Shown here: piece by piece, positions 1 through 64,000 of the stretch
How the letters are laid out: each line of letters starts with the position of its first letter
How positions within the stretch are numbered: position 1 is the stretch's first letter
Sequence record: NC_062581.1
Direction: 5' to 3' (one strand)
Length of the DNA stretch: 64,000 bases
Position numbers and translations under genes: made by a program
Notes under the pieces: generated by a model
Databases searched by the model: none
The model's input: only the letters and a program-made list of their open reading frames with translations
Told to the model about the DNA's origin: nothing

Positions 1-358
1 AGACAAAGTAGGTTTCACCACCAAAACTTATCTGAAGAACTATAAAGACCCAGTCGATGCGTTAGCTGCATTCGCAAGTTTGATTAACGAAAAGATTCGT
101 CTGAACGTTGTTCATTGCGAAGTTCTGGTATACGCTATGATGATCGTATCGGCGTCTACTAAAGACTATCGTTTGCCAGTCCCTGGTATTACGGGTCAGT
201 TTGAGAAATATAACAAGCTGATGGATAACCGTAGTTTGTCCAGCAAATTGGCATTTGAAAAGCAGCATGAGCCACTCAATAACCCAGGCAGCTTCCTGTA
301 TAAAGACAGGAACGACCACCCTTACGACACAGCAGTCATGGGGGGTTGCATGTCCTAA
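1..358 (+). CDS. C-terminus of non-virion RNA polymerase beta-prime subunit (phiKZ gp74-like), 5'-truncated
   Basis: Frame is open from base 2. INEKIRLNVVHCEVLVYAMM and SLSSKLAFEKQHEPL resemble beta-prime C-terminal motifs (INDKHIEVIVRQML, FISAASFQETTRVL). Lies directly upstream of an SF2 helicase, as in phiKZ. Confidence 0.8.
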   Translation, partial: DKVGFTTKTYLKNYKDPVDALAAFASLINEKIRLNVVHCEVLVYAMMIVSASTKDYRLPVPGITGQFEKYNKLMDNRSLSSKLAFEKQHEPLNNPGSFLYKDRNDHPYDTAVMGGCMS

Positions 359-375
359 GCGGAGGACGAGAAGTG

Positions 376-395
376 TGGAGGACTTCGGTCCTCCA
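376..395 (+). terminator. UUCG hairpin between RNAP gene and helicase
   Basis: TGGAGGAC-TTCG-GTCCTCCA; T-run at about 408-413. Confidence 0.55.
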
Positions 396-413
396 TTACC
401 TCGTTAATTTTTT

Positions 414-1940
414 ATGGACCCACTGATTACAGCCGAACGGTATACCCACGGGGTAAGACTGTCTGGCTATTCCAGGGAGACGTTGTATAAAATGCAACGC
501 TTCTTGGATACGTTATTGCTCCGAGAACCGACTAAAGTCCAAGGCCGTATGGTCATGGTTACTAAGAAGAAGTATTACGGCATAACGGAAGATAACCGTA
601 GCATCTTTATCCACCGTAATTCTTACGCAGCTATGGTGGCACATCTGGCTAACGTGGGTGTGCCAGAGGACCGGATCAAGGTAATTGACATTCCTGTTCC
701 GTATGCAGCCCCTGCAACATTCGTAGTAAAAGAAAAGTTTTCTTTAAGGGATTACCAGAAAACCATTCTGGAAGATATTCTTCGAGCACATCTACATTCT
801 GCTCGGGTAGATCTACAGACCGGTAAAGGTAAAACATACACTAGCCTGGAAGCACAGTCTGCACTGGGTTGTCGTACCGTAATCATGGTTCCACCTAAGT
901 ACTTCGGTATTTGGGAAGAAGCTTTGAAAGACGTGTACGAAGATATTGATTTGCGTTATGTGAGAGTAAGTGGTTCAGCTGAACTGCAGATGATGATCAA
1001 CCGTGGCATTGAGGATGATCTTGCAGGTATTGATGTTATCTTGATCTCTAACGTTACCTACCGAGCTTACCTAGACACCTTTGAACGTCTAGGTGACAAG
1101 ATAGACACGGTAGGTTATAACGCACCACCACCGCGCTTCCATGAGGCGTTAAAAGTTGGTCTGCAAATCAACGATGAGATTCAAGAAGATCCAGGTTTGT
1201 TGTTTCGTACGGACATGTATACCAACGTAGCCAAACAGATCTATCTATCAGCAACACCTTTTACTGGTAATGATTATGTTACCAAAATGATTGACTTGAT
1301 GTTGCCTCCGGAAACAGCTTGTCGTCTACCTTCTTACGATTCGTATATCAACGTCGTGGGTGTTCTGTACAGCGAGCCTGAAATCCAATCACGTGATTAC
1401 TTGACTCCTTTTAAGAACACGTATAACCATGCGCGTTATGAAACACAGATGATGAAATCCAAGAAACGTCTGGAGCGGTATAACCAGATGGTTGCTCGGA
1501 TACTCTATGGACAGTACATTGTCGATCGGATTCAAGAACAAAAAGCTTTAGTGTTGTGTGCAACTACAGCGTTTATTGATCAGTTAGTTAAGTTCTTGAA
1601 AGAGAAATATCCTGACCTTCAGATTAATGAACACTATTCGGGTTCACCTTATTCCAGGTTAATGGAAAACGATATTACGGTCTCGACGATTAAGTCTTCG
1701 GGTACTGGTGTTGACATTCCTAACTTGCGTGAGTTGATTCTATTGCAAGCAACTGACTCCAAGAAAGATAACATTCAAATTCTTGGCCGTCTACGCAAAC
1801 TCAAATTGTTTGCTGATGTGATTCCACGGATGACATACCTAGTGTGTCAGCACATACCTCAGCATGTGAAATATCATCGGAGTAAGGCTGACCATTTCTT
1901 GGGTAAAGCTTTGAACATGGCACTGCGTAAAATTAGTTAA
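414..1940 (+). CDS. Superfamily 2 DNA/RNA helicase (phiKZ gp75-like)
   Basis: Walker A LQTGKGKT, motif II NDEIQ, motif III LSATP, motif VI QILGRLRK. Confidence 0.9.
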   Translation: MDPLITAERYTHGVRLSGYSRETLYKMQRFLDTLLLREPTKVQGRMVMVTKKKYYGITEDNRSIFIHRNSYAAMVAHLANVGVPEDRIKVIDIPVPYAAPATFVVKEKFSLRDYQKTILEDILRAHLHSARVDLQTGKGKTYTSLEAQSALGCRTVIMVPPKYFGIWEEALKDVYEDIDLRYVRVSGSAELQMMINRGIEDDLAGIDVILISNVTYRAYLDTFERLGDKIDTVGYNAPPPRFHEALKVGLQINDEIQEDPGLLFRTDMYTNVAKQIYLSATPFTGNDYVTKMIDLMLPPETACRLPSYDSYINVVGVLYSEPEIQSRDYLTPFKNTYNHARYETQMMKSKKRLERYNQMVARILYGQYIVDRIQEQKALVLCATTAFIDQLVKFLKEKYPDLQINEHYSGSPYSRLMENDITVSTIKSSGTGVDIPNLRELILLQATDSKKDNIQILGRLRKLKLFADVIPRMTYLVCQHIPQHVKYHRSKADHFLGKALNMALRKIS

Positions 1941-1942
1941 TA

Positions 1943-1970
1943 GGGCTCACCTTCGGGTGAGCTTTATGTC
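1943..1970 (+). terminator. Intrinsic terminator, conserved-flank hairpin family
   Basis: GCTCACC-TTCG-GGTGAGC followed by TTTATGTC. Confidence 0.75.
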
Positions 1971-1988
1971 ATTTCTTTTGGAGGCTGT

Positions 1989-2198
1989 ATGAATATGTTG
2001 TTTCTAGTGTGGTTGATATCACTGGCCATTACTATTGCTGCTTGTTGGTACCGAGATAACAAATACCCGTATGACACAACTCATCACGATGTTTGGAGTA
2101 AATCGGTTTCACATCGAATCGCTCTAATTGCATTTGTTATTACGCTGTCTGGTTTGGCCTTGTTCCTATTCATGTACTTTAAGGATACCTGGGCATGA
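1989..2198 (+). CDS. Small two-TM membrane protein
   Basis: GGAGG SD; two hydrophobic segments; 4-nt overlap with next ORF. Confidence 0.7.
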   Translation: MNMLFLVWLISLAITIAACWYRDNKYPYDTTHHDVWSKSVSHRIALIAFVITLSGLALFLFMYFKDTWA

Positions 2199-2398
2199 AT
2201 GCATTATTAGCTTTTGCAGTTGTGTACGCCGTATTGACTGGTTATTTCTATCGTGAAGTTCGACTAGCTAAATACGCTGACATTCGTTACAACACGGATT
2301 TCTTTTCCACCTCTGCTAAACAACATTTGTATTCAAATGCTTTGTTGTGTTTGATTTGTTTAATCATGGCAATTGTGGTCCATCTAATTACTAAATAA
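2195..2398 (+). CDS. Small two-TM membrane protein
   Basis: Two hydrophobic segments flanking a DFFST loop; ATGA coupling. Confidence 0.7.
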   Translation: MNALLAFAVVYAVLTGYFYREVRLAKYADIRYNTDFFSTSAKQHLYSNALLCLICLIMAIVVHLITK

Positions 2399-2432
2399 TT
2401 TAAACTTTCCTAAGGCCTATATTACAATAGTG
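2399..2432 (+). promoter_or_regulatory. phiKZ-type early (virion RNAP) promoter
   Basis: TTTAAA at 2399, TATATTAC at 2418-2425, GTG 4 nt downstream; TATATTAC is the reported phiKZ early motif. Confidence 0.8.
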
Positions 2433-2461
2433 AATATGGGCTTTATTTAAGGAGTACGATT

Positions 2462-2638
2462 ATGTGGGCCGCTTTTATTCTGCCTTTGGTGGCAGTGTTT
2501 GTATTGGGTGTTACCTTGATCATGGGTGCTGGTGGTAGCAAGTCATCCGGTGGTGCAGCGGTACGCCTATTTACAGGTGGCGCACTAGTACTGGCGGCAG
2601 GCTATCTGTTCATTGTCATGGTTTCTAAACTAACTTAA
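2462..2638 (+). CDS. 58-aa two-TM protein (below ORF-track cutoff)
   Basis: TAAGGAG SD; MWAAFILPLVAVFVLGVTLIMGAGGSKSSGGAAVRLFTGGALVLAAGYLFIVMVSKLT. Confidence 0.7.
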   Translation: MWAAFILPLVAVFVLGVTLIMGAGGSKSSGGAAVRLFTGGALVLAAGYLFIVMVSKLT

Positions 2639-2654
2639 AGGAAGGAGTCACGCA

Positions 2655-2897
2655 GTGGATGCATATCTGTCAATAGCTAGATACTTCACAGGAATGGGTG
2701 GTCTGCTATTAGCTATTATTGTAGTTTTAACAATCTTGTTACTACTACACGTAAAAGAAAGTAATGTCAGTGGTGAGTACTACGACTTCTTTTCTACCTT
2801 TTATATCGGAACAATGTTGGGATTGGCTTTGCTGTTTATAACCGTCCCTACGCTTTGTTTTCTCCGATCTACCCTCATGTGTTACCAGGTGATGTAA
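2655..2897 (+). CDS. Small two-TM membrane protein
   Basis: AAGGAG SD, GTG start; TM-DFFST-TM architecture. Confidence 0.65.
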   Translation: MDAYLSIARYFTGMGGLLLAIIVVLTILLLLHVKESNVSGEYYDFFSTFYIGTMLGLALLFITVPTLCFLRSTLMCYQVM

Positions 2898-3118
2898 TGC
2901 TCTTAAACATAGCCACAGTCATTCTAATGACACTAATTGTATTAACACCTACAGTTGTAGGTTTCTTGGTGATACGGTTTCGTAAAAACCCTAACGGGTT
3001 AAACCGTTATCGCAAACCACTGCAAATTGCAATACCAATTCTCATGGGCATAACAATTGTTTTAATGGCCATTGTGTTCTATGAGATAACCCAGATACAA
3101 AACAACCTGATGCCTTAA
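2897..3118 (+). CDS. Small two-TM membrane protein
   Basis: TAATG coupling at 2895-2899; basic loop RFRKNPNGLNRYRK between TMs. Confidence 0.65.
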   Translation: MLLNIATVILMTLIVLTPTVVGFLVIRFRKNPNGLNRYRKPLQIAIPILMGITIVLMAIVFYEITQIQNNLMP

Positions 3119-3120
3119 CA

Positions 3121-3168
3121 CGGCATAAAGCCCACCCTTCGGGGTGGGCACTATGGTTATTTTTTTTT
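3121..3168. terminator. Bidirectional terminator between convergent genes
   Basis: CGGCATAAA-GCCCACCC-TTCG-GGGTGGGC, then T-run. Confidence 0.85.
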
Positions 3169-3634
3169 ATTTCTGCTGTCGACTTAAATCACGAAGGTCA
3201 CGATCCATACCGCGTTTAACACGCGATTGTTCATCTACACGTCTCAGCATATCCGTTTCACCTATCTCTAGAATAAATGCAGCTTCATCATACGGCAGTT
3301 CCATGAACTCCATATAACTTAGTCCCCATTGTTCTTTGACGTTGTAACGAATGTACTTACGCATTAGTGATCGAACTGAACCACCTTCAACCGTATCTTC
3401 TTTATCAAACATACGGACAACATCTAAAGGATGCTTGTTGTGATCTGGTGGACGAATACCATAATCGTCCAAGTAAGCTTCACGCAGCATTATCTCAGCA
3501 GTTGATGGCCTTACGGCACCCATCTCTTGGTATAGTTTATCTAAGTGTCCACCCCGTGGACGACGCTTATGGCCGAAGCTATATTGCGTCACGTGTCCAT
3601 TGGGGTCACTTAAATCAATTGACAGGCGAGTCAT
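3167..3634 (-). CDS. Conserved phage protein, possible tail/baseplate assembly chaperone
   Basis: In an operon with 3658-5289; WGLSYMEFMELP resembles chaperone-type motifs; function inferred. Confidence 0.6.
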   Translation of the reverse strand: MTRLSIDLSDPNGHVTQYSFGHKRRPRGGHLDKLYQEMGAVRPSTAEIMLREAYLDDYGIRPPDHNKHPLDVVRMFDKEDTVEGGSVRSLMRKYIRYNVKEQWGLSYMEFMELPYDEAAFILEIGETDMLRRVDEQSRVKRGMDRDLRDLSRQQK

Positions 3635-3657
3635 CTGTGGGTCTTTGTTGCTATGAC

Positions 3658-5289
3658 CTAAGGGTTGACTCTCTGGCCCGCCAAGGTAAAAAATGTCGAT
3701 ACTACATCAAGAGGAATCAAATGCTCAAAACGTTCATGAAACTTTTCAGCCATCGGACTATCACATACTGGACAGTTCCATGAAGGAATAGCAATCATGC
3801 ACATGATGGTGTCATCGATGAATTGCAGTACAGCAGCTTCAAAAGGAGCAGCGTATTTCTTATCCGACATTACATCAGACAAATGCGCATCAATAACTTC
3901 TTCGTCTTCAGTCAATAGTTCTTCTGTAGACAAAGCATCTTCACGTTGGTAGATAGCATCAACCCAATGCGAGTACTGACGGGCACCGGTAATAGCACCG
4001 AGACGATCAATATAAGCGTTACGGTTAGCATCCCCTGGAGCTTCGTTAAAAGCACTGTGGGTAGAATCAACTACGCCGTCAATCCATCGGTTGCCAGCAT
4101 CTCGTCGTTCCGCAACTGAAGGTACACGTAAGCGAAGTCCAATATCATCAAACCACTTAATAGGCTTTCGACCAAGAGTAGTGTCGCGCGCGTAATCATC
4201 AAGTTCCTCTGAACGGAGTTGGCGACCAAATCGAACATGCAGCAAATCTTTCTGCCGTTCGTTTAGTTGGGTATGGTCAAACCAAGTCAGTGAGAACATA
4301 TCGAGTTTTGCTTCTTCGACGTGCGTACACTTAGATGGATCAGCAATACAAGTGTGACGATAGTTAAAACCACCAGGGAACATTGTGGAGGCTAGACCGT
4401 GGTGTAGGATTGGTTCATCCAAAGCACTCAGACGGTGTTCAATGTCAGCTGGAGTACTAGCTACCATGTTGGTGTGGGTAATACACTGCATTGCCAAATC
4501 AGTCAGTGCGTTGTTATACACTGCAATACGGTTAGAGAAACCTTGGCCTTTGGTATCACGACCCAAACGAACGGCTACGTTTTGTAGACGCTGAATCATG
4601 TTAGCTACTTCGGTATTTGTTGGAGTACGCAAACGAATCCAGATACCGGTGTGTGGCATAGGGAATTCGTGGGTAGCACCCATACCCGACTTACGGTTTA
4701 GGTAAGCGAGCAAATCAGAACGAGCTGGTTTATCACCTAGTTTAATCTTTGGACGAGACGGACCGATCTTACGACCACCGTGTTCAAAGAACTGAACCCA
4801 TTCAGAACCTTCACGATAAGTGGCACGCATTGGTGTCTTATTCATGTCGGTGTGTTCAATAGCAGCCTGTAGAGATTCTAGCCATTCTAGGTCGCGTTGC
4901 TCAGTGGTAATTTCACCACCTTCAATATCAGCAAACAGACGGTTATGTACACGCAGCACTTGTTCAAACGTTTCAGGGTTTTCACGCATGAAACCAATGA
5001 TAGCAGCAGCTGCAGGAATCTTTGGTGAATCCACAGGACGGTCAATACGGAAATTGACTTTCGGTTGTGATGGCGTAAAAGGAACTAGTTCTTCTTCAGA
5101 ACCTTCTTGCTCTTCTTCGTCATCTGTAACCGGTGTGGCTGGAGCTACTGGATCAGTAGCCTCAACCTTAATTTCTTTTTCTTCTGCTACATCGTAAGAC
5201 GGAGCAGATACCGTTTGTTGAAAATGTACTGCAAGAGCAGCTGGAATTTCTTCAGCGTACTCTTCATCATCTTGAATATCGTGAGACAT
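3658..5289 (-). CDS. Conserved phage protein with Cys motifs, possible baseplate hub assembly protein
   Basis: 543 aa; acidic N-terminus; HTC..C and CPVC motifs; two R(T/V)P(T/S) segments. Confidence 0.6.
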   Translation of the reverse strand: MSHDIQDDEEYAEEIPAALAVHFQQTVSAPSYDVAEEKEIKVEATDPVAPATPVTDDEEEQEGSEEELVPFTPSQPKVNFRIDRPVDSPKIPAAAAIIGFMRENPETFEQVLRVHNRLFADIEGGEITTEQRDLEWLESLQAAIEHTDMNKTPMRATYREGSEWVQFFEHGGRKIGPSRPKIKLGDKPARSDLLAYLNRKSGMGATHEFPMPHTGIWIRLRTPTNTEVANMIQRLQNVAVRLGRDTKGQGFSNRIAVYNNALTDLAMQCITHTNMVASTPADIEHRLSALDEPILHHGLASTMFPGGFNYRHTCIADPSKCTHVEEAKLDMFSLTWFDHTQLNERQKDLLHVRFGRQLRSEELDDYARDTTLGRKPIKWFDDIGLRLRVPSVAERRDAGNRWIDGVVDSTHSAFNEAPGDANRNAYIDRLGAITGARQYSHWVDAIYQREDALSTEELLTEDEEVIDAHLSDVMSDKKYAAPFEAAVLQFIDDTIMCMIAIPSWNCPVCDSPMAEKFHERFEHLIPLDVVSTFFTLAGQRVNP

Positions 5290-6074
5290 TATTGTTTCTC
5301 CGGTTCCTCCTGGCCAGCGACAAATGCAGCAAACAGATCTTCTGCGCTAACACCAGCTGCTTCCAGGATTGCCATTTGTTTCATCAGCTCAGGGCCAACT
5401 TCATTTTCCATTTGGGATTGAATGTTGCTATAACCCATGGTCAGTTCTGCTACCAGGGTTTGGTCTTCTGGTTCTACTGCACCAACTTTGTCTACGTGTT
5501 TCTTAGACAGGGCAATAAGAACAGATGACATTGTAGCCAGGTCTTCTTTCAAGGCATCAAAACCTTTCTGGAATTCCTCATAGTTTTCACCCAGCTTTTC
5601 TTTAACCAGATCTTCTTCAGAAATTACTGGCAGAACAAACAGCTGTGTAGTTTGCAGCATTTCACTGGAGATCAGGAACAATTGTTTTACAATGTCCCAG
5701 CCTTTATCAGCGAGCAGTTTCTGTGCTACAAAAGATTGGGCTTCCAATGCTACAGCTTTGTTCAATGGATTTTCCAAAGTGGCGCTATCAGACAGGGCTT
5801 CCTGAATGGCAAGCAGTGGGGCAGGAACAATACCTTCAAGATTCAGATCACCAACTTTCATACCGTGTGGATTACCATCTTCAACGGTTTCAAGTTCCAC
5901 GGTGATAACGCCATCTTTTTCAGTGATAGCTGTAGGAATTACAAATTGGTCTTCTTTGATTTTACCAATAGTATCTGCCAATGTGATAGCTGCTTGCTGT
6001 GCTTTTGCACGGGTATTATCAAAAGTCATCCAGGTAGGGTCTTCTTTGGTTTCAAGTTGGATATTAGGGTTCAT
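5289..6074 (-). CDS. Hypothetical acidic, helical protein
   Basis: 261-aa ORF translationally coupled to the downstream gene. Confidence 0.7.
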   Translation of the reverse strand: MNPNIQLETKEDPTWMTFDNTRAKAQQAAITLADTIGKIKEDQFVIPTAITEKDGVITVELETVEDGNPHGMKVGDLNLEGIVPAPLLAIQEALSDSATLENPLNKAVALEAQSFVAQKLLADKGWDIVKQLFLISSEMLQTTQLFVLPVISEEDLVKEKLGENYEEFQKGFDALKEDLATMSSVLIALSKKHVDKVGAVEPEDQTLVAELTMGYSNIQSQMENEVGPELMKQMAILEAAGVSAEDLFAAFVAGQEEPEKQ

Positions 6075-6206
6075 CTGGTTTGTTCCTTGTATGCAAATTT
6101 GCGGATTGTTAACATAGTATCTAACCCTGAGTAATTCCTAATTTTAGTAAAGATCAACTTGTAACGCAACACTATGTTACTAAAATCAAAGGAAGAGGGC
6201 TTTTTA

Positions 6207-7067
6207 ATGCAATTCATTATAGACAGTGTACTTACTCCACTGATCACAGAAGAGCGTAAGGAGATAATCCTTAGCTGTGTAGCATCACTGGAGTCACTGG
6301 ACTACCAGGCAGCACTGGATGAGCTCCACCAAGTAGTAGAGATGAAAGATGGCATGTGTGATAACGAGATGTTAGTATCTCGTATTGACGATGTAATCTG
6401 GAATGCTCATGAAACAATATTCAAACAACATGAAGTAACAGTGTCAGCTGAAGCTACACAAGAAATTCGACAATCCATTGTCGAAGTACTTTCAAGTTTT
6501 GATAAATACATTATCCCTGATCAACTACTGTTGTTGTTTGATGGGGATTTCATGTCAGAAGAAATCTTAGCCCATATGTGTCAACTCTTTACATCAGTAA
6601 AGATGGATGAAGCATGGCCAGAGATTAAAGATGTCTCTCCTAACTTGATCAACACAATGCGTGAAGAGATCGAACGTCAAGTTCGTTATCGTGGTTTACA
6701 AGATGCTGATGTAAGTCCTATTAGTCGTATTAAGATGATTAACGATTACATTCGTTTATTCCCAATTGAAACATTCTCTATGATGCTGGACTTGTCCCGT
6801 AGTGGGATTCGTGTAGGTGTTCGTGGTATTGATGAATTGGTAGAACAATCTCTTAATGGTCTTGATCAAAAAGAACCCGTACACGCAGCGTTAGAAATAT
6901 TTGGTTTGTTGCTATTGTCCAATGTACCGGTAGAACAGATCCCTCGTAAGAGTCGTGATTTGTTGCAATCGTACACGGATGACAATATGTACTTTACCCA
7001 AATGACAGAAGCGGTTAAACCGTTACTTGCTCTATTAGACAGGTATAAAGAAGATGCACATTCGTGA
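6207..7067 (+). CDS. Conserved protein upstream of virion RNAP subunit (phiKZ gp79-like)
   Basis: Long ORF; start chosen at MQFIIDS behind GGAAGAGG; overlaps next gene. Confidence 0.7.
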   Translation: MQFIIDSVLTPLITEERKEIILSCVASLESLDYQAALDELHQVVEMKDGMCDNEMLVSRIDDVIWNAHETIFKQHEVTVSAEATQEIRQSIVEVLSSFDKYIIPDQLLLLFDGDFMSEEILAHMCQLFTSVKMDEAWPEIKDVSPNLINTMREEIERQVRYRGLQDADVSPISRIKMINDYIRLFPIETFSMMLDLSRSGIRVGVRGIDELVEQSLNGLDQKEPVHAALEIFGLLLLSNVPVEQIPRKSRDLLQSYTDDNMYFTQMTEAVKPLLALLDRYKEDAHS

Positions 7068-8400
7068 TTACTTCATGCAAGGCCTTAGTCTAGGTCTGCA
7101 TATGAAACGTCAATGGATGAACTGTTTGTTCTCCATTGTTTACAACATGAATGAATTCGAACAACATTACGATTATCGTCTTTACAAAGATGAACAGGGT
7201 TTATTTTTCTTTACCCCTGGATCTAATGATCAGAAAGAATACATTGATGAATACAAAGAAGATACAGCATTGCTGCACTTCCGGGATGAAATCGTATTAC
7301 AACCAAACGAGATAGCTAACTACAAAGGACCAGGTCCTTTAACCACTACTTACGGTAATGTGTTTGTTAACCATCTTTGTTTGATTCTTCCTTTTGGAGA
7401 TATCTTTCCGTTCCAAGCAGGGTTGTTTGATCTGAATAAGATCGAAGGTGAAATCCTTAAACGAATGATTGATGACCCTGAAGACAATGATGATCCTTTG
7501 CTTAAAGCCAGTAATGGAAAAATCTATGTTCGTCAGTACCTCATGTTTGCTGAACACATTCTTACCCTTCCTGCTTATTCTGATGGTATTGTAACAGCTA
7601 CCACCAAGAAGTCTTTGATGGCTTCCCCGGATCGAAATAAAGTTCGGGATAAATGGATTGCTGAAAACCCAGATCGTCTGACTGACCCAGCGGCAGTAGC
7701 TGAATTAAGTGGACTGCTAAAAGAAGTAGACGATGCTTACTTAGCGGGCGATGAATCGGAACAGTTCTACAAATCGAAGAAGAAACTAGAAGGGGCACGT
7801 AAGAAAGTTCACTACATGTTTGGTGCCGAGTCAGCGTTCTCTGACGGTACTAAAGTAGAACTGATTGCTAAGTCTCTGGAAGAAGGCATTGACATGGACA
7901 AGTTGCCTGTCATGTTTAACTCTCTTCGAGCTGGTTCGTATAACCGGGGTAAACAAACTGCACTGGGTGGTGAATCGACTAAAACAATTTATCGAATGGT
8001 AGGTACAGCCCGGATTGTAGAACAAGATTGTAATACCCACATTGGTATTCCTGTTGTACTGCATCCATATGTAGCTAAAGACCTAGTCGGTTACGGTATG
8101 GTTAAAGATGGTAAAACAACTATCCTTACTCCACAAATTCTTTCGTCTCTAATGGGTACCACTATTGAAGTACGTGGTCCAATGACATGTAAGACCGGAC
8201 GAGATATCGATAAAGGAATTCTGGGTAAAGGTAAGAACATCTGTGCGGTTTGTGCAGGTTCTGCTTTGGCTGAAAACCCTAACGGTATTCCCGCAGCAGC
8301 AGCTGGTGTAGGTGGACGGTTTTTAAGCCTCTTTCTCGCAAAAATGCACGCAACTGTTCTACGGACAGTAGAATGGGAAATGGAAAAACGCATCACGTAA
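7054..8400 (+). CDS. Virion RNA polymerase beta-prime subunit (phiKZ gp80-like)
   Basis: Bridge-helix-like SLRAGSYNRGKQTALGGESTKTIYRMVGTARIVEQDC, Zn site CKT...ICAVCAG, trigger-loop-like GGRFLSLFLAKMH. Confidence 0.88.
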   Translation: MHIRDYFMQGLSLGLHMKRQWMNCLFSIVYNMNEFEQHYDYRLYKDEQGLFFFTPGSNDQKEYIDEYKEDTALLHFRDEIVLQPNEIANYKGPGPLTTTYGNVFVNHLCLILPFGDIFPFQAGLFDLNKIEGEILKRMIDDPEDNDDPLLKASNGKIYVRQYLMFAEHILTLPAYSDGIVTATTKKSLMASPDRNKVRDKWIAENPDRLTDPAAVAELSGLLKEVDDAYLAGDESEQFYKSKKKLEGARKKVHYMFGAESAFSDGTKVELIAKSLEEGIDMDKLPVMFNSLRAGSYNRGKQTALGGESTKTIYRMVGTARIVEQDCNTHIGIPVVLHPYVAKDLVGYGMVKDGKTTILTPQILSSLMGTTIEVRGPMTCKTGRDIDKGILGKGKNICAVCAGSALAENPNGIPAAAAGVGGRFLSLFLAKMHATVLRTVEWEMEKRIT

Positions 8401-8413
8401 AATGTATACGACT

Positions 8414-8445
8414 AAGAGGCTTCGGCCTCTTGTATATTTTTTTTT
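8414..8445 (+). terminator. Intrinsic terminator
   Basis: AAGAGGC-TTCG-GCCTCTT then T9. Confidence 0.9.
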
Positions 8446-8502
8446 GATCTTTATACCACAGTTCCTTATGTTTTGAACTATTGCCCAAGAGGACTTTTAA
8501 TA

Positions 8503-10215
8503 ATGGCTAAGAAACGCCCAACGTTCCGCCCAGCTAATGAACCAATTCCAGCTACCCCAATTACTTCGGCTACCGCTGTAACTGCTGTACTAGAGAAGAC
8601 AGAAGAAACCCCTACTACCCAACTAGGGGCTAATGATGAATGGCTACGTCAAGCTTTAGCTGATGTAAATGTAGATATTCAGAAACGTGATTTCTTTGAA
8701 CAGTGGACTAATCAAGCTACTGACAATGGTCCATCAGAATCTAATAAAGCATTAACGTGGTTCATGAATGGCGACTTTGATCAGACTCATCGTTGGTTTG
8801 AAGCGTTGAATGATAAACCAGAAAGTTTGGTTTACGATATCTTTACCCCAGAAGAAACCCAAGGTGATTCGTTTGATTTTACTGATGTAACCATCGAAGC
8901 CGCAGTAAAGCAAATCATCGAAGAACATAAAAAGTTTTTGGTGTGGGAAGAAGAAAGTTATTTTCAAAAATCAGAATCTCAAGAAATGGAAGAAAGCATG
9001 AACGATTCACAACCGGAGCAGACTAATGACACAACTACAGGCGGGGGTGATGTTGACCTCTCAGTGGAACAAACCGCTAATAGCGGCGATTCTAGCGTGG
9101 AAACTTCGGAAGACGATTCCACAAGCGAAAGTCCTGCATTTAACTACGCTGGTTTCCGAGAAACCTATGAGCTACCTGACACCTGGACCGATGACAACAT
9201 TGACCAGTGGATCGCTGTAGGCGCAAACGTAGACACATTCAAAACCGCCGCGGGTAATTTCATCATTGACCCTACTCGTAAAGATCGTCCAATTGCTACC
9301 TGGACTCTAAGTGAAATCCTAGATGGGTTTGCAGGTAATCTGGATAACATTGGTGAATCACAATACGCTGACTTGGCTAAAGCTTATCGTCAATTGGAAG
9401 CAGTAGATGCGGCTTGGTCTATTCGTGATCTGATTGATTATCTGACACAAGGTCTGTTGCCACCAAAGACTTCTAATGGTGCATGGCGTAATGACGTTAC
9501 TCGTGCTCGTCGTCCTGCTACTGATTGGACTACACAAGAACTCATTGCTTGGGCGCTCGGTGAATTGCGTGCAGTAGGTGAAGCAACTGACGTTAAGATT
9601 GCAATTGAACTAAACCAACGTTTGGGTTTGTGTTCTCAATCTAATAAGCCAGAAGACGTAATCCGAGCTTATCGTAAAACGCAGAACACTGCTTCCACCA
9701 CACTGGTAGGTGAACAACCTACAGCTACAACTCCAGAACCCACAGTAGCAGAAACCACAGCTGCTCCAGTAACTACAATCCCACAAGGGCTGACCGCAAT
9801 GAATGTCGGATACTTGAAAACCCAGACTGAACGCTATCTGAAAGCGTGTGCTCCTGGTACACCAATCACTCCTGAGATCGGTGCTAAAGAACAAAAGGAA
9901 TTGGATAACCTTTTCCGCTATATCCTGAAACTTGAAGACCCTCAAGGTTTTGGTGCAGCAATGACTTACTTCCGTGACTTCTATGCGAAGAATCGTGATG
10001 GTTTGTTTGAACCTACTTACGCCACTCGTTTCACGGGTACATTGCGTACTGATGGTGATCTGCAAGAAACCCACGTTAACCTGCTGTCGATTTTCCATGT
10101 CTACACTGACCCGGATAAAGCTGCACGTAAACAAATGGATCTGCCTTACCTGTTGCGTAAATTCCCAGCTGCACGTCAAGCTTGGCTGTTGGAATTCTTT
10201 CAGCGTTACTGCTAA
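8503..10215 (+). CDS. Conserved hypothetical protein with low-complexity linkers and W-[TS]-x-x-[ED]-[LI] repeats
   Basis: GAGGA SD before MAKKRP; acidic and Thr/Pro-rich linkers. Confidence 0.75.
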   Translation: MAKKRPTFRPANEPIPATPITSATAVTAVLEKTEETPTTQLGANDEWLRQALADVNVDIQKRDFFEQWTNQATDNGPSESNKALTWFMNGDFDQTHRWFEALNDKPESLVYDIFTPEETQGDSFDFTDVTIEAAVKQIIEEHKKFLVWEEESYFQKSESQEMEESMNDSQPEQTNDTTTGGGDVDLSVEQTANSGDSSVETSEDDSTSESPAFNYAGFRETYELPDTWTDDNIDQWIAVGANVDTFKTAAGNFIIDPTRKDRPIATWTLSEILDGFAGNLDNIGESQYADLAKAYRQLEAVDAAWSIRDLIDYLTQGLLPPKTSNGAWRNDVTRARRPATDWTTQELIAWALGELRAVGEATDVKIAIELNQRLGLCSQSNKPEDVIRAYRKTQNTASTTLVGEQPTATTPEPTVAETTAAPVTTIPQGLTAMNVGYLKTQTERYLKACAPGTPITPEIGAKEQKELDNLFRYILKLEDPQGFGAAMTYFRDFYAKNRDGLFEPTYATRFTGTLRTDGDLQETHVNLLSIFHVYTDPDKAARKQMDLPYLLRKFPAARQAWLLEFFQRYC

Positions 10216-10216
10216 T

Positions 10217-10263
10217 CATACGGCCTTCCCTAGTGGAAGGCTTTATGCCGCATCTTATGACTT
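10217..10263 (+). promoter_or_regulatory. Hairpin plus TATG late-promoter-like module
   Basis: GCCTTCC-CTAGT-GGAAGGC-TTTATGCCG-CATCTTATGACTT; near copy at 35725-35774. Confidence 0.6.
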
Positions 10264-10285
10264 AAATAAATCTCCCGGAGAGATC

Positions 10286-10984
10286 ATGTTCGAATTATTA
10301 CTCACTCCTAACGAGACGCCCATTAACATTACACCGCAGTTGATGATTGATCCATCTAATCAAGCAACCGGGGCAACGGCGCTTGTGGATCTATCTGGAC
10401 GGAATGTAACCATTAGCAATCCTAACAGTTTAGCAGTAGCTGACGTTGGTCCTAAAGCCGGTGTTAAATCTATTTACTTCCCTGGCACAGGTATTACTTA
10501 CTTAAGAATGCCTTACGCACAAATGCCAAACTTGTTAGATAAAGATTACACCATTGAATTTTGGTATCGTCCAGAAACGCTTAAAACTGGATCAGTCGCT
10601 ACAGTAAGCCAATGGCGACAGACTGTTAACCAAGGCGGGATTATTCTTCAACCACTTAATACGGGTGTTTGGAACTGGAGCTTTGGCCCAGCCAGTGAGA
10701 ATGCTGCTTTAGCAAGCGCCCAGGGTAAAGGCGTAGGTGTGTGGTCACACATTGCGATTACTCGACAAGGTAATACTCACCGGATTTGGATCGATGGGGT
10801 GATGGTGGCTTCTGTTAATAACGTAGCGACTCGTGCACAGCTATTAGTAGACTGGACCATTGGTGCGTATATGGGCAGCGGTGGTAATCCACCTCAAGCA
10901 AGTGCTGGTATTCTGAATGGATGGATGGCTAAAATCCATGTGTATCAGGGTTGTAAATACCGCGGTAATTTCACACCAGAATAG
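10286..10984 (+). CDS. Concanavalin A-like (LamG-type) domain protein, probably virion-associated
   Basis: GGAG SD before MFELLL; DYTIEFWYRP, WSHIAITRQGNTHRIWIDG and final GWMAKIHVY motifs typical of LamG folds. Confidence 0.75.
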   Translation: MFELLLTPNETPINITPQLMIDPSNQATGATALVDLSGRNVTISNPNSLAVADVGPKAGVKSIYFPGTGITYLRMPYAQMPNLLDKDYTIEFWYRPETLKTGSVATVSQWRQTVNQGGIILQPLNTGVWNWSFGPASENAALASAQGKGVGVWSHIAITRQGNTHRIWIDGVMVASVNNVATRAQLLVDWTIGAYMGSGGNPPQASAGILNGWMAKIHVYQGCKYRGNFTPE

Positions 10985-10993
10985 GTTAACATC

Positions 10994-11599
10994 ATGTTAG
11001 AATCATTGTTATTAAGGTCAGGCTCCCAAGAAGAAGCAACTGGTGTTTATCGAGGTGAAGTTACATCAGCTAATTTTATATCTGGTGCCGACCTAGCTTC
11101 TGCCATTGGCCTTACTGAAGGTGTAATGCTCAATGCCGGTACAACCTGGTTAAAATTTGTAGATAATGGAAAAACTTTTTATATTCCTAAAATGCCTATT
11201 CGGAATACTTTAAAGTGGACAACGTTAGATGGATTGGGTGCAGTAAGAGGTACCGCTCAAGTTACCATTGGAAATAAGACTTACAAAGTTCGCCTTATGA
11301 CTGGTGCAACAACTGACCCTGGTCAAACAGTAGGTGCTGAGTACAGAAACTATTTCCTACGGTGTACTGAAGTATACACCCCAGCACAAGACCGATATGC
11401 TAATTTTACAATTGCAAACGTAGGTTGGCTTGCTCCTGGTAACGCCGGTGGTGGTATGACACTTGTCCAAGAAAAACACAGTGGTGGCACTAATCGGTAT
11501 TGTGCAATTGGATACCAAACATTAGATAGCATGTGGTATCAAAACTCTACAGCTACTAACGTTGGCTATGGTTGGCGTCCATTGTTAGAAGAAATATAA
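10994..11599 (+). CDS. Putative virion structural protein of a phiKZ-like paralogue family
   Basis: GEVTSANFISGADLASAIGLTEG, WLKFVDNGK.FYIPKMPIR, GWRPLLEEI pattern recalled from jumbo phage virion proteins. Confidence 0.6.
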   Translation: MLESLLLRSGSQEEATGVYRGEVTSANFISGADLASAIGLTEGVMLNAGTTWLKFVDNGKTFYIPKMPIRNTLKWTTLDGLGAVRGTAQVTIGNKTYKVRLMTGATTDPGQTVGAEYRNYFLRCTEVYTPAQDRYANFTIANVGWLAPGNAGGGMTLVQEKHSGGTNRYCAIGYQTLDSMWYQNSTATNVGYGWRPLLEEI

Positions 11600-11640
11600 C
11601 GGCATAAAGCCTTCCCGTTGGGGAAGGCTAATATGTTCTT
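11600..11640. terminator. Bidirectional hairpin, conserved-flank family
   Basis: CGGCATAAAGCCTTCCC-GTTG-GGGAAGGC between convergent genes. Confidence 0.8.
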
Positions 11641-12038
11641 TCATTTAGTAATTCACACAACGCACGTGCTTGAGATATGTCAGTGTTAGCAAACCTATCA
11701 GACAATGTGTAATCCATTAATGCACAAGCTTCTGAAAGCTCACGCATGAGGTCTGGGTTTAGATCCGCCCAGATGACCCATAGCTTCTTGTATTCACCCC
11801 AGGTATCAATAGATCGATCTACAGGGGGCTTTCCTTTACCCAGCTTCCAGTCGGAAGAGCCGGGAGCTATACCTTTTACATCACATTGGTAATGAGCTTC
11901 GATGGTGCGTCCATCAGGCATGAGAGCGAACATCGCAGAGAAACGTTTATCTCCTTGCGATGAACACTCATATCCATCATACCGCTTCCACTGATACAAT
12001 CTTCTTTTCAACAGGTACCGAAGCAGCAATGGCTTCAT
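11628..12038 (-). CDS. Hypothetical protein, remote NADAR/YbiA-like
   Basis: FSAMFA..DGRTIEAHYQ..VKG and NPDL..L...LSD..SQARAL.ELL echo the NADAR layout; start uncertain, overlaps the PolB gene end. Confidence 0.5.
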   Translation of the reverse strand: MKPLLLRYLLKRRLYQWKRYDGYECSSQGDKRFSAMFALMPDGRTIEAHYQCDVKGIAPGSSDWKLGKGKPPVDRSIDTWGEYKKLWVIWADLNPDLMRELSEACALMDYTLSDRFANTDISQARALCELLNERTY

Positions 12039-13932
12039 CCAAAGTAGGTTCAGCCATGCCGATGTGTTCCATGAATGCCAACAGCAATGTATCCATACGT
12101 GGAGCGTTCATGATTTTTTGTGTAATCTCAATAGCATTAACACGCCCTGCTGTTAAGTTAACACCTGCTTCACGTCGCCACAGTTCCGACACCCCTTGAA
12201 TTGCAGAGAACTCCATTACCGTAGTTTCACGAGCAATGTTTAGAATCTGCGATACGTTTGGATAAGTCGATACAATGTCCAAGTCAGCGACGTGAACATA
12301 AATCAGCGTGTGATAGTTAGGTAGGTCTTTAACACACTTGATACCATGTTGTCCCGCCATGTACGACGGTAACGTGATAATCCAATCCCGGTGAGATACA
12401 ACATACTGATCGAGTTCATGAACCATCTGATCAGAACTAGAACCAATTACCTGACCACGCTTCAAATACCAGAAGTGCATGTCATCAACCAACCGTTTTG
12501 GGTTGGATGCAAAGTTCTTATAATCCGAAGATTTAGAGAACAATGTAATTGATCGACTAAGGTCATTAATCTTTTCGTCCAGTTGTTCTAGACGCATGCT
12601 GTCAATAATGTTGTAAAGACCGTATTTGATCTTGTGCTTGGTTTGCATCTCACGGTGCCATTCGATACCGTTGAGGTTAGCTACTGCTTCAAAGTCCAAC
12701 TTACCAAAGTCAACTTTAAGACCAACCGTGTCACCGATCTGCGCTGCATCTAAACAGTGAACAGGTTGTTCATTAATAAACCAGTGCGGAAATGAACCCG
12801 GTGTTTCATTAAGTTTCTTTTCGCACTTCTTTAAGAAAGCTAACAGATCGCCATCATCCTTAAGTTCAGTTTCTTCATTAACACTTAGCTCTTTACCCAA
12901 GATGTAGTTTAGAGCATAAGAAGGTTCTTTACCCTTAGCCAAACGCGTTACACGATACGTTGACATTGAGTCGATACATTGGAACGTAGCAGGTGCTGTA
13001 ATCCAGTGCCATTGATCTTGTGGACCTCTAGACTTCGATACACCCGAAGCCGTCGTCATCATTGCCTGGTCTTTCTTAAAATGGAAATGACGATAGTTTG
13101 CAGGTACAGATGCATCCGAAAATACATCTTTAGGATCAATACCGTAATCGTCCAAAGTTTTCAAGATTCGACTCATGTCGAACTCAATGTTCCAAAAAGC
13201 AAAGAAGTCAGGCTTCCATTCATGCAGTCGCTTGAAACATTGAATAACAATATCAGCTGGAGTTTTAACAACTTCAACTTCAATCTTGAGATTACGTCCA
13301 TGCATCAAAGCTTTAAGCTCTGGTAACGATTCCATCTCACGATAAGTCTCACCTACCGGATCTGCAATGTCATGTACCCAGTCTTTTAGATAAGCCAAAT
13401 AAACGTGTTCTTTATGTGTAACGGACATGCAGATGATCTGACCATCTTTATCAGATTCGTACACGTTTGTTTCAATGTCGCCACCTGCCACCGTGTTACG
13501 CGAAATCAAATTCGGTGAACGTTGCTGATAATCATTTTTCAAGCAGCAAGTGGAGCTTACATCAGAACCGTAAAGATATGGACTACGTGCTAAGTTACGC
13601 AGCCGTGGATTAGGACCTTGAGAATAGTCCCCTAATGTTTTTGCAATGCTACGTGCCAGATTGACTTGAGTTGATTTATACTTAGTCAGATTTTCTAGCA
13701 ACTCGTAGTCTTTCTTTTCGCTGTGGTTACGACGACCCTTTTGCGTAATGTAATAGGTACGTTCGTAATCAATCCACGGAACCAGACGGCTAAATGTCTT
13801 GCCGCCTTTTAAATGTACTACTTCTTTAACAAAGTGAGCATCATGCTGTTTGCCGAACTGATCCGGTACGTACGTGATGTGCTTTGCTTCACGCCCGATA
13901 ACGTCTTCCGGATTAAACTCAATCGTCGACAT
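11977..13932 (-). CDS. Family B DNA polymerase N-terminal part with 3'-5' exonuclease (phiKZ gp82-like)
   Basis: ExoI GDIET, ExoII WNIEFD, ExoIII YNIID, Pol motif A DLDIVSTYPN; no motif B or C. Confidence 0.85.
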   Translation of the reverse strand: MSTIEFNPEDVIGREAKHITYVPDQFGKQHDAHFVKEVVHLKGGKTFSRLVPWIDYERTYYITQKGRRNHSEKKDYELLENLTKYKSTQVNLARSIAKTLGDYSQGPNPRLRNLARSPYLYGSDVSSTCCLKNDYQQRSPNLISRNTVAGGDIETNVYESDKDGQIICMSVTHKEHVYLAYLKDWVHDIADPVGETYREMESLPELKALMHGRNLKIEVEVVKTPADIVIQCFKRLHEWKPDFFAFWNIEFDMSRILKTLDDYGIDPKDVFSDASVPANYRHFHFKKDQAMMTTASGVSKSRGPQDQWHWITAPATFQCIDSMSTYRVTRLAKGKEPSYALNYILGKELSVNEETELKDDGDLLAFLKKCEKKLNETPGSFPHWFINEQPVHCLDAAQIGDTVGLKVDFGKLDFEAVANLNGIEWHREMQTKHKIKYGLYNIIDSMRLEQLDEKINDLSRSITLFSKSSDYKNFASNPKRLVDDMHFWYLKRGQVIGSSSDQMVHELDQYVVSHRDWIITLPSYMAGQHGIKCVKDLPNYHTLIYVHVADLDIVSTYPNVSQILNIARETTVMEFSAIQGVSELWRREAGVNLTAGRVNAIEITQKIMNAPRMDTLLLAFMEHIGMAEPTLDEAIAASVPVEKKIVSVEAV

Positions 13933-14004
13933 TAGACACTCCTGAAATATGGGTTGAACACGTAGGATTAGGCAGGCAAGTATTTCCTCCAAAGCCTTAT
14001 CTTT

Positions 14005-15276
14005 ATGATTAATCAGCTAACCATGGGAAGCACACAGATGCTACAACAATTTACTATTTCTAACGAGCTCCTTTCCGTCGATGTATCGCGAGAGCTTGGT
14101 AAGTTAGTACAAGAACAAGTTGCAAAAATGCGTAAGTCGTATGAGCTTACAGGAGCCGTCAGTGGTGAGGCATTAAAAGGCCTTGGCGAAATTGTAAACA
14201 TGACTGGCTTGAACGTAGAATTCATTTCCACCCCTGGGCCTTACCCAGACGCGTGGATGATGACATTTGATTACATTGGTCACCAAGGAACTACGTGGTC
14301 TAAGTTTCGTACTACAGAAGCTATTGTATCTAAACAAGGATTGAAGTACGTTACCAAAGTTGATCTGAAGAAACTAAAAGTCAGTGGGCCAATGGTAGAC
14401 GAATTCAAATTTCGGTCAAACTGTTCTGGTGCTTTCTTTAACCCTGCTAATGGTTATACAGATCAAGAGATTACCGGTATCATTCTTCATGAATGTGGAC
14501 ATGCCTTCAACCTCTTCGTTACGCTTAGTGATTACATCTATCTCAACTACATGTTGACCGATGGTATTGATGTACTGATGGGTAACAAACGTAACGAATA
14601 CAATCTGGAAGTCCTTGACCACACTTGGATGGAAAAGAACATCGATAAAGATCTGCGTGAAGAGTACGCCAACAAGCGTAGCCCTGACCAATGTCGTCGT
14701 GCTATTCTTTCCACATGGAAGAAAGCTCCACGCCACTATCTTTTTGATAACCCAGGTTCAGCTCATAAACGAGAAGAACAAATTGCGGATCTGTTTGCTA
14801 GCCGTCTAGGATATGGTCGAGCAGTTATCACTGGTTTAGATCGGATGTATAAATCATTCGGTATGGACACTGACATGCGTGCATCGTGGATCGGTAACTT
14901 GGTTCGTATGGCCGTAGCTATTGCATTCCTTCCGTTTACCATTCTTTGGTTGATGACTGTATCCGGCACTAACGATTTTAACTTTGCTGGTCGTTACGAT
15001 AATCCTAAAGAACGTATTGTTAAAATGCGAATGGATTTGATTACACAACTGAAGAATATTAAAGACCGTTCTTTGGTGGGTGGTATCCAAGCTGACATCG
15101 ATGCGCTTGATGCATTACTGAAAGAATATCATGTGGGTAAGAACTTGTACGATTACATGGCTGAACTGGCATCGCCACAGCTGCGTCAAGAACGACGTTT
15201 GATCACCCATGAAGAAAACCTCGAATCCCTGCTCAACAACGATTTGTTTGTTGAAGCGTATCGTTACAAAGCCTAA
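14005..15276 (+). CDS. Virion head protein with HEXXH metallopeptidase motif (phiKZ gp84-like)
   Basis: ILHECGH, REEQIADLFASRLGYG, one hydrophobic segment, early SNE site; real start may be 14023 or 14038. Confidence 0.75.
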   Translation: MINQLTMGSTQMLQQFTISNELLSVDVSRELGKLVQEQVAKMRKSYELTGAVSGEALKGLGEIVNMTGLNVEFISTPGPYPDAWMMTFDYIGHQGTTWSKFRTTEAIVSKQGLKYVTKVDLKKLKVSGPMVDEFKFRSNCSGAFFNPANGYTDQEITGIILHECGHAFNLFVTLSDYIYLNYMLTDGIDVLMGNKRNEYNLEVLDHTWMEKNIDKDLREEYANKRSPDQCRRAILSTWKKAPRHYLFDNPGSAHKREEQIADLFASRLGYGRAVITGLDRMYKSFGMDTDMRASWIGNLVRMAVAIAFLPFTILWLMTVSGTNDFNFAGRYDNPKERIVKMRMDLITQLKNIKDRSLVGGIQADIDALDALLKEYHVGKNLYDYMAELASPQLRQERRLITHEENLESLLNNDLFVEAYRYKA

Positions 15277-15287
15277 GGTAAAAGACA

Positions 15288-15728
15288 ATGAGAACTGGTT
15301 TCCTTATTGCTCGCATCATGAAAGATCTGAGCTCTCCTTCTAACAACGATCGTTTGGCTCGTGCCATGTTCGTTGCTAACGCTGTTGGTTTTCACGTACC
15401 ACTGATGTTAGACAAAACCCCTGCTGAATGTGCTGAAGCACACACAAAGTTTTTCCGTAGTATTTGTGGCTCGGTTAACGAGAACATTGCACTGGATACT
15501 AAGAAAGCACAAGACGTCTTCAATGACATCATTCGGATTCGTTATGAACTAGTTCAAGGTGTGATTGATCCTTCTCTGGTACAAGCTGCTTTGACTTCTA
15601 CCACGGCTCAAGATGGTCTTACTCGTTCTGAGTTCTCCATGGCCGAATGGTTAGCTTCGCGTCCAGACTTTATTCGTTGCCAGCTTGAAATTGCAGACGT
15701 ACTGAAGCAAACAGCTGCTGAGGAATAA
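15288..15728 (+). CDS. Hypothetical protein in structural operon
   Basis: TAAGG SD; tightly packed between structural genes. Confidence 0.7.
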   Translation: MRTGFLIARIMKDLSSPSNNDRLARAMFVANAVGFHVPLMLDKTPAECAEAHTKFFRSICGSVNENIALDTKKAQDVFNDIIRIRYELVQGVIDPSLVQAALTSTTAQDGLTRSEFSMAEWLASRPDFIRCQLEIADVLKQTAAEE

Positions 15729-15730
15729 AT

Positions 15731-16045
15731 ATGCCGGACTCGAACGGAATCCCTCGCATTACAAAAGCGCATGTTGAGGGGCTTATCGTTGATGAACATG
15801 TGCGCTGGATCAGTGAAACACGTACTACGATTTGTTCCGTCCGTTTGTGCAATGAGCAGACTATTACTGAATCTGCTACTTGTGGTGCCGACCAAACATT
15901 CGACCCTCTCCGGGGTCGTTCTGTTGCCCGTAAGAAAGTTCTAAATGAAATCATTAAATACGAACATTACTTACAGCGGCAACGTATCTACGAAGCCAAG
16001 AAGGAAAAAGAAAATGGATCAAATCGAGAATCCACTCCTGCCTGA
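15731..16045 (+). CDS. Phage Gp49/Sf6 gp66-family protein (candidate nucleotide sponge)
   Basis: TICSVRLCNEQTITESATC...FDPLRGRSVARKKVLNEIIKYEHYLQRQ fits the recalled T.C.L.L.NG..V.G.SAC..P..FD...G...AR......EGY.L pattern; GAGGA SD. Confidence 0.65.
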   Translation: MPDSNGIPRITKAHVEGLIVDEHVRWISETRTTICSVRLCNEQTITESATCGADQTFDPLRGRSVARKKVLNEIIKYEHYLQRQRIYEAKKEKENGSNRESTPA

Positions 16046-17303
16046 CCCGAACACTACTCCGCCAGACGTGGAAGTTTCGAATGATCTATTGGAAGATCCT
16101 GTTGATTACCCAATTGATAATCAGGCTGAACTAGTTACACTTATTGCAGAACCATCTCCACAGACTATCGACGTCATTGGTAGCACACTGCAATCGGAAT
16201 TAGAAATTGCAGTAGAAGCTATTAATGATCTACTGGATTTGCAAAGCACCATTAAAGCACATGGTGTTAGTTCACACGACATGGCTGGTTTAGTATCTAT
16301 CCAGAAACGTTTGATTGACAATAACCTATCCTTACCTAGTGCTGGCTTAGAAGACTTCCAAGGTTACTTTACCCCTGAGCGTTCTTTGTTGAACCAACAG
16401 GTCAGTTTGGAAAATATTGGTAAGTCTGCTCTGTTGGTAATTAAAGCTTGGATCAGTAAATTGATTGAACTGGTTATGGCTGGCTACCGTTGGGTTAAAG
16501 GCTTGAAACAAAAGCATGTTGTTCTGGATAGTCAGTTGGTCAAAGCCCGTGACATCTTAATTGAAGTTCGTAAGATCTACGTTAAGATGAAAGCATTGAA
16601 TGGCCCACTGGGTTCTGAAGCAGTCAAGACGACCAATGAACTTAGTGAAACAGCCTTGGTTACTTCATCGCTAGATCGTAACATGGTTACTCTGTACGGC
16701 TTCTCTCATGAAGGTGCTATTCGTTCAGTTAAGACTCTTTATGAATCTGCATTGCGTACTAGTTCTTGTGTTGCTGATCGAGTAACTGCTTTAGCCAGTG
16801 TGATCGATAATAAAGACACCCCTTCAGATGATGGCCTTAGCGCACTTAGTGATCTGGCTACACTAACCCAATCCATAGACGAACTATTGATTGTCTCCGA
16901 TGACGATGAATGGCTGTTGAAAGAACTGGGTAATGACTTCTGGGATGCTGTTGATAAATTCCGTAAAGTACAAGTCATTGATTTTGATAAGTTGGTTAAG
17001 TATTACGGTACTACTGCTGATGCATTAACCCGTATTCGTTCTGTCAAGATTGATGATCCACAACAAGCTGAACGTGCACAAGTAATCATTGATTCGATTA
17101 CTCAGGCTGTCGCCAATCTTAACCGACTGGTTGACTTCTTTAATGCTGCTGCCCGTTCACAAGTAAGTGCAGCTAAGACTTACCGTGAATACTACGCCAG
17201 CGCTATTGAAATTCTAATGTTGGATTTTAAATCACAAAATCCTTCAGCTGAATCGGCAAAAGAAATGAAAGCATTGGTTGCACAACTTCAAGCTTTGAAG
17301 TGA
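16014..17303 (+). CDS. Virion head protein, inner-head paralogue-like (phiKZ gp86-like)
   Basis: Acidic N-terminal region, AVE/GLE/SLE sites, then KAWISKLIELV amphipathic helix; start at MDQIEN. Confidence 0.75.
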   Translation: MDQIENPLLPDPNTTPPDVEVSNDLLEDPVDYPIDNQAELVTLIAEPSPQTIDVIGSTLQSELEIAVEAINDLLDLQSTIKAHGVSSHDMAGLVSIQKRLIDNNLSLPSAGLEDFQGYFTPERSLLNQQVSLENIGKSALLVIKAWISKLIELVMAGYRWVKGLKQKHVVLDSQLVKARDILIEVRKIYVKMKALNGPLGSEAVKTTNELSETALVTSSLDRNMVTLYGFSHEGAIRSVKTLYESALRTSSCVADRVTALASVIDNKDTPSDDGLSALSDLATLTQSIDELLIVSDDDEWLLKELGNDFWDAVDKFRKVQVIDFDKLVKYYGTTADALTRIRSVKIDDPQQAERAQVIIDSITQAVANLNRLVDFFNAAARSQVSAAKTYREYYASAIEILMLDFKSQNPSAESAKEMKALVAQLQALK

Positions 17304-17343
17304 CATAAACGCCTCTCCCTTAGGGAGAGGCAATATGCCGTTA
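17301..17343. repeat. Hairpin element, 43-bp copy also at 53876-53918
   Basis: TGACATAAACGCCTCTCCCTTAGGGAGAGGC(A/G)ATATGCCGTTA, one mismatch between copies. Confidence 0.9.
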
Positions 17344-20238
17344 TTCAGCTTGTTCGTGAGGCAAGAAGTTAACTGTTACGTCATCTTCAATGGTCAGCAA
17401 TTGGTTAGCCAGTACTACCATCTTCTTACGGATAGACAATCGAACAGCATCGTCATCAACAGTAAGAATTGGATAGTTCTCATCACCACCTAGACCACTG
17501 ATCTCGTTAGCCAATACATCGTCACCTGCTGTAGTACCCAGCTGAGCAACAATCTCGGAATTAGAAATAGTCTTACGAGAGATTTGTGAATCCAATACTT
17601 GCTTATCGTTATCAATAAGAGAAGGACGGATTGTGGAGTTAGTGTAGGCAGCTGGTTTAAGCCAGTGTGTAATTGCAAAGGACTGATCAATACGAATAGT
17701 CGCTTGTTGTCCATCACGTGTACTTACAACCGTATCACCAAACGTCTGTGTTGGATAAACATAAAGTTCTGCTTTCTCCAGAAGACGTTCACTAATATCA
17801 CCAATATCGGATTGCAACCACGTTACAAATTCCATTGGGATTTCTTTACGGTAAGCAACTGCGGCTGCTTCAGTGGCAAAGTAGAACAGACCATCAACCA
17901 TCAGAATTGTTACTTCACGCAACAGTTTACGTGGAGCGGCCAATACTGGTTTACCATCAACCATGACTGGATCGTTCTTTAGGTGTAACCAAGTTTGTTC
18001 GCCTTTAGCATCTAAGACTGGTGAACCTTTAGCATGCTCCAAATACATAATGACTTGGCCATTAGGGCCAATCTCAATAATGTCATGACCTGTAGCATCT
18101 TTACGGTATTGGTTCTCTGTCCAGTATTTAGGAACGTTTTCAGTCCAACGTTGGTAATCTTCTTCACCCAACACAGAACGGTTACGTCTCCAAATTCGAG
18201 ACATGTCGTAACCCAGAGTTATTTCCAAACGTTCACGGTTAACCAACATCCATTCATTAGGAAGCAAATGGGATTGAACCATAGCATCGATTGTATTGGA
18301 TTGATAACCTGGTGTAACCGCATTAACCACTAATATCGAAATATCAAATTCATTTTCTAACTTGGTTTTAAAGTTAGTTTGTGCACTTGAAAAGATCGAC
18401 ATGTTTGTGGTGTACAGTTCCCCAGTATTATCCAAATCGTAATTGGTTTCAATCAAGAACTCAAATACGCGCTCAGAATTTTCAATACCAATTTGTCTAC
18501 CGTTTACCGAAGCAAAGACTTCCTCACCTGTTGGACGATAACCAATCTGACAAACTACCTGAGAATCATCTAGGCTACGGAACTGTGCAGAAGATACCAA
18601 ACGAACAAGAATACGATAACCATTAGCCACACGTTCGATTTCATAAGCATCCACGTTTGATTGTAGGTTAGACGATTCGTTTTCACCAACAAATGTCTTC
18701 TCGGTAATAGTTGGGTTATCCAAGTAATAAGGACGGAAGTCAAAATTACTATCGGTAGCATCCATTACATAGTGGAAAGGTGAATACACAAAACGCGATT
18801 CGTTAACCAATCGAGAAATGTCTTCTGGATCAGATGTAACAATGCTGGCTAGTTCAGCATCTTGAACCATAGTAACTTTACCGTTAGAAAAACGATAAAG
18901 CATGGATGGCAGAATGGTAATACGTTCACCGTTATCTGCCGTGTGAGCAGATGCTGCAACCATGTCCATGTTAATACGTAGTTGGGACATTACACAACCA
19001 GCACCCGATACTACATCCAATGCTTGTGGAGTACCCAAGCGACGAGAGGCCAGGAACTGTCGATCAGTGATGTTGTCAATGTTGGATACCAGCGTGTAAC
19101 CACGTTGATCCAGCTTAGCTTCCAATTGTACATCTGTAATCGGAACATCAGCATCACCCATCGTATTGTCAATGGCACGATTCCGAATAGTAATGAAGTC
19201 AAGGGCGTTTGCTCCACCTGTTACACGGGATACATTAAGGGCCTGCTTAATACTGAATGTGTTAAGAGGTGACACATATGTGGTATCATCATCAATCGCA
19301 TTAAACAGCGCCTGGAACTGCTCAGGGCGATAGTCCGCCATAGACAGATCAAGCTGACCCAACGTGGTGTAAATGTCTACACGGATCTTACCGGAGGCCA
19401 GGCCGGTATTAGTATAGATAGTGGGAATAGCTACTTGTAGTGTTTGTCCAACAACCCGCAATACAGCCGTTACTTTAAGTGGGTTGTATACTTGTTCAGT
19501 ATGGGTGGTCAAAACCTCAGTCCATTCTGAAGAAGCACCATCATTGAGATAAACCCGAGCAAAGTAAAACTTATCGGTAAACGTGTACGAGTTTTCAAAC
19601 AACGTAGCCGGAGACAATGCATCCGAGTTAGTAGTGATACGGAATTGACGAACTGGGATCTTCAAACGAATAACCCGGTTACGATCCATTCGCAACATGT
19701 CCCAACTGACTTGGTTGGTCTTCAACGTTTCGATAGGTGATACCGAAGTACCATCGTAAACAATTTGCAAACCACCATGGCGCAATACCCGTAGTTCAAT
19801 TGGATACTGCATTGTAAATGGCGTAGTGCCACCCATGAACTGAGTCAGTCGTGGGATGATTAACTTACGTGCCCCTTGATCACCGTAAGGTACCGCTTTC
19901 TGAATGATCTCTTCGTAGCCTAGGTACAAATGAAAATCAGTGGTAGCTGGTGTAGAGAATCGACCAATGTAATCATCAGTCGACATGTGGTAATAAACTT
20001 CATCTTGCGTTAGAGCCATCCGCGCATTCAACATACGCATTTGAGCTTCCATTTCGGTAATGGCCATAGCCACACCTAAAGTACCACATTCCATCGAAGC
20101 AACAAATGGAATGCTTGCATCTGGAATATCGTAAGTACCACGACCCTGTAATTGCTGATCCAGTTCTTCTAATGCAATTTGTTGCATTTGACTAGGATTA
20201 CGGCGAGCGTTATAAATCCGATCTGTATATTGACTCAT
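17341..20238 (-). CDS. Large virion structural protein, probably tail/baseplate (phiKZ gp87-like)
   Basis: 965-aa beta-rich ORF; synteny. Confidence 0.75.
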   Translation of the reverse strand: MSQYTDRIYNARRNPSQMQQIALEELDQQLQGRGTYDIPDASIPFVASMECGTLGVAMAITEMEAQMRMLNARMALTQDEVYYHMSTDDYIGRFSTPATTDFHLYLGYEEIIQKAVPYGDQGARKLIIPRLTQFMGGTTPFTMQYPIELRVLRHGGLQIVYDGTSVSPIETLKTNQVSWDMLRMDRNRVIRLKIPVRQFRITTNSDALSPATLFENSYTFTDKFYFARVYLNDGASSEWTEVLTTHTEQVYNPLKVTAVLRVVGQTLQVAIPTIYTNTGLASGKIRVDIYTTLGQLDLSMADYRPEQFQALFNAIDDDTTYVSPLNTFSIKQALNVSRVTGGANALDFITIRNRAIDNTMGDADVPITDVQLEAKLDQRGYTLVSNIDNITDRQFLASRRLGTPQALDVVSGAGCVMSQLRINMDMVAASAHTADNGERITILPSMLYRFSNGKVTMVQDAELASIVTSDPEDISRLVNESRFVYSPFHYVMDATDSNFDFRPYYLDNPTITEKTFVGENESSNLQSNVDAYEIERVANGYRILVRLVSSAQFRSLDDSQVVCQIGYRPTGEEVFASVNGRQIGIENSERVFEFLIETNYDLDNTGELYTTNMSIFSSAQTNFKTKLENEFDISILVVNAVTPGYQSNTIDAMVQSHLLPNEWMLVNRERLEITLGYDMSRIWRRNRSVLGEEDYQRWTENVPKYWTENQYRKDATGHDIIEIGPNGQVIMYLEHAKGSPVLDAKGEQTWLHLKNDPVMVDGKPVLAAPRKLLREVTILMVDGLFYFATEAAAVAYRKEIPMEFVTWLQSDIGDISERLLEKAELYVYPTQTFGDTVVSTRDGQQATIRIDQSFAITHWLKPAAYTNSTIRPSLIDNDKQVLDSQISRKTISNSEIVAQLGTTAGDDVLANEISGLGGDENYPILTVDDDAVRLSIRKKMVVLANQLLTIEDDVTVNFLPHEQAE

Positions 20239-21320
20239 TGGGTTGCCTCAGTTGGCTGGCTGGCATCTTGGGTGGTGGTCGGAGCAGGAGCTTTACGAAT
20301 GTTACCGGCTTTCATTGCTTCGTAGTCCGCTTTAAAAACCCACCATTCCAATTCCATATTGCTAGGATTGATCCGAGGATATGCCCGGTAGTTAAAGTAA
20401 GACTTTTCCCACGGGTATAACAACTGCATAGTTGCTTCACGTGTATCATCACGCATACCGGGATTGAAGTCTTGTTGTAGGTCATTAAACTCAAATATTA
20501 AAATATGGTCGTAAGTTGTTACGCCGTTACAACGGTAACTAAAGTTTAACTGACTAGAAATAACTTGTGAACCTGTTTCAGAACCATCACCAGTGTAGTT
20601 GGCAATTTCACCCGTTGGTGCGTTTTCAGGAGTGGCTGCCCCACAGGCAAAAATACGAGTAACATAAGTACGAGTCTGATCCATAATCAAACGGTAGATA
20701 CGCGTATCGTAATCTCGTTCATTCATCATAACCAATTCAGGGTAAGGCATAGTACGCCCTTCTTTCCCCAGACCTTGAGCCAACAACCACATGTAATGCA
20801 GCAACGTAACTGGATCACCTTCAACGTTACGGTACGTTCCTTGGAGCGTAAAGGTTTCGTATTGGTATGGTACGTCATCTACATAAGCCATCGAGTCACG
20901 GTAGATACCAGCGGTGGTTGTAGACATGTTAATTGTGAAGTCTGGCCAACCATTCAACGAAATGAGGTTGTTTGAAAGAATAGGAATAAAAGGGGATAAC
21001 GGGTCAACCATTGTACTGGTTAATGGGTTTTGTTCCTGAGTCATACTCCACGGATCAAGTGTTACACGTACCAATCTTTCCAAACAATCCTTATCTTCTC
21101 GTAACAACATAGACAACCTTCGGTCCACCATGCAGTTATCGTATGATAAATTGAACAGCGGTTTCGTAAAGAACGTATAACCATGGTTCTCAGTATTGAG
21201 TTGGAGCGGAGCATTTCGCCCCAAGATGTTGATACCGAATGCCGCGTTGCTCAGTGCTTGGTTCCGCGGTACTTGTCCAATATTTTGTGCAATATTTGTG
21301 ATGTAACTATTTACTGACAT
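20235..21320 (-). CDS. Virion structural protein (phiKZ gp88-like)
   Basis: 361 aa; ATGA-type coupling with the 965-aa gene. Confidence 0.7.
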   Translation of the reverse strand: MSVNSYITNIAQNIGQVPRNQALSNAAFGINILGRNAPLQLNTENHGYTFFTKPLFNLSYDNCMVDRRLSMLLREDKDCLERLVRVTLDPWSMTQEQNPLTSTMVDPLSPFIPILSNNLISLNGWPDFTINMSTTTAGIYRDSMAYVDDVPYQYETFTLQGTYRNVEGDPVTLLHYMWLLAQGLGKEGRTMPYPELVMMNERDYDTRIYRLIMDQTRTYVTRIFACGAATPENAPTGEIANYTGDGSETGSQVISSQLNFSYRCNGVTTYDHILIFEFNDLQQDFNPGMRDDTREATMQLLYPWEKSYFNYRAYPRINPSNMELEWWVFKADYEAMKAGNIRKAPAPTTTQDASQPTEATQ

Positions 21321-21353
21321 TTTTCACTCTCTATTTTCTAAAAGGAAGAACTC

Positions 21354-22583
21354 ATGGTAGCCCCAGTTTTAGCCGCTGCAGGTGCAGTCGCTACGTCCAC
21401 CGCTGCTCAAGTCGCGGGTAACGCGCTGATGCAGACTGTATTTAATCTGGCTAAGAATGGTATGCAAGTTTCTTCACTTGCCGACCTGACTAAACCAGCC
21501 CGAGTTGAACCACTTGCCATTATCGACTCTACTCTTGTCGATCAGCCGTACATGACGTCGCTGTTGAAACTGGCAACCTCGAACTTCGCAGGGTACTACC
21601 TGCAAGCGGTTAACATGATTCTGGGTGTCGGTCGGATCGATACACTGAAGGTTTTGGATTCGTTGAACCCAGATCGTACACTTGGCTTTGATACTGCTAA
21701 GATGTCGTCTCGTTCAGGTAGTCCGAGCAATGAATCTTTTGCCGCTGCCGCTTATGACCCGCGCGTCTATGCCAATGGCTTGCCATCTCTGGAAAGTTTC
21801 TCGAAACGTGTTCGCCCAAATCTGTTGTTTTCCAATGAAGCCTTTGGTGACATTGTCGATGGCATTGCAGATGATGCTGAGAAAGCAGGTTATGGTGCAG
21901 ACACTAGCAAACAAGATGCTTCCGTAGTAGCTGGTGATAAGGTTTTTGAAATTGAAAACCTGATGGTTGGTAAACTGTTAAACGTTGAAATCTCCGATGG
22001 CACCAAGTCAGCTAAGCTTCCTGTCCTGATCCGTATGATTCCTGCAGCTGTACCTCCACAGTCTATGGTTCATATGTTTAGTGCTGGCGGGCGCGATAGT
22101 TGGGCACAACGTCTGTTTATGGTACAAACTGGTCAGATCAAATTCTGGCGTGACTTTGTACTGGGTCAAGACATGATCGACGAACACTTCAAGGCTTTGA
22201 TGAATGATAAGTCTGGTGTGTTTAAGATGATTACCGACCGTCGCCGTAATAACTCGGCTAAAGCTCTACAGACCGGTCGTGTATCTATTGCTGATGCTTC
22301 CAACGTTGCTATTGTTTCTACCGAAACCCTGAAACAAGCCACCGGTAAATTGTTCGGTAAGATCGAACAAGAATCTGTTCGTAAAGCTATCTTTGATAAT
22401 AGCTACCTGTTGATGCTCATCGTTGTTGATGAACGCTGGCAGCGTGTACAGATCTGGCACCGTGGTGTTGATCTGGCTACTACGCACAAGTTTGACGAAA
22501 TCGAACGCACCGAAAAATCGAAAGGCCCTGACATCACTGAAATGTTCAAGATGTTCAGTCGCTCTATGCAAACCAATCTGTAA
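21354..22583 (+). CDS. Head/inner-body protein (phiKZ gp89-like)
   Basis: AAGGAAG SD; clustered SNE, SLE, SNE prohead-protease-type sites; highly biased codon use. Confidence 0.75.
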   Translation: MVAPVLAAAGAVATSTAAQVAGNALMQTVFNLAKNGMQVSSLADLTKPARVEPLAIIDSTLVDQPYMTSLLKLATSNFAGYYLQAVNMILGVGRIDTLKVLDSLNPDRTLGFDTAKMSSRSGSPSNESFAAAAYDPRVYANGLPSLESFSKRVRPNLLFSNEAFGDIVDGIADDAEKAGYGADTSKQDASVVAGDKVFEIENLMVGKLLNVEISDGTKSAKLPVLIRMIPAAVPPQSMVHMFSAGGRDSWAQRLFMVQTGQIKFWRDFVLGQDMIDEHFKALMNDKSGVFKMITDRRRNNSAKALQTGRVSIADASNVAIVSTETLKQATGKLFGKIEQESVRKAIFDNSYLLMLIVVDERWQRVQIWHRGVDLATTHKFDEIERTEKSKGPDITEMFKMFSRSMQTNL

Positions 22584-22598
22584 TAAAGGACAGTCACA

Positions 22599-23492
22599 AT
22601 GAGTTCACTACTCGAATACGTAGGCTCCCTAGCTCCATTTAAAGAGCGTAAGGATCTGCTTAATCAACTCGCCGATCTGGAAGAAGAATATGACACCACG
22701 ATCGCACCCCTGCTTTCCGAAGTCCGTGACCTGATCCTTTCCTTGGAAGTAAAATCCCAGATTGGTCAGAAATACAATTCGACCATGCAACGTGCAGTTA
22801 ACTTCCGTGGTAACTACCTGGAACTTTTCTTTAAGTCCATGGAAAGCGTACGCGGTAACCTGGGTCTGATTGTACAAGAAATTCGTCGGTTGTTTGCTTT
22901 TCAGTTTACCAACAGTAACCTGACTATTAATCGTGCTAACATTCTGAAGTATGTTGATGCACTGAATTTCTACATTCGTTGGGGCCGTAAATTCATGTTA
23001 TTCTTGGTTACTCAAGAATCGCAAGCTCGCGGGCGTGCCACTTCGTCTAGCTGGTCTCCTGCTGAAGTAGATTGGGTTCAATCGAACCTGGATCAATTCG
23101 TTGGTCTGTATCCAGCAATGATCTTGAATCCTAGCGAACTGAAACAAAAGTTCTCTCAGGCTTCCGATGCTGAAATCAATGCTGAAACTTATGACCTGGC
23201 TGTTCGTTCTTTGGGTGATTCCAAAATCGATCCATGTCGTCTGTCTGGCTTCTCCCCACAAAACAACCCTTTCCTAACCTTAGGTAAGTACGTTGCTGAA
23301 TGGAAAGTAGCTCGGTACAAAGCTTCGAAAGAAGAATTTAACGCATTGCAACACCGTCTGCTGGAATTGCGTGAACAACTGAAAGGTCAACCTACCTCTG
23401 TGATTCTGCAAAAGCAAATCAAGATGTATGAAGATCGTCTTTCGGAATACGAATACGACATCAACGCGACTGAAGCTAAAGCTCGCGATTAA
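22599..23492 (+). CDS. Head protein (phiKZ gp90-like)
   Basis: AAGGA SD; helical, coiled-coil C-terminus; synteny. Confidence 0.72.
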   Translation: MSSLLEYVGSLAPFKERKDLLNQLADLEEEYDTTIAPLLSEVRDLILSLEVKSQIGQKYNSTMQRAVNFRGNYLELFFKSMESVRGNLGLIVQEIRRLFAFQFTNSNLTINRANILKYVDALNFYIRWGRKFMLFLVTQESQARGRATSSSWSPAEVDWVQSNLDQFVGLYPAMILNPSELKQKFSQASDAEINAETYDLAVRSLGDSKIDPCRLSGFSPQNNPFLTLGKYVAEWKVARYKASKEEFNALQHRLLELREQLKGQPTSVILQKQIKMYEDRLSEYEYDINATEAKARD

Positions 23493-23504
23493 AGGAGACT
23501 GACC

Positions 23505-24026
23505 ATGGGTACGAATTCTGTAAAGATGAATTCTGATTACTCCGGTGGTCAGGCTCAAGCACAACGTCGGTACATCACAAGTGTACGTGATGAACGTGTT
23601 CGAGATCTGTTCCTGGAGTTTACGACTTTTCCAACCCGTACGGTACATTGGGAATTTCGTAGACGTGTAATTGCTGAAGCACTTCGCTTGCTGGGTGGTA
23701 ACTATAACTGGTTCATCCTTCAAGACAACAATGCACAGCGCGTAGACTGGAACTACAAGTTCCTGTTGGATACTATTCGTTTCATTGCCACTGGTCGTCG
23801 TGAATTGGCAATCCATTCGTGGCCTGTCATGCTAAGTGATGAACCACCTACCGGTCTACAATTAATCGGTAGTCGTAGTGAAGTACAAGACTTATTCAAA
23901 CAACTGGCACTGTCTACTTCTATTGAAGCAATGATTCAGAAGTGGTGCATGCAGCCTAAAGGTTTTGATGACCTGATGTACACTTTACATTTGTTGTTTG
24001 GTAAAGCTACAGTCCGAGTTAAATAG
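23505..24026 (+). CDS. Conserved hypothetical protein in head operon
   Basis: AAGGAG SD; 173 aa. Confidence 0.72.
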   Translation: MGTNSVKMNSDYSGGQAQAQRRYITSVRDERVRDLFLEFTTFPTRTVHWEFRRRVIAEALRLLGGNYNWFILQDNNAQRVDWNYKFLLDTIRFIATGRRELAIHSWPVMLSDEPPTGLQLIGSRSEVQDLFKQLALSTSIEAMIQKWCMQPKGFDDLMYTLHLLFGKATVRVK

Positions 24027-24034
24027 GAGTCAAC

Positions 24035-25357
24035 ATGGTTGGTGCAACCAATGCGATTGCTCCAGAGACCCCTAAATCAGTCGACGGGGTAGAACCCGTC
24101 GATATGATCGCCTCACTCGAATCTCAATTCGATTCTCTGGAAGAACGCACAGAGGCAACGCTAAGAAAGCTAGCACAAAGTTTGTCCTTCGGTGTGGCGT
24201 TGGAGGCCCAACGGCTTGATCCCGATGAGACAATGTTTCAATACGCCTTAGAAAAGTTTGAAGATGTTGCACCAGGAGAATACCTTTCTTTTGAAGACAT
24301 ATCTAACTCATCTAAGAAAGTATGGGATAAGTCTGTTGAATCTTTAAAGCAGTTGCAGAATGAAACAATCGAATATGCCCGAGTTATTAATATCGGAAGT
24401 GATCGATTAGTTGAAAGAACCAACATGCTTTATGAACAAGCACAAACCGTCAAAGGGAATGCTTACAAAAAAGAATTTACCTTGAAGTCGCCAAAGAAGT
24501 TTAATATCGATGGTCGGTATGAACCCAAAGACATCACACGGATTATTTCATTAGCTAACTCAGCTTTTGCATTCCATGATAAAGTATTCTTAAAGTTTAT
24601 GGATACCGTTTCAAGAATCTTTGATAAGCTTTCTTTTGATCATGATTTTACTGATGAAGCCGGTGTGGACTTCTCACCTTTTGTTCCCACTACCTGGATG
24701 GCTAAAGCTGAGCCGGTTGAGAAAGATGATCGTTTCCGTGTAGCTGCTCCTTTGTTTAAGACACCTGCTATTCAAGGTAATAAAGCTTTGTATGCCTCGG
24801 GTCCAACGGAAGCAAAGACTGATGAAATAATGAACTGGGCTTTTATGGTTAATACCGTAAGAGATTTTTCGTTTCGTTATTACACGGTGCGTGAACTGAA
24901 GCCAGCTAATCAAGAAGCATTGATTGTTGAAGTGGATCAGATTAACAATATCCGTCAACGTCTAAGTCAATTGTTAGCTATCTCTAAACGGTTCCAATCC
25001 CGTAAAGGGTACGAGTCTAAATTAGCACAGGCTTTGCGTAAGATTCAAATCTCGGGTGAAAAAATTCGTACTAAAGCTGGACAGTTTAAAGTTGAAGCTG
25101 ACCCTACGGATAAAGAACAAGTAAAAGAAACACCCATTAAAGGACGCCCCGCTATTTCCGATATTATTCAATCCATTACCTTGATGATTAATAACGTATC
25201 TCGCATGGTTACTGATTACAATAATGCCATGGCTGGTATTATACGCACGTTGGGTGGTTTAACGTATGTTGCTGAATTAGAGTTGAAGGCCTATCAGCCT
25301 CCTCTTCGAAAACCTACTCCAAATGAAATTGAAGGTAAACCGAATGAAACACCCTGA
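24035..25357 (+). CDS. Head protein, inner-head paralogue-like
   Basis: SLE/ALE/SFE sites then KKVWDKSVESLKQ helix. Confidence 0.72.
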   Translation: MVGATNAIAPETPKSVDGVEPVDMIASLESQFDSLEERTEATLRKLAQSLSFGVALEAQRLDPDETMFQYALEKFEDVAPGEYLSFEDISNSSKKVWDKSVESLKQLQNETIEYARVINIGSDRLVERTNMLYEQAQTVKGNAYKKEFTLKSPKKFNIDGRYEPKDITRIISLANSAFAFHDKVFLKFMDTVSRIFDKLSFDHDFTDEAGVDFSPFVPTTWMAKAEPVEKDDRFRVAAPLFKTPAIQGNKALYASGPTEAKTDEIMNWAFMVNTVRDFSFRYYTVRELKPANQEALIVEVDQINNIRQRLSQLLAISKRFQSRKGYESKLAQALRKIQISGEKIRTKAGQFKVEADPTDKEQVKETPIKGRPAISDIIQSITLMINNVSRMVTDYNNAMAGIIRTLGGLTYVAELELKAYQPPLRKPTPNEIEGKPNETP

Positions 25358-26444
25358 ACAAGAACAATTACGTTTAGAACGTAAATTGAAAACTCTGGGG
25401 GAAATGTTAATCTCTTTAGAAGCTTATCAAGTTCTAGCTGCTGATGGCTTGTCTAAACAAGCTGCTGTTGTAGTTTCACAAGACGTATTGCGCATCGCTA
25501 AACACATCGGTTCTACTGACACGATTGCATTGGAAAACTACTCCCGTCTTGATAATGCCATGTCTCAAGCTATCAGTTTAGAAGACAACCTGGCAATGGG
25601 TTCTCGTATTGCTGCTGCAATCATTAAGTTTAAAGAATGGCTTATGCAAGTATTCAAACTTGTTAAAGAACAAGTGGGTGCTCTGCTAACATCTTTCAAT
25701 AAACTGCGAGCTAAGATCGAAGAACTCCGTGGGCAAGTAAAGAGTATCCCTAACAGCGATACTGAGGTTCATATTCCGGCTAAGTTAGCGCAACGTGTTG
25801 CTATCCAAGGGGATATGAATGAAGGACATTTCCCGGAACTTCGACAACTAGCTAGTTTTGGTGCAGTTGCTTACCCGGAAGCTATCAATGATTTCTATCT
25901 GGAACTAGCAGCCATTGTTAAAGCATTTGATCCTACTCAAGATGCAGCTGGTTTGATTGAAGCTATTGAGAAATCACTGACTCCGTTAAACTTTACTAAC
26001 GTTGACACTAAGACTTATCCAGGTAATGTCATGATTGTTCATGATGACACTGGATATAATTATTCGATTGCTGAAGTAGAAGCACGCATTGTTGAAGAAG
26101 ACGTAGTGGTCAAGATTCCTAATGGTAATGACCTTAACCGTCGTTTACACGAGATTACTAAAGTCATTGATATCGCTGAGAAACTAGAAGCTGTATCCAG
26201 TACTATCGAGACATCTGTTAATAAAGTAATTGAAGCTACTGATGAGCTTGAAAAGAAAGCCAAAGGGTTAGATGAAATTCAACAGAAGAATACCAGTGCT
26301 ATGATTTCTACAGTCTTAGCCACCACCAGTAAAGTTAAAGCTGGTCAAGCCGGAATCATCCGTTATCTAGGTCGTGTATTAGATGCCCATCTGGCAATCA
26401 TTGAACACGAAGTTAAAACAGCTACTAATTCACAGAGGGCATAA
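25344..26444 (+). CDS. Inner-head paralogue family protein
   Basis: SLEAYQVLAADGLSKQAA motif, ALE and SLE sites, FKEWLMQVFK helix. Confidence 0.78.
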   Translation: MKHPEQEQLRLERKLKTLGEMLISLEAYQVLAADGLSKQAAVVVSQDVLRIAKHIGSTDTIALENYSRLDNAMSQAISLEDNLAMGSRIAAAIIKFKEWLMQVFKLVKEQVGALLTSFNKLRAKIEELRGQVKSIPNSDTEVHIPAKLAQRVAIQGDMNEGHFPELRQLASFGAVAYPEAINDFYLELAAIVKAFDPTQDAAGLIEAIEKSLTPLNFTNVDTKTYPGNVMIVHDDTGYNYSIAEVEARIVEEDVVVKIPNGNDLNRRLHEITKVIDIAEKLEAVSSTIETSVNKVIEATDELEKKAKGLDEIQQKNTSAMISTVLATTSKVKAGQAGIIRYLGRVLDAHLAIIEHEVKTATNSQRA

Positions 26445-26446
26445 CC

Positions 26447-27601
26447 ATGACTTACGGAGACGACTTCGATCGAGTTAAAGGTATTACAGCGGCACAGAAA
26501 GAAGAAGACTTTGGTACAGTTGAACCAGTAGTCGAAGAAAAGCAAGACATGATTGATTTTGAATTGTTAGAAGATGACAAAGCTGCTCAACACATCGATC
26601 ACGATATTGAAGAGATTGTAGAAGCTTCTGCTGCATTGGAAGGTTACATTCAAGTCATGAAACAAAACCCATACGACGGCATCTCTAAACAGACGGCCCA
26701 AGCTATGTTGGTAGGGTTGACTCGAATTGATAAACTAGTAGGACAGAAGTCTGAACTGGTTGCTGCATTGGAAGCAGAAGCTTTTGATAATCCACGTATT
26801 GGTCAAGAAAAATCCAGTGTGGACAAAGAAGGTTTAGCTGATCGTGCTAAACAACTCTGGGTTAAGTTTAAAGAACTCATTCTTCAAGCAGTAGCTAAAG
26901 CAAAAGCTTTGTGGCAAAAGATCACCGATGAGAACAAACAAACCGCTGAGAAGGCAGAAGATCTAAAAGACAACGCCCGGCAAAACCACAGTGGTCCTAA
27001 TGGCCCTAAAGGTGGACGTAAAGTTACCCTATCTCCACAACTGGCATTCTTTGCTGCACGTGAAGGTAAGCAACTAACTACAGCTACTTACCAACCATTG
27101 GCTACGTTTGTTTTTGATAAGATGGCTGCACATGTACAAGCTGGTATTGATGCTTTAACCAAAGGCATTATTGATGCGGACCTAGAAGCGGTTAAAGCTG
27201 CTGGTCAGGGCGAAACTCCAGAGTTTGAAGGTGAACTGGACAACATCAATATTACTGGATTGGCTGAAGGTGGTTGGTCTGTTGAAATTGGTGAACCTCA
27301 AGGCGAAGAGACTGTTCAAGTCCGTGACCTAAGTACGTTCATTAAAACCATGGGTGAAATTAATTCCTTTGGTAACTACCTTGCTCAGAATAGCTCTAAG
27401 GTATTTAAATTAGCTGAACAACTTAATGCCATGTTATCCGAAGCAGGTAAGCAAGCTGATGCGGTTGATGCAGAAGTTCTTCATGCTGTGTTAAATACTG
27501 TAACTAAGCTTAAGACACAACAAGAAACAGTTATGAAAGCTTACGGGTTTGTTTCTCGGGCAAATACATCACTGTTGTCTGCAGCTGGTAAAGAAATGTA
27601 A
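26447..27601 (+). CDS. Inner-head paralogue family protein
   Basis: ALEGYIQVMKQ..DGISKQTAQAMLVGLTRI, ALE, LWVKFKE helix. Confidence 0.78.
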   Translation: MTYGDDFDRVKGITAAQKEEDFGTVEPVVEEKQDMIDFELLEDDKAAQHIDHDIEEIVEASAALEGYIQVMKQNPYDGISKQTAQAMLVGLTRIDKLVGQKSELVAALEAEAFDNPRIGQEKSSVDKEGLADRAKQLWVKFKELILQAVAKAKALWQKITDENKQTAEKAEDLKDNARQNHSGPNGPKGGRKVTLSPQLAFFAAREGKQLTTATYQPLATFVFDKMAAHVQAGIDALTKGIIDADLEAVKAAGQGETPEFEGELDNINITGLAEGGWSVEIGEPQGEETVQVRDLSTFIKTMGEINSFGNYLAQNSSKVFKLAEQLNAMLSEAGKQADAVDAEVLHAVLNTVTKLKTQQETVMKAYGFVSRANTSLLSAAGKEM

Positions 27602-27608
27602 AATCACT

Positions 27609-27640
27609 AGATCGGGGCTTGTCCCCGATCTTATGTATCT
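27609..27640 (+). terminator. Hairpin followed by TATG
   Basis: AGATCGGGG-CTTGT-CCCCGATCT, then TATGTATCTTTT. Confidence 0.65.
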
Positions 27641-27660
27641 TTTAACCTGAGGAACCTGCC

Positions 27661-28299
27661 ATGTTGAATGTCAGAGCTTATCTCCCCGCTACAGAAGACT
27701 TTGATAGTCTACCCGATACCCTTGCATCCGATATCTCCACTGATGGTGATAACACGTATCTTGCCGGTATCCCAGAAGAATTAATTTTGCCTCTGGACAA
27801 TTCTGAGCAAGGTAATGAAAACGATGACACCATTGTTGATAACCTGCAAGAACAAAATGAAAAGACGGAAGAAGTAAAAGAATCCGAAGAAGATGGGACG
27901 GAACTTTCAGCTGACGAGAACGAAGAATCTACAGAACTTGAAGTGTCTAAAAATAATGAGAACACCGAAAGCGATGACTCTTTAGATACCACTCAGGTTG
28001 AAGATGATCCAGATAAGGAAATTGATGAGGAAGAAGAGGACAAAATTGAAAATGTTCAATATGCCATTGAAGAATATACCCGCTTAGTTACAAATGCGGG
28101 TGCTGGCTTATCTCATCAAGCTGCAGAATTTTTAACAGTAGGTATTGCGCGGTTAAGTAAACAACTTAATCAACCTATTGTCTCAGTCGAGGAATTTACA
28201 TCGGGACCAGAGGCAGTTCGTGTAACTGTTTCGTCAGAACAATTCCTTTCTCAATTGCAATCACTAAAGAATGCGTTGAGTTCAAACACAAATCTATGA
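27661..28299 (+). CDS. Short inner-head paralogue (prodomain-like only)
   Basis: GAGGA SD; acidic; AIEEYTRLVTNAGAGLSHQAAEFLTVGIARL family motif; ends shortly after SVE and SSE. Confidence 0.72.
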   Translation: MLNVRAYLPATEDFDSLPDTLASDISTDGDNTYLAGIPEELILPLDNSEQGNENDDTIVDNLQEQNEKTEEVKESEEDGTELSADENEESTELEVSKNNENTESDDSLDTTQVEDDPDKEIDEEEEDKIENVQYAIEEYTRLVTNAGAGLSHQAAEFLTVGIARLSKQLNQPIVSVEEFTSGPEAVRVTVSSEQFLSQLQSLKNALSSNTNL

Positions 28300-28333
28300 T
28301 TAAATCGTTACCCTACATCGAAAGGAATTACCC

Positions 28334-30715
28334 ATGCTGAACCTCGGCACTTATATCCCATCGAATGAAAACTTCGATGATGCAATCCCATCCCCTCTGG
28401 TAGATGGCGATGTACCTGTTACAACTGCACCAGTTGTTGAACCTGTTGACACAGCACCTCTTCCGGTAGAAGAATTCACCGTTGAACTTCCTGCGGTATT
28501 AGATCCAACTCCATTACAACCATTAGAAGGTTCTATTATTCAAGAAGAAGTTATTGCAGCAAACCTTGATGCCGAAGCTGGCCAACTAATGGGAGCTCAA
28601 GTTGCACTTGAAGGTTACAGCAAATTGCTTCGTGGCGCTGGTAGTAACATGACCCGTCAATCTGCAGCTTTCATGGCTGTTGGTATGCAACGAGCCAACC
28701 GTATCCTGGGTGTAACCAGTCTTGGTCTAGAATCGGAAAATTCTGGTTCCCAAGTAATGGCCATGCAAAAAGCATCGGTAGACAAAGAAGGTCTTGGTGG
28801 CAAACTTAAAGAAGTTGCTGCCAAAGTTTGGGAATGGATCAAAGAAAAATATGCCCAGCTTAAAGGTTTAGCTGGCAAACTACGCGCACTCTTTAATAAA
28901 GACAAAGAGAAAGCAATTTACCTGTTGGCCGTTAGTGACGCTGTTGAATCTGGTAATCCAGGAAAAATAAAAGCATTGGAAGCTCCAGCTGGTCTTCGTG
29001 CTGCCCAAGTACTTGCACTGGAATCAGAAGGTTCTAAAGATAAACCTGTTGCGCCAAAAACAATTAGCTTACCAGCGAGCGTAGCGCGGTATGTTGTTTC
29101 TAATGGAAAGATCACACTGACATCCACTACAGGTCAAGACGTCCTAAAGAAATACATGACTGATGCCGTTGCTCTTACACGTGCCATCAATACAGCTGTC
29201 AGTAGCATGGACCAATCTACTACCGTAGAAGAAGCCACCGATATTGTTTCTGAATTGATTAAGAAACATATGGCCACTGGCACTGAACGTACCCAGTTGT
29301 TAGGTAACGTGTATGCTGTCCGTACACCTGAAGGTGTTTTGGTAATTGAAGGCGAAGAAAGTGATGACGACATTGGTACGGCTGAACTGCCACCGTTGTC
29401 TGAAGTAAATGCTTATCTAAAAACATATATCACTGGCGAAGAACCATACGCCAAAGAACTAGAAGAAGTTTACAACTCTGGTTCTGAGATTATGTCTAAT
29501 AAAGCCTTTGCTGATCCACACGTACGTCAACTGGGTGAAGCTATTTTCCGTCTTTTCCGTAGTTCTGGTGTAAACGATTCGATTACTAAAGTAAACGAAC
29601 AGATTGCTAAAGCCCACAGTGCAGCTATTGTTGCATGCGACCACATCATTGCTGCCTATGGTGGTGTAAGTAACACCATTTCCCAAGAAGACTACGAAGC
29701 ACTGCCTTCTCGTGCGTTGTCTGTAGTTCCAGGCCAATCTGGCGGTGACGGTATTGGTGCTAGCATCAAAGCTGGTTGGGCTAAGACTAAAGAGTTCTTT
29801 GCTAAGCTGTGGGAACAGTTCCGTAACTGGATCTCTAAACTTTGGGAACGTATCTTTGGTACTGAAAAGAAAGTAGACATGTTGCTGTTAACTAACGAAG
29901 CCATTCCTGATGAAGGACAAGCTCCGTCTGGTGAACCACTGGCATTGCCACCTGGTACCGGTTTGAAATCAGTTGCTGCTGCTAAATCTTTGACTGGCCC
30001 TAGTGCTCCAGGTGAAACGCCTGCTGAAGTGGTTGTTGAACCTGTTGTTGATACTGGTACAGCATTACCTAAAGGTTTCATCTACACCGATGCATTGAAG
30101 AAACTGAAACTTAGTTCTGGCTATGCGTTTGAACCTACCATTGAAGAAACGCTGATCAGTTGGTTCACTACCAGCTATAACCCAGCTGTTATCAAGATGT
30201 GGCGCGATGTAACTAGTATGGCTAACAGTAACTTTGATGTTGCTGCTTTCGATACTTGGGGTAAAGTACTTACCGACATGGCTGCCAAAGTAATGGCTGG
30301 CGCACCAGTTGGTGAAATCCCAGGTGGTCAATCGTTGGTACTCAACGAAGGAACTATTGCTTTCTCCTTTGGTGGTGGTAATGGCACTGAAAGCGAACCA
30401 GTTAAAGCGCTTAACAAACGTCAGATTGCACAGATCCTAGCTCGTCAGAAACGTGCTTACCGTGGTCTGGAACTTGCTCGTTCAGCTACCGATGAACAGA
30501 ATCGTCTACATGAACAATTCTCTCAAGTAATCGAACGTCTGATCAATAGTGCTGATGAAACCAAAGCATCACAGTACTCTGCGTTTTACACTACTGTTAA
30601 TCAACTACTGAGCAATACTGCAGTACGTCAGCTAGCGACCACTATTGGTTCTCGCTTTGATGCACGTACTACCGTTATGGATGAGATGATTGCAGCTCGT
30701 GCTAAACGTGGCTAA
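28334..30715 (+). CDS. Inner-head paralogue with two mature-domain repeats
   Basis: ALEGYSKLLRGAG..MTRQSAAFMAVGMQR; two amphipathic W-rich helices separated by SQE. Confidence 0.8.
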   Translation: MLNLGTYIPSNENFDDAIPSPLVDGDVPVTTAPVVEPVDTAPLPVEEFTVELPAVLDPTPLQPLEGSIIQEEVIAANLDAEAGQLMGAQVALEGYSKLLRGAGSNMTRQSAAFMAVGMQRANRILGVTSLGLESENSGSQVMAMQKASVDKEGLGGKLKEVAAKVWEWIKEKYAQLKGLAGKLRALFNKDKEKAIYLLAVSDAVESGNPGKIKALEAPAGLRAAQVLALESEGSKDKPVAPKTISLPASVARYVVSNGKITLTSTTGQDVLKKYMTDAVALTRAINTAVSSMDQSTTVEEATDIVSELIKKHMATGTERTQLLGNVYAVRTPEGVLVIEGEESDDDIGTAELPPLSEVNAYLKTYITGEEPYAKELEEVYNSGSEIMSNKAFADPHVRQLGEAIFRLFRSSGVNDSITKVNEQIAKAHSAAIVACDHIIAAYGGVSNTISQEDYEALPSRALSVVPGQSGGDGIGASIKAGWAKTKEFFAKLWEQFRNWISKLWERIFGTEKKVDMLLLTNEAIPDEGQAPSGEPLALPPGTGLKSVAAAKSLTGPSAPGETPAEVVVEPVVDTGTALPKGFIYTDALKKLKLSSGYAFEPTIEETLISWFTTSYNPAVIKMWRDVTSMANSNFDVAAFDTWGKVLTDMAAKVMAGAPVGEIPGGQSLVLNEGTIAFSFGGGNGTESEPVKALNKRQIAQILARQKRAYRGLELARSATDEQNRLHEQFSQVIERLINSADETKASQYSAFYTTVNQLLSNTAVRQLATTIGSRFDARTTVMDEMIAARAKRG

Positions 30716-30721
30716 ATAGAC

Positions 30722-30746
30722 GGGAGCCTTCGGGCTCCCTTTATTT
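30722..30746 (+). terminator. Intrinsic terminator
   Basis: GGGAGCC-TTCG-GGCTCCC-TTTATTT. Confidence 0.85.
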
Positions 30747-30808
30747 CGAAATGTCCAATGCTATGTTAATTGCAATTAGCACAGATTAAATTCCTTGAGG
30801 AAAGAAAC

Positions 30809-32296
30809 ATGAAATTGTCAAAACTAATGAAGGCTCTGGAAAACTACGAGGAAGCTCCTATTCCAGAATCCGTCGTTGCTGTAGCTGAAGGTAATGCTGT
30901 AGATCCACAGATCGTTGATGCGCAAGCTCCGGTCAATGAGCCGTCAACTATTGTTGATGCTGGTGAGATGCCTGCTGGCGTTCCTGAAGTATCCCCACTG
31001 CCAATTATTGCAGAAGCTCCAATCGTTTCACCAGTTGCAGATATCCCTGCTGCTGTAGAAGGTGAAGGCGTTGTAGGTGCACCTATTCCTCTGGAAACTG
31101 GTGATCAACTGATTATTGAATCTCCACTGGATCATGACAACACCATGGCCATGATGGATAACACGATTGTTGAATCCACCGCAATGGGTAATGAACTTAC
31201 CGAGATTGTAGAAACCCAAGTGGCTATGGAAGCTTACGCTAAACTTCTGCGTCAAGCTGGCCCGGATGGTATTACCCGTCAAGCTGCTGGCTTTATGCGT
31301 GTAGGTCTGGAACAATTCCAACATGATGGTCACGTAGACTTCAGTCAACTGATTGCTTCCATGGAAGACATGGGTGAAGGTGACAAACAGCATCTGGTTC
31401 CTGCTAAACTGAAATCGGATTCTCTGGGTAGTAAGATCAAAGAACTGGCTGCCAAAGTTTGGGAATGGTTGAAAGGTTTGTGGGAAAAGAGTAAGACGTT
31501 TGTTACCCAGTTGCTGCAAGGCGTTGTTGGTCTGGAACGTAAGCTGAAGAAAGCTCAGTCTGCTGCACAGGCTGCTGGTTCTAAATCGGGTGGGGAATTC
31601 AAAGTACCTAATCCAGATCGTATCGCTATTGCTGGTAAAGTAACTATTGGTTATCCTAACGAACTGAAAGCAGTTTCTATGCTGGCTACTAACGTGTATC
31701 CAGAGCGTATGGCTGAGTTCTATAATGCTGTTGCTGCAGCTATTGGTAACTTTGATGTTGCTGCTGGTGATTCCCAAGAAGTAATGGGTAAGCTGGAAGA
31801 CGCTAAGGCTATCTTGGATGACGTGAAAGCTACAGATCGTCCGTTGCCTGGTGGCGTTAAGATTGATGTATCGGAATCCGGTGTATCGTTTGGTATTGCT
31901 GAAGGTGAAGGTGGTGACGTAAGTGAAACTACTGCTCAAGCTCGTTCTGGGTCTACTATTGCTTCTGATCTGAAAGACATGTTTATTGTTCTGGAAGGTT
32001 TGAAAGGTTATGGCAAACGTCATGAAGCCATGTCGGCTGCTGCTGCCAAAGTTGGTCAAGCTCTAGAGAAACTGAAAACCGAATCGTCGGGTGAGAATCT
32101 GGAAGATGCTGCCGCTACCACTGCTGAAGAAATTACTTCTGCTGTTGGTAAACTGTTGCACCAAGCTAACCCTCGCGGTAATGAAATTGTTCGTTACCTG
32201 GCTCGTACCACTTCGGCTTATGCAGATGTAATTCTGGCTGAGTTGAAAGTAGATGGCGCTGCTGGTAGTGACTCTAAAGAAGTTGCCGTTGCTTAA
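30809..32296 (+). CDS. Inner-head paralogue family protein
   Basis: GAGG SD; AMEAYAKLLRQAGPDGITRQAAGFMRVGLE, SME, KVWEWLKGLWEK. Confidence 0.8.
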   Translation: MKLSKLMKALENYEEAPIPESVVAVAEGNAVDPQIVDAQAPVNEPSTIVDAGEMPAGVPEVSPLPIIAEAPIVSPVADIPAAVEGEGVVGAPIPLETGDQLIIESPLDHDNTMAMMDNTIVESTAMGNELTEIVETQVAMEAYAKLLRQAGPDGITRQAAGFMRVGLEQFQHDGHVDFSQLIASMEDMGEGDKQHLVPAKLKSDSLGSKIKELAAKVWEWLKGLWEKSKTFVTQLLQGVVGLERKLKKAQSAAQAAGSKSGGEFKVPNPDRIAIAGKVTIGYPNELKAVSMLATNVYPERMAEFYNAVAAAIGNFDVAAGDSQEVMGKLEDAKAILDDVKATDRPLPGGVKIDVSESGVSFGIAEGEGGDVSETTAQARSGSTIASDLKDMFIVLEGLKGYGKRHEAMSAAAAKVGQALEKLKTESSGENLEDAAATTAEEITSAVGKLLHQANPRGNEIVRYLARTTSAYADVILAELKVDGAAGSDSKEVAVA

Positions 32297-32304
32297 AACT
32301 ATAG

Positions 32305-32330
32305 ACGAGGCCTAGTGCCTCGTTTTATGT
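32305..32330 (+). terminator. Hairpin followed by TTTTATG
   Basis: ACGAGGC-CTAGT-GCCTCGT. Confidence 0.65.
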
Positions 32331-32343
32331 TAGGAGGGTCCAC

Positions 32344-33507
32344 ATGGACTTTAAAGAAAGGCTTAAACGATTAGAAGAACGTCGTGGTGAATCCAGTGAT
32401 GACTGGATGGCTAAGTTCTATCAGGAAACTGGTGGTGATGCTAATGAAAGCATTTTAAAGATTGCTGAACTGTTAGGTGATTCTGATGAGAACATGTCTG
32501 AAGAAATCATTGATCTGGTAGGTGGCTTGGAACATTACCAAAGCTACGAGTCTATTGGTGACACTCCATTCTTCTTTACTGGGATGGAAGGCATTGGCGA
32601 TACAGTGGTGCGTATCTTTGATCGGATCATTGCTTTCATTAAAAAATGGATTAAGGTATTAGCAGACGCCGACTTTAAGTTATCTTTGCATGCTGCGTTA
32701 CATACACACAGCTTAGAAAACATTCGCACACAAATGCGGACTACTGGTCGTAAAGCAAATAACCGTCCATTCTTTCCGGTATATACCCGTGTTGCTAATT
32801 TATCAGTAAACTATCGCCCTATTACAAATGCACCTAACCTAGTTAATGCGTTAACTGTATTACGTGCTGTGGCCGATGCTTACTTTAAACAACATGCTGA
32901 TCATGTACTGGGTCAAGTACAACAAGTAGTGATTGCAGTTGCCCAACAGAAACCTGCTTCTTTCTTAGCGGAACAAATGAAACAAGTCAGCCCAGTTAAT
33001 GTAGGTACTGCACCTATTATGAAACTGGATGCTCTGCAATATGTATCACCGCACTTAATGGGTGGTCATCGTTTCATTATCACTAATGCTAACGCAAACA
33101 GTTCTGACCCTACGGATAATGTCAATGGCACACGTGTTAAGTTAGAGCCTTCACAGCTAACTCCTGTTGAAGCACCTGCAGCTATTAACTTTGAATACTT
33201 TGATGCTGGTATGACTGAAGCAGTTCTTTCAAAATGTGATAGTATTCTTACCATTTTGTCTGAGTCTAACAATGGTCCACACCGTCACCAACGTAGACAA
33301 GCCCTAGCAGCTCTTCTGGCTGCCGTAGAGCGCGTTAACGAAGAGATACAACGCAATGGTGTACGTGACGAAGAATCAGCCCGTGCTGTAGTTGCAGTGC
33401 TTGAATCTTACATTGCTTGGATTGCTGATCCATATACCTCTTTCTATGCGTACGTATTACGTAATGTTCGTGCAGCTTTAAATGTCTGCGAAGCCAACAT
33501 TGCTTAG
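32344..33507 (+). CDS. Head protein, inner-head paralogue-like
   Basis: AGGAGG SD; GLE, SYE, GME sites then RIIAFIKKWIK helix. Confidence 0.75.
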   Translation: MDFKERLKRLEERRGESSDDWMAKFYQETGGDANESILKIAELLGDSDENMSEEIIDLVGGLEHYQSYESIGDTPFFFTGMEGIGDTVVRIFDRIIAFIKKWIKVLADADFKLSLHAALHTHSLENIRTQMRTTGRKANNRPFFPVYTRVANLSVNYRPITNAPNLVNALTVLRAVADAYFKQHADHVLGQVQQVVIAVAQQKPASFLAEQMKQVSPVNVGTAPIMKLDALQYVSPHLMGGHRFIITNANANSSDPTDNVNGTRVKLEPSQLTPVEAPAAINFEYFDAGMTEAVLSKCDSILTILSESNNGPHRHQRRQALAALLAAVERVNEEIQRNGVRDEESARAVVAVLESYIAWIADPYTSFYAYVLRNVRAALNVCEANIA

Positions 33508-33606
33508 TTTTGCGCAATCTTGTGAAACGACGTTTCGTCCAAAATTGTCGGGCTGTGTCGAGGACGAACGACATGGCCGCAAATTAATCCTGTACAGGTA
33601 AAGAAA

Positions 33607-35721
33607 ATGAATATTCTGAACTACCTCACTCCTACGTTTGAGGATTTTGTTGATGCGCCAGTTGGTGCTGATCAACTTGCACATAACGCCACTGCACCTG
33701 CTGGTGAACCCGGTATTGCCCCAGTAGCAGAAACTACTCCTGACTCTCTGGAAATTCCAGAATCGGTTGGTCCTGCTTTGGTTGCTACTTCCGACGAAGT
33801 ACAGGCTGCTGCTGTAGTTGAAGACGCCGCTCACAATGAAGCCGCTCAAGCTGCAGAACAAGCTACCGCTGCTGACACTGCCGTAATTGAACAAGCTGCT
33901 GTTGCACCTGCTGAAGCTAGTGCCGCTGCTACCGATACACCTGCTGAGGGTACTACTGATGTTCCAGAGCAAACTGATGCTTCCGCTGGTACTACTGATC
34001 TCGGTGGTAGTGGCGATGACGGTGGTACTGCTGGCGATGAGCTGGGCGGGGATGCTGGTGATAGCGGTACTGGTACTGATGATGCTGGATCAACTAGCGA
34101 TCTGGGTGATGATGCTCCGCTGGAAAGCGAAACAGACTTGGGTGAAGCTGGAGCGGAAACTTCGGAAGTAACTGAAGAACCTGCCGCAACAGAAGAAACC
34201 ACTGCTGAAGAAATTCCAGCAGAAGATGGCCTCGGTGAAACCGAAGGCGAAGAAGGTGAAGAAGATGGTCTGGGGGACGGAGCTGAAAGTGGTGCCGAAA
34301 CCGGTGAAGCCCAAAGCGAAACCGAAGAAGAAAGCACGGAAGAAACCGAAACCGAAGAAACCGGTAGCGAAGCCACTGGTGAAGAAGAGTCCGGTGAAAG
34401 CGAAGGCGAAAGTGAAACCAGCGAAGAAGAAGAAACTGAAGCCGGTTCCGAAGAAACCGATAGCGCTGAAGATGACGGGGTGGACATCGATATTCCCGAC
34501 GTAGATGTTGAGACCGATGAAGACGACGTTGCTGAAGCTGAAGAAGAAGCTGCTGAAGCTCTTGCTGAAGACGAAGAACTGGAAGATGAAATTGTCGACA
34601 CCAGTAAGTCTGTAGATGAGCTGGATGAAGACACTGCTTCGGTGGAAGAATTCATTGGTGTACTCCAACATGGTATTCGCACTAAGCGTTTCAATGCACA
34701 GACTGTAGCTTTGGCCCAATCTAAACTGCAGAAGCTTTCGGGTAAATGGCAAAGCGAATCTCCAGTAATTCCTTCGATGGAAGATTACTCGGAACAGAAC
34801 CTTGCTGAATACTACACCAACTCTCTGGAATCTTTCTCCAGCTTCCTGAAGAAAATCAAGCACGTACGCGATCAGTTCCTGGACAACTTTGCTAAGAAGA
34901 TGAATGATAAGATTCATTTGAAAGCAGTAGAGACAGAAATTGCCGCCATCAACAAAGCACTTGATGTTCAAATCGTTCGTATCAAAGGACTGGAACTGAC
35001 AGAAGCTGCTACCGTTAAGGTACCTGCTCCGCTGCGTGGTGAAGGTGGTCCAGTAAAAGCTGTTACCGCTGAGCTACAATGGTTGGGTGAAGTTGCTAAC
35101 GTATTCAGTCACGACAAGAAGTGGTTTGAAGGTGTTGCTGGCCTGCTGGCTACCGCTGTTAAAGAAGGCGACGCACTTAAGTCTACCGCCACTATTAACA
35201 AAGCACTGAAACTCCCACTGCCTGTTAAGTCTTACCCTGCTGGTGTATTCAGTGGTTCTCAACTGACTACTTTCAATTTCGAGAAGTCGGATAAGAAAGC
35301 TACCGGTAGCATGGCGGAAGACATGGCCTCGTTGGCTGACCGTGCAATCCCAGAAGCTAATGGCCATGCCGTAGCAACTGGTAAAGGTCCTGAAACTGTT
35401 ACCTTGAAGAAAACTGATCTGGTCAAAATGCTGCAACTGGCTAAAGTACTGATTGGTCTTTCGCGTGGTACAGCTGGTGCTGCTGGTAAAGGCATTGTTG
35501 ATACCATCGATATTGTTAACCGTTCGAAGTCTGAACTGAACCAGAAAGATGCTAAAACTGGTGATGCTCCTACTCGCGCTGCTAACGAGAAAGCATTGGA
35601 TAAATTGGTTACTCAGTTCTGGGTTGGTCTACACCACTCGACTGAAAACTATTCGCACTTCCAATGGCACATCGTAACCCTGGCGGACAATCTTGTTCAC
35701 CTGGTTAAGAAAGTCAAGTAA
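33607..35721 (+). CDS. Inner-head paralogue with very long acidic low-complexity prodomain
   Basis: About 340 aa of A/E/D/T/G-rich sequence, then SVE, SME and SLE sites and FLKKIK helix. Confidence 0.8.
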   Translation: MNILNYLTPTFEDFVDAPVGADQLAHNATAPAGEPGIAPVAETTPDSLEIPESVGPALVATSDEVQAAAVVEDAAHNEAAQAAEQATAADTAVIEQAAVAPAEASAAATDTPAEGTTDVPEQTDASAGTTDLGGSGDDGGTAGDELGGDAGDSGTGTDDAGSTSDLGDDAPLESETDLGEAGAETSEVTEEPAATEETTAEEIPAEDGLGETEGEEGEEDGLGDGAESGAETGEAQSETEEESTEETETEETGSEATGEEESGESEGESETSEEEETEAGSEETDSAEDDGVDIDIPDVDVETDEDDVAEAEEEAAEALAEDEELEDEIVDTSKSVDELDEDTASVEEFIGVLQHGIRTKRFNAQTVALAQSKLQKLSGKWQSESPVIPSMEDYSEQNLAEYYTNSLESFSSFLKKIKHVRDQFLDNFAKKMNDKIHLKAVETEIAAINKALDVQIVRIKGLELTEAATVKVPAPLRGEGGPVKAVTAELQWLGEVANVFSHDKKWFEGVAGLLATAVKEGDALKSTATINKALKLPLPVKSYPAGVFSGSQLTTFNFEKSDKKATGSMAEDMASLADRAIPEANGHAVATGKGPETVTLKKTDLVKMLQLAKVLIGLSRGTAGAAGKGIVDTIDIVNRSKSELNQKDAKTGDAPTRAANEKALDKLVTQFWVGLHHSTENYSHFQWHIVTLADNLVHLVKKVK

Positions 35722-35724
35722 CAA

Positions 35725-35774
35725 CATAGACGCCTTCCCCTAGTGGGAAGGCTTTATGCCGAATCTTATGACTT
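35725..35774 (+). promoter_or_regulatory. Hairpin plus TATG late-promoter-like module
   Basis: GCCTTCCC-CTAGT-GGGAAGGC-TTTATGCCG-AATCTTATGACTT. Confidence 0.6.
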
Positions 35775-35798
35775 TCAAAAACTAACGAGGGGATTCAC

Positions 35799-37421
35799 AT
35801 GCCTCACGCACTAATGGTTCTACCCGATACTTACGAGTCTATTACTCGACGTGTTGCCGTAGACTTGACAGAACAACTGTCGAAGATTATTGACATCCCA
35901 GAAAATACCCAAGTTTATCTACCTGGTAATTCTGAAAAGATTCCACTTGATCAAGGTAACTTTGGTGCATGTTGCGCTACCAAGATTGTTTATGACCCTG
36001 AGGCACGTGTGGTCATTCGTTACACCGACATTGCTGATGATAACTTTTCGTTGCCTACTGCAGTTGATACGTTTAAGAACTTAGCTGTTTGGGAAGATCC
36101 TATTCGAGATATCCAGGTTAGTCCAGTTCGACGTATGCTTGACTTCCGTGTGGACATTGAATATCAATCAGATGGCATTGTGACTGCTCGCCGTTGGTTA
36201 GATACACAACGTGCACGTATTTCTCGTGGTGGTGCAGAACTAACATTGAAACTAGATTACTACTACATGTTACCGCGCCCTTTACAAGCACTGTTGCGTG
36301 GTATGTACGATACTATTCAATGTAGTGATTGGCCTATTGAAGAAACCTTTCCTGAATACATGGATAAGTATTTCTGGCAATCCAATACACATGTCTGCAC
36401 ATTAACCATGCAGCATCAACAACCAGCTATTCGCGAACGTCAATTAGATGTAGTGGGTTGGTTTGATTTTACAGGTACGCCGGATACACCAGCAGCTAAC
36501 TCAGATAAAGCCGGAGCTTACACTGTATCGGTAACATATACTTTACGGTTTGAACAACCTACACATTTGTATGTTCGTTATCCATTGGTCTGCCATCAGA
36601 ATCCTATTCCTAATTTGTTCTGGCCTAAAGAGCAACCTAAGCGTTATAAAGAGATTGATCGAAAACAGTCTTATCTACGTGGACCTTTAGATAATCGTTT
36701 TGTTGTACCTCGACCTAAACACGTTCCTTACATTCAATACCCAAGGGTGAATGATTGGACTACCCAGAATAAACCGTACGATGCATTTACGTTTTATACT
36801 GGACTGGTTAGTATTGAGAAAGACGATCGCCGTAGTTTGTTGGATCTAACTAACATTGGGGATTGGCATTTTACTGAACACTTCATGGAATATTTCACTG
36901 ATCTAGGTACTGGATGCATTACTCGGCCAGGTGGATTGTTTAATTTCCGTTTGTACAAAAACAATGAGTGGATGGATTTACAATTAGAATTGGAACCCGG
37001 TACAACAATGCTGCGTGCTCCATTTGATCTAGATCCTACTAAGTACTACCATATTGAAATCTCTATTGATCGAAATTGGTGGGCAGTTCATGATCGTATT
37101 TGGAAATGCTTACGTCGTTACCCAACTGTGTTTTGGACCATTTGTAATTTGTTCAATGTAAGTGTTGGTCGTAGACCGATGAACCGAATGAAATTGTTGG
37201 GTGTTAAATTACCTAAGCGGTTGTTCAAAGAAGGTTGTCCTGGTGAAGGTACTTCTAAGTGGACTAAAGATGTTCCTGTGTTTAAGACAGGGGAAGTTAA
37301 TTGGAATGACATTACTAAAGCTAGGCAAGAAATGGAATTACGTGGAGGTCCTTGGTTTAAAGGAAACCGTAATAACATCATGACTGTGCTATGTGGTGAC
37401 ATTGTAACAACGAGGAAATAA
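35799..37421 (+). CDS. Virion structural protein (phiKZ gp98-like by synteny)
   Basis: 540 aa; GAGG SD; first gene of a tightly packed four-gene block. Confidence 0.7.
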   Translation: MPHALMVLPDTYESITRRVAVDLTEQLSKIIDIPENTQVYLPGNSEKIPLDQGNFGACCATKIVYDPEARVVIRYTDIADDNFSLPTAVDTFKNLAVWEDPIRDIQVSPVRRMLDFRVDIEYQSDGIVTARRWLDTQRARISRGGAELTLKLDYYYMLPRPLQALLRGMYDTIQCSDWPIEETFPEYMDKYFWQSNTHVCTLTMQHQQPAIRERQLDVVGWFDFTGTPDTPAANSDKAGAYTVSVTYTLRFEQPTHLYVRYPLVCHQNPIPNLFWPKEQPKRYKEIDRKQSYLRGPLDNRFVVPRPKHVPYIQYPRVNDWTTQNKPYDAFTFYTGLVSIEKDDRRSLLDLTNIGDWHFTEHFMEYFTDLGTGCITRPGGLFNFRLYKNNEWMDLQLELEPGTTMLRAPFDLDPTKYYHIEISIDRNWWAVHDRIWKCLRRYPTVFWTICNLFNVSVGRRPMNRMKLLGVKLPKRLFKEGCPGEGTSKWTKDVPVFKTGEVNWNDITKARQEMELRGGPWFKGNRNNIMTVLCGDIVTTRK

Positions 37422-37422
37422 A

Positions 37423-38850
37423 ATGCCTATCGTAGAACAAAATAAAGTTACGGATGAGGATTGCTATGACCCAGGTCAAGGCCCTATCCCGGAAAGTGCG
37501 GTACGTATTGAGAATGAAGTCTTTCGTGGTATTACCATTGATAAAGAATACGCTCCCCCTTCTGCATTGATGCAGTGGACTTCTGGTTCTAACTGGATTG
37601 TTGACTATTGGTCTCAGATCCTAAAGCCCAACCAAGAACCAACACCGCAGAACGTTAACCGTGAACCACATGCACAACAGTATCGTTGGTTGAAACGTAT
37701 TCCGTTAAAAGTTAACCAAACGTTGTCTTCTGATTCTGATGACACAATCAACGTATGGACACGTACTGGTGGTGGTCACACTTATGGTTTCATGACTCCT
37801 AACCAAGGAGACATGTTTGCTGCAGGTATTGGTAATGGTCACACTGGTTTATTTGTTATCACGTCAGCTAAACGAGTAACCATTCAGAAAGGTTCTACTT
37901 ACGCTGTTGAATGGAAACAAGTCAGTGAGCTTACCGAAGAGCGTTACAACGATCTAAAACGTAAATCGGAAGAAGAGTACTGGTTCTCGGCTGCTTCGGC
38001 TAATGCTGGGTGTGGTCCATTTGTATCTAACGAAGAACAACAACGTACTTTCATTTATGGTAAACTACTGCGTACTTTAGTAGATAGTTACATCACTGAC
38101 TTCTTTTCAAAAGAACACTCAACGTTCTTAGTACCTGATCAGTTGTATAAGTCTTACGATCACTGGGTAACTAAAGCATTTGTTTCTATGGTTGATACGA
38201 CCATGGACGGGCGTATGCGGAAAGTGAAGCTACTGAACGTAATGTCTGAACCTGTAATGTCCCAGCCCACTATTTGGGATGCAATCATTCGACATGACAT
38301 GGATAAGATTACCGACTCAACTGAACGTTGTCATTTGGTGAATACTAAGATTTCACGTTGGCGTCCAGAACTTCAAGCTATCGGTTATTCGGGTATTCCT
38401 CGGTTTGTGTTTCCTATGGAAGCTCCTACCGATGTAGATTCACAATACGATGGTGAAGATCGAGCACGACCATGGGGTATTCCATTTCATGAAGGTCAAC
38501 CACGTCGTCCATTGCCAGGTCCTTATCGGACACAGCTAGAAAGAAACCTGGAATGGTTCCGTCGTGTTAAACCTGAAGATGAAAGAAATTATGTTGGACA
38601 AGAGTATCGCATTCCTGCAGATATTCATCCTGTAGTCCGTGATAACTTTTATGTATTTACTGAGTCGTTTTATCGTTGTGATACCCATCTCCAATCTAAG
38701 TTGGAAATGTTAGCCACTTCAATGATTCGTCGTGAAGAAATAAACAAAAAACAATTTGATGCAATGTTAGAAAACATCCGGTATTGGGATAACCTTGAAC
38801 GGTATTATTACTACCCGGTTGTGATCGCATTGCTGAAGTATGCAATGTAG
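37423..38850 (+). CDS. Virion structural protein (phiKZ gp99-like by synteny)
   Basis: 475 aa; GAGGA SD. Confidence 0.7.
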   Translation: MPIVEQNKVTDEDCYDPGQGPIPESAVRIENEVFRGITIDKEYAPPSALMQWTSGSNWIVDYWSQILKPNQEPTPQNVNREPHAQQYRWLKRIPLKVNQTLSSDSDDTINVWTRTGGGHTYGFMTPNQGDMFAAGIGNGHTGLFVITSAKRVTIQKGSTYAVEWKQVSELTEERYNDLKRKSEEEYWFSAASANAGCGPFVSNEEQQRTFIYGKLLRTLVDSYITDFFSKEHSTFLVPDQLYKSYDHWVTKAFVSMVDTTMDGRMRKVKLLNVMSEPVMSQPTIWDAIIRHDMDKITDSTERCHLVNTKISRWRPELQAIGYSGIPRFVFPMEAPTDVDSQYDGEDRARPWGIPFHEGQPRRPLPGPYRTQLERNLEWFRRVKPEDERNYVGQEYRIPADIHPVVRDNFYVFTESFYRCDTHLQSKLEMLATSMIRREEINKKQFDAMLENIRYWDNLERYYYYPVVIALLKYAM

Positions 38851-38857
38851 GTAAACT

Positions 38858-39433
38858 ATGGAAAAGCAACTGATTGTACGTAACACTGCAGCTTGGCGAA
38901 TTTGGAACTTACGGTTTCATGTACAGATCCCAACGCTAGCGCAATACTCGGCAGAATACTTGCGTAAAAACCATGTTAACATTTCGGGTGATAAACAACT
39001 GGATAAACTTCGGTTGAATCAACTGGTGGATGTTAAACAAACTTGCGCTGGTTTAGCAATGATTATTGCAGAGGGTCATTCGTTCGCTATCTTGAATCGT
39101 TGGGACTGTGTACAAATGTACAGTGACATTCAAGAGCACTTCCGTAATTGGTTGGATATGACCTATGGTGGTTATCCATCAGAAGCATTCCCTCCTATTG
39201 AAGATCTAAGGCTATTAGAAACAGTAGCCTTAGAGATGCACTCGGAAGCACAGCGATTGTCCCCTAAGGACCGTGAGCACGCCTCACGTATCTTTGACGG
39301 TATTGCTCGAATGAACCGTCGCCGTAACTTAGCTGCTTCGGATAAACAAGCCAGAGAACGCATGCAGTCAGGTGGTCAGTTGCGTCCATATAACTCCATG
39401 GTTGACCAATTAGAAAAATATATCCTGGGGTGA
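38858..39433 (+). CDS. Conserved hypothetical protein
   Basis: 191 aa in the structural block. Confidence 0.7.
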   Translation: MEKQLIVRNTAAWRIWNLRFHVQIPTLAQYSAEYLRKNHVNISGDKQLDKLRLNQLVDVKQTCAGLAMIIAEGHSFAILNRWDCVQMYSDIQEHFRNWLDMTYGGYPSEAFPPIEDLRLLETVALEMHSEAQRLSPKDREHASRIFDGIARMNRRRNLAASDKQARERMQSGGQLRPYNSMVDQLEKYILG

Positions 39434-39437
39434 TTAA

Positions 39438-40835
39438 ATGGCTGTTGACAATACGCTACTCATGCGAGAAGTGGATGACATTCGAGATAACGGTGAAGGT
39501 AACTCTGGTTGGCGAATTGATTGCCAACTAATTGTCAATGAGACTACTTGGATAAAACCATTCAAAGTTGAATACGAAGCTCTTACTCGCGACTATGCTT
39601 CCAAAGAACAATTCTCAGATCGCCGTATGATTCAGTTTACAATGAACCAGGGTGATTTCCAGTACGATGTTATTCCTAATCGGGATAACTTAAGTATTGA
39701 AGTTGTTTACATTCCTTTGAAGTATAATTCGTCTGCTCCTGATACAACACGAAAATCTGAAGTAAAAAGATATCGTGCAGTATTGATGACTCAATTCAAT
39801 AACACTGTTACCAACAAGAACTCACAAACCAGTTCCCGAGAAGCATTAAATCAATTGACCCAAATGTCTTTGGCTTTTCAGTTGATTGATGAAGCTGCTT
39901 TTCGTATCAACATGATGTCTTATGGTAACGGCTTGCGTCAAGTCACACCTATGATGGCCATCCAAGAAGTATTAGCTTCTACAATGGGTGATGTTGGTAC
40001 TCAGGATACCAAACGAGTTAAAGGTATGGATGTCCAAGATGGATTCAATACCGAGATTCGAACGGTTATGGATTTCCCAGATGGCATTATGCTCAAGGAT
40101 GTTCCCCACTACATTCACGAAGAAGAAGGTGGTGTTTATCCAACAGGCTTTGGTCGTTATCTACAAGACCAACATTGGTACGTGTATCCGTTGTACGATT
40201 CTACCCGTTACAAAAAGAACATGAAGATTCTTAAATTGATTAACGTTCCTAACGATCGTTATCAAGGGGCAGAACGAACTTACAAAGTGGATGCACAACA
40301 CGTAACTGTGTTAGCTACAGGTGATGCTAGTTCTTTGGATAATGGTTTAGCCGATAACCTGAAGCAAGGTAACGGCTTGCGCTTTGGTGATGTCACTAAG
40401 CTCCTTGGGGACTTCGGTAAGGCAAAAGACAACAGAACCTTAGTCGATCGTGCTTCTAACTTGTTCGAGGTCTCTACGGGCCTCTTAGAGTCTGGCTTTA
40501 ACAACGTACGCTGGGCGTATGATCGAGCTACCTCTAATCCATTTAAGCATTATTCGGAAATGGCTAAACGCCGTGGAATGTTTCTAAAGCTTCAGTGGTA
40601 TCACGGAGATTCTGATCTACTGTATCCGGGCATGCCTGTCAAATTCATGACTATCAATGATAACTCCGTAGAAACATACAACGGAGTATTATTAGGTGTA
40701 GATGAACAGCGATCACAAGGCGATTCCAATGTGGAGGTAACTTCACATGTCGGCATTGTAACCCTCGGTGTATTCATTAACCGTAAAGAAGGTGATCCGG
40801 TCATTGTTGATCCAGATGCACCAGTCACCAACTAA
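39438..40835 (+). CDS. Virion structural protein, possibly baseplate hub-like (phiKZ gp101-like)
   Basis: 465 aa; C-terminal W..GDSDLLYPGMPVKF beta-barrel-like segment; hub assignment is inference. Confidence 0.62.
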   Translation: MAVDNTLLMREVDDIRDNGEGNSGWRIDCQLIVNETTWIKPFKVEYEALTRDYASKEQFSDRRMIQFTMNQGDFQYDVIPNRDNLSIEVVYIPLKYNSSAPDTTRKSEVKRYRAVLMTQFNNTVTNKNSQTSSREALNQLTQMSLAFQLIDEAAFRINMMSYGNGLRQVTPMMAIQEVLASTMGDVGTQDTKRVKGMDVQDGFNTEIRTVMDFPDGIMLKDVPHYIHEEEGGVYPTGFGRYLQDQHWYVYPLYDSTRYKKNMKILKLINVPNDRYQGAERTYKVDAQHVTVLATGDASSLDNGLADNLKQGNGLRFGDVTKLLGDFGKAKDNRTLVDRASNLFEVSTGLLESGFNNVRWAYDRATSNPFKHYSEMAKRRGMFLKLQWYHGDSDLLYPGMPVKFMTINDNSVETYNGVLLGVDEQRSQGDSNVEVTSHVGIVTLGVFINRKEGDPVIVDPDAPVTN

Positions 40836-40838
40836 CAA

Positions 40839-40871
40839 CATAAATCCCTCCCTGATTGGGGAGGGATTATG
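40839..40871 (+). terminator. Hairpin whose 3' arm holds the next gene's SD
   Basis: AATCCCTCCC-TGATTG-GGGAGGGATT, ATG at 40869. Confidence 0.65.
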
Positions 40872-41252
40872 ACAGGTAAGCAAATGCCGGGTATTAATCA
40901 TTTTGTACGTGTAGAACAAGTCTGGTCCTATAATCTCATTGGGGGCCTTAAAGAAAGCATGACTATGGATGTTAAATCACTTAATGACATCTATGGTAAG
41001 ACAGCTACTTATTTGTTAGCCCGTCATAACTTTCATCTGTCTAATGACAACGTTCAATACAATGGATTTATTAATCAACTTAGAGAACATATGGATCAGT
41101 ATTCTCCAGGCTTTAATTATTTCTTCCATTACTTTGAAAACTTATTTCGAATCATTTCACCAGCATTAGCACAGATACAGTTACCCATCATTAAGTGTAC
41201 AACTATCACTACGGACTTAGGTGATATTGAAGGGTTTGTTTTTGAAACATGA
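40869..41252 (+). CDS. Hypothetical protein
   Basis: 127-aa ORF; stop abuts an early promoter. Confidence 0.55.
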   Translation: MTGKQMPGINHFVRVEQVWSYNLIGGLKESMTMDVKSLNDIYGKTATYLLARHNFHLSNDNVQYNGFINQLREHMDQYSPGFNYFFHYFENLFRIISPALAQIQLPIIKCTTITTDLGDIEGFVFET

Positions 41253-41286
41253 TTTAAACCATTTAAAAGCCTATATTACAATAGTG
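41253..41286 (+). promoter_or_regulatory. Early promoter
   Basis: TTTAAA 41253, TATATTAC 41272-41279, GTG 4 nt later. Confidence 0.85.
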
Positions 41287-41313
41287 AATCTAAGCATTTA
41301 AAAGGATTGAATT

Positions 41314-41481
41314 ATGAATAAGAATATTGATGAATCGGTAAATGAACATTATCGTGGAATGGCCGATGGTTCTAAACCGGTTCCAGTTTCATTTGATATC
41401 CCCTGGATCACACCTCGCCGACTGGGTTTACTCTTCGGAGTAAGCCTCGTTATGACCGTTATGTTCAACGGTGTAATTTGA
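41314..41481 (+). CDS. 55-aa protein with C-terminal TM
   Basis: AAGGA SD; MNKNIDESVNEH...RRLGLLFGVSLVMTVMFNGVI. Confidence 0.6.
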   Translation: MNKNIDESVNEHYRGMADGSKPVPVSFDIPWITPRRLGLLFGVSLVMTVMFNGVI

Positions 41482-41489
41482 TTCATTGA

Positions 41490-41523
41490 TTTAAAACATT
41501 TAGAACGCTATATTACAAACGTG
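41490..41523 (+). promoter_or_regulatory. Early promoter
   Basis: TTTAAA 41490, TATATTAC 41509-41516. Confidence 0.85.
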
Positions 41524-41554
41524 TATATAGCCAAATAAACCTTAGGAATTTCCC

Positions 41555-41677
41555 ATGAAAGAGTTTGCCAAAGCCGTAGCCTGCACTGTAGTTGTTGCGG
41601 TTTCTGCACACTACTTGACCCAAGTGATTGTCAAGAACATTGACAAGCAAATGGACAAACGCAAAAAACCCAAATAG
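41555..41677 (+). CDS. 40-aa signal-anchor microprotein
   Basis: TAGGA SD; MKEFAKAVACTVVVAVSAHYLTQVIVKNIDKQMDKRKKPK. Confidence 0.6.
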   Translation: MKEFAKAVACTVVVAVSAHYLTQVIVKNIDKQMDKRKKPK

Positions 41678-41693
41678 TAGAAGGAGTTACACC

Positions 41694-41999
41694 ATGAATA
41701 AATTTGCACTCGGCATGATTGTTGGTGTGGTAGGCCTTGTCGGCGTAATGGCTGTTAAGGTGGCCCGTGTTTCACTGCGTCACGAAGAAGCAGTCATCCA
41801 GTTCGATAAAGCGTTCACAGCCCTGAAACATAAAAGGGCTATCAACAAAATAACGCTCGAAGAAGCGATTGCCGAGTATGAGCTCATTCATGCGAAAGCA
41901 GTGGACAGTTGTATGGAACACACGTTGGATGGCAAGAAAACCCATAAGTGGCTGAAACGCATGCATGGGCTTAACATTGCAATATTGACTAACATTTAA
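41694..41999 (+). CDS. N-terminal TM plus helical domain protein
   Basis: AAGGAG SD before MNKFALG. Confidence 0.7.
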   Translation: MNKFALGMIVGVVGLVGVMAVKVARVSLRHEEAVIQFDKAFTALKHKRAINKITLEEAIAEYELIHAKAVDSCMEHTLDGKKTHKWLKRMHGLNIAILTNI

Positions 42000-42008
42000 G
42001 GGTACCCC

Positions 42009-42386
42009 ATGGATTACGTTTTCATCGCTGTGCTGCTTGTAGTCATTATGCTTTTAGCGAAGCGGACTTTCAAAAGCAACAACCGCCGTTTCATTGAAGC
42101 TAATATTGAACGTGAGGTAACAGAGCATGTTCAAAGGCTCGTCCGAAGTACGCCGGAGTTCTTTGATCAAACCAAGCCCTATAGTCAACTTGATTCAAGG
42201 CTTGAATTTGAGTTTAAGTACTTACCGTTGTACCGTGCAGCATTTAAGCGACGGGGTGTAATCTTAATGGAAGCACCTTTGAAAACCCAACTGCATGGCT
42301 ATAGCCACATGTTGCGCTATGGTCGTAATACGATCCCAGTTAAAAACTTTGTGGACATCACTGCGATTTCCACTGTAGTTGTTTGA
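42009..42386 (+). CDS. N-terminal TM protein
   Basis: MDYVFIAVLLVVIMLLAKR; 125 aa. Confidence 0.7.
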   Translation: MDYVFIAVLLVVIMLLAKRTFKSNNRRFIEANIEREVTEHVQRLVRSTPEFFDQTKPYSQLDSRLEFEFKYLPLYRAAFKRRGVILMEAPLKTQLHGYSHMLRYGRNTIPVKNFVDITAISTVVV

Positions 42387-42387
42387 A

Positions 42388-42421
42388 TTGAAAGCAAACT
42401 GAGGTCTATATTACGTCTGTG
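42388..42421 (+). promoter_or_regulatory. Early promoter
   Basis: TTGAAA 42388, TATATTAC 42407-42414. Confidence 0.75.
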
Positions 42422-42456
42422 CAAGAAACCCTTGTTCACCCATTAGGGAGAATCAC

Positions 42457-42642
42457 ATGGACGAAATAAAGGTCGCTGCGATGGTCCTTATCGGTGGTGT
42501 ACACTTTGTGGAAGTATCTCGACAGTTTGATAAGCCTCAAGAACATCGAGACGTTCCTCAAATGCTAACCAGTGGTGCAATTGTAACACTTTGCGCTGTG
42601 GGTATTGCAACCATCGTAAAACGGCAAGTCACTGATCGTTAG
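42457..42642 (+). CDS. 61-aa membrane microprotein, paralogue of 42652-42825
   Basis: GGGAG SD; two hydrophobic stretches around a KP loop. Confidence 0.65.
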   Translation: MDEIKVAAMVLIGGVHFVEVSRQFDKPQEHRDVPQMLTSGAIVTLCAVGIATIVKRQVTDR

Positions 42643-42651
42643 GAGAGAACT

Positions 42652-42825
42652 ATGTTCAATACCATTCGTATCGCTGCACTCGGCGTCATCGGTATAGCGC
42701 ATCTGGGTGCGATCGGTCACGAACTTAACAAACCCGAAAGGGATCGTCGTTCTGGACAAGTTGTCACCTCTACAGTAGTTGTCGGCCTTTGTGCTGCAGG
42801 TATCTATTACTGCACTCGTAAGTAA
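42652..42825 (+). CDS. 57-aa membrane microprotein
   Basis: AGGAG SD; MFNTIRIAALGVIGIAHLGAIGHELNKPERDRRSGQVVTSTVVVGLCAAGIYYCTRK. Confidence 0.65.
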   Translation: MFNTIRIAALGVIGIAHLGAIGHELNKPERDRRSGQVVTSTVVVGLCAAGIYYCTRK

Positions 42826-42865
42826 TCGCAACTAAACATTAACTTTAGATTAAGGAGTATCGAAC

Positions 42866-42979
42866 ATGCAGGCATTGGTAGTTAGCTTGGCAACTCGTAT
42901 TGTGTATGCCACTGCGGCTGGCGTGATCACGCACTATGTTGTTAAAGCTGTCTGTAAAGACAGTTCCAAACTGCGGTAG
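42866..42979 (+). CDS. 37-aa hydrophobic microprotein
   Basis: TAAGGAG SD; MQALVVSLATRIVYATAAGVITHYVVKAVCKDSSKLR. Confidence 0.6.
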   Translation: MQALVVSLATRIVYATAAGVITHYVVKAVCKDSSKLR

Positions 42980-43065
42980 TAACGCAGGCGAGTCTGTGGT
43001 TGTCGTGATCATAGACTCGGTCCATTCTGAACGATTCCTTATTTCTTTTTATCAGGTGTAAAGAC

Positions 43066-43236
43066 ATGACTTTCAAAGGTCTCTTTTCAAGCGATCCGAA
43101 GAACGCGATGTCTCAGAAGGATATCGAGCTCAACACATCGCGTATCAAGTTGTTAACGGCAGTAGGTGGTATGGCTACAATGTTTCTGGGCATGGCACTG
43201 ACATCTGTCAAGCTGGCAAATGAGTTGAAAAAATAA
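43066..43236 (+). CDS. 56-aa protein with C-terminal hydrophobic helix
   Basis: AGGT SD; MTFKGLFSSDPK...LLTAVGGMATMFLGMALTSVKLANELKK. Confidence 0.6.
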   Translation: MTFKGLFSSDPKNAMSQKDIELNTSRIKLLTAVGGMATMFLGMALTSVKLANELKK

Positions 43237-43303
43237 TCAACTCAATCTAATGAGGGGAGTCTTGCGGACTCCTCCATTAATTAATTTCATGGGAGCCAGA
43301 ATC

Positions 43304-43780
43304 ATGGCTGAATTCATTATCGGTAAAGATATCTTTAATACACCCGGAGATCTTTACTTTATTACCGTAAACACAATTGGTGTGATGGGTGCAGGTGTTG
43401 CTAAAGCATTTGCAGAACGTCATCCTGATCTGTTTAAAAAATACAAGCACGATTGTAAAATGAAATCCATTACAATCGGACATCCTGCACTTTATGAAGG
43501 TACGGATGGCAAACGTTACTTGATGTTCCCCACTAAAGAAAATTGGCGGAATCCATCAACTTACGAATACGTCGCTATGGGCCTAAAATGGTTAGAAGAC
43601 AACATTGGCGAAGAAGAAGATCAAATTGATCCTAAGTGGACTTTGGTTGTACCACCCCTAGGTTGTGGACATGGTGGATTAGACTTTGACATTGTTTCTG
43701 AAATGATTGAAGAATCGTCGTTAAAGATTCCTAACAAGATGGTAGTTGTTTATCCACCTTGGATGGCAAACCAACAGTGA
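43304..43780 (+). CDS. Macrodomain ADP-ribosylhydrolase (DarG/TARG1-like)
   Basis: VNTIGVMGAGVAKAF, FPTKENWR, LGCGHGGL motifs; GGGAG SD. Confidence 0.88.
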   Translation: MAEFIIGKDIFNTPGDLYFITVNTIGVMGAGVAKAFAERHPDLFKKYKHDCKMKSITIGHPALYEGTDGKRYLMFPTKENWRNPSTYEYVAMGLKWLEDNIGEEEDQIDPKWTLVVPPLGCGHGGLDFDIVSEMIEESSLKIPNKMVVVYPPWMANQQ

Positions 43781-43783
43781 TAT

Positions 43784-43820
43784 GCCATAAGTGCTTCCCT
43801 GAGGGGAAGCCTTTATGCCG
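43784..43820 (+). terminator. Hairpin, conserved-flank family
   Basis: GCTTCCC-TGAG-GGGAAGC-CTTTATGCCG. Confidence 0.75.
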
Positions 43821-43829
43821 TGCCATTGA

Positions 43830-43863
43830 TTGAAAAGAATTAAACCCCTATATTACAAACGTG
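43830..43863 (+). promoter_or_regulatory. Early promoter
   Basis: TTGAAA 43830, TATATTAC 43849-43856. Confidence 0.85.
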
Positions 43864-43890
43864 TACATACAGACAAATTAAGGATTGATC

Positions 43891-44226
43891 ATGACTCAAA
43901 CAACTATCCACCCTATCCGTTCTTTCATCGAATACATCACCGATGCTGAATCCGTATGGGACCCAACCCGTTACATTCAGGGCCGTCGTCTGAGTGATAG
44001 CAACGCTGAATTCGAATACATGCTTACGTATTCGTATCTGCTGGGTGGTGCTTACATGACCGGTACTTTTGGTAAAGAAGGTATCACTGTTGAACTGTGG
44101 TTCCGTGACACCCAAGGTTTCCAAATTGCTGTTTCTCTGGACGGCAAAGAACTCGATCGTTTCAGCTACCCACCGCACGCCACTGAAGAAGTCATCCAAC
44201 GTCTGGAACATCTGGCTTCTGCTTAA
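43891..44226 (+). CDS. Hypothetical early protein
   Basis: TAAGGA SD; strongly biased codon use. Confidence 0.72.
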   Translation: MTQTTIHPIRSFIEYITDAESVWDPTRYIQGRRLSDSNAEFEYMLTYSYLLGGAYMTGTFGKEGITVELWFRDTQGFQIAVSLDGKELDRFSYPPHATEEVIQRLEHLASA

Positions 44227-44257
44227 CCGACAATTCCCCACATTAAGAGTAAACATC

Positions 44258-44533
44258 ATGCGCACTTTTCTTCTTGTTACTGCTGGTCTGGTTGTATCCG
44301 CGGTAGCAACATCCTGGAACCAGTCTCGTTTGAATCGTAATGATTACATGCGTGACATCCCAAAAGAAATTGAAAGCGAAATGCAAAACTACACTTTCAA
44401 GCCTTCTTTTGAAGAGCTGAAAGAAGACCTGTCGCATTTTGAACACTGGGCGCGTCTCTGCATTATGCATGATTCGCACCGTGAAGAGTTCATCGAAGAG
44501 CTCAATAAACAAATCCGCATGGCAACTCGCTAA
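44258..44533 (+). CDS. N-terminal TM protein
   Basis: MRTFLLVTAGLVVSAVATSW... Confidence 0.68.
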   Translation: MRTFLLVTAGLVVSAVATSWNQSRLNRNDYMRDIPKEIESEMQNYTFKPSFEELKEDLSHFEHWARLCIMHDSHREEFIEELNKQIRMATR

Positions 44534-44546
44534 GTAAGGAATCATC

Positions 44547-44987
44547 ATGACGCAGTCTAAACAACACACCTCTGCTGAACTGGCTACTTTCCGTGCACAC
44601 CTGTCCCATCAGGTTATGCAAGCAGCATTTACTTTTGGTCCTCGTTCTCCGATGGCCCAACAAGTAACCCGTGGACATCAGATCTACAAGATCGATTGTG
44701 CCGTGGAAGCAGATCGCATGACCTATACTTTCATCTACGATGAAGCAGGTGGTGTTGTGAAGGCTGTTGAAGAAGTGTATCCTACGGCAGACGATGCTGT
44801 TCAGAAATATGTTTGCCAACGTTTCAATGTAATGCTCTTTGGCCAAAGCGTTGAAGAACATGCATCCGTTACAATCGACGGTATCGAAGTGGATGACCAT
44901 TTCGAAAAACTGTTGGACGACGGTGTGATTCGTAACTTCTTTCGTGAGACGGTCGTCCGCGATCGTACCGAAAAAACCATTAACTAA
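44547..44987 (+). CDS. Hypothetical early protein
   Basis: TAAGGA SD; 146 aa. Confidence 0.72.
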   Translation: MTQSKQHTSAELATFRAHLSHQVMQAAFTFGPRSPMAQQVTRGHQIYKIDCAVEADRMTYTFIYDEAGGVVKAVEEVYPTADDAVQKYVCQRFNVMLFGQSVEEHASVTIDGIEVDDHFEKLLDDGVIRNFFRETVVRDRTEKTIN

Positions 44988-45247
44988 TGGACACAAAAGT
45001 GATAAACAAATTGCATGCTAGTGAACGTGCATTCGATGTGGATGCAATCATCAAGTCAGCTGAAGAACAGCAGTTTTACGAAGCTCGCAATCCACCGAAT
45101 CTTTCTAACAAGGATCGCAAAAACCTGGCGGTATTGAGACACAATGAAAATTATGTTGCGCAAAAAGAAAGCTCCGCTGAGCGAGTGATGCGCGATGTAA
45201 AAGAATACCGTGAGTTGATTAACAACGAACTACCGTTAGCTAAATAA
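44987..45247 (+). CDS. Hypothetical early protein
   Basis: TAATG coupling. Confidence 0.65.
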   Translation: MDTKVINKLHASERAFDVDAIIKSAEEQQFYEARNPPNLSNKDRKNLAVLRHNENYVAQKESSAERVMRDVKEYRELINNELPLAK

Positions 45248-45250
45248 GAC

Positions 45251-45271
45251 ATGGGGGATTCGATCCCCCAT
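45251..45271 (+). terminator. Perfect hairpin after 44987-45247
   Basis: ATGGGGGA-TTCGA-TCCCCCAT; no U-tract. Confidence 0.5.
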
Positions 45272-45337
45272 AGTCCATCTGCAAGATATCATATCGATGC
45301 TTTGCAAATGCACTATACCCCACATTAAGGATTCAAC

Positions 45338-45508
45338 ATGAAAGGCGTAATCTTCTTCCTGGTTGGCGTTGCTGTTAGTTCTGTCTCGTTGTCGAACTTG
45401 GTCACTATGGCTGATGATCGCCGGGCTGTACAAGTTGTAGCTAAGCAAGAAATCGTAATTGGTCATCGCATTGGTTCTTTGGGCCAAGAAATCCTGGTGA
45501 CCAAATGA
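45338..45508 (+). CDS. 56-aa signal-peptide/TM microprotein
   Basis: TAAGGA SD; MKGVIFFLVGVAVSSVSLSNLV... Confidence 0.62.
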   Translation: MKGVIFFLVGVAVSSVSLSNLVTMADDRRAVQVVAKQEIVIGHRIGSLGQEILVTK

Positions 45509-45828
45509 AAGAGTTAATCGATATCGTTGCATTGATTGCCCCATTTGTTTTGGCTTTCATTGTAACGTTCTTCGAGGCATTTGTTAAATCGTTCCAATCC
45601 CGTAATATTGCCCAAGGTCATGAGTGGGTAGCGGCAGGTACTTCGGTATTAGTCACTACTACCATTTTTGCAACCTTTGGGTTATTTTTGCATTCGGGTT
45701 GGATAGTATTTGTACCTTCTGCTTTAGGGGGTGCAATGGGTACGTTCTTTTCTATACGCACCCACAAGAAATTGTTTAAAGGCATAAAGCCCCCTACCCC
45801 CAATTTAAGCGAAGGAATAAAAATATGA
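45505..45828 (+). CDS. Small multi-pass membrane protein
   Basis: Three hydrophobic segments; VKSFQSRN, AAGTS, LGGAMG; ATGA coupling. Confidence 0.7.
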   Translation: MKELIDIVALIAPFVLAFIVTFFEAFVKSFQSRNIAQGHEWVAAGTSVLVTTTIFATFGLFLHSGWIVFVPSALGGAMGTFFSIRTHKKLFKGIKPPTPNLSEGIKI

Positions 45829-46028
45829 ACGCTCTTAAATATCTGGCACTCGGTGCAGCTGCTGGTGCAATCATGGGTACTGGTATCAGCCTGGTTCGTG
45901 AAGGTGTACGTGTGACCGTCAATGGTCGTGAGGTTGACAAACTGGTTGTTACCGGTGTCGGTGTAGGCATGACCACCGTCGGCTTCTGTGTTGCATTGCA
46001 GACGATTGTATCCGCCCTCAAAAAGTGA
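45825..46028 (+). CDS. Gly-rich two-helix membrane microprotein
   Basis: AAGGA SD; GxxxG-rich helices. Confidence 0.68.
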   Translation: MNALKYLALGAAAGAIMGTGISLVREGVRVTVNGREVDKLVVTGVGVGMTTVGFCVALQTIVSALKK

Positions 46029-46062
46029 TTTAAAACATTTAAAAGGCTATATTACAATCGTG
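46029..46062 (+). promoter_or_regulatory. Early promoter
   Basis: TTTAAA 46029, TATATTAC 46048-46055. Confidence 0.85.
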
Positions 46063-46092
46063 TCAATAACCCATTAACTCAAGGAGTGTCTA

Positions 46093-46290
46093 ATGTCTTT
46101 GGCAACTAGATTAATTTCCGCAGCAGGTTCGGGTGCAACGATTGCTTCTGGTTTGGTATTTGCCAACATGGGAATTCAAAGCAAGAAGTATAGTCGCACT
46201 AAAGACCTGGCTAACAATCTGTTAATTGGTGGTGGTGCTGTTATCACCGTAATCGGCGTGGCTAACATGGTCAACGCTTTTCGCAACTAA
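46093..46290 (+). CDS. Gly/Ala-rich two-helix membrane microprotein
   Basis: AAGGAG SD. Confidence 0.68.
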   Translation: MSLATRLISAAGSGATIASGLVFANMGIQSKKYSRTKDLANNLLIGGGAVITVIGVANMVNAFRN

Positions 46291-46317
46291 TTTCTGAAAA
46301 CATTAAGGTTAACAATC

Positions 46318-46440
46318 ATGGGTACTTTCGGTAAGATTATTGTTCTGGCAATTGTAATGGGTGCGGTTGAACAAGTTGTCCTTTCCATTTCGGATAGCTA
46401 TCGCCCCAACCCTAAAAAAGATGAAAAAGGTCAGAAGTAA
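46318..46440 (+). CDS. 40-aa signal-anchor microprotein
   Basis: TAAGGT SD; MGTFGKIIVLAIVMGAVEQVVLSISDSYRPNPKKDEKGQK. Confidence 0.6.
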   Translation: MGTFGKIIVLAIVMGAVEQVVLSISDSYRPNPKKDEKGQK

Positions 46441-46482
46441 TTCTGCCGTTCCAAACCTCTTAATTCAACAGTGAGTATCACC

Positions 46483-46614
46483 ATGATTGTTAAAGCTTTC
46501 TCTGAAATGGGCACCTTTGGTAAAATTGTTGCTATTGCAATAGTCATTGGTACCACTCGGCAATGTGTTAAACATGTTGCCCAAACCGTTCGCATGAACA
46601 AAGCTGCAAAGTAA
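46483..46614 (+). CDS. 43-aa microprotein, paralogue of 46318-46440
   Basis: MIVKAFSEMGTFGKIVAIAIVIGTTRQCVKHVAQTVRMNKAAK. Confidence 0.6.
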   Translation: MIVKAFSEMGTFGKIVAIAIVIGTTRQCVKHVAQTVRMNKAAK

Positions 46615-46673
46615 AATAACCCCCCTCGGTCTCTAAGAGGCCAAACCTCAAAAGCGAAAGAAGGAATAACACC

Positions 46674-46850
46674 ATGTTCAATACTGTCCTCCGTGTTGCT
46701 GCTGTTGCTGGTCTGTGCTACATCTCTTTCCAGGTTGGCCGTAACTGGAATGAAATTGCTGCTGATGCAGCTGAAGTAGTTGCCAGCACCGCTGATCCAC
46801 AAGTTCCTACTGGTCCTGAAACCGGTACCACCATTCCTACTGGGGAGTAA
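46674..46850 (+). CDS. 58-aa signal-anchor microprotein with Pro/Thr tail
   Basis: AAGGA SD; MFNTVLRVAAVAGLCYISFQVG... Confidence 0.62.
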   Translation: MFNTVLRVAAVAGLCYISFQVGRNWNEIAADAAEVVASTADPQVPTGPETGTTIPTGE

Positions 46851-46853
46851 GCT

Positions 46854-47138
46854 ATGTCACTGCTCGGTACCCTGATCAAAGTCGGTGTCGTTGCCACTGT
46901 AGTTGTTATCAGTCAACGCCTATGGGATCGCTATCAGGTTGAAGACCTGTATACCGAACTCGATGCATTGGTTGAGCGCATTCGCAACCGCAAAGACCGA
47001 ATGGGTACCGTGCGTGCTCATCTGCTGGTTGAGTCGAAAGATTTGATCGCTCAGTACGAAAAGAAAGTTAACTACGTAGACTCGTTAAACGAGTTGCGTC
47101 GTAACGTCGAAATTTATATTGAGTCTATTCCAGACTGA
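46854..47138 (+). CDS. N-terminal TM plus coiled-coil protein
   Basis: GGGAG SD; 94 aa. Confidence 0.7.
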   Translation: MSLLGTLIKVGVVATVVVISQRLWDRYQVEDLYTELDALVERIRNRKDRMGTVRAHLLVESKDLIAQYEKKVNYVDSLNELRRNVEIYIESIPD

Positions 47139-47143
47139 TATAG

Positions 47144-47186
47144 CTGGCGGGGGACTTATGTCTCCCGCTAGTACCTTTTCTTTTTT
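47144..47186 (+). terminator. Intrinsic terminator
   Basis: CTGGCGGGGGAC-TTAT-GTCTCCCGCTAG then T-rich tract. Confidence 0.8.
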
Positions 47187-47217
47187 ATATCGCATTACTT
47201 TTATTTAGGGGAACCCC

Positions 47218-47553
47218 ATGACTAATTTTCAGCTTTACGTCATTGGACGTGTTGCCATCAAAGTTGTAACCGTTGGTGTAGTAATCGCCGTAGTTAGAAC
47301 GGCTACCCCAATGCGTCGTATCAATGATGACATCATTCGTCTACGTGCAGAATGGAAAGATTCTAAACTGCATGCATCTATTAACGAACGTTATGCGATT
47401 GGTAAGTTAGATCGAAATGGTTGGTTAGAAGCAATGCACAATGGCCCAGCTAAATTGCTTTGGGTTAACTTGTCTACTGTATACCCTGACCACATTCGGT
47501 TTATTGCAAAACGTATCAAAGAAGAATATCCACACGCAACCAAATGGATCTAA
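47218..47553 (+). CDS. N-terminal TM protein
   Basis: 111 aa; hydrophobic N-terminus. Confidence 0.68.
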   Translation: MTNFQLYVIGRVAIKVVTVGVVIAVVRTATPMRRINDDIIRLRAEWKDSKLHASINERYAIGKLDRNGWLEAMHNGPAKLLWVNLSTVYPDHIRFIAKRIKEEYPHATKWI

Positions 47554-47554
47554 C

Positions 47555-47740
47555 ATGAAGAAATATTTATTGGCAATGTCTATTTGCTGCGCTTGCGTTA
47601 TTGGTGTAGCGCAAGCCATGTTGGAACTCGAAAAACCAGTAGGGGGTGTTTCTGACACTTTCTGTAAACGAGTTAAAAAACCATGCGTGTCATACAGCTA
47701 CGAGGTTCAGCATGAAACGGTCGCTATTAATAAGCCCTGA
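47555..47740 (+). CDS. 61-aa signal-peptide protein with cysteines
   Basis: MKKYLLAMSICCACVIGVAQA signal-like N-terminus. Confidence 0.55.
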   Translation: MKKYLLAMSICCACVIGVAQAMLELEKPVGGVSDTFCKRVKKPCVSYSYEVQHETVAINKP

Positions 47741-48029
47741 AGAAATGCTGATGCGTTACCCGCATCTGCGTCAGGCTTTAAACAATACACCTGCAAAAAT
47801 AGATGTATTGGAAATACCGTTTGACATGGCTAAGCTGATGTTCAAAATTCACTTGACTAATCGGTTACTCAAAACAGGTATTGCTTTAAAAGAGATTCAC
47901 GCTATTCTAGAGGATGATGAAAAAATCAAACCTCTGTTGGCTGAATTAATGGATGAGGTAGTTCCTGGTACCACTTACGTCGAAGTTATTCGCTCTCCCA
48001 GTGTTTTAGATATTAAGGAAAACCAATGA
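47712..48029 (+). CDS. Stand-alone RNAP beta-prime dock-region-like protein
   Basis: IPFDMAKLMFKIHLTNRL ... ELMDEVV....VEVIRSPSVL aligned by eye to E. coli beta-prime [18 protein letters not shown] ... [25 protein letters not shown] SD; alternative start 47745. Confidence 0.55.
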   Translation: MKRSLLISPEEMLMRYPHLRQALNNTPAKIDVLEIPFDMAKLMFKIHLTNRLLKTGIALKEIHAILEDDEKIKPLLAELMDEVVPGTTYVEVIRSPSVLDIKENQ

Positions 48030-48589
48030 TCAAGTTTAGTTCAACGGCTTTGATGTTGTTTAATAACATCCCAGGTAACACTCTCGACATGGCATGGAGT
48101 TTTCATGTCGAACGTTTCTGTCAACAAATGAACGAAGAAAACCCTACGTGGTTGGATGGTTGTGAATTGTTGGAAGAAGATGGTACTCTGGCAGTTAACT
48201 TGATTAATTGGAGTAACGTACTTCACTTCATGGCTGAGCAAGGTAGTCAGTTTCTGGTTGACAACTGCACGTCATACTGGTACATGAAACGCAAAACAGC
48301 TAAGTGGGCTACAATCCCAGGTGAGCATTCGCTTATTGAGTTGTGTTATGTATCATCATTCGGTGATATGTTTGCAGCACACGCTACCGAGTACTTTGCC
48401 TCTCGCGCAGTGGGTGAAGCTAAATACGCTTTGGCTATCCGTTGCAACCAAGACCTAACCACCAAGTGTTCAGGAACTGGTTACAGTGTTGAAGAAGCCA
48501 TTGCCGATAACGATACCTGGAATGCCCTGGAGGCAATGAATGCTCAGAATCCTGCGTCAACTGTTGGGGCTCTGCATCCATCAGTTTGA
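48026..48589 (+). CDS. Hypothetical protein
   Basis: TAAGGA SD; ATGA coupling. Confidence 0.7.
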   Translation: MIKFSSTALMLFNNIPGNTLDMAWSFHVERFCQQMNEENPTWLDGCELLEEDGTLAVNLINWSNVLHFMAEQGSQFLVDNCTSYWYMKRKTAKWATIPGEHSLIELCYVSSFGDMFAAHATEYFASRAVGEAKYALAIRCNQDLTTKCSGTGYSVEEAIADNDTWNALEAMNAQNPASTVGALHPSV

Positions 48590-48611
48590 TGTGATTGCCC
48601 ACAAAGAAATC

Positions 48612-48764
48612 ATGACTCGTCCAAACGGAACATTCCTCTCCATTGACATGGACGGCAAATATGTTTCGCATCACTTGTTTATCAGTGCATGCAAACATTG
48701 TGGAATGCTTCAAACCCGTAAGATCAACGTAATGACAGGAAAAATTTATGTCCGTCGCAAATAA
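48612..48764 (+). CDS. Small CxxC (zinc-ribbon-like) protein
   Basis: SHHLFISACKHCGMLQTR; start uncertain. Confidence 0.45.
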   Translation: MTRPNGTFLSIDMDGKYVSHHLFISACKHCGMLQTRKINVMTGKIYVRRK

Positions 48765-49056
48765 CGAAAAAGGTTGCACTGTTCAAGTTATCACTGATGA
48801 CATGCTTGAACCCGTCAAAGATCAAGCTCTGGGTAAACTGGTTTACTCAATGCGTGGCATGTACATTGCTAAAGGTAGCGATGTATGGCCAGAACGCGAT
48901 GACGTTGCCGATGTGCAAGTCGCTATGGGTGAAATGTATCGCCAGGGTGAGTGGTATCCAACCCGTACGTCCAAGATCATTCGGGTAGATCATGAAAATG
49001 GTTTGGTGGAAACACTGAACTCCATTTACCGCAGTACTGATGGCCGTATTGGCTAA
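48748..49056 (+). CDS. Hypothetical phage protein
   Basis: AGGA SD; RTSKII.VD..NG.VETLNSIY motif seen in many phage proteins (recalled). Confidence 0.65.
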   Translation: MSVANNEKGCTVQVITDDMLEPVKDQALGKLVYSMRGMYIAKGSDVWPERDDVADVQVAMGEMYRQGEWYPTRTSKIIRVDHENGLVETLNSIYRSTDGRIG

Positions 49057-49065
49057 GGGGTTAAC

Positions 49066-49269
49066 ATGCCTTTAGGTATGGCTGGTGGCATAATTGCTGG
49101 CATGATGTTTATGCTGGTGATTACGATATCGTATTGCATTCGGCTCGCCTTTTGTGAGTACACTAATCGGAATGAATCCTTACGGTGGTTGTTTGGATTG
49201 ATTGCGATCGAGGTGTTTCTGATTCTGGTGGCCATGACAAACTACATTGCTCATGGAACCGATACATGA
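49066..49269 (+). CDS. Small two-TM protein
   Basis: Two hydrophobic segments. Confidence 0.62.
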   Translation: MPLGMAGGIIAGMMFMLVITISYCIRLAFCEYTNRNESLRWLFGLIAIEVFLILVAMTNYIAHGTDT

Positions 49270-49511
49270 ATAGCTGGATTCCTTTGTGCGTGGCTATCCT
49301 GGCGCTTGTGATAGCGCTGGGAGCCCTTTATGCCGCTTTGCGCACCAACCGTAAGGTTGAAGTAATTCCGGCACCCTGCCAACACAACTGGGCAATCATT
49401 GAAACAGCCCAAAGATTTAATGATCGTCATCGCTATCTGTGCATTGGTTATGTTTATACCATCCAATGCACTCATTGTGGTGATGTTGATTTTCGTGAAA
49501 AGAAAATTTAG
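49266..49511 (+). CDS. TM-anchored zinc-ribbon protein
   Basis: N-terminal TM, CQHNW and CTHCG; ATGA coupling. Confidence 0.65.
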   Translation: MNSWIPLCVAILALVIALGALYAALRTNRKVEVIPAPCQHNWAIIETAQRFNDRHRYLCIGYVYTIQCTHCGDVDFREKKI

Positions 49512-49519
49512 GAGTTTCC

Positions 49520-50020
49520 ATGAACAAAGAAATTGCTATTCGTCACGGTATCCAAGTGTTGTTCTTTGCCTGCTGGGATGCGTCCATTAAGCAACAGGAT
49601 TATCACCAGCGTCTTCACGCAATGTTTATTCTGGCTGAGGCCGAATATCCTGACGTGATGAAAGAACTGCGGGAAGAGAATTCCTGGTCTCAGTGGAACC
49701 AGCAACGTAATGACCCTGAGCGTTATTTTCCTCAGCAAATTGCAGACGATGTTGTCCTCCATAGTTTCACGCATGTGTTTTTGCGTGAAATGGTTTTCTA
49801 CGGTAAAGGTGATTGGCACCTGGAAGTAGAAGGTAACGTGAGTAAGATTGATGGAAAGATCAATCGGGTCTACTATCGTTACGCAAACATCTTGACAGAA
49901 GAAGTCAAGAACATCGGTAGTCAAACCTTCCATGTGTTGGGGAATCTACCCTTGGAGATACGTAAGCATCTCAACTACCTGGCTGAAGGTAATAATCCAT
50001 TCGAGGTTGATTGCGAATGA
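49520..50020 (+). CDS. Hypothetical protein
   Basis: AGGAG SD; 166 aa. Confidence 0.72.
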   Translation: MNKEIAIRHGIQVLFFACWDASIKQQDYHQRLHAMFILAEAEYPDVMKELREENSWSQWNQQRNDPERYFPQQIADDVVLHSFTHVFLREMVFYGKGDWHLEVEGNVSKIDGKINRVYYRYANILTEEVKNIGSQTFHVLGNLPLEIRKHLNYLAEGNNPFEVDCE

Positions 50021-50265
50021 TTAGTATCAATGTAGTAACTGCTTGGGGCATTGGTAGTTTGTTGTGGCTAATAGTGTTGGTTGGTGCCGCTGCAAATATA
50101 TGGAAATTTGAAGAACGTCTAAAAGAACTTAATGTTTTTAAAGACAAACAACTTCAGTACTTTTGGAGTTGTGTTAAGTTCTTCTTGTTCAGTTTTGCAT
50201 TTGCTGGAGCACTGCTTTGCAGCGCATTGATGGTCCATGCGGACTTTGCAAGACTGGGCTTGTAG
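50017..50265 (+). CDS. Two-TM membrane protein
   Basis: ATGA coupling; GAGG SD. Confidence 0.62.
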   Translation: MISINVVTAWGIGSLLWLIVLVGAAANIWKFEERLKELNVFKDKQLQYFWSCVKFFLFSFAFAGALLCSALMVHADFARLGL

Positions 50266-50278
50266 CAAAGTACTTGAA

Positions 50279-50365
50279 CCCCCTACCTAATGTGAGACAG
50301 GGCTACTAAAAGCATAGGAGGGGGCTTTTTATCGCATTAACCTGGAGAGTAGTTATACTACTCTC
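50279..50365 (+). terminator. Large-loop terminator plus second perfect hairpin
   Basis: CCCCCT-ACCTAATG...CATAGG-AGGGGG-CTTTTT; GAGAGTAGT-TAT-ACTACTCTC. Confidence 0.6.
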
Positions 50366-50409
50366 TTCCTTTGTTCTTAATATCCATTACCCATCACAAG
50401 GAAACCCGT

Positions 50410-50700
50410 ATGTTTGTATCAAACTTTGGAGCACGTCACGTTCCGGTAATCCCGGAAGATAACAATGTTGTTACCTATGAATCACCAGGTATGTTTAAGA
50501 TAGACCTGATTCGTCGTGCACGTTGTGTGATGGGTCTTCATGGTGTTAGTAACTGGGAAACAACCCCACTTAACGGCAACTCTATTCAACATGCTGAACG
50601 CATGATTGTTGGTATGCATAAAGGAGAGTTCTCAATAATGGAACACATCGTGGCGGAGTATGCCCGACATGTAGCCAGCGAGACTGTGTATTGGTTGTGA
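50410..50700 (+). CDS. Hypothetical protein
   Basis: AAGGA SD before MFVSNF. Confidence 0.65.
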   Translation: MFVSNFGARHVPVIPEDNNVVTYESPGMFKIDLIRRARCVMGLHGVSNWETTPLNGNSIQHAERMIVGMHKGEFSIMEHIVAEYARHVASETVYWL

Positions 50701-50708
50701 GGCTTTAA

Positions 50709-51125
50709 ATGAATTACCTTAGTGCAGTAAGAAGTAAGCTTGATCAACACTTAGATCGGATCTTTCAAGATAGCCGGTTTGATAGAGAGAGTCGACGTAT
50801 TATTGCCGAGGTTATTACCAAGGCCATTGCCGATTATCGTTACGGTCCGACTGGTGAACACGATCAGCGTTCTCCATTCATGTGCAATGCTGTCAGTGGT
50901 TATGCAGCAGAACATCCCAACTACACGTATGCAGCTGATTTGACATTGGCCTTTATCGACATGTTGTTAACACTGGACGATGATTGCAATATCACCATGC
51001 ATTGCTACGTGGTTAATTCTCTAACAGCTGAGGAAAAACATGAGCTCAACTCGGAAGAAGACATGCGTCCCTTCCCTGAGATTTATGATTACATCCTGGC
51101 TTGTTTAGTCCCACTTGATTTATAA
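50709..51125 (+). CDS. Hypothetical protein, FMC-motif family
   Basis: GAGG SD; SPFMCNAV. Confidence 0.68.
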   Translation: MNYLSAVRSKLDQHLDRIFQDSRFDRESRRIIAEVITKAIADYRYGPTGEHDQRSPFMCNAVSGYAAEHPNYTYAADLTLAFIDMLLTLDDDCNITMHCYVVNSLTAEEKHELNSEEDMRPFPEIYDYILACLVPLDL

Positions 51126-51134
51126 GGAAGTCCT

Positions 51135-51641
51135 ATGCTTGTAATCCCAACGGCAATGCAGAAAGCCTTGTTCGCTTTGCAGTACCCCGAGGCTCCTCGC
51201 TATGCCGATCAGGTAGCAGGGTTCCTCACTTTTCTTTCTTTGTCCGCCCGTGGTGAAGTTCAAAAAGCGGCTGAAGAAGCAATGTTTGATATTCAGACAA
51301 TTCTCGATGAACGTGATACCCTGGGTGGTTTACTGGTTCTTATGTTTGACGATGTTGTTTATCTGCAATGTCAAAAGCATGCTGAGCAACCCGCGAATTA
51401 TTTTCTGCGGGTGTGTGGTACGCTGGACAACGATCTGGCTACTGCATTTGAATTGGACGGCGTAGTCAATATGGACTTTACTAACAAAGCTCCACGTTGG
51501 CAGCAACAGTGTGTACTGGAATACTTCGATCGCAGTAAGCCTTACGAACTACTCCAGGCAATCGAGTGTCGAGTTGGCATCCCTGCCTACATGTACACCG
51601 GTCTTGATAACAAAGGTACCAATGGCACTCACGACAAGTGA
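51135..51641 (+). CDS. Hypothetical protein
   Basis: TAAGGA SD; 168 aa. Confidence 0.7.
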   Translation: MLVIPTAMQKALFALQYPEAPRYADQVAGFLTFLSLSARGEVQKAAEEAMFDIQTILDERDTLGGLLVLMFDDVVYLQCQKHAEQPANYFLRVCGTLDNDLATAFELDGVVNMDFTNKAPRWQQQCVLEYFDRSKPYELLQAIECRVGIPAYMYTGLDNKGTNGTHDK

Positions 51642-51674
51642 GACCCAATCAAAATTTACGCTAAGGAACAATTT

Positions 51675-52214
51675 ATGAATCTAGCTCAACAACCTCGGTT
51701 CTACCGCATTGTCGTTGGTATCGGTACACCGGATATAAAGTACTATTGTGGTGATGGTGTCTGGACCAGCGATGCTGCTTCCCTGGACATTATTGCAGTC
51801 CCTAAAATCAAAGCTGTTGAGCTGATGACCGTACATGGTCAACGCTTGAGCTATGAGCTCCAGTGGGTGCCAATTACTCACGTGTTGGTCAAATTGGGTA
51901 AGACCTGGTTTACAGTCAACCGTAACACGCAACAACACCATCGGGTAACGATGCGCATCAGTTTTGGTAACGGGTTCTTCATTAAGGACATGGGTACCAT
52001 CGAACACTGTATCGTATTTAACCTGTCCCCAACCTACCGCCAAAGCGTTTATTTCCGCGGGCAAGAAATTACCCGCGTAGAAAGCGACCACGGCGAAGGC
52101 CCAGTAGAAGTCACAACAATCTTTGTCAATGAAGATTGTGAAGCGGCTGCTTTCTTCCATCTGGAAAAAGTACCGCATGCAGGAGATACACCAGCGGATG
52201 ACAAAAGTAGTTGA
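51675..52214 (+). CDS. Hypothetical protein
   Basis: TAAGGA SD; 179 aa. Confidence 0.68.
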   Translation: MNLAQQPRFYRIVVGIGTPDIKYYCGDGVWTSDAASLDIIAVPKIKAVELMTVHGQRLSYELQWVPITHVLVKLGKTWFTVNRNTQQHHRVTMRISFGNGFFIKDMGTIEHCIVFNLSPTYRQSVYFRGQEITRVESDHGEGPVEVTTIFVNEDCEAAAFFHLEKVPHAGDTPADDKSS

Positions 52215-52752
52215 TTTAGCTAAAGTGTATTGCGTAGCTGCCCATAGTGCTGTAGGGCAGTTGCGTAAATACGTATTAACCGATTATCACCTACATCCCA
52301 TCGAAGTTTTAGATATCCTAGAACTAGCTGCGGATGTAGATGATGACATGCGGTGCGCAGCGTTGCTGCACGATGTAAAAGAAGATACACGTACAAAAGA
52401 AAGACACCTGGGAATGTTCTTTAACGAGACCGTTCTTAAATACGTAGATGATCTCACTGACGTATCTGTCCCTGCCGATGGCACGCGTGTAGTGCGAAAA
52501 GAGATTGATCGTTTACATTTGGCTCAAGCCAGCCCAAAGGCTATGTCTATTAAGCTAGCAGATTTAATTTCTAACGGTAAGTCTATTGCACAGAGTGATA
52601 AGAAATTTGCAGTGACTTTTATGAAAGAATTCAAACTGCTATTGGGGGTACTCCGTAAGGGAGATCCTACGTTGCATGCTATGGCCACTAAAATTGTAAA
52701 TGATTACTACGAGGAAATAGAAAATGCTAAACAGGTTGTACGCCCGGTATAG
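52198..52752 (+). CDS. HD-domain small alarmone hydrolase (SpoT/Mesh1-like)
   Basis: AAHSAVGQLRK...YHLHPIEV, AALLHDVKEDT, IKLADLISN; no synthetase domain. Confidence 0.85.
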   Translation: MTKVVDLAKVYCVAAHSAVGQLRKYVLTDYHLHPIEVLDILELAADVDDDMRCAALLHDVKEDTRTKERHLGMFFNETVLKYVDDLTDVSVPADGTRVVRKEIDRLHLAQASPKAMSIKLADLISNGKSIAQSDKKFAVTFMKEFKLLLGVLRKGDPTLHAMATKIVNDYYEEIENAKQVVRPV

Positions 52753-53152
52753 AGCGTTTCAAATGAAACGTTACGCTAACCAGCTCCATCAAGAAATGAT
52801 TCAATGTCATTTGACCACTGCCAACCTTATCGAAGAGGTTTTGGTATCTGGCCGATACATGGAAGATGGCGGGGCTACCCGTTACATGTGTTTGTTGTTG
52901 GATGATTTCCATGGCCAATGTACACCAGGCCTGGGCGTTGCAAAACAACGAATCATGAATCAACTGGAAGACTGCGTTGCGTTGGTTACACATTTGCGTA
53001 ACACCGGTGATCTCGATGAAGACGCAGATGACTTTGAAATACGCATCGTGTGTTCTAATTGGTACTGGGCATTGATTCGTAAGCATCGTACAATTGCAGC
53101 AAAGCTAGAAAAACATTTCAATACACAAAAGGAATCACCATGCGCAGCTTGA
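52724..53152 (+). CDS. Hypothetical protein, YMC/SNWYW family
   Basis: Paralogue of 53140-53595. Confidence 0.7.
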   Translation: MLNRLYARYRAFQMKRYANQLHQEMIQCHLTTANLIEEVLVSGRYMEDGGATRYMCLLLDDFHGQCTPGLGVAKQRIMNQLEDCVALVTHLRNTGDLDEDADDFEIRIVCSNWYWALIRKHRTIAAKLEKHFNTQKESPCAA

Positions 53153-53595
53153 TCCGTACAGTAGTCGCCACTACATTGCCTGGTTCTAACTGGGGCCAAC
53201 GTATCCTGGCAGATCGCCAAGCCGTAAAAGAAGCAGCTGAAATGAACCTGGCTGCAGACACCATTGAACGGATGCTCTGTAAAGGTTATTATGAAGATAG
53301 TGCATTCATGTGCATCTCGCTTAAATTGGCAGCACACCAAGGAAAGATTTCTGAAAAAGGAATGAAAGCAGCGGTCAAAGAAATTGAAGGTTTCTTAGGA
53401 AAGCATAAAACACTTTCCTGTTATTTGCACCACATTCGTTCTCCATTGATAGAGCTTTACGTCAGAAAAGATGCGTCTTCATATCGAATTGAAGATGAAG
53501 CGTTTGGATATCGAATTGCCCATTCAAATTGGTTCTGGGGATTCATTAATCAACTGCGCATGCAAGCAAAGCTACGTAATCGATTTCAGTGGTGA
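53140..53595 (+). CDS. Hypothetical protein, FMC/SNWFW family
   Basis: AAGGA SD; paralogue of 52724-53152. Confidence 0.7.
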   Translation: MRSLIRTVVATTLPGSNWGQRILADRQAVKEAAEMNLAADTIERMLCKGYYEDSAFMCISLKLAAHQGKISEKGMKAAVKEIEGFLGKHKTLSCYLHHIRSPLIELYVRKDASSYRIEDEAFGYRIAHSNWFWGFINQLRMQAKLRNRFQW

Positions 53596-53599
53596 ACTA

Positions 53600-53878
53600 A
53601 TGAAACTTTTACAAGCTGCGGCTGTCATTGGTGCAATTACCGAATCACAGTTAACCGAATTTGAAAAGCGATTTCTTGCACAGATTGGTAGTGCGCGCGC
53701 CGCGCGTATTAATTCCAACCTGCAGGATAATCGCATGTGCTGGAATGTTCGTATTTCTGGTAAAGTAAACCTTTCGACTTACATTAAGATCGATGAAGGT
53801 CTTAAAGAACATGGTTGGCAAATCTGGGATTGTAAACAAGAAGCAGATTACAGTCTGTTTACAATTACCTATCGTTGA
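53600..53878 (+). CDS. Small hypothetical protein
   Basis: MKLLQAAAV...; LKEHGWQI motif. Confidence 0.62.
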   Translation: MKLLQAAAVIGAITESQLTEFEKRFLAQIGSARAARINSNLQDNRMCWNVRISGKVNLSTYIKIDEGLKEHGWQIWDCKQEADYSLFTITYR

Positions 53879-53918
53879 CATAAACGCCTCTCCCTTAGGG
53901 AGAGGCGATATGCCGTTA
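53876..53918 (+). repeat. Second copy of 17301-17343 hairpin element
   Basis: 42 of 43 bases identical. Confidence 0.9.
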
Positions 53919-53930
53919 AAGGAGTTACAA

Positions 53931-54182
53931 ATGAACCTTGCTGAATTACAAGCCAAGTTGGATGACAAGCTTTTTCTAGATGGTGCGTACCGCGCTTTCT
54001 TGGCTTCTGCTAGTTGTGGGAAAACACATACTGCATTTATTGCAACTACGGCATATCCAAACAAAGATCACAATTATCTCAATCCGCAACAAGTTGAAGC
54101 CCTGCGTAAACAAGGCTACACGGTTACGGGTGTAATTGATGGCACTCTTGGAACTTACCAGGTATCAGGTTGGTTCCTTTAA
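53931..54182 (+). CDS. Small hypothetical protein
   Basis: AAGGAG SD; LRKQGYTV...YQVSGW. Confidence 0.68.
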   Translation: MNLAELQAKLDDKLFLDGAYRAFLASASCGKTHTAFIATTAYPNKDHNYLNPQQVEALRKQGYTVTGVIDGTLGTYQVSGWFL

Positions 54183-54188
54183 TGTTTT

Positions 54189-54220
54189 ACCCTTCTACAG
54201 CAGAAGGGTTTATTTCTTTT
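54189..54220 (+). terminator. Intrinsic terminator directly before an early promoter
   Basis: ACCCTTCT-ACAGC-AGAAGGGT-TTATTTCTTTT. Confidence 0.75.
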
Positions 54221-54226
54221 ATTAGC

Positions 54227-54253
54227 TTTAACTTTATTTTAGATCTATATTAC
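54227..54253 (+). promoter_or_regulatory. Early promoter (variant)
   Basis: TTTAAC 54227, TATATTAC 54246-54253; lacks downstream GTG. Confidence 0.7.
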
Positions 54254-54274
54254 TACTTAGCTAAGGAGAATATA

Positions 54275-54484
54275 ATGGACATCTTACAAGTTAGTGGTGA
54301 TGATTACTATCTCACCGATGATAGCAAAATCATTATTGCCCGTGAATACGGATTATCCCCTAATGGTAATCCTTATCGTGGTTCATGGGTAATGCGCGAT
54401 TACAGAACTGGCAATTACATTGACCACGACTATAACCGTAACGATCTTTTTGAACGAAATCAAGCCAAAGTACTGGAGCTCTAA
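54275..54484 (+). CDS. Hypothetical early protein
   Basis: TAAGGAG SD before MDILQV. Confidence 0.68.
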   Translation: MDILQVSGDDYYLTDDSKIIIAREYGLSPNGNPYRGSWVMRDYRTGNYIDHDYNRNDLFERNQAKVLEL

Positions 54485-54485
54485 C

Positions 54486-54890
54486 ATGTGTCGTAAATTA
54501 GGTAAAGGTCACCCGCATTACGTGTGCCGTAAAGATAACCAGTACGAAGTCGGTGCTGATGGTGTTTCCCGTATGCGCCGTATGCATAATGGTGCTCGTG
54601 TCGAAGATCACCATGGAGCTAACGTACTGAATGCATACACTGACCTGCGTGATAAACATTGGTCGTGGTTTCCTCGTAATTTTGTTGATGCCCATCTTCA
54701 AAAACAAAGCGCCACCAAAACTAAACAACTCCAACGTTTGGAACGCCACACTAATCACGGCATGAACCGTAAGTGGGCTCAGCGTCAAGAACATTTCAAA
54801 CGCAACCATGTTACCCGCCTGGGTTCTCTTACTGATGCTCAAAAAGCACAGTATGCTGGTAGCGTCATCAGCTTTCCAACAGCAGGTTAA
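54486..54890 (+). CDS. Basic, His-rich hypothetical protein
   Basis: GGAG SD before MCRKLG. Confidence 0.68.
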   Translation: MCRKLGKGHPHYVCRKDNQYEVGADGVSRMRRMHNGARVEDHHGANVLNAYTDLRDKHWSWFPRNFVDAHLQKQSATKTKQLQRLERHTNHGMNRKWAQRQEHFKRNHVTRLGSLTDAQKAQYAGSVISFPTAG

Positions 54891-54892
54891 TC

Positions 54893-55174
54893 ATGTCGAC
54901 TTACAGCGAACCAGTTAGCACTTCAGAAATTCTTTATCACAATCTTTTTCAATCGTCTCAGTCTCTGGGCGAATTGGCAGATTATATTACCGCACACTTT
55001 GGGCAAGGTGTACGTTTAAATCAATTTAACATTTCTGTCGAGCGTATTCAAGTACGTGGTTGCATGTGTTGTCACGATTCCGATTTCTACGAGATGTACG
55101 TAGTTATCGAAAAGCGTAAAACTCCATGCGAATATACATCCGACCGGCTGGTTGATAGTCTGGCTAAAACGTAA
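54893..55174 (+). CDS. Hypothetical protein
   Basis: AGGT SD; GCMCCHD. Confidence 0.62.
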   Translation: MSTYSEPVSTSEILYHNLFQSSQSLGELADYITAHFGQGVRLNQFNISVERIQVRGCMCCHDSDFYEMYVVIEKRKTPCEYTSDRLVDSLAKT

Positions 55175-55184
55175 GGAGAGTAAC

Positions 55185-55640
55185 ATGCCATTTGATATTC
55201 CGAAACATGCGATTGCTGCTTTCTTGCGTTTAGCTGAAAAAGATGACCTGGTCAAGAACGTTTCTATTTGGAGCCAATACATGGAGTCGTTTACAACTCC
55301 AGGCTTTATTGAAAACGGCGAATGGTTATTTTCTGCACACATGAGTCTTAGTCGAGTTAGCGGCACACTTGACTTTGATACCATGGATGCAATGGCAGCA
55401 CGTATGTTGTTGTTGGTGGACCTCTTTAAAGATGGTATCACCCTGCAAACAGACGTTGCCGAACGGCTAGTGGTAAAACGTTTGGAGGATAGCTATACAC
55501 TGTCCCATGAATCTATTGGACGTATGCGTGACTGGGTCTATATTGACCAAGGCAACACACAAACGTTTCCTATTGATAAACCTTACGCCGTGATGGAAGC
55601 AATTGCTAAACGCTTTTCTGAACCCTGGCGTACCAATTAA
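55185..55640 (+). CDS. Hypothetical protein
   Basis: TAAGGAG SD before MPFDIP. Confidence 0.7.
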   Translation: MPFDIPKHAIAAFLRLAEKDDLVKNVSIWSQYMESFTTPGFIENGEWLFSAHMSLSRVSGTLDFDTMDAMAARMLLLVDLFKDGITLQTDVAERLVVKRLEDSYTLSHESIGRMRDWVYIDQGNTQTFPIDKPYAVMEAIAKRFSEPWRTN

Positions 55641-55648
55641 GGATAGCT

Positions 55649-55912
55649 ATGGCATTCGTAGAACAAACTGAGTTGTCTCCAGAGTTGATCAAAACGATTG
55701 ACGGGATGACCAAAGAGTTCGTTGCTGCAAATGGGCGTGTAACTTGTGAAGTGTCAATCCAAGAATGTTTTTTGGTTGCTGCTCATAATTACATCCACCT
55801 CAAAAACAAAGAATTTGTTCAAGGGATATGGGTTATTTACAAATGCGATACGTGTGTGTCGTATAGTGAAAAACATCCGTACCACTTGTCCATTGAAAGA
55901 ATCAGGGGATAA
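55649..55912 (+). CDS. Small protein with C/H motifs
   Basis: TAAGGA SD; HNYIH and CDTC. Confidence 0.65.
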   Translation: MAFVEQTELSPELIKTIDGMTKEFVAANGRVTCEVSIQECFLVAAHNYIHLKNKEFVQGIWVIYKCDTCVSYSEKHPYHLSIERIRG

Positions 55913-55914
55913 CA

Positions 55915-56202
55915 ATGCACGTTGTATCAGCAGAGCAAGCATTAGGCTTGTTGAACCAAGAGCATGTGGAAGAATTCTTTAAAGAGTTCAATGCGTGCAT
56001 GGGTGATGCTAAATGGGTTGAAGACTGGCGGCGCGGTGGTGATGGCAAAAGCTACTGGACTTTCTCCTTGGGGAAAGATCACAACACCGCTACTGAGAAA
56101 GAGATCAAACTCTTTCTTGAAAACTCCGGTTGGAAAGTAACTGAAGTTAATCGCGGTTACGATCGCAATCATTACACCTGCTATTACGTAGCCAAAGCTT
56201 AA
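55915..56202 (+). CDS. Small hypothetical protein
   Basis: LENSGWKV motif. Confidence 0.68.
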   Translation: MHVVSAEQALGLLNQEHVEEFFKEFNACMGDAKWVEDWRRGGDGKSYWTFSLGKDHNTATEKEIKLFLENSGWKVTEVNRGYDRNHYTCYYVAKA

Positions 56203-56216
56203 TCCTGGGGAACGAG

Positions 56217-56570
56217 TTGGAAAATAAAATTGAAGTGGTTCGTAAGAAACACGGGATCTCGTATATTCCCCAGCATTACGTAAACCGGCTTGCCCATGAT
56301 GCTAACATCATTAGCATTGTTGGCGATGGTGAATCTCGTCCTGAATTTAAGCCTACCCAAAACGTTTTGAAATTGACTACTGGCCTGTCAGGTATCAGTG
56401 GTGGTGACATGCGTCAAGCAGTAGCATTTCTGGAAAGCTTGGATGGTGCAAACTTTTTCATCCATTGCTACATGGGTCAGATCCGTTCCAAGCAATTGGC
56501 TCAGAGCTTGGCCCTGCGTTATCCGAAATACCAAGTTTTGAAACACGCTACAAATTTCAAACTTCTTTAA
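56217..56570 (+). CDS. Minimal CX5R protein-tyrosine/dual-specificity phosphatase-like protein
   Basis: FFIHCYMGQIRS P-loop; TTG start. Confidence 0.65.
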   Translation: MENKIEVVRKKHGISYIPQHYVNRLAHDANIISIVGDGESRPEFKPTQNVLKLTTGLSGISGGDMRQAVAFLESLDGANFFIHCYMGQIRSKQLAQSLALRYPKYQVLKHATNFKLL

Positions 56571-56597
56571 CAACTCTTCCCCGATTAAGGATTAATC

Positions 56598-57353
56598 ATG
56601 GCTTACGAACAAGTTTACAAAGGGCAAGCACCAGTAGGTCCAAAGATCACTCATGACAATGGTCCTGACTTTACCCCTTATTCATACCAGCCAACTGAAG
56701 CGGTCTACGCTGAAGAGTGGGTAACAAAATGGCAACCCGAGCATGTTCCTGTCGGCACAGTGCTCCGTTATAACACCAGCATGGTTGGTGCTGAAAAGGA
56801 TCTGGAAGTAACTGTAACTGGTCATCAGTGGAATGGTCCGCATTCCTGGGTTGTACTGACCAATGATCCTTGTCCAATCCGTGGTTCTGAAGACACAGCA
56901 AGTTTTCATTACAGCCACATCCGCAGTATTGTTTCTCGTGGGAACGGTAAAGTAAACTGGCGCAGCTACAAAGCCGATGATTACTACCGTAATGAATATT
57001 TGGCTAATTTGCCGGACCTTCAAAAACTCGGCATAAAAACAAAACACACATACGCCGCTCATCGAGTGCGTACGATTGTTGGTTTTGTGTTGGCTAACCA
57101 TCCAGCTTTCTCTGACATGATGGACAGTAACCATCTGTACAATTCGGATATCTACAGTTTCCCAATTGAAAAGTTGGACGCTATCTTTGAATACACTGCG
57201 CTGAGTCAATGGCACGGTTATTATTCAGTAAGCAAAAAGAAACTGATTAAAGAGCTGAAGAAACGTATTCCACGTCTTCGTGTATCGCGTAAGAAAACGC
57301 AACGTGAAGATGACGACCACTACCGTGATCTGCTTGAAGAACACGACGCTTAA
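56598..57353 (+). CDS. Hypothetical protein
   Basis: TAAGGA SD; 251 aa. Confidence 0.72.
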   Translation: MAYEQVYKGQAPVGPKITHDNGPDFTPYSYQPTEAVYAEEWVTKWQPEHVPVGTVLRYNTSMVGAEKDLEVTVTGHQWNGPHSWVVLTNDPCPIRGSEDTASFHYSHIRSIVSRGNGKVNWRSYKADDYYRNEYLANLPDLQKLGIKTKHTYAAHRVRTIVGFVLANHPAFSDMMDSNHLYNSDIYSFPIEKLDAIFEYTALSQWHGYYSVSKKKLIKELKKRIPRLRVSRKKTQREDDDHYRDLLEEHDA

Positions 57354-57362
57354 GGAATTCCC

Positions 57363-57923
57363 ATGCGCAATACTTCTATCGCTACTTTGAAACTGGCACA
57401 ACTGTTGGTTGGTGCAGACGGCATGGTTCCCGTCCATCACAAAGTGGGTAAGTGCACACGCTGGCTTGTCGAGGAAGGCCGTCAAACGCTTGACCCTACG
57501 TCAGTGACTCATGACTTCCGTATTCCATTGGCGAGCCTACAAGTTCGTTCTGGTTCTGACGCTGGTGGCGATTTCATTCACCTGGTAACACCTTCACGTG
57601 GTAAAAGTTGGTTCGATATTGTTCGTACCGAAGGTGGTAGTGTTGAAGTCCTGGCAACCATCCCGGAAGCAGTAGCCGAGTCTTTGGAAATCACATTGAC
57701 CACAGGCGAACTGCTAACCATCCGCGCAGGTGAAACCGCCGCTAAGGTTACAGTGATCAATGCTGCAAAGCATATTCACGATCCGGAAAATAATGTGTTG
57801 GGTATGGCTTCTCTTAACTCCAAACTTCTTTATGACCAGACCAAGATTACTTTTACCCATGAAGTAAAAGATTCTGGCCGTCTGATCATGGGTCACAAAG
57901 ACCTTCCTAACTGGATGAACTAA
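57363..57923 (+). CDS. Protein with a LapA-repeat-like Ig segment
   Basis: TEGGSVEVLATIPEAVAESLEITLTTGELLTIRAGETAAKVTV; TAAGGA SD. Confidence 0.6.
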   Translation: MRNTSIATLKLAQLLVGADGMVPVHHKVGKCTRWLVEEGRQTLDPTSVTHDFRIPLASLQVRSGSDAGGDFIHLVTPSRGKSWFDIVRTEGGSVEVLATIPEAVAESLEITLTTGELLTIRAGETAAKVTVINAAKHIHDPENNVLGMASLNSKLLYDQTKITFTHEVKDSGRLIMGHKDLPNWMN

Positions 57924-57924
57924 T

Positions 57925-58314
57925 ATGTCAATCATTGTTCACGAGATTGATGTTAAAGCTGTACTGGACCAATCCGGTAAGCTGGGGCATGCTTTCTTTA
58001 CCGTCGTTGGAAATAACGACATCAAAGATCTGGTGGAAATCTTCCATCATCAAAACATCGATAACTTTACCCACACAATCGTGGTGCATGTTAACGGCCA
58101 TGTAAAGTTTGTCAGTGAACCATCGGAACCAGCTCCAACCAATCCGATGAAACACATGCTCAATGATGAGCATTGGCCGTCGATTGTCTTGCGTGACTTC
58201 AACCAGTTCTTGCTGGACAACGCTACTGCGTACCATGTGAAAGTGGCTGCCGATTTGGCCCAGCTTGAAGTGGAAGACCTGGAAAGCGACATTACCCGAG
58301 TCACCCGTAAATAA
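57925..58314 (+). CDS. Hypothetical protein
   Basis: 129 aa, tightly packed. Confidence 0.68.
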   Translation: MSIIVHEIDVKAVLDQSGKLGHAFFTVVGNNDIKDLVEIFHHQNIDNFTHTIVVHVNGHVKFVSEPSEPAPTNPMKHMLNDEHWPSIVLRDFNQFLLDNATAYHVKVAADLAQLEVEDLESDITRVTRK

Positions 58315-58323
58315 GGAATAGTC

Positions 58324-58752
58324 ATGCGCCCAGAGTTTATTGAATGGCATCTAAAATACCACCAGAAAAGTTTGGGCGTTCTGACCTACGATGAGTGTGT
58401 AGCAAAAGCACACTCCGTAGAACAAACCATTTCCGATCTGCCTGTGGGTAAACCAGGTTTGTATGAATTGGCCAAACAGTGTAAAAAACTGTGGCATTAT
58501 GCAGAAGCACTTTCTTACGTAGAAGCACTAGGTCGAGATGATCACTTGTCTCGTAAAGAGTACCTGTGTTCTTGGCGGTCACGTAAAGATGGCGTTATTA
58601 TAAAAGAACATCATGAAACGATTGTCTTTATGATTCCCCGTCGTATGCGCATGCCACGTGAACAACGTGAGTTCATGGCTGAAGAAATTTGCAATCTTTA
58701 CAGGACATTTGTTTCAGCATCAGATGTTGAGTTTATGTCTTTAACACAATAA
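58324..58752 (+). CDS. Hypothetical protein
   Basis: TAAGGA SD. Confidence 0.7.
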   Translation: MRPEFIEWHLKYHQKSLGVLTYDECVAKAHSVEQTISDLPVGKPGLYELAKQCKKLWHYAEALSYVEALGRDDHLSRKEYLCSWRSRKDGVIIKEHHETIVFMIPRRMRMPREQREFMAEEICNLYRTFVSASDVEFMSLTQ

Positions 58753-58770
58753 CCCAAGGAGACACCTGTC

Positions 58771-59328
58771 GTGGAAATTAGCGATAAACAATTGTTGGAT
58801 GCATTACTTGCACCCGCTACGCAACTGGCACCATTGAGTCGCCTGACCAACTACAAAAAGATGGTCGAAGCAATTCAAATGCACCCAGTTGCCGCTAAGG
58901 TCTGGGAGTTACCACAGGTGCAAGCTCATCATGAGGCATTCCAATCGGAGTGCTTCCAACAGGGTAATAAATGGACACTGTCTGATATTTATCACCATGT
59001 CCAATTGATCGTAGGCATTGTCTTTCGAGAACTCCTGCCGTTGGTTACTCTGGTGTACGAACGAGACAACGGGAGCCGATTGCTATTAGGTGCATCTGAT
59101 TTCAGTGATGATGCCCTGGGTATGGTTTACAGCATCTCTTCAGTCCGTGAAGATGGTTCCAATGGTGAATCTGAATACTATCGCATTACGGGCTGGGGTT
59201 TTATTAATGCGGTTGATATCCGTAAACGTTCTAACTACACCATGCATGGTCGTACTGCTTATGGCGTACGCACTATCGATGACGTGTTGAACGTTTGTGA
59301 TGCTTCTTCTGTCGATAAGGATTTATAA
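58771..59328 (+). CDS. Hypothetical protein
   Basis: AAGGAG SD; GTG start. Confidence 0.7.
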   Translation: MEISDKQLLDALLAPATQLAPLSRLTNYKKMVEAIQMHPVAAKVWELPQVQAHHEAFQSECFQQGNKWTLSDIYHHVQLIVGIVFRELLPLVTLVYERDNGSRLLLGASDFSDDALGMVYSISSVREDGSNGESEYYRITGWGFINAVDIRKRSNYTMHGRTAYGVRTIDDVLNVCDASSVDKDL

Positions 59329-59726
59329 TGCGTGCTAAGTTAAAAGATATTCGTCAAGGCCGAACGTTCTGGGAAGTAAGTGCTTACTTGCTCAATCGGG
59401 ACATGCCTGGTTTCGGTAGCATTACACGTGTTGAGTGTCTGAGTACACCCAAAGTAAAAATGTTAGGCATTTTGGGGCGTTCATATTTTGCCAACTTTCG
59501 CATTGAAACCGAGTTGGGTTCTTACGAATCAGAACGTTCGCTGTGCGACCTCAATGTAGTCCATTTTGGTTACAACCAACATCGGTTGTTCCGTAAAAAG
59601 AAACATGCTGAGGCATACGCCGCCCGCTTGTTGGCTAACTGCTACAACGCGGAAGAACGTCGTTTCATTGAACGCAATGGCCTTCGGCGCAAACCTAGTT
59701 CAAACAGCTTCCGCAGGGCTTCATAA
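59328..59726 (+). CDS. Basic hypothetical protein
   Basis: TAATG coupling; SLCDLNV..GYNQHRLF. Confidence 0.68.
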   Translation: MRAKLKDIRQGRTFWEVSAYLLNRDMPGFGSITRVECLSTPKVKMLGILGRSYFANFRIETELGSYESERSLCDLNVVHFGYNQHRLFRKKKHAEAYAARLLANCYNAEERRFIERNGLRRKPSSNSFRRAS

Positions 59727-59757
59727 AACTTACCTCCCCCACTTTAAGGAATAAAAC

Positions 59758-60165
59758 ATGAACAATCCAAAAGTTACCGAAATCACTGCAATCATCAAAG
59801 CAAACTTGGAAAGTGCTACACGCATGGATGTGGTGATCGCTGAGCTGCTTCGTGAACCAGACCTGCGTACTGTTCGTGACCAGTTCATGGAAGAAACAGG
59901 TAAGTCGGTTCATGCACAGTTGAATGAACTGATTAACTATCAAGAGAATCAAAAGCAATCCTTGTTTCAGTTCTCAGCGGTCTTGTTCTATCTGGATCAA
60001 GAACTTGCTCAGGGCACTAAAGGTGAATGGCGTCCAATCGCTAAAGCTCAAGCTAACATGCGTGTCAGCATTGATGCTATCCGTAGTCTTCGCCAAACGT
60101 TTGGTTTGGATCTGCGTGAAGCTAAACTGGTGATCGAAGCTTTTAACAAAGGCCTGTTTGAATAA
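59758..60165 (+). CDS. Protein ending in a ribosomal L7/L12 CTD-like motif
   Basis: SIDAIRSLRQTFGLDLREAKLVIE versus L12 [30 protein letters not shown] SD. Confidence 0.65.
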   Translation: MNNPKVTEITAIIKANLESATRMDVVIAELLREPDLRTVRDQFMEETGKSVHAQLNELINYQENQKQSLFQFSAVLFYLDQELAQGTKGEWRPIAKAQANMRVSIDAIRSLRQTFGLDLREAKLVIEAFNKGLFE

Positions 60166-60186
60166 TTCAAAGCTAGGGATAACATC

Positions 60187-60528
60187 ATGGCTGCAACCTA
60201 TACACTCAAACCAGATCACATGAATCTGAATAAAGCCGGAGAGCTATTTTATTACTTCACTGATGCAATGCCCGAAGGTGAAGATGCTCCACTCTTTGCT
60301 TGGGTAGATGTAGTCGCTCGTGACAAAGAAAATATCCGTGCGCCAGAAAATACTTTGGCTATACAAGTGGATCTTCCTACAGTCACCGATGAAATGATCG
60401 AGTGGTTTGCAGGTAGTCCAATTGATGGGCGTTTTCAGGTAGACGTAGCCAGTAAAGAACGTCTGGAAGTATTACGTAAACAACTGGCTGATTCTTTGGC
60501 CAAGTTTGACCTGGTTGACTATGTCTGA
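60187..60528 (+). CDS. Acidic hypothetical protein
   Basis: AGGGA SD; 113 aa. Confidence 0.68.
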   Translation: MAATYTLKPDHMNLNKAGELFYYFTDAMPEGEDAPLFAWVDVVARDKENIRAPENTLAIQVDLPTVTDEMIEWFAGSPIDGRFQVDVASKERLEVLRKQLADSLAKFDLVDYV

Positions 60529-60535
60529 TTAAGAC

Positions 60536-60584
60536 GACATAAAGGCTACCCTTCGGGGTAGCCACTATACCTTATTTTTTTTTT
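60536..60584. terminator. Bidirectional terminator closing the early island
   Basis: GACATAAA-GGCTACCC-TTCG-GGGTAGCC, then T10. Confidence 0.88.
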
Positions 60585-60972
60585 ATTCCGAATCAGCCGT
60601 CATGGCGTGGATTACCTTTTCGCAGGTATCCAAATCAAAATAAACTTTATCGAAATTACCAACATCCAACGTTACAAAATTCCCCAGACTGTAGGGGGCA
60701 TCTTTTTCATAAACGTCTAGTACGATTCGTTTGTTATAGAAGAGTTCTTTTAGAAGAAGCTCAGTACGCAGTGTGGCTTCCGAATTCTCAATACATGCGT
60801 TGTCCCATTCAGAATTCTTTAAAATGCTGTGAGCAACCCTTCCAGCCGCTTTAAACACCGCTGATGTGTTTTGTGACGCAGTAAACACAACTACTTTTGT
60901 ACCTACACCAATACTAGCTCGATGTCTAACATGATTAACCATGTCTTCAATCAAGTAATCGATTTGTTTCAT
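60583..60972 (-). CDS. Hypothetical protein downstream of DnaB
   Basis: Start at MKQIDY behind GGAG. Confidence 0.62.
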   Translation of the reverse strand: MKQIDYLIEDMVNHVRHRASIGVGTKVVVFTASQNTSAVFKAAGRVAHSILKNSEWDNACIENSEATLRTELLLKELFYNKRIVLDVYEKDAPYSLGNFVTLDVGNFDKVYFDLDTCEKVIHAMTADSE

Positions 60973-61050
60973 TTTGTACTCCGGGAATAAGGTAACGGAA
61001 TAAATTCTCCCCGAAGGGAGAACCATTCCTGCAACCACCACCAAGGTTCT

Positions 61051-62583
61051 TTAAATAGACCAAACCTCATCACCAGCTTCACCTGACATACCAGGAAGTT
61101 GACGAAGGCTAAAGTCTGCTTCTTTGTCGATGTCCCATGGGATCGTACCCACAGGTGCAAATGGAAGTACACAGTATTGGTCAGCTTCGCCCGTTACAGT
61201 ATTCCGGTGTTTACCACGTTGAATTGTAAAATACGATTTGCCCGCTACTTTCACAATGTGGAAGATCAATTCCAGGTCAGGTTCCTGACCCAGTCGACGA
61301 CAGCCATCATAGTAACCACGGTTAGCTACAATCTTAACGAAGTCTTCTGTGTTCTCACGCATAAGCTGCAATGCGTCAGATGACAATTGGTGTGGACTAA
61401 AGAATGTAATGCCTCGTGGCGCAGTGTAGTTACGCATACGACGGAATAACAGACGAATGTCATCACCAGCTACTTTAGCATCCAAACCTGTTTTAGGTAG
61501 CATGTTAAGATAATCAACACACAGATATTGAATCTCGTAACCTTGTGCTTGCAAACCATCTAGCCAGTTAGTAAAACCAGCAATAGTAAAATCAGTTGGG
61601 TCAAAACGAGTAATCAGTACTTTGAAACCAGATTCCTGCAACCGAGCAGAAATGTATTGAGTTGCCAATACTGGATCGATTAGAGATTCATCTACCGCCT
61701 CACCTGTTTCGTTTTCCATGAGATACTTGTAAAGGATTAACAAGTTATCCGATAGTTCGTTCTCAAGCGTTACAAACAAACATAGTGGTTTTTTATTCTT
61801 GTCCCGCATGAAAGGTTTGTTAAACAAACAAATATGCGAAAACACAGTCAAAGCAAAACCGGTTTTAAAGTTGTGTTGTAGACCACCACCCAGAATGAAC
61901 TCACCTCGACGCAATGCACCGAGCTTACCGAACATTCTGTTAAGACCTTTCCAACCAGTCTTGAATGCACCTTCAATAGACATGGTTTCTTTAACAGCTT
62001 CAAAGTACTTAGCAACTAGATCTGGATCATCAAAGTCAACTGTACCAATTTCTGCTGGGTGCTTAGCTTCTGCTCGCGCTTGAACAAAAGGATCTAGCTT
62101 ACCTTGCATCTCACGAATCAAACTGATGCTATTAATAGAACCAGTTGCGTTAAAAAGAAGTTTGTGAGAATACTCCTTCATGATTTGAGAAATCTTTGTA
62201 TCGTTCAAGTGAGCGCGCAATACGTTACGCTTCTCATTGATGCGCTGCATGATGGATAGACCATCAGGGAATACTTCGTTAACCGCAGATGCAACTGCTT
62301 CAAAAAGGTATGACTCTTCACGAGCACAAACCTGTACGTTTTGAAGAACTTCCATCATGCTAGGGAACTCAGTCGGAGTCTTGCAGTTGAGATCAACTAC
62401 TAGCCGACGAAGCTCTAGAAATGTTTGACGTCCGTGATCGCTATCAATAGAAGTTTCTTTAACTTGAATCGTTTCGATAACGTCAGAAATCAGCTCGGTC
62501 GATGCCGATGCAGGGGAGTCTTCGCGATGCTCTAGACAGAGCAAAGTGATGCAACTAACTAATAGTTGTTTATGCGTAGACAT
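61051..62583 (-). CDS. dnaB: DnaB-like replicative helicase (phiKZ gp118-like)
   Basis: TGWKGLNRMFG..GALRRGEF, Walker A variant LQHNFKT, FVTLEN, CVDYLNM, HQLS, IQRGKHR. Confidence 0.9.
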   Translation of the reverse strand: MSTHKQLLVSCITLLCLEHREDSPASASTELISDVIETIQVKETSIDSDHGRQTFLELRRLVVDLNCKTPTEFPSMMEVLQNVQVCAREESYLFEAVASAVNEVFPDGLSIMQRINEKRNVLRAHLNDTKISQIMKEYSHKLLFNATGSINSISLIREMQGKLDPFVQARAEAKHPAEIGTVDFDDPDLVAKYFEAVKETMSIEGAFKTGWKGLNRMFGKLGALRRGEFILGGGLQHNFKTGFALTVFSHICLFNKPFMRDKNKKPLCLFVTLENELSDNLLILYKYLMENETGEAVDESLIDPVLATQYISARLQESGFKVLITRFDPTDFTIAGFTNWLDGLQAQGYEIQYLCVDYLNMLPKTGLDAKVAGDDIRLLFRRMRNYTAPRGITFFSPHQLSSDALQLMRENTEDFVKIVANRGYYDGCRRLGQEPDLELIFHIVKVAGKSYFTIQRGKHRNTVTGEADQYCVLPFAPVGTIPWDIDKEADFSLRQLPGMSGEAGDEVWSI

Positions 62584-62713
62584 TTTAGCGGTATTCCTGA
62601 AAAGTGAATGTTTTCTAATTATGTGCCATGTATTATTATCTAGATAGGTAGTTTATTACATATCCCTATGTATAAGGCTATGAAACGTCAACATTCAACG
62701 GGGTGCCATCGAA

Positions 62714-63259
62714 ATGGTCAAACTGTTAGTCCTACCTGCCAACTTGCTGGAACATTTCCGTAATGATGGCGTACAGCTTACCAAATTGCTTGACATCAAC
62801 TATATGGCAAGCGTAGCGTCAGTCAGCGATCTCGCTGCTATCCATGACGCACTCAACAAATTCCCATTCAAGTTTTGTGAATTAACGAAAATTGAATTAG
62901 CAGATAGTCCAGTATCGGGCTTGATGCAACTAGCCAGTGCTCCAGGTGTTACGAACCTTAAGATGCAAGATTTGCACAATCGTGTAGAAGGACGTATTAC
63001 CAACAATGCGCTAACTAAAGTACTGCACCCTAGCCTTGAATGCTGGGAATACAGTCTTTATCCTGTAGATGAGAATCTTTGGGTTGCTGTGCAAAAGAGT
63101 TTGCACACGGGTAATGGCGATCCTGCTCGACTCTCCATCAAGGCCAATCATGCATTATTTGATGATATGATCGGCGAACTGATGCGAACTCGAACATTCG
63201 AGAGTGTCGCTTCAACAAAACTGTTCACTTATTATTTAGAGGCATTGCAGGCAAAGTAA
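62714..63259 (+). CDS. Conserved protein upstream of major capsid gene (phiKZ gp119-like)
   Basis: 181 aa; divergent from dnaB; TATG motifs upstream. Confidence 0.7.
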   Translation: MVKLLVLPANLLEHFRNDGVQLTKLLDINYMASVASVSDLAAIHDALNKFPFKFCELTKIELADSPVSGLMQLASAPGVTNLKMQDLHNRVEGRITNNALTKVLHPSLECWEYSLYPVDENLWVAVQKSLHTGNGDPARLSIKANHALFDDMIGELMRTRTFESVASTKLFTYYLEALQAK

Positions 63260-63317
63260 CTGCATCCCTAGATTTTGTAACACCACCAAAAACTCATCTC
63301 CTTCGAAGGAATAGATC

Positions 63318-64000
63318 ATGAATCTCGATTCACTGTTTAAACACAACGTAGCGAAACAATACACTCGCTTCTCCATGGAAGACTTCCTGGGCAAACTGGA
63401 AACCGAACAGAACTACGCTGACAACCTGCTGGCCAAAGGTAAGAGCCTGGTAGAATACATCAGCCAAGAAAACTTCGGCGACATTAACGAAGCACAACGT
63501 AGCACTGCTGGTGCTCTGTACAAAGATCTCGGTAGCATGCTGAAGACTTTCGGTTTTGAATACTTTGACGAGAAATCGGGCAAAGCACAAATCTCCGAAA
63601 ACCAACAACGCGCTGCTGCTATCGCTGCTATCGCCTGTGCTGATCCAGAAGCTTATAAGAAAGCTCTGCGTTCGGTTGCTAAAGAAGTAGTTTCGAACGA
63701 AGATAACGTCTTCAACGTTCGCCATGAATTTGCTGGTCCTGCTGGTTCCCTGCAAGTATTCCAAGACCACCTGGGTCTGGAAAACTACAACGAAAAATCC
63801 CAACGCGACTTCCGTGTTGTAACTGTTGGTTATAACCTCGAAGCTTCCCGTCAGGACGAGTTCGCTGAACGTCTGTACCCTACTACTGTTGTAAACCCAG
63901 TAGAAGGTGGTGTTGTTCAGGTTCTTCCTTACATCGCTGTAATGAAAGATGTATACCACGCCGTTAGCGGTCAGAAACTGCAAAACGAAGAAGTGAACAT
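63318..64000 (+). CDS. Major capsid protein, 3'-truncated (phiKZ gp120-like); absent from ORF track
   Basis: AAGGA SD; MNLDSLFKHN...; SME, SQE, SNE sites and GLE at residue 155 followed by NYNEKSQRDFRVVTVGYNL; very strong codon bias; position after DnaB and gp119-like gene. Confidence 0.88.
   Translation, partial: MNLDSLFKHNVAKQYTRFSMEDFLGKLETEQNYADNLLAKGKSLVEYISQENFGDINEAQRSTAGALYKDLGSMLKTFGFEYFDEKSGKAQISENQQRAAAIAAIACADPEAYKKALRSVAKEVVSNEDNVFNVRHEFAGPAGSLQVFQDHLGLENYNEKSQRDFRVVTVGYNLEASRQDEFAERLYPTTVVNPVEGGVVQVLPYIAVMKDVYHAVSGQKLQNEEVN

Follow-up and report, generated by a model that had tools for sequence, protein, structure and literature searches.

Acb4 proteins are small phage-encoded sponges that act against CBASS by sequestering its cyclic dinucleotide signals. 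The founding member, gp1.3 of Bacillus phage SPO1, is 96 amino acids (aa) long and forms a tetramer with four molecules of 3'3'-cGAMP bound (PDB 9E4W); the family was defined as PF13876 and comprises 1,331 homologues (Chang et al., bioRxiv 10.1101/2024.12.30.630793). The characterized members form homotetramers with pockets between the protomers, and these pockets hold 3'3'-cGAMP, cUA and cAA. Tetramer models of the published homologues reach an ipTM of at least 0.9. 3'3'-cGAMP was bound by all eight of the homologues tested, and cAA only by those from phages of Gram-negative hosts (Chang et al.). Sponge activity is also known for N4 Acb4, for gp59 of Pseudomonas phage Ab09, which is an Acb4-Sequestin fusion, and for the Pm86 fusion. 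The Ab09 protein binds 2'3'-cAA, its Acb4 domain forming a tetramer. Panoptes, a system that senses sponges, is triggered by both N4 Acb4 and Ab09 Acb4-Sequestin. In jumbo phages the only anti-defence protein described, according to a 2026 review, is phiKZ Tad1 (gp184), which the review reports as virion-delivered; gp184 carries a structural-protein annotation. Our literature search found no paper joining Acb4 with phiKZ, PhiPA3, 201phi2-1 or the Chimalliviridae.

A gene of this family was characterized in Pseudomonas phage Psa21 (MK552327; genus Tepukevirus), a nucleus-forming jumbo phage of the phiKZ type with a genome of 305 kb; its host is Pseudomonas syringae pv. actinidiae. The window analysed is a stretch of 64,000 nt, and window positions, used throughout unless stated, equal record positions minus 62000. 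An intact open reading frame of 104 codons at 15731-16045 (+) coincides exactly with the GenBank coding sequence PSA21_95 (record 77731-78045), which is labelled 'hypothetical protein'. A GAGGA ribosome-binding site (Shine-Dalgarno) can be read from the sequence at 15720-15724 (+), 6 nt 5' of the ATG, where it overlaps the end of the preceding gene, a homologue of phiKZ gp85. PSA21_95 is a real protein under purifying selection, its dN/dS in comparisons with four metagenomic relatives being 0.07-0.16; the head genes on either side give equal values, and their GC content is similar to its own (45.7%).

The initial annotation had placed the product in the N4 Gp49/Sf6 gp66 family and had proposed, subject to confirmation, that Acb4 belongs there. 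Both points proved correct. PSA21_95 matched the PF13876 profile (Phage_gp49_66; N4 gp49 / Sf6 gp66) over positions 1-81 of 82 with 44.4 bits (E 2.4e-11), against a gathering cut-off of 27 bits; SPO1 Acb4 itself scored lower, at 35.5 bits. PF13876 was the only significant family for the protein, and a profile scan of the whole Psa21 genome revealed this single copy. PSA21_95 also matched phrog_322 (E 7.6e-20), and Sf6 gene 66 was reached from it directly by tblastn (E 2e-5). The exact protein (UniProt A0A481W5G3) is already among the homologues in Table S3 of Chang et al., as are the proteins of Phabio, Noxifer, PS119XW and 201phi2-1, so that the family assignment has been published, though as a table row. 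We conclude that PSA21_95 belongs to the Acb4 (PF13876) family. It is a catalogued member of a known family, to which its genomic context adds a modest amount of new information.

The link to SPO1 Acb4 runs through the broad family profile; direct pairwise searches fail. A phmmer search of PDB sequences with PSA21_95 gave a chance match only (E 1.3), a shallow profile of 15 close relatives had no match in the PDB, and alignment of that profile with SPO1 Acb4 by hhalign reached a probability of only 6%. A seed alignment of diverse members recruited at least 7,994 family clusters. A profile of 77 family members, built without SPO1 Acb4 and thus a founder-independent test of homology, had 9E4W as its sole PDB match (E 1.5e-6). 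The match of another alignment to 9E4W was discounted because that alignment contains the SPO1 sequence. PADLOC and NCBIfam scans returned nothing for PSA21_95, and a search for related loci in viral contigs yielded only four near relatives.

The predicted structure is consistent with this assignment. An AlphaFold2 model of PSA21_95 computed with the family alignment as input had a mean pLDDT of 85.4 and consists of a helix (residues 12-18), three strands (19-27, 32-39 and 44-50) and a long second helix (59-96). This is the fold of the Acb4 monomer in 9E4W, a three-stranded antiparallel sheet between N- and C-terminal helices. The best ten Foldseek matches were all chains of 9E4W (probability 1.0, TM 0.58-0.73, rmsd about 2 Å), and VIA-align superposed 74 residues on 9E4W with Z 9.2 and an rmsd of 2.6 Å. 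SPO1 Acb4 and PSA21_95 thus share a Pfam family, a size class (96 versus 104 aa) and a helix-strand-strand-strand-helix core, but they are only about 19-24% identical, and SPO1 Acb4 is acidic (pI 4.95) whereas PSA21_95 is basic (pI 8.5). N4 Acb4 and Ab09 gp59 are, like PSA21_95, PF13876 members from phages of Gram-negative hosts; Ab09 gp59 differs in being fused to a second sponge domain, PSA21_95 having a single domain. We consider it probable that PSA21_95 is a cytoplasmic, homotetrameric Acb4-family sponge directed against CBASS, carried as a long-resident accessory cassette of the head operon and made in the middle or late phase of infection.

The signal that such a sponge would bind was addressed by mapping the 11 ligand contacts of SPO1 Acb4 onto PSA21_95 through the family alignment. 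In SPO1 Acb4, K36 reads the guanine edge, K81 touches the phosphate backbone and F48 stacks on the guanine. The two basic residues have counterparts in R31 (R in 14 of 15 clade members) and K76 (K or R in all 15), and F62, N63 (a backbone contact in SPO1) and L89 are likewise kept as F57, D58 and I86; the replacement of V56 by C51 is possibly conservative. The stacking aromatic residue is lost, F48 being replaced by Q43, which is invariant in the Psa21 clade. E49, Y57, I66 and T70 are not kept either, their equivalents being T44, G52 (also invariant in the clade), R61 and V65. About half of the 11 contacts are therefore identical or conservative. Many of these positions differ between SPO1 Acb4 and the Sf6-like members as well, and a second chimalliviral clade has a third set of residues (H, R, V and A against Q, T, C and G in the Psa21 clade). 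Since the contact residues vary across the family in this way, they would tune specificity rather than define membership. The five replacements in PSA21_95 suggest that 3'3'-cGAMP may not be its ligand.

This leads to the first alternative, that PSA21_95 is a sponge whose pocket has been retuned to another signal (for example cAA, a cyclic trinucleotide or a TIR-derived ADP-ribose signal), and not a cGAMP-type anti-CBASS protein. The substitution of F48, E49, Y57 and I66, with Q43 and G52 fixed in the clade, would be expected from such a change, as would the differing H, R and A of the other chimalliviral clade, and ligand range does vary in the family, cAA binding being restricted to members from phages of Gram-negative hosts and Ab09 gp59 binding 2'3'-cAA. 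Nevertheless, the diverse homologues tested, eight out of eight, still bound 3'3'-cGAMP, and with contacts that vary family-wide specificity is not readable from sequence alone. We regard such a retuned pocket as unlikely.

PSA21_95 also differs from the described members in where its gene lies. The SPO1 Acb4 gene is part of an early cluster of small genes, with binding activity by about 15 min, and N4 Acb4 and Ab09 gp59 occupy an anti-signalling hot spot of N4-like phages. Such a context, an early small-gene cluster or an anti-defence island, is typical of Acb4 genes but does not define them; PSA21_95 lies instead in a structural operon, inside a gp84-gp85-gp86 head block that is probably expressed late. 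The block is co-directional and begins with PSA21_93 (14038-15276, +), a homologue of phiKZ gp84 identified by annotation, a match to phrog_2767 and synteny with phiKZ gp84, 201phi2-1 gp145 and PhiPA3 086. PSA21_94 (15288-15728, +; PhiKZ_gp85, PF25615, E 3.3e-66) follows, its stop codon 2 nt 5' of PSA21_95, and PSA21_96 (16014-17303, +; PhiKZ_gp86, PF25617, E 1.3e-149) comes after. Pfam describes the proteins of PF25615 and PF25617 as head-vertex-binding. PSA21_95, at its 3' end, overlaps the beginning of PSA21_96 out of frame by 32 nt (16014-16045, +), in agreement with the initial annotation and with the annotated start of the gp86 homologue at 16014. Only the low-confidence C-terminal tail of the PSA21_95 model is covered by this overlap (mean pLDDT 69 at residues 91-100, and below 50 at residues 101-104).

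A 10-bp GC-rich hairpin found by a terminator scan at 17310-17332 falls between the convergent stops of the gp86 (17303) and gp87 (17341) homologues. It likely marks the end of a gp84-gp85-acb4-gp86 transcription unit and likely acts as a terminator in both directions. A hairpin within the PSA21_95 reading frame (15901-15918) was taken as a chance occurrence, seven having been seen against 7.6 expected.

An early-promoter motif, CTATATTACAA, was derived from the early region of Psa21. Exact copies on the plus strand lie at 2417-2427, 41271-41281, 41508-41518, 43848-43858 and 46047-46057, with a one-mismatch copy at 54245-54255. The motif sits within a longer conserved AT-rich box (TGATTTAAAACATTTAAAA...CTATATTACAA), which is evidently the early (virion RNA polymerase) promoter of Psa21 and near the phiKZ early type. 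No copy of the motif was found at window positions 2428-41270, or within 13 kb upstream of PSA21_95. The middle and late promoters of phiKZ are not predictable from sequence; a scan for sigma-70 promoters, which fell below shuffle expectation, is of no relevance to a phage that uses its own RNA polymerases. The T before the PSA21_95 ATG creates a TATG (15730-15733), the core of phiKZ late promoters, probably by coincidence, the motif being only 4 nt long.

Because the genes leave no space for signals between them, no early motif lies nearby and no terminator is seen until past gp86, PSA21_95 is likely co-transcribed late with the head genes. Late expression, as the initial annotation had proposed, is thus plausible, and we infer it from the 2-nt gap, the 32-nt overlap and the distribution of the motif and hairpin. 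Transcribed with the head genes and translationally coupled, PSA21_95 would most probably be made in mid or late infection, not early. A homotetramer of the protein would then sequester CBASS signals in the P. syringae cytoplasm, such that the defence effector is never switched on. Phage DNA is shielded in the phage nucleus, but signal-based defences still act in the cytoplasm, where PSA21_95 would work; made alongside the head proteins, it would counter CBASS-type signalling in the late phase of infection. Such timing might, for some systems, be too late.

The arrangement is not peculiar to Psa21. The same gene order (gp84, gp85, a PF13876 gene, gp86 and then a convergent gp87) is preserved in PS119XW (Pawinskivirus), Phabio (Phabiovirus), 201phi2-1 (Serwervirus) and PhiPA3 (Miltoncavirus), and in all four, as in Psa21, the small gene overlaps or abuts the start of gp86. 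By tblastn, the gene was also found in RVTF4, Noxifer, Viktualia and PS119XW-like phages, where it fills this slot as well. The slot is thus occupied in five or more named genera of Pseudomonas chimalliviruses. The orthologues PhiPA3 gp088, 201phi2-1 gp147, Phabio gp131 and PS119XW gp091 resemble PSA21_95 in slot, family and coupling to gp86, but differ from the Psa21 clade at the SPO1 contact positions. Identity of PSA21_95 to the other chimalliviral copies (32-40%) tracks that of the flanking proteins (36-40% for gp84 and 38-51% for gp85), and in a quick tree, of limited sample and with long branches, the chimalliviral copies, these four orthologues and the Psa21 clade among them, fell on one side of a branch with an SH-aLRT of 97.

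The slot is empty in two relatives. In phiKZ the junction between gp85 and gp86 is 10 nt long, and no PF13876 match was found anywhere in the genome. In D6, the closest named relative of Psa21 (protein identity 78% for gp84, 81% for gp85 and 67% for gp86), the gp85 stop and the gp86 ATG are likewise 10 nt apart (D6 locus 5229-5245 versus window 15726-16016), and the N-terminus of gp86 starts MDQ as in Psa21. The indel between Psa21 and D6 is essentially the acb4-family reading frame alone, which therefore behaves as a clean cassette. Identity tracking, the tree and the GC content together point to long vertical residence in the gp85-gp86 slot with independent losses. The cassette would accordingly have been long fixed between the two head-vertex genes and cleanly lost in phiKZ and D6.

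Such a fixed position might also reflect a part in building the head, PSA21_95 having been co-opted as a non-structural assembly helper, for example a chaperone of gp86, that no longer acts as a sponge. The gene's retention in the gp85-gp86 slot of no fewer than five named genera, its divergence at the same rate as its neighbours and its overlap or abutment with the gp86 start in every case would all suit this role. However, phiKZ and D6 keep gp85 and gp86 without the small gene, which is therefore dispensable for this head, and phiKZ has no PF13876 copy elsewhere. In addition, 201phi2-1 gp147 was not found in virions, and no family member is known in such a role. An assembly helper is, on this evidence, very unlikely.

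The initial annotation had further suggested that the protein is perhaps packaged. This was not supported by the record of 201phi2-1, in which the label 'identified as virion protein by mass spectrometry' is attached to gp145, gp146, gp148 and gp149 but not to the PSA21_95 orthologue gp147, the one gene of this five-gene block to lack it; the test rests on the orthologue's record, the 'structural' labels in Psa21 deriving from homology only. A literature search on 201phi2-1 gp147 found nothing. PSA21_95 lacks the prohead-protease motif [SAG]-x-E, but a motif so short carries no weight. PSA21_95 is probably not a virion component, to judge from its orthologue. A sponge delivered with the virion to neutralize signals at the next infection, in the manner reported for phiKZ Tad1, is for these reasons hardly to be expected: the embedding of the gene among head genes and the reported injection and structural annotation of gp184 would favour it, but gp147 is unmarked, the PhiPA3, PS119XW, Phabio and Psa21 copies are annotated as hypothetical and not as structural (in Psa21 by homology only), and a 1:1 sponge present in few copies would have little capacity. 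An RNA- or ribosome-binding protein with a dsRBD-like or hibernation-factor-like fold that modulates late translation is scarcely plausible, for although PSA21_95 is basic where SPO1 Acb4 is acidic, and the VIA-align runners-up were an RF2 domain (Z 7.5), HPF and protein Y (Z 6.1-6.4), dsRBDs (Z 5-6) and Rv2632c (within Z 5-7), all of these lie below 9E4W, Chang et al. report the same background matches for Acb4 itself, and PSA21_95 has no Pfam match to dsRBD or HPF.

The favoured reading, a cytoplasmic sponge, can be set beside the Tad1 of related phages. Like the sponge proposed here, phiKZ Tad1 takes up nucleotide signals and comes from a Pseudomonas jumbo phage that forms a nucleus, but its family is unrelated to Acb4, it is a hexamer and it is reportedly injected. 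Residues 111-230 of phiKZ gp184, its C-terminal half and presumably the part that forms the Tad1 sponge domain, have conserved counterparts in 201phi2-1, PS119XW, PhiPA3 and Phabio (E 1e-32 to 1e-43). Psa21 and D6 match gp184 only over a short N-terminal piece (residues 61-109) and therefore seem to be without Tad1. The Psa21 match, at genome positions 206922-207065 (outside the window), contains two stop codons. The idea that Tad1 and Acb4 replace each other was rejected because four phages (PhiPA3, 201phi2-1, Phabio and PS119XW) carry both. No Tad2 or Sequestin match was detectable in Psa21, the Sequestin search having been run without a positive control. PSA21_95 is thus the only recognizable sponge in Psa21 among the four families checked (Acb4, Tad1, Tad2 and Sequestin).

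CBASS, Thoeris and type III CRISPR are among the few defences that reach nucleus-forming jumbo phages, because signal-based defences act in the cytoplasm. An Acb4-family gene fixed in a head-operon slot of at least five genera is therefore a candidate for a second anti-defence protein of jumbo phages after Tad1, and the phages that carry it include the laboratory models PhiPA3 and 201phi2-1. What is new here is that the slot is the same in several genera and cleanly empty in phiKZ and D6, together with the differences in the pocket and the evidence against packaging. That the patchy distribution fits the known cost of sponges, the triggering of Panoptes, is speculation. A further proposal takes these features together: chimalliviral Acb4 would form a functionally distinct branch of late, head-operon sponges with a remodelled pocket (Gln or His for Phe) that binds a signal other than 3'3'-cGAMP, with repeated losses driven by Panoptes-type counter-selection, and the sponge would appear at the same time as the capsid proteins to which signalling defences respond. 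We hold this combination to be unlikely. Psa21 has been proposed as a biocontrol phage for kiwifruit canker, and PSA21_95, as the probable anti-CBASS sponge that we favour, could bear on its host range against P. syringae strains that carry CBASS; Psa21, with the gene, and D6, without it, form a natural pair for comparison.

The gene on the other side of the head block, PSA21_92 (11977-13932, -), is likewise labelled hypothetical in the Psa21 record. The genes at the corresponding position are labelled DNA polymerase in Phabio and PhiPA3 (similar to phiKZ gp82), and in 201phi2-1 the label is exonuclease-domain-containing. PSA21_92 diverges from the gp84 block, and both units should have their promoters in the roughly 105 nt that separate them.

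What the first reader, a model, noticed from the sequence alone, without database searches (positions are those of the whole stretch)
41314..47138. Dense early array of membrane microproteins, many missed by the ORF track
About 16 of the roughly 20 ORFs here have a TM or signal anchor, and at least eight are under 60 aa, most with clear SD sites (41314, 41555, 42652, 42866, 43066, 45338, 46318, 46483, 46674). They follow the densest early promoters, so they should be among the first proteins made. phiKZ-like phages transcribe early genes from a membrane-bound compartment, so a dedicated membrane toolkit (vesicle maintenance, exclusion, or inhibition of membrane-bound defence effectors) is a plausible undescribed system.
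Basis: partly seen in the sequence, partly recalled or inferred. Interest (0 to 1): 0.68.

Follow-up and report, generated by a model that had tools for sequence, protein, structure and literature searches.

The report
Early membrane-microprotein island of phage Psa21
A 5.8-kb stretch of the jumbo Pseudomonas phage Psa21 holds 21 small genes, 17 of them for tiny membrane-anchored or secreted proteins that are clearly under selection and sit behind five early-type promoters; it is the most expanded version of an accessory locus shared by phiKZ-like Pseudomonas phages, and its job is still unknown.

Summary
The window is Pseudomonas phage Psa21 (bases 62001-126000). 41314-47138 carries 21 same-strand CDS (gp115-gp135). 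Five of the genome's 31 phiKZ-type early promoter motifs (TATATTAC, all on one strand) lie here. It is the densest hydrophobic gene run in the genome (Fisher p 1e-6).

The genes are real. Five related genomes keep intact collinear orthologues, with dN/dS 0.05-0.35. All are already annotated in GenBank as hypothetical proteins, although relatives' records miss some.

The locus is not unique to Psa21. phiKZ (gp102.1-gp108, gp010.1), PhiPA3, 201phi2-1 and PS119XW hold smaller versions at the same place, around the anti-DarT macrodomain AdfM (gp123 here). Published phiKZ deletions removing the gp115 orthologue and gp103 are viable.

Best reading: a fast-evolving, accessory set of early effectors aimed at the host envelope, for phage competition or counter-defence. 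A core role in the early infection vesicle is unsupported. The 'holin' label on gp129 is weak. The scan holds no earlier finding of this on other DNA.

The parts
41271..41279 (+). Early-type promoter core P1 (CTATATTAC), 19 nt after the gp114 stop and 42 nt before gp115
   Evidence: motif equals the phiKZ early promoter core (PMC7058600 Table 2)
41314..41481 (+). gp115, 55 aa, C-terminal tail anchor; orthologue of PHIKZ102.1
   Evidence: dN/dS 0.05-0.18; HMM E 4.9e-5 to PHIKZ102.1
41508..41516 (+). Early-type promoter core P2
41555..41677 (+). gp116, 40 aa, one weakly hydrophobic helix plus a basic tail; paralogue of gp121
   Evidence: (z 4.7)
41694..41999 (+). gp117, 101 aa, N-terminal membrane anchor plus a helical domain
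42009..42386 (+). gp118, 125 aa, N-terminal membrane anchor plus a conserved C-terminal domain
   Evidence: ESM Atlas uninformative
42406..42414 (+). Early-type promoter core P3
42457..42642 (+). gp119, 61 aa, two-helix hairpin; tandem paralogue of gp120
   Evidence: z 16.8; family has only about 10 representatives among 1.84 billion
42652..42825 (+). gp120, 57 aa, two-helix hairpin
42866..42979 (+). gp121, 37 aa, single helix; paralogue of gp116
43066..43236 (+). gp122, 56 aa, C-terminal anchor; look-alikes in 201phi2-1 (gp166) and an unannotated PhiPA3 ORF at the same position
   Evidence: HMM E 0.0035
43304..43780 (+). gp123, 158 aa, soluble DarG2-like macrodomain, probable AdfM (anti-DarT) orthologue
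   Evidence: E 7.9e-76 to PHIKZ104; PMC13309987
43848..43856 (+). Early-type promoter core P4
43891..44226 (+). gp124, 111 aa, soluble; homologue of PHIKZ018
44258..44533 (+). gp125, 91 aa, N-terminal signal-peptide-like segment ending in small residues (A-V-A), probably exported
   Evidence: cleavage site read by eye (inference)
44547..44987 (+). gp126, 146 aa, soluble, unknown function
44999..45247 (+). gp127, 82 aa, soluble; an alternative ATG at 44987 overlaps the gp126 stop
45250..45325 (+). Conserved hairpin followed by a degenerate copy of the early promoter, ahead of gp128
   Evidence: aligned with true TATATTAC of phiKZ gp010.1 and PS119XW; D6 has TATATTGC
45338..45508 (+). gp128, 56 aa, signal-peptide-like N-terminus plus a conserved C-terminal motif; family of PHIKZ010.1
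   Evidence: phrog_15989; 74 records, all Pseudomonas phages
45505..45828 (+). gp129, 107 aa, three hydrophobic segments, conserved loop motif, basic tail; labelled 'holin' in RefSeq; start overlaps the gp128 stop
   Evidence: (phrog_7045 E 2.6e-10)
45825..46028 (+). gp130, 67 aa, Gly/Ala-rich two-helix hairpin; start overlaps the gp129 stop
46047..46055 (+). Early-type promoter core P5
46093..46290 (+). gp131, 65 aa, Gly-rich two-helix hairpin
46318..46440 (+). gp132, 40 aa, N-terminal helix plus a conserved R-P-N-P-K tail; paralogue of gp133
   Evidence: (z 14.7)
46483..46614 (+). gp133, 43 aa, borderline hydrophobic helix
46674..46850 (+). gp134, 58 aa, borderline N-terminal helix plus an acidic Pro/Thr-rich tail; same build seen in 201phi2-1 gp170, PS119XW gp117 and a PhiPA3 unannotated ORF
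46854..47138 (+). gp135, 94 aa, N-terminal anchor plus a helical domain; best conserved of the anchored proteins
47143..47172 (+). Only strong intrinsic terminator on the + strand; closes the island

Best explanation
This is the expanded Psa21-clade version of an accessory early locus of Pseudomonas chimalliviruses. The virion RNA polymerase most likely transcribes it from five TATATTAC promoters soon after injection (inferred). Host ribosomes make the products.

By sequence the products fall into four groups:
- about 13 single-helix or hairpin inner-membrane microproteins, either tail-anchored or N-anchored;
- one three-helix protein (gp129);
- two signal-peptide-bearing, probably periplasmic small proteins (gp125, gp128);
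- four soluble proteins, including the anti-DarT macrodomain AdfM (gp123).

The membrane proteins would enter the host inner membrane through the host insertion machinery or spontaneously. There they would act as small binders or modulators of envelope components. The most likely payoff is competitive: shutting out superinfecting phages and/or blunting envelope-based host defences. They are not a core step of replication.

Shown: the genes are real, selected, hydrophobic, clustered, promoter-linked, fast-evolving, duplicated in tandem and variable between genera, and two phiKZ orthologues or neighbours are dispensable. Inferred: early timing, membrane location, and the exclusion or counter-defence role.
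For: Real, selected genes: intact, collinear, same-length orthologues with ribosome sites and the hydrophobic segment at the same place occur in D6, RVTF4 and three IMG/VR genomes. dN/dS is 0.05-0.35 for every micro gene in two genome pairs.

Membrane bias is specific to this locus. It is the densest run in the genome. The genes behind most of the genome's other promoter motifs encode soluble proteins.

Early timing: the promoter motif is identical to phiKZ's early core. Such motifs proved to be early vRNAP promoters wherever they were profiled (PMC7598289).

Accessory, arms-race signature:
- Proteins are only 27-68% identical while the DNA is not alignable.
- There are tandem paralogue pairs: gp119/120, gp132/133, gp116/121.
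- The families are tiny and clade-restricted.
- Gene content differs between phiKZ, PhiPA3, 201phi2-1, PS119XW and Psa21 at the same locus.
- The island embeds a proven type of counter-defence gene, AdfM.
- RVTF4 carries a lipoprotein at the equivalent spot.
- phiKZ p32 (PHIKZ102.1) and gp103 are described as non-essential flanking genes, deleted in viable mutants (tag-to-name match).
Against: No function has been tested for any member. No homology to any known exclusion, holin, toxin or anti-defence family was found, apart from the weak PHROG label on gp129.

Transmembrane prediction rests on a simple hydropathy scale. Several helices are Gly/Ala/Thr-rich and only moderately hydrophobic: the summed Hessa-type scale gives about 0 to +4.

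No transcript, ribosome or peptide data for Psa21 could be reached. The gp128-130 unit has only a degenerate promoter copy, so its timing is open.

Purifying selection and cross-genus retention of gp115, gp122 and gp128 could equally fit a conserved physiological role.
Confidence: 0.5

Rival explanations
1. Housekeeping host takeover. The microproteins reprogramme ordinary inner-membrane physiology (energy coupling, transport, division, secretion) to favour phage production, rather than acting in phage competition or defence.
For: There is early-type promoter control. All members are under purifying selection. gp115, gp122 and gp128 relatives are retained across several Pseudomonas chimallivirus genera. 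The restriction to Pseudomonas phages fits host-specific membrane targets.
Against: Gene content turns over strongly between genera and there are tandem duplications. phiKZ p32 and gp103 are dispensable on laboratory hosts. The island sits with a counter-defence gene.
Confidence: 0.2
2. Toolkit for the early infection (EPI) vesicle: the proteins insert into or act on the vesicle to maintain it, export mRNA, or hand the genome to the phage nucleus.
For: Chimalliviruses transcribe early genes from a lipid vesicle whose phage-encoded membrane components are unknown. Tail-anchored and very small proteins can in principle insert into any bilayer. Polysomes form at the vesicle surface.
Against: The homologous locus was found only in Pseudomonas phages, and enterobacterial chimalliviruses lack it, whereas EPI vesicles occur in E. 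coli phage Goslar too. The number of members varies from about 5 to 17. phiKZ p32 and gp103 are non-essential. The vesicle forms before any gene is expressed.
Confidence: 0.1
3. Lysis-timing module: gp129 is a class I-type holin, and neighbouring small membrane proteins (gp128, gp130 and others) act as antiholins or regulators, giving lysis inhibition or a second lysis pathway.
For: gp129 matches phrog_7045 'holin' (E 2.6e-10). It has three hydrophobic segments and a basic C-terminal tail. A homologue in Stappia podophage SI01 overlaps the start of a muramidase gene. gp128, gp129 and gp130 are translationally coupled. phiKZ shows multiplicity-dependent lysis delay (PMC12894885 abstract).
Against: Psa21 has a complete phiKZ-type lysis cassette elsewhere: Rz-like spanin gp194 through transglycosylase gp198, at genome 152983-155522. 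The phiKZ holin is gp142, class III. Other homologues of gp129 sit next to Thg1, a 7-deazaguanine cluster or a phosphohydrolase, not lysins. No Pfam or NCBIfam holin model matches. The strongly conserved cytoplasmic loop is unlike typical holin diversity. The reference phiKZ lacks the gene in the corresponding 14.5 kb.
Confidence: 0.1

Closest known systems
phiKZ locus gp102 / gp102.1 / gp103 / gp104 (AdfM) / gp106.1-gp108, plus PHIKZ010.1, and the equivalent loci of PhiPA3, 201phi2-1 and PS119XW
   Same: Same genomic position, after the gp101/gp102-type late genes. The same early promoter motif follows directly after the gp102/gp114 homologue. There are homologous members: gp114 = gp102, gp115 = gp102.1, gp123 = gp104, gp128 = gp010.1. 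The same protein builds recur: tail anchors, N-anchored helical proteins, and a helix plus an acidic tail.
   Different: Psa21 and its close relatives have about three times as many hydrophobic genes (17 against 5-6), with clade-specific families (gp119/120, gp132/133, gp135) and tandem duplicates. In phiKZ the gp010.1 part lies elsewhere in the record. None of these genes has a described function.
Early small envelope proteins that exclude superinfecting phages (T4 Imm and Sp, T5 Llp, Cor of lambdoid phages); from my own knowledge
   Same: Small size, early expression, one or two membrane helices or a lipoprotein signal, an accessory nature and fast evolution. RVTF4's island lipoprotein gives a faint PHROG match to Cor, mainly over the signal peptide.
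   Different: No sequence relationship for any Psa21 member. No exclusion phenotype has been tested. Here there are 17 genes in one block rather than one or two.
Holin/antiholin pairs (lambda S105/S107, T4 T/RI; phiKZ gp142/gp143, PMC12894885)
   Same: gp129 is about 100 aa with three hydrophobic segments and a basic tail. gp128 upstream has a signal-anchor-like N-terminus, as T4 RI does. The genes overlap.
   Different: The position is in an early-type operon, far from the phage's own lysis cassette. The contexts of homologues are heterogeneous. No holin model other than one PHROG matches.
AdfM, the chimallivirus DarG2-like anti-DarT macrodomain (phiKZ gp104; PMC13309987)
   Same: gp123 is full-length and about 60% identical to phiKZ-group macro proteins. 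It matches DarG (NCBIfam E 8e-40) and the PDB entries 5M3E and 5M3I. It has Asn23 and Lys78, the positions named as active-site residues for phiKZ AdfM.
   Different: It is not a membrane protein. It is relevant only as the one island member whose family has a demonstrated counter-defence role. The activity of gp123 itself is untested.
Small phage gene families enriched in transmembrane or secreted products (large metagenomic surveys of phage small genes; from my own knowledge)
   Same: ORFs under 60-70 aa, often missed by gene callers, with one helix or a signal peptide and conserved within narrow phage clades.
   Different: Those surveys list families. They do not describe a conserved, promoter-dense island of them in nucleus-forming phages.

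Membership tests
phiKZ-type early (virion RNA polymerase) operon | Conserved AT-rich motif (TATATTAC core) just upstream of the operon, strand-specific and intergenic | tested here: met
   31 copies in the genome, all on the + strand, 29 intergenic, 5 in the island, 42-50 nt before the start codons. The same core is listed for phiKZ.
phiKZ-type early (virion RNA polymerase) operon | Transcripts appear in the first minutes of infection | not testable with these tools
Timing is inferred from PMC7598289.
Integral membrane or secreted microproteins | A hydrophobic stretch of about 19 residues, or an N-terminal signal, conserved in position among orthologues | tested here: met
   14 clear and 3 borderline of 21. 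The segment lies at the same position in up to five orthologues despite 30-65% identity. The chance rate is 13%.
Integral membrane or secreted microproteins | Demonstrated membrane or periplasmic location | not testable with these tools
Holin (gp129) | Small protein with at least one transmembrane domain and a charged C-terminus | tested here: met
   Three hydrophobic segments and a basic tail.
Holin (gp129) | Encoded with an endolysin or spanins in a lysis cassette | tested here: not met
   The Psa21 lysis cassette lies at genome 152983-155522. Only one of four homologues examined in other phages (three non-jumbo phages and 201phi2-1) abuts a muramidase.
Holin (gp129) | Match to a curated holin model | tested here: inconclusive
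   phrog_7045 'holin' gives E 2.6e-10, but no Pfam or NCBIfam holin family matches for it or 15 relatives.
Holin (gp129) | Timed, energy-poison-triggerable lethality that releases an endolysin | not testable with these tools
   This is a bench assay.
AdfM / DarG2-like macrodomain (gp123) | Macro fold with the DarG-type catalytic Asn and Lys, and full-length similarity to phiKZ gp104 | tested here: met
   Pfam Macro scores 33.2 bits, above the cut-off of 22. NCBIfam DarG gives E 8e-40 over the macro part. PDB 5M3E and 5M3I match. The profile of gp123 and its five orthologues gives E 7.9e-76 to PHIKZ104. Asn23 and Lys78 are read directly from the sequence, against the residues named.
Superinfection-exclusion membrane proteins (Imm, Sp, Cor, Llp types) | Sequence membership in a known exclusion family | tested here: not met
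   No PHROG or Pfam hit for any Psa21 member. The only hint is a faint Cor-like hit for the RVTF4 lipoprotein.
Superinfection-exclusion membrane proteins (Imm, Sp, Cor, Llp types) | Expression blocks entry of a second phage | not testable with these tools
   This is a bench assay.
Core component of the chimallivirus EPI vesicle | Conserved in all chimalliviruses that form the vesicle | tested here: not met
   The gp128 family occurs only in Pseudomonas phages. gp135 and gp122 occur only in Psa21, D6 and RVTF4 among 50,697 phage records. Salmonella and Erwinia relatives have a different locus.
Core component of the chimallivirus EPI vesicle | Required for infection | tested here: not met
   This rests on the literature only and covers two phiKZ genes: p32 (PHIKZ102.1) and gp103 are deleted in viable phiKZ mutants (PMC13309987; for the tag).

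The most novel reading that the evidence does not exclude
Part of the island is a counter-measure against envelope-acting anti-jumbo-phage immunity. Small phage membrane proteins would insert next to, or into, the early infection vesicle or the inner membrane. There they would block pore-forming effectors of the Juk or Dionysus type, or other membrane abortive-infection effectors. This would explain the early timing, the rapid turnover, the tandem duplication and the neighbourhood of AdfM.
Probability: 0.1. Interest if true: 0.8.

Novelty: new variant of a known kind. Interest (0 to 1): 0.42.

Why it matters
Nucleus-forming jumbo phages escape DNA-targeting immunity, so the defences that matter against them act early and often at membranes (Juk, Dionysus). 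The phage side of that contest is largely unknown.

This locus is a compact candidate set that can be deleted. It holds about 17 selected, early-promoter-driven envelope proteins in Psa21, with smaller homologous sets in the model phages phiKZ, PhiPA3 and 201phi2-1, where genetics and microscopy already exist.

It also shows that current records under-annotate the locus: PhiPA3, D6 and many phiKZ-like genomes miss members. Psa21 is a biocontrol candidate against kiwifruit canker, so accessory genes that set host range or phage-phage exclusion have practical weight.

If the genes turn out to be dispensable everywhere, the locus is simply another block of phage orphan genes.

Tried and rejected
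There is no verdict, and I make no binding claim.

Searches that gave nothing useful:
- Family scans (PHROGs, Pfam, NCBIfam) of all 21 proteins and of extra island genes of relatives gave nothing beyond gp123, gp124, gp128 and gp129.
- PDB sequence searches for gp124 and the gp129 family were blank.
- ESM Atlas for gp118 and gp135 gave only generic helical or hypothetical look-alikes below the useful score.
- The word-based protein search for gp129 returned only 14 close relatives.
- Literature searches for a description of the array, or for phiKZ gp010.1, 012, 018, 019, 102.1, 103 and 106-108, found only incidental mentions. Searches were badly framed and wasted.
- Earlier scan notes gave nothing usable on this stretch.

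Readings rejected:
- Chance ORFs: rejected on dN/dS and synteny.
- 'gp129 is the lysis holin': rejected because a canonical lysis cassette lies elsewhere.
- My own interim claim that phiKZ and 201phi2-1 lack the array: searches showed they have smaller versions at the AdfM locus.
- Paralogues of the island families elsewhere in the Psa21 genome: none found.

Full report
IDENTITY AND ANATOMY

The window is identical to Pseudomonas phage Psa21 (Tepukevirus; 305,260 bp), bases 62001-126000. The finding's coordinates cover 21 + strand CDS, gp115 to gp135. All are already present in both GenBank records as hypothetical proteins, except gp123 ('macro domain') and, in RefSeq only, gp129 ('holin').

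The block begins 19 nt after the stop of gp114, which follows the late virion gene gp113. It ends at the only strong + strand intrinsic terminator in the region, 47143-47172. gp136, just beyond, is a protein of the same build.

Hydrophobic content. I used the classical 19-residue Kyte-Doolittle window.
- Fourteen of 21 products reach 1.6 or more: gp115-122, gp128-132 and gp135.
- Three reach 1.52-1.56: gp125, gp133 and gp134.
- Four have no hydrophobic segment: gp123, gp124, gp126 and gp127.

Size and ribosome sites. Nine products are under 60 aa. Ribosome-binding sites of the AGGA, GGAG or AAGG kind precede nearly all. gp122 and gp133 have weak ones.

Comparison with the rest of the genome. 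I built a rough gene caller, a three-periodic Markov model with a ribosome-site score. It gives 382 calls against 420 annotated protein genes (428 features in the record), and it missed gp129.
- On those calls, 12 of 20 genes here carry a hydrophobic segment, against 43 of 362 elsewhere (Fisher p 1.3e-6).
- This is the richest run of 20 genes in the genome.
- Non-gene ORFs of 35-70 aa pass the threshold in 13% of cases, against 10 of 12 small CDS here.

Promoters.
- The octamer TATATTAC occurs 31 times in the genome, never on the - strand, and is intergenic in 29 cases.
- Five copies lie in the island, each 42-50 nt before a start codon. No other 6-kb stretch has more than two.
- The genes behind most of the genome's other copies encode soluble proteins, so the membrane bias belongs to this locus and not to early genes in general.

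ARE THE MICRO-ORFS GENES?

Yes. D6 and RVTF4 (GenBank) and three IMG/VR contigs (L011-L013) carry the same block in the same order. The DNA no longer aligns outside the macrodomain gene.

Nearly every micro-ORF nevertheless has an intact orthologue of the same length. Each is preceded by a ribosome site and has the hydrophobic segment at the same residues, at 27-68% identity.

Nei-Gojobori estimates for the pairs L012/L013 and L011/D6 give dN/dS of 0.05-0.35 for every member, including the 37-43 aa ones. Chance ORFs are excluded.

Some families arose by local duplication. Smith-Waterman scores against 2000 shuffles give:
- gp119/gp120: z 16.8;
- gp132/gp133: z 14.7;
- gp116/gp121: z 4.7;
- the N-termini of gp134 and gp120: z 6.3.
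There are no paralogues elsewhere in the genome.

The families are narrow. A profile of gp119/120 found only about ten small proteins among 1.84 billion representatives. gp135 and gp122 occur only in Psa21, D6 and RVTF4 among 50,697 phage records.

WHAT KINDS OF PROTEIN?

Classification is by position of the hydrophobic segment and flanking charges, and by reading the orthologue sets.
- C-terminal tail anchors: gp115, gp122.
- Very short single-helix proteins: gp116, gp121, gp132, gp133.
- A helix plus an acidic Pro/Thr-rich tail: gp134.
- Two-helix hairpins with a charged loop: gp119, gp120, gp130, gp131. The last two are Gly-rich.
- N-terminal anchors followed by 70-110 aa helical or mixed domains: gp117, gp118, gp135, gp136.
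- Three hydrophobic segments: gp129.
- Cleavable-signal-like N-termini: gp125 and gp128. The hydrophobic core ends in small residues of the A-x-A type in most orthologues. This reading is by eye and is an inference.

Taken together, the products are aimed at the inner membrane and periplasm.

THE WIDER LOCUS (THIS CHANGED MY READING)

I first looked only around homologues of gp129 and concluded that phiKZ and 201phi2-1 lack the array. Searching with gp123 and with PHIKZ010.1 showed otherwise. The true counterpart lies after the phiKZ gp101/gp102-type late genes, around the macrodomain gene.

- phiKZ. gp102 is the gp114 homologue (E 6.8e-18), and a TATATTAC motif follows it at once. Next comes PHIKZ102.1, a 41-aa tail-anchored protein homologous to gp115 (profile E 4.9e-5). 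Both proteins end in F-N-G-(V)-I. Then come membrane-anchored gp103, AdfM (gp104), a second promoter, and gp106.1, gp107 and gp108 with hydrophobic segments.
- 201phi2-1. gp166, gp169, gp170, gp171, gp173, gp179 and gp180 are of the same builds. Six of 17 genes pass the 1.6 threshold, and gp171 is borderline at 1.59.
- PhiPA3. gp109-113 are hydrophobic, and there are at least five unannotated small hydrophobic ORFs. These include a gp115-like and a gp122-like ORF (profile E 0.034 and 0.0035) in the right order between the gp102 homologue and AdfM.
- PS119XW. Seven of eight consecutive small genes are hydrophobic.
- The gp128 family equals PHIKZ010.1, PhiPA3 gp111 and 201phi2-1 gp173, and it is also in phage EL. 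It is present in 74 records, every one a Pseudomonas phage.
- Salmonella and Erwinia chimalliviruses place their macrodomain gene next to the endolysin and have no homologous island.

So this is an old accessory locus of Pseudomonas chimalliviruses with lineage-specific gain, loss and duplication. The Psa21 clade holds the largest version.

EXPERIMENTAL ANCHORS FROM THE LITERATURE

- Early promoters. In RNAP-encoding jumbo phages a conserved AT-rich motif near -10 marks early operons, and it proved to be the early promoter wherever transcripts were profiled (PMC7598289). The phiKZ core is listed as TATATTAC, and the 201phi2-1 consensus resembles the Psa21 extended motif (PMC7058600 Table 2).
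- AdfM. phiKZ gp104 is a nuclear DarG2-like macrodomain that removes DarT2 ADP-ribosylation (PMC13309987). By every sequence test, gp123 is its orthologue.
- Dispensability. [quoted passage not shown] PHIKZ_p32 is the locus tag of PHIKZ102.1. The gp115 orthologue and a membrane-anchored neighbour are therefore dispensable in the laboratory.
- EPI vesicle. It is made from host inner membrane at injection. It is transcriptionally active and is found in Goslar, 201phi2-1 and phiKZ. Known defences that hit it use pore-forming proteins (Juk, Dionysus). I found no paper naming phage-encoded membrane proteins of the vesicle, and none describing this island.

gp129

The RefSeq 'holin' label comes from similarity to phrog_7045 (E 2.6e-10). 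The protein has holin-like gross features. One homologue, in Stappia podophage SI01, overlaps a muramidase gene.

Against the label:
- Psa21 has a full phiKZ-type lysis cassette elsewhere.
- The phiKZ holin is gp142 (PMC12894885).
- Other homologues follow Thg1 (201phi2-1), a FolE/QueD/tRNA-ribosyltransferase cluster (Shewanella S0112) or precede a phosphohydrolase (TPWB-08).
- No Pfam or NCBIfam holin model matches the protein or 15 relatives.
- The loop between the first two helices is almost invariant, with the motif F-x-E-A-x-V-K-x-F-Q-S-R-N-I-A-Q-G. That is unusual for holins.

I treat the label as unproven.

MECHANISM

What is shown stops at this point: selected, clustered, promoter-linked small hydrophobic or exported proteins, in an accessory locus with rapid turnover that also houses a counter-defence enzyme.

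The step from there to function is inference. I favour early envelope-directed effectors used in competition, meaning exclusion of other phages and/or neutralising envelope-based defences (0.5). The reasons are the turnover, the tandem duplication, the dispensability in phiKZ, the restriction to one host genus and the company of AdfM.

Rivals:
- Housekeeping takeover of membrane physiology (0.2) fits the cross-genus retention of gp115, gp122 and gp128.
- A vesicle toolkit (0.1).
- A lysis-timing module (0.1).
The last two are weakened by the evidence above.

LIMITS

- Hydropathy is a crude predictor, and several helices are only moderately hydrophobic.
- My gene caller is approximate.
- The dN/dS values rest on saturated or near-saturated dS in some pairs.
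- Early timing is inferred from motif identity.
- The gp128-130 unit has only a degenerate promoter copy behind a conserved hairpin.
- No reads, folds or complex predictions could be obtained.

Noticed in passing
window 43304-43780: gp123 is a probable orthologue of AdfM, the chimallivirus anti-DarT2 macrodomain. It is about 60% identical over its full length to phiKZ-group proteins, matches DarG models and PDB 5M3E/5M3I, and has Asn23 and Lys78 at the positions named for phiKZ AdfM. GenBank calls it only 'macro domain-containing protein'.
   Followed up: partly
window 45338-45508; L010 4570-4719; L018 4440-4592; L017 5263-5418: The gp128 / PHIKZ010.1 family is a roughly 50-aa protein with a signal-peptide-like N-terminus and a strongly conserved C-terminal motif (I-L-G-H-R-I-G-P-N-G-Q-E-M-L-V-T-K type). 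It was found in 74 phage records spanning phiKZ, PhiPA3, EL, 201phi2-1, PS119XW and the Psa21 clade, all Pseudomonas phages. It may be an exported early peptide.
   Followed up: partly
whole genome; window 2418, 41272, 41509, 42407, 43849, 46048, 54246: The 31 TATATTAC promoters fall into two upstream flavours. One reads ATTTAAAA-c-ATTTAAAAGG-CTATATTAC-AA..GTG and includes most of those in this island. The other reads AAAATCTCAGAT-CTATATTAC-TA. All 31 are on the + strand.
   Followed up: no
window 1989-2638 (genome 63989-64638): There is a second, smaller cluster of three strongly hydrophobic small genes (69, 67 and 58 aa) around another early-type promoter at window 2418. They are unrelated in sequence to the island families.
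   Followed up: no
L003 6487-6651 (phage D6); L018 2280-2420, 2430-2600, 3283-3390, 3838-3993, 5434-5616 (PhiPA3): Unannotated small hydrophobic ORFs lie at positions syntenic with Psa21 gp115, gp122 and gp134-type genes. The public records of D6 and PhiPA3 appear to miss them.
   Followed up: partly
(phiKZ-like records such as PA7, fnug, OMKO1); L006 5007-5297: The gp129 family gene is left unannotated in many phiKZ-like GenBank records. It is absent from the first 14.5 kb of the phiKZ reference, although KTN4 has it there.
   Followed up: partly
L016 2462-2734 (Shewanella phage S0112): A gp129-family membrane protein sits directly after a GTP cyclohydrolase I / QueD / tRNA-ribosyltransferase (7-deazaguanine-type) gene set and before the DNA polymerase genes. 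This context does not suggest a holin.
   Followed up: no
L004 11172-11420 (phage RVTF4): RVTF4 has an 82-aa lipoprotein (lipobox L-T-G-C; phrog_902) where Psa21 has gp126-gp127. Its match to the Cor exclusion family is faint and lies mainly over the signal peptide.
   Followed up: partly
window 44987-45247: gp127 is annotated from GTG 44999, but an ATG at 44987 overlaps the gp126 stop codon (TAATG) and would add four residues.
   Followed up: no
window 47646-48029: gp137 gives a PHROG match to an RNA polymerase beta-type subunit (phrog_2987, E 3.2e-5) over residues 49-119. This agrees with the scan's separate note on a free-standing RNA polymerase fragment gene.
   Followed up: no

Follow-up and report, generated by a model that had tools for sequence, protein, structure and literature searches.

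The subunits of multisubunit RNA polymerases (RNAPs) are among the most conserved proteins known. Small phage proteins such as T7 Gp2, T4 AsiA and Xp10 p7 bind and modulate RNA polymerase, and to our knowledge none of these is derived from an RNAP subunit. Pieces of the beta-prime subunit can also exist as separate polypeptides, as in the split genes of cyanobacteria (gamma/beta-prime) and jumbo phages (beta-prime-N/beta-prime-C). In these natural splits, the break comes only once the double-psi barrel is complete, and each piece serves as an essential subunit in stoichiometric amount (PMC7598289). In phiKZ, gp55 of the non-virion RNAP (nvRNAP) is the spliced gp55/gp56.1 product, and import and assembly of the nvRNAP rely on recognition between subunits (bioRxiv 10.64898/2026.09.21.753271). 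Intron endonucleases in jumbo-phage RNAP genes serve as weapons in phage-phage competition during co-infection (PMC11620839), and intron mobility combined with rearrangement has been proposed in a review to lead to split RNAP genes (PMC7598289).

The gp137 protein of Pseudomonas phage Psa21 is homologous, over approximately 75 residues, to the nvRNAP beta-prime-N subunits of jumbo phages (phiKZ gp55/gp56.1, 7OGP chain A; PSA21_58; PHROG 2987). With these it shares the IP(W/F) turn, the helix after the first psi-loop, the dock insertion, the R-N/S-P strand and several family invariants. It differs from them in having 105 instead of approximately 490 amino acids, in lacking the Zn-binding/clamp part and in carrying a new N-terminal motif. 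Unlike the pieces of natural beta-prime splits, it is an extra, partial copy that ends within the barrel. Judged by the profile matches described below, gp137 represents a new form within the RNAP beta-prime family, one that stands alone and has no catalytic parts. In the jumbo-phage literature searched, no published description of a free-standing non-catalytic derivative of the RNAP catalytic core was found, in agreement with the first-pass annotation of this DNA, which knew of no such protein.

Psa21 (MK552327.1; 305,260 bp; genus Tepukevirus) is a jumbo phage with P. syringae pv. actinidiae as host. The window, i.e. the whole 64-kb stretch of DNA that was analyzed, corresponds to record positions 62001-126000 of its genome, window bases 46500-50500 matching the Psa21 record at 100% identity; positions are given relative to the window. 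The first-pass annotation had delimited an ORF at 47712-48029 and quoted peptide strings from it; the coordinates proved exact and all strings are present. In the Psa21 record, the gene is listed as PSA21_137, "hypothetical", with GTG 47646 as start. ATG 47712 is the better start, since GAGG lies 6 nt upstream and since the same context and an MKR/MSQ start occur in all orthologues; TACGAGGT-N6-ATG is identical at the four orthologous loci of which upstream sequences were compared (4/4), so that start and Shine-Dalgarno sequence are common to all. The analysis of gp137 in this way corrects the Psa21 annotation around PSA21_137. The features of the locus are:

47712-48029, plus strand: gp137 (PSA21_137 with corrected start), 105 aa; ATG at 47712, TGA at 48027-48029
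47702-47705, plus strand: Shine-Dalgarno sequence GAGG, with a 6-nt spacer to the gp137 ATG
47555-47740, plus strand: small conserved ORF of 61 aa, unannotated, with a signal-peptide-like N terminus; overlaps the gp137 start by 29 nt
48026-48589, plus strand: PSA21_138, 187 aa; start codon and gp137 stop codon overlap in ATGA; a separate conserved family without beta-prime similarity
47143-47172, plus strand: terminator-like hairpin with a 13-bp stem and a T run, upstream of PSA21_136 (consensus scan only)
46047-46055, plus strand: nearest upstream copy of CTATATTAC, predicted phiKZ/201phi2-1-type early promoter core (motif scan)

The gp137 gene lies amid small plus-strand genes, many of them early-type ORFs, with early-promoter-like motifs. 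The sequence CTATATTAC, which forms the core of the early promoter predicted for phiKZ/201phi2-1 (PMC7058600, Table 2), occurs in seven exact plus-strand copies in the window versus 0.47 expected, the nearest being 1.66 kb upstream of gp137. The hairpin at 47143-47172 sits between this copy and gp137 and is a possible 5′ boundary of the gp137 transcription unit. Based on these motifs, placement of gp137 in an "early island" is plausible. PADLOC returned a single weak match (HEC-01A, 13.9 bits, E 0.006), which was not counted as evidence. The 61-aa ORF shares 48-62% identity with its homologues in the metagenomic phages L007 and L008, its cysteines are conserved, and it accompanies gp137 in relatives. 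The bases of the gp137 Shine-Dalgarno sequence double as codons for the conserved YEV of this small ORF.

With gp137 as a single sequence, no match was obtained in Pfam (even at E 10) or NCBIfam, and phmmer retrieved no RNAP from the PDB; the homology is therefore visible only to phage-specific or family profiles. For Pfam PF00623 (RNA_pol_Rpb1_2), gp137 stays below the gathering threshold. PSA21_58, the beta-prime-N subunit of Psa21 itself, passes this threshold at 40.6 bits solely via residues 373-425, a stretch that gp137 lacks. The PHROG profile phrog_2987, "RNA polymerase beta subunit", matched gp137 at E 2e-5 (aa 27-97 aligned with profile positions 307-382 of 478). Following a tblastn search of 50,697 phage records, an nvRNAP subunit of pPa_SNUABM_DT01 (E 4e-4) and Noxifer (E 4e-2) were found; pairwise identity with beta-prime-N was 32% over 77 aa for pPa_SNUABM_DT01 and 27% for PSA21_58.

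A beta-prime-N HMM was made from 70 full-length family proteins, and 600 shuffled sequences were used as a control. Psa21 gp137 scored 32.0 bits and two independent orthologues 22.9 and 11.4 bits, all three at HMM positions 299-361, versus 5.9 bits for the top shuffle (n = 600). Comparison of the gp137 family with the beta-prime-N family by hhalign gave a probability of 97.5% and an E-value of 8.3e-12, with columns 26-96 aligned to PSA21_58 302-379. In the reverse direction, the gp137 HMM scored 181 of the 181 beta-prime-N sequences tested (median 23 bits). When a profile of the gp137 family only was searched against all PDB sequences, the best five matches were all RNAP beta-prime (E 0.03-0.4), namely phiKZ gp55 (7ogp_A), C. 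difficile beta-prime 355-417 and three cyanobacterial gamma subunits (367-434). Profile positions 268-426 of beta-prime-N correspond to E. coli beta-prime 329-475, and positions 267-430 to C. difficile 317-468. Mapped through this profile, gp137 aa 34-96 is equivalent to E. coli beta-prime ~367-429, which comprises the CGLP turn, the next helix and the dock insertion, up to the NRAPTL strand. An earlier by-eye alignment with E. coli beta-prime about 360-430 is borne out by this mapping, as is the suggested closeness of FKIHLTNRLL to phiKZ-type subunits, phiKZ gp55 having LLKYHLTNKL; a profile match of the kind that had been called for was obtained as well, with the phage beta-prime-N family (hhalign probability 97.5%; HMM 32 bits versus shuffles at or below 5.9).

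Could the resemblance to beta-prime be a chance likeness of helical sequences? The empty Pfam and PDB searches with the single gp137 sequence would fit this explanation, as would the PDB E-values of the family profile, which are individually marginal. Against it, three orthologues separately match the same 60 profile positions, 5-26 bits above 600 shuffles, hhalign reaches E 8e-12, all 181 beta-prime-N sequences score with the gp137 HMM, and the five best PDB matches are all beta-prime, in the same region. By these comparisons, chance likeness is extremely improbable and effectively refuted. We conclude that gp137 is almost certainly a stand-alone ORF derived from beta-prime.

An unbiased AlphaFold model, with three orthologues in the alignment, was helical but poor, with a pLDDT of 65, and Foldseek against the PDB returned nothing meaningful for it. 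With beta-prime segments included in the alignment, pLDDT increased to 73, with residues 31-80 at 78-90, and a strand-helix-helix-helix-strand fold was obtained. The top 50 Foldseek PDB matches of this second model were all RNAP beta-prime, 7ogp_A being the first (probability 0.97, TM 0.49); as beta-prime segments were inside its alignment, the model is circular, agreeing with the homology and not independent of it. The C-terminal 20 residues of gp137 are poorly conserved and poorly modelled.

In an alignment that includes 58 beta-prime-N segments, the entire gp137 ORF is collinear with PSA21_58 residues ~279-390, while homologous coverage amounts to ~75 of ~475 beta-prime-N positions. Two parts can be distinguished:

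47787-47999, plus strand: beta-prime-like core, aa 26-96, with IPF, a long helix, dock-like helices and the R-x-P strand (hhalign, HMM, PDB profile)
47736-47780, plus strand: best-conserved part of the gp137 family, aa 9-23, PEE.LMR.PHLR..L (invariant columns, collinear placement)

The core (aa 26-96) corresponds to PSA21_58 302-379 and E. coli beta-prime ~360-429. Beta-prime-N invariants kept in the gp137 family are P36, F/W37, H47, L52-K54, E78-L79 and R94-x-P96; retained are thus IP(F/W), the helix with the invariant H47, L-K-x-G, E-L-(M/I) and the terminal R-x-P, which each of the three full-length orthologues has at its C terminus (3/3). The first 25 residues have been remade. Here, aa 9-23 occupy the position of the beta-prime switch-2/first barrel strand region, with the likeness gone: the RAVITS barrel strand is lost and a helical motif, predicted with low confidence, stands in its place. 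The double-psi beta-barrel is consequently incomplete in gp137, the RAVITS strand being replaced and the second barrel half absent. Also absent are the Zn-binding and clamp N-terminal region of beta-prime and the NADFDGD (DxDGD) catalytic loop, the alignment ending at the RNPTL motif, ~33 residues short of it. Because the first barrel strand, the second double-psi barrel half and the NADFDGD loop are lost, gp137 is non-catalytic and can neither polymerise nor complete a barrel alone. The earlier statement that the ORF stops before NADFDGD and cannot be an enzyme was therefore correct.

The beta-prime-N HMM, run over every reading frame of the 64-kb window, detected the gp137 ORF alone (E 6.5e-9; next match E 1), so no further beta-prime remnants surround it. 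PSA21_138 was considered as a continuation of beta-prime, carrying a degenerate NADFDGD reached via a frameshift. This candidate was rejected, since no similarity was found by BLAST or HMM, since homologues of PSA21_138 occur in D6, RVTF4 and metagenomic relatives that have no gp137, and since outside Psa21 another small gene intervenes between gp137 and the PSA21_138 homologue.

Orthologues were collected with HMMER, which yielded two relatives when 1.84 billion representative proteins were searched exhaustively, and by context look-ups and IMG/VR scans, which yielded a third. Besides the 105-aa protein of Psa21, versions of 97 aa each were found in the metagenomic phages L007 and L096/L100. 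On the 317-kb contig L008 and its Logan twin L009, gp137 is cut to 59 aa, with residues 1-56 kept. Intact orthologues, which the first-pass annotation had proposed to look for, thus exist, three loci being full-length and one truncated, and gp137 does not look like a decaying fragment. At all gp137 loci, the gene order is PSA21_136 homologue, small signal-peptide ORF, gp137. In five relatives (L094, L097, L098, phage D6 and phage RVTF4), gp137 is missing from the equivalent slot. As the gene is absent in these five genomes and reduced to its first 56 residues in one, it is dispensable, and its dock-like helices are not always needed. A profile search for other small stand-alone beta-prime-like proteins, limited by word matching and length and not exhaustive, returned only partial beta-prime-N calls on short contigs.

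Psa21 and the related phages are close at the core, their beta-prime-N proteins being 93-94% identical, whereas gp137 itself is only 46-53% identical, evolving much faster than the gp55 homologues (~47% identity versus 93-94% between phages). This 46-53% amino-acid identity falls inside the range of adjoining genes (33-85%). Between Psa21 and L007 gp137, differences at the three codon positions amount to 0.40/0.32/0.59, the second position being changed least, which is a coding pattern; synonymous sites are saturated and dN is ~0.45. Despite this saturation, the three full-length orthologues are still open at 46-62% identity. In the closest pair of alleles, overall dN/dS is 0.6, not clearly below 1. 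With the frame undisrupted, three full-length orthologues plus one truncated, and unequal codon positions, gp137 does not look like a pseudogene and is probably maintained as a protein-coding gene. Constraint appears to be moderate, as indicated by the omega of 0.6 in the closest pair and by repeated losses, which also speak for dispensability.

The contigs L007 and L100 were compared over 7.5 kb and 20 genes, being 95.3% identical. Of these 20 genes, gp137 is the most diverged, with 73.5% nucleotide identity versus 86-99%, and the lowest 90-nt window (52% identity) lies inside it. Divergence is concentrated in the following part:

47826-47957, plus strand: approximate location in Psa21 of the hypervariable stretch (codons 39-82 in L007/L096), comprising the helices after IPF and the dock-like helices

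Over codons 39-82, L007 and L096/L100 are 45-52% identical, while the flanks are 95-100% identical. For these codons, dS is 1.9, dN 0.53 and omega ~0.27 (~0.27-0.5 for the divergent part overall). In the genes flanking gp137, dS is 0.05-0.37 and dN at most 0.02. Because dS is raised along with dN, the pattern points to old, divergent alleles exchanged by recombination into a near-identical backbone rather than to fast evolution in place, and it indicates that the L007/L100 allele has been under coding constraint during a long separate history. Alleles that move between near-identical genomes in this way resemble what is often seen for conflict-related accessory genes. DGR-type hypermutation was considered as a cause of the hotspot and discarded: the 78 mismatches between L007 and L096 show no adenine specificity, falling on every base (A 26, G 24, C 14, T 14) and every codon position.

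With respect to origin, the gp137 HMM was run over all six frames of the complete Psa21 genome and matched, besides gp137 itself, PSA21_58 alone (27.7 bits, E 6e-7); neither of the virion RNAP genes, PSA21_244 and PSA21_245, was matched. As PSA21_58 was matched and the virion genes were not, the fragment is assigned to the non-virion RNAP lineage; gp137 is, on this profile evidence, of the phage non-virion RNAP type and not of host RpoC or virion RNAP descent. No beta-prime-N clade stands out as the donor, each of the 181 sequences being scored by the gp137 HMM without clade preference. Very probably, an internal piece (~residues 280-390) of a gp55-type beta-prime-N gene became an independent ORF. 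Among the beta-prime-N genes in the databases, many are interrupted at recurrent points, namely between RN and PTL of RNPTL, at APN|AD and within DFDGD. Psa21 gp137 runs 10 codons past its RS|PSV equivalent of the RN|PTL site and L007 four codons past RS/RF; the P after the aligned RS/RF in the gp137 family may reflect homology or chance, which makes the boundary ambiguous. Since gp137 ends 10 codons beyond a recurrent interruption site, an origin via rearrangement of an intron-bearing beta-prime-N allele is plausible. Exon-1 products of intron-interrupted beta-prime-N genes (e.g. phiKZ gp55 before splicing) also end ahead of the catalytic loop, in their case at or just after RN of RNPTL. Those are full N-terminal exons of ~380 aa at the normal locus, followed by the intron and joined to exon 2, whereas gp137 comprises only the last ~110 residues' worth, lies 65 kb from PSA21_58 and has no adjoining intron or endonuclease. 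Rfam detected no group I intron in window positions 44000-52000, and no nuclease domain or endonuclease gene was found among the gp137 neighbours tested.

What gp137 does may be read in several ways. Tentatively, and at somewhat less than even confidence, we favour a selected, non-catalytic, beta-prime-derived accessory protein that acts by binding. The gene would be a genuine accessory gene in nucleus-forming jumbo phages of the Psa21 type, and its product, presumably expressed, a small non-catalytic binding protein. A binding protein is favoured because gp137 is small, located in an early-type region, dispensable and allele-diverse, and because it keeps family invariants and has acquired a new conserved N-terminal motif. 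In being small, early-region, non-catalytic and accessory, it would be comparable to T7 Gp2, T4 AsiA and Xp10 p7, a likeness in proposed action only. A different origin of its usefulness, which we consider possible though rather unlikely, is that the beta-prime piece was exapted as a scaffold with a function unrelated to RNAP: it would serve as a helical bundle with the N-terminal PEE.LMR.PHLR as active part, for example in binding a host or phage target outside transcription. Here, it is relevant that the remodelled N terminus, and not the dock-like helices, is the best-conserved part of the family, that the truncated L008/L009 allele keeps residues 1-56 only, that the dock-equivalent helices are hypervariable, and that gp137 is found among many small early-type ORFs of no known role. 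The family-wide retention of beta-prime-N invariants, including R-x-P in all three full-length orthologues, would be unexpected if a generic scaffold sufficed.

Less probable still is a non-functional remnant that is being lost, left by partial duplication or by an intron- or homing-endonuclease-driven rearrangement of beta-prime-N, its frame being open by chance or through overlap with the adjoining genes. Both ends of gp137 do overlap other ORFs, its distribution is patchy with one allele down to 59 aa, its last 20 residues are poorly conserved and modelled, and dN/dS is 0.6 in the closest pair. The end 10 codons past the equivalent of RN|PTL also fits, many beta-prime-N genes being interrupted exactly at RN|PTL and APN|ADFDGD, as do the splicing of phiKZ gp55 and the proposal of intron mobility plus rearrangement for split RNAP genes (PMC7598289). 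A decaying remnant is, however, hard to reconcile with three full-length orthologues open at 46-62% identity with saturated synonymous sites, with a second codon position that is least changed and with a conserved start and Shine-Dalgarno sequence. Other beta-prime remnants nearby in any frame, intron RNA and, in the neighbours tested, nuclease domains were not detected. Moreover, 25-50% divergence inside flanks that are 0-5% diverged is impossible if neutral, unless alleles are kept and exchanged. The first-pass annotation had further suggested a swappable module for the split phage RNAPs, with which an extra subunit acting in trans may be considered. Jumbo-phage RNAPs are indeed assembled from split beta and beta-prime pieces, and it has been proposed that an alternative form of the nvRNAP serves middle promoters (PMC7598289). 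Such a role is nevertheless highly unlikely, given that PSA21_58 already has the complete homologous segment intact, that gp137, no longer having the RAVITS barrel strand, lacks the element required for insertion into the fold, that the gene is missing in five relatives, with beta-prime-N 93-94% identical, and that PSA21_137 carries no virion-protein label in the Psa21 record.

Returning to the accessory binding protein, action by mimicry of an RNAP surface is the likeliest reading, if itself on the doubtful side. In that case, gp137 would imitate the dock side of the phage polymerase and so titrate one of the partners binding there, or compete for it. As the fragment derives from a phage non-virion RNAP, any mimicry would most naturally concern partners of the phage polymerase; candidate targets within this polymerase are the sigma-like gp68-type subunit and other nvRNAP subunits, and outside it a host or rival-phage factor that recognises the patch. 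In the intact enzyme, the segment is largely buried against the barrel, and free gp137 may therefore not display the enzyme's surface. The most specific version is improbable as it stands; here, gp137 would be a diversifying decoy, made early, that imitates the phage nuclear RNAP at its dock side and soaks up or misdirects a factor recognising this surface. Its target would be the sigma-like or assembly subunit of a co-infecting competitor, or else an inhibitor that the host or a rival directs against the nvRNAP, and alleles would be kept diverse and exchanged since the target keeps changing. The diversification of gp137 alleles is compatible with a decoy, which the first-pass annotation had proposed with respect to host factors or defence sensors that recognise RNAP. 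Overall, the observation made in that annotation is confirmed and its interpretation partly supported.

Intact in several phages and constrained in its coding, gp137 is also the sharpest divergence hotspot of its neighbourhood. It offers a well-defined candidate regulator or decoy of the phiKZ-type nuclear RNAP, and may bear on questions of the field concerning the assembly, import and promoter-class switching of that enzyme. Even if functionless, gp137 would document that new ORFs are seeded by rearrangement of intron-rich RNAP genes. Should the decoy reading be true, Psa21 would be the first virus to use a piece of its own polymerase as a weapon or shield in conflict.

The annotated GTG start of PSA21_137 (47646), which adds the stretch 47646-47711, is probably wrong. 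For gp137, the 105-aa stand-alone ORF derived from RNA polymerase beta-prime, the ATG at 47712 is preceded by a conserved Shine-Dalgarno sequence and is backed by 4 of 4 orthologues. Neighbouring reading frames:

47555-47740, + strand: ORF of 61 aa, absent from the annotation, whose N terminus resembles a signal peptide and which has two conserved cysteines
48026-48589, + strand: PSA21_138, member of a conserved family
48540-48764, + strand: second unannotated gene, a 74-aa ORF located where the record shows a 158-nt 'intergenic' gap

The extension of PSA21_137 to GTG 47646 masks the 61-aa ORF in GenBank. Counterparts of this ORF in L007 and L008, two relatives carrying gp137 orthologues, share 48-62% identity, and it lies immediately 5' of gp137 in every case. 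The 74-aa ORF carries a CxxC-like pair and shares 50% identity with a gene of equal length called in L007 (1450-1674).

Family members of PSA21_138 were found at 28-45% identity in the related phages D6 and RVTF4 and in metagenomic relatives; PSA21_138 itself matches nothing in any domain library. In Psa21 it is predicted to be translationally coupled to gp137. In relatives, a conserved 101-146-aa gene lies between gp137 and the gp138 homologue (L007, 595-1035; L005, 2664-3122; L006, 2681-2986); it is absent from Psa21 between 48029 and 48026 of the window. In phage D6 the annotated CDS of this intervening gene (2664-3122) continues into the gp138-homologous stretch, which starts at 3001, and covers its initial third; annotation of the gp138-like gene begins only at 3094.

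Two short motifs recur in the window:

2417, 41271, 41508, 42406, 43848, 46047 and 54245, all + strand: CTATATTAC, early-promoter-like motif, seven exact copies
47188-47197 and 50330-50339, + strand, and also 59179: 10-mer TATCGCATTA

Only 0.47 copies of CTATATTAC were expected by chance, and all six copies examined are intergenic. Several carry TTTAAAA upstream and GTG downstream, as in the predicted early promoter of the 201phi2-1 type. At two sites, both intergenic and flanking PSA21_136-142, a terminator-like hairpin and T run precede TATCGCATTA, which may represent a second promoter class; with one mismatch allowed, its occurrence was not significant.

Comparison of gp137 (47712-48026) with PADLOC gave a weak match to HEC-01A (13.9 bits, E = 0.006; residues 14-93 against 154-230 of 371). 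The resemblance is probably coincidental, both sequences being helical, and is not taken as evidence.

Dozens of gene calls for beta-prime-N, the N-terminal beta-prime subunit of the jumbo-phage non-virion RNA polymerase (nvRNAP), end at three recurrent points (proteins P0019-P0121): after RN of RNPTL, between APN and AD, and inside DFDGD of the catalytic loop. These recurrent stops indicate widespread intron or endonuclease insertions at the catalytic core of nvRNAP genes.
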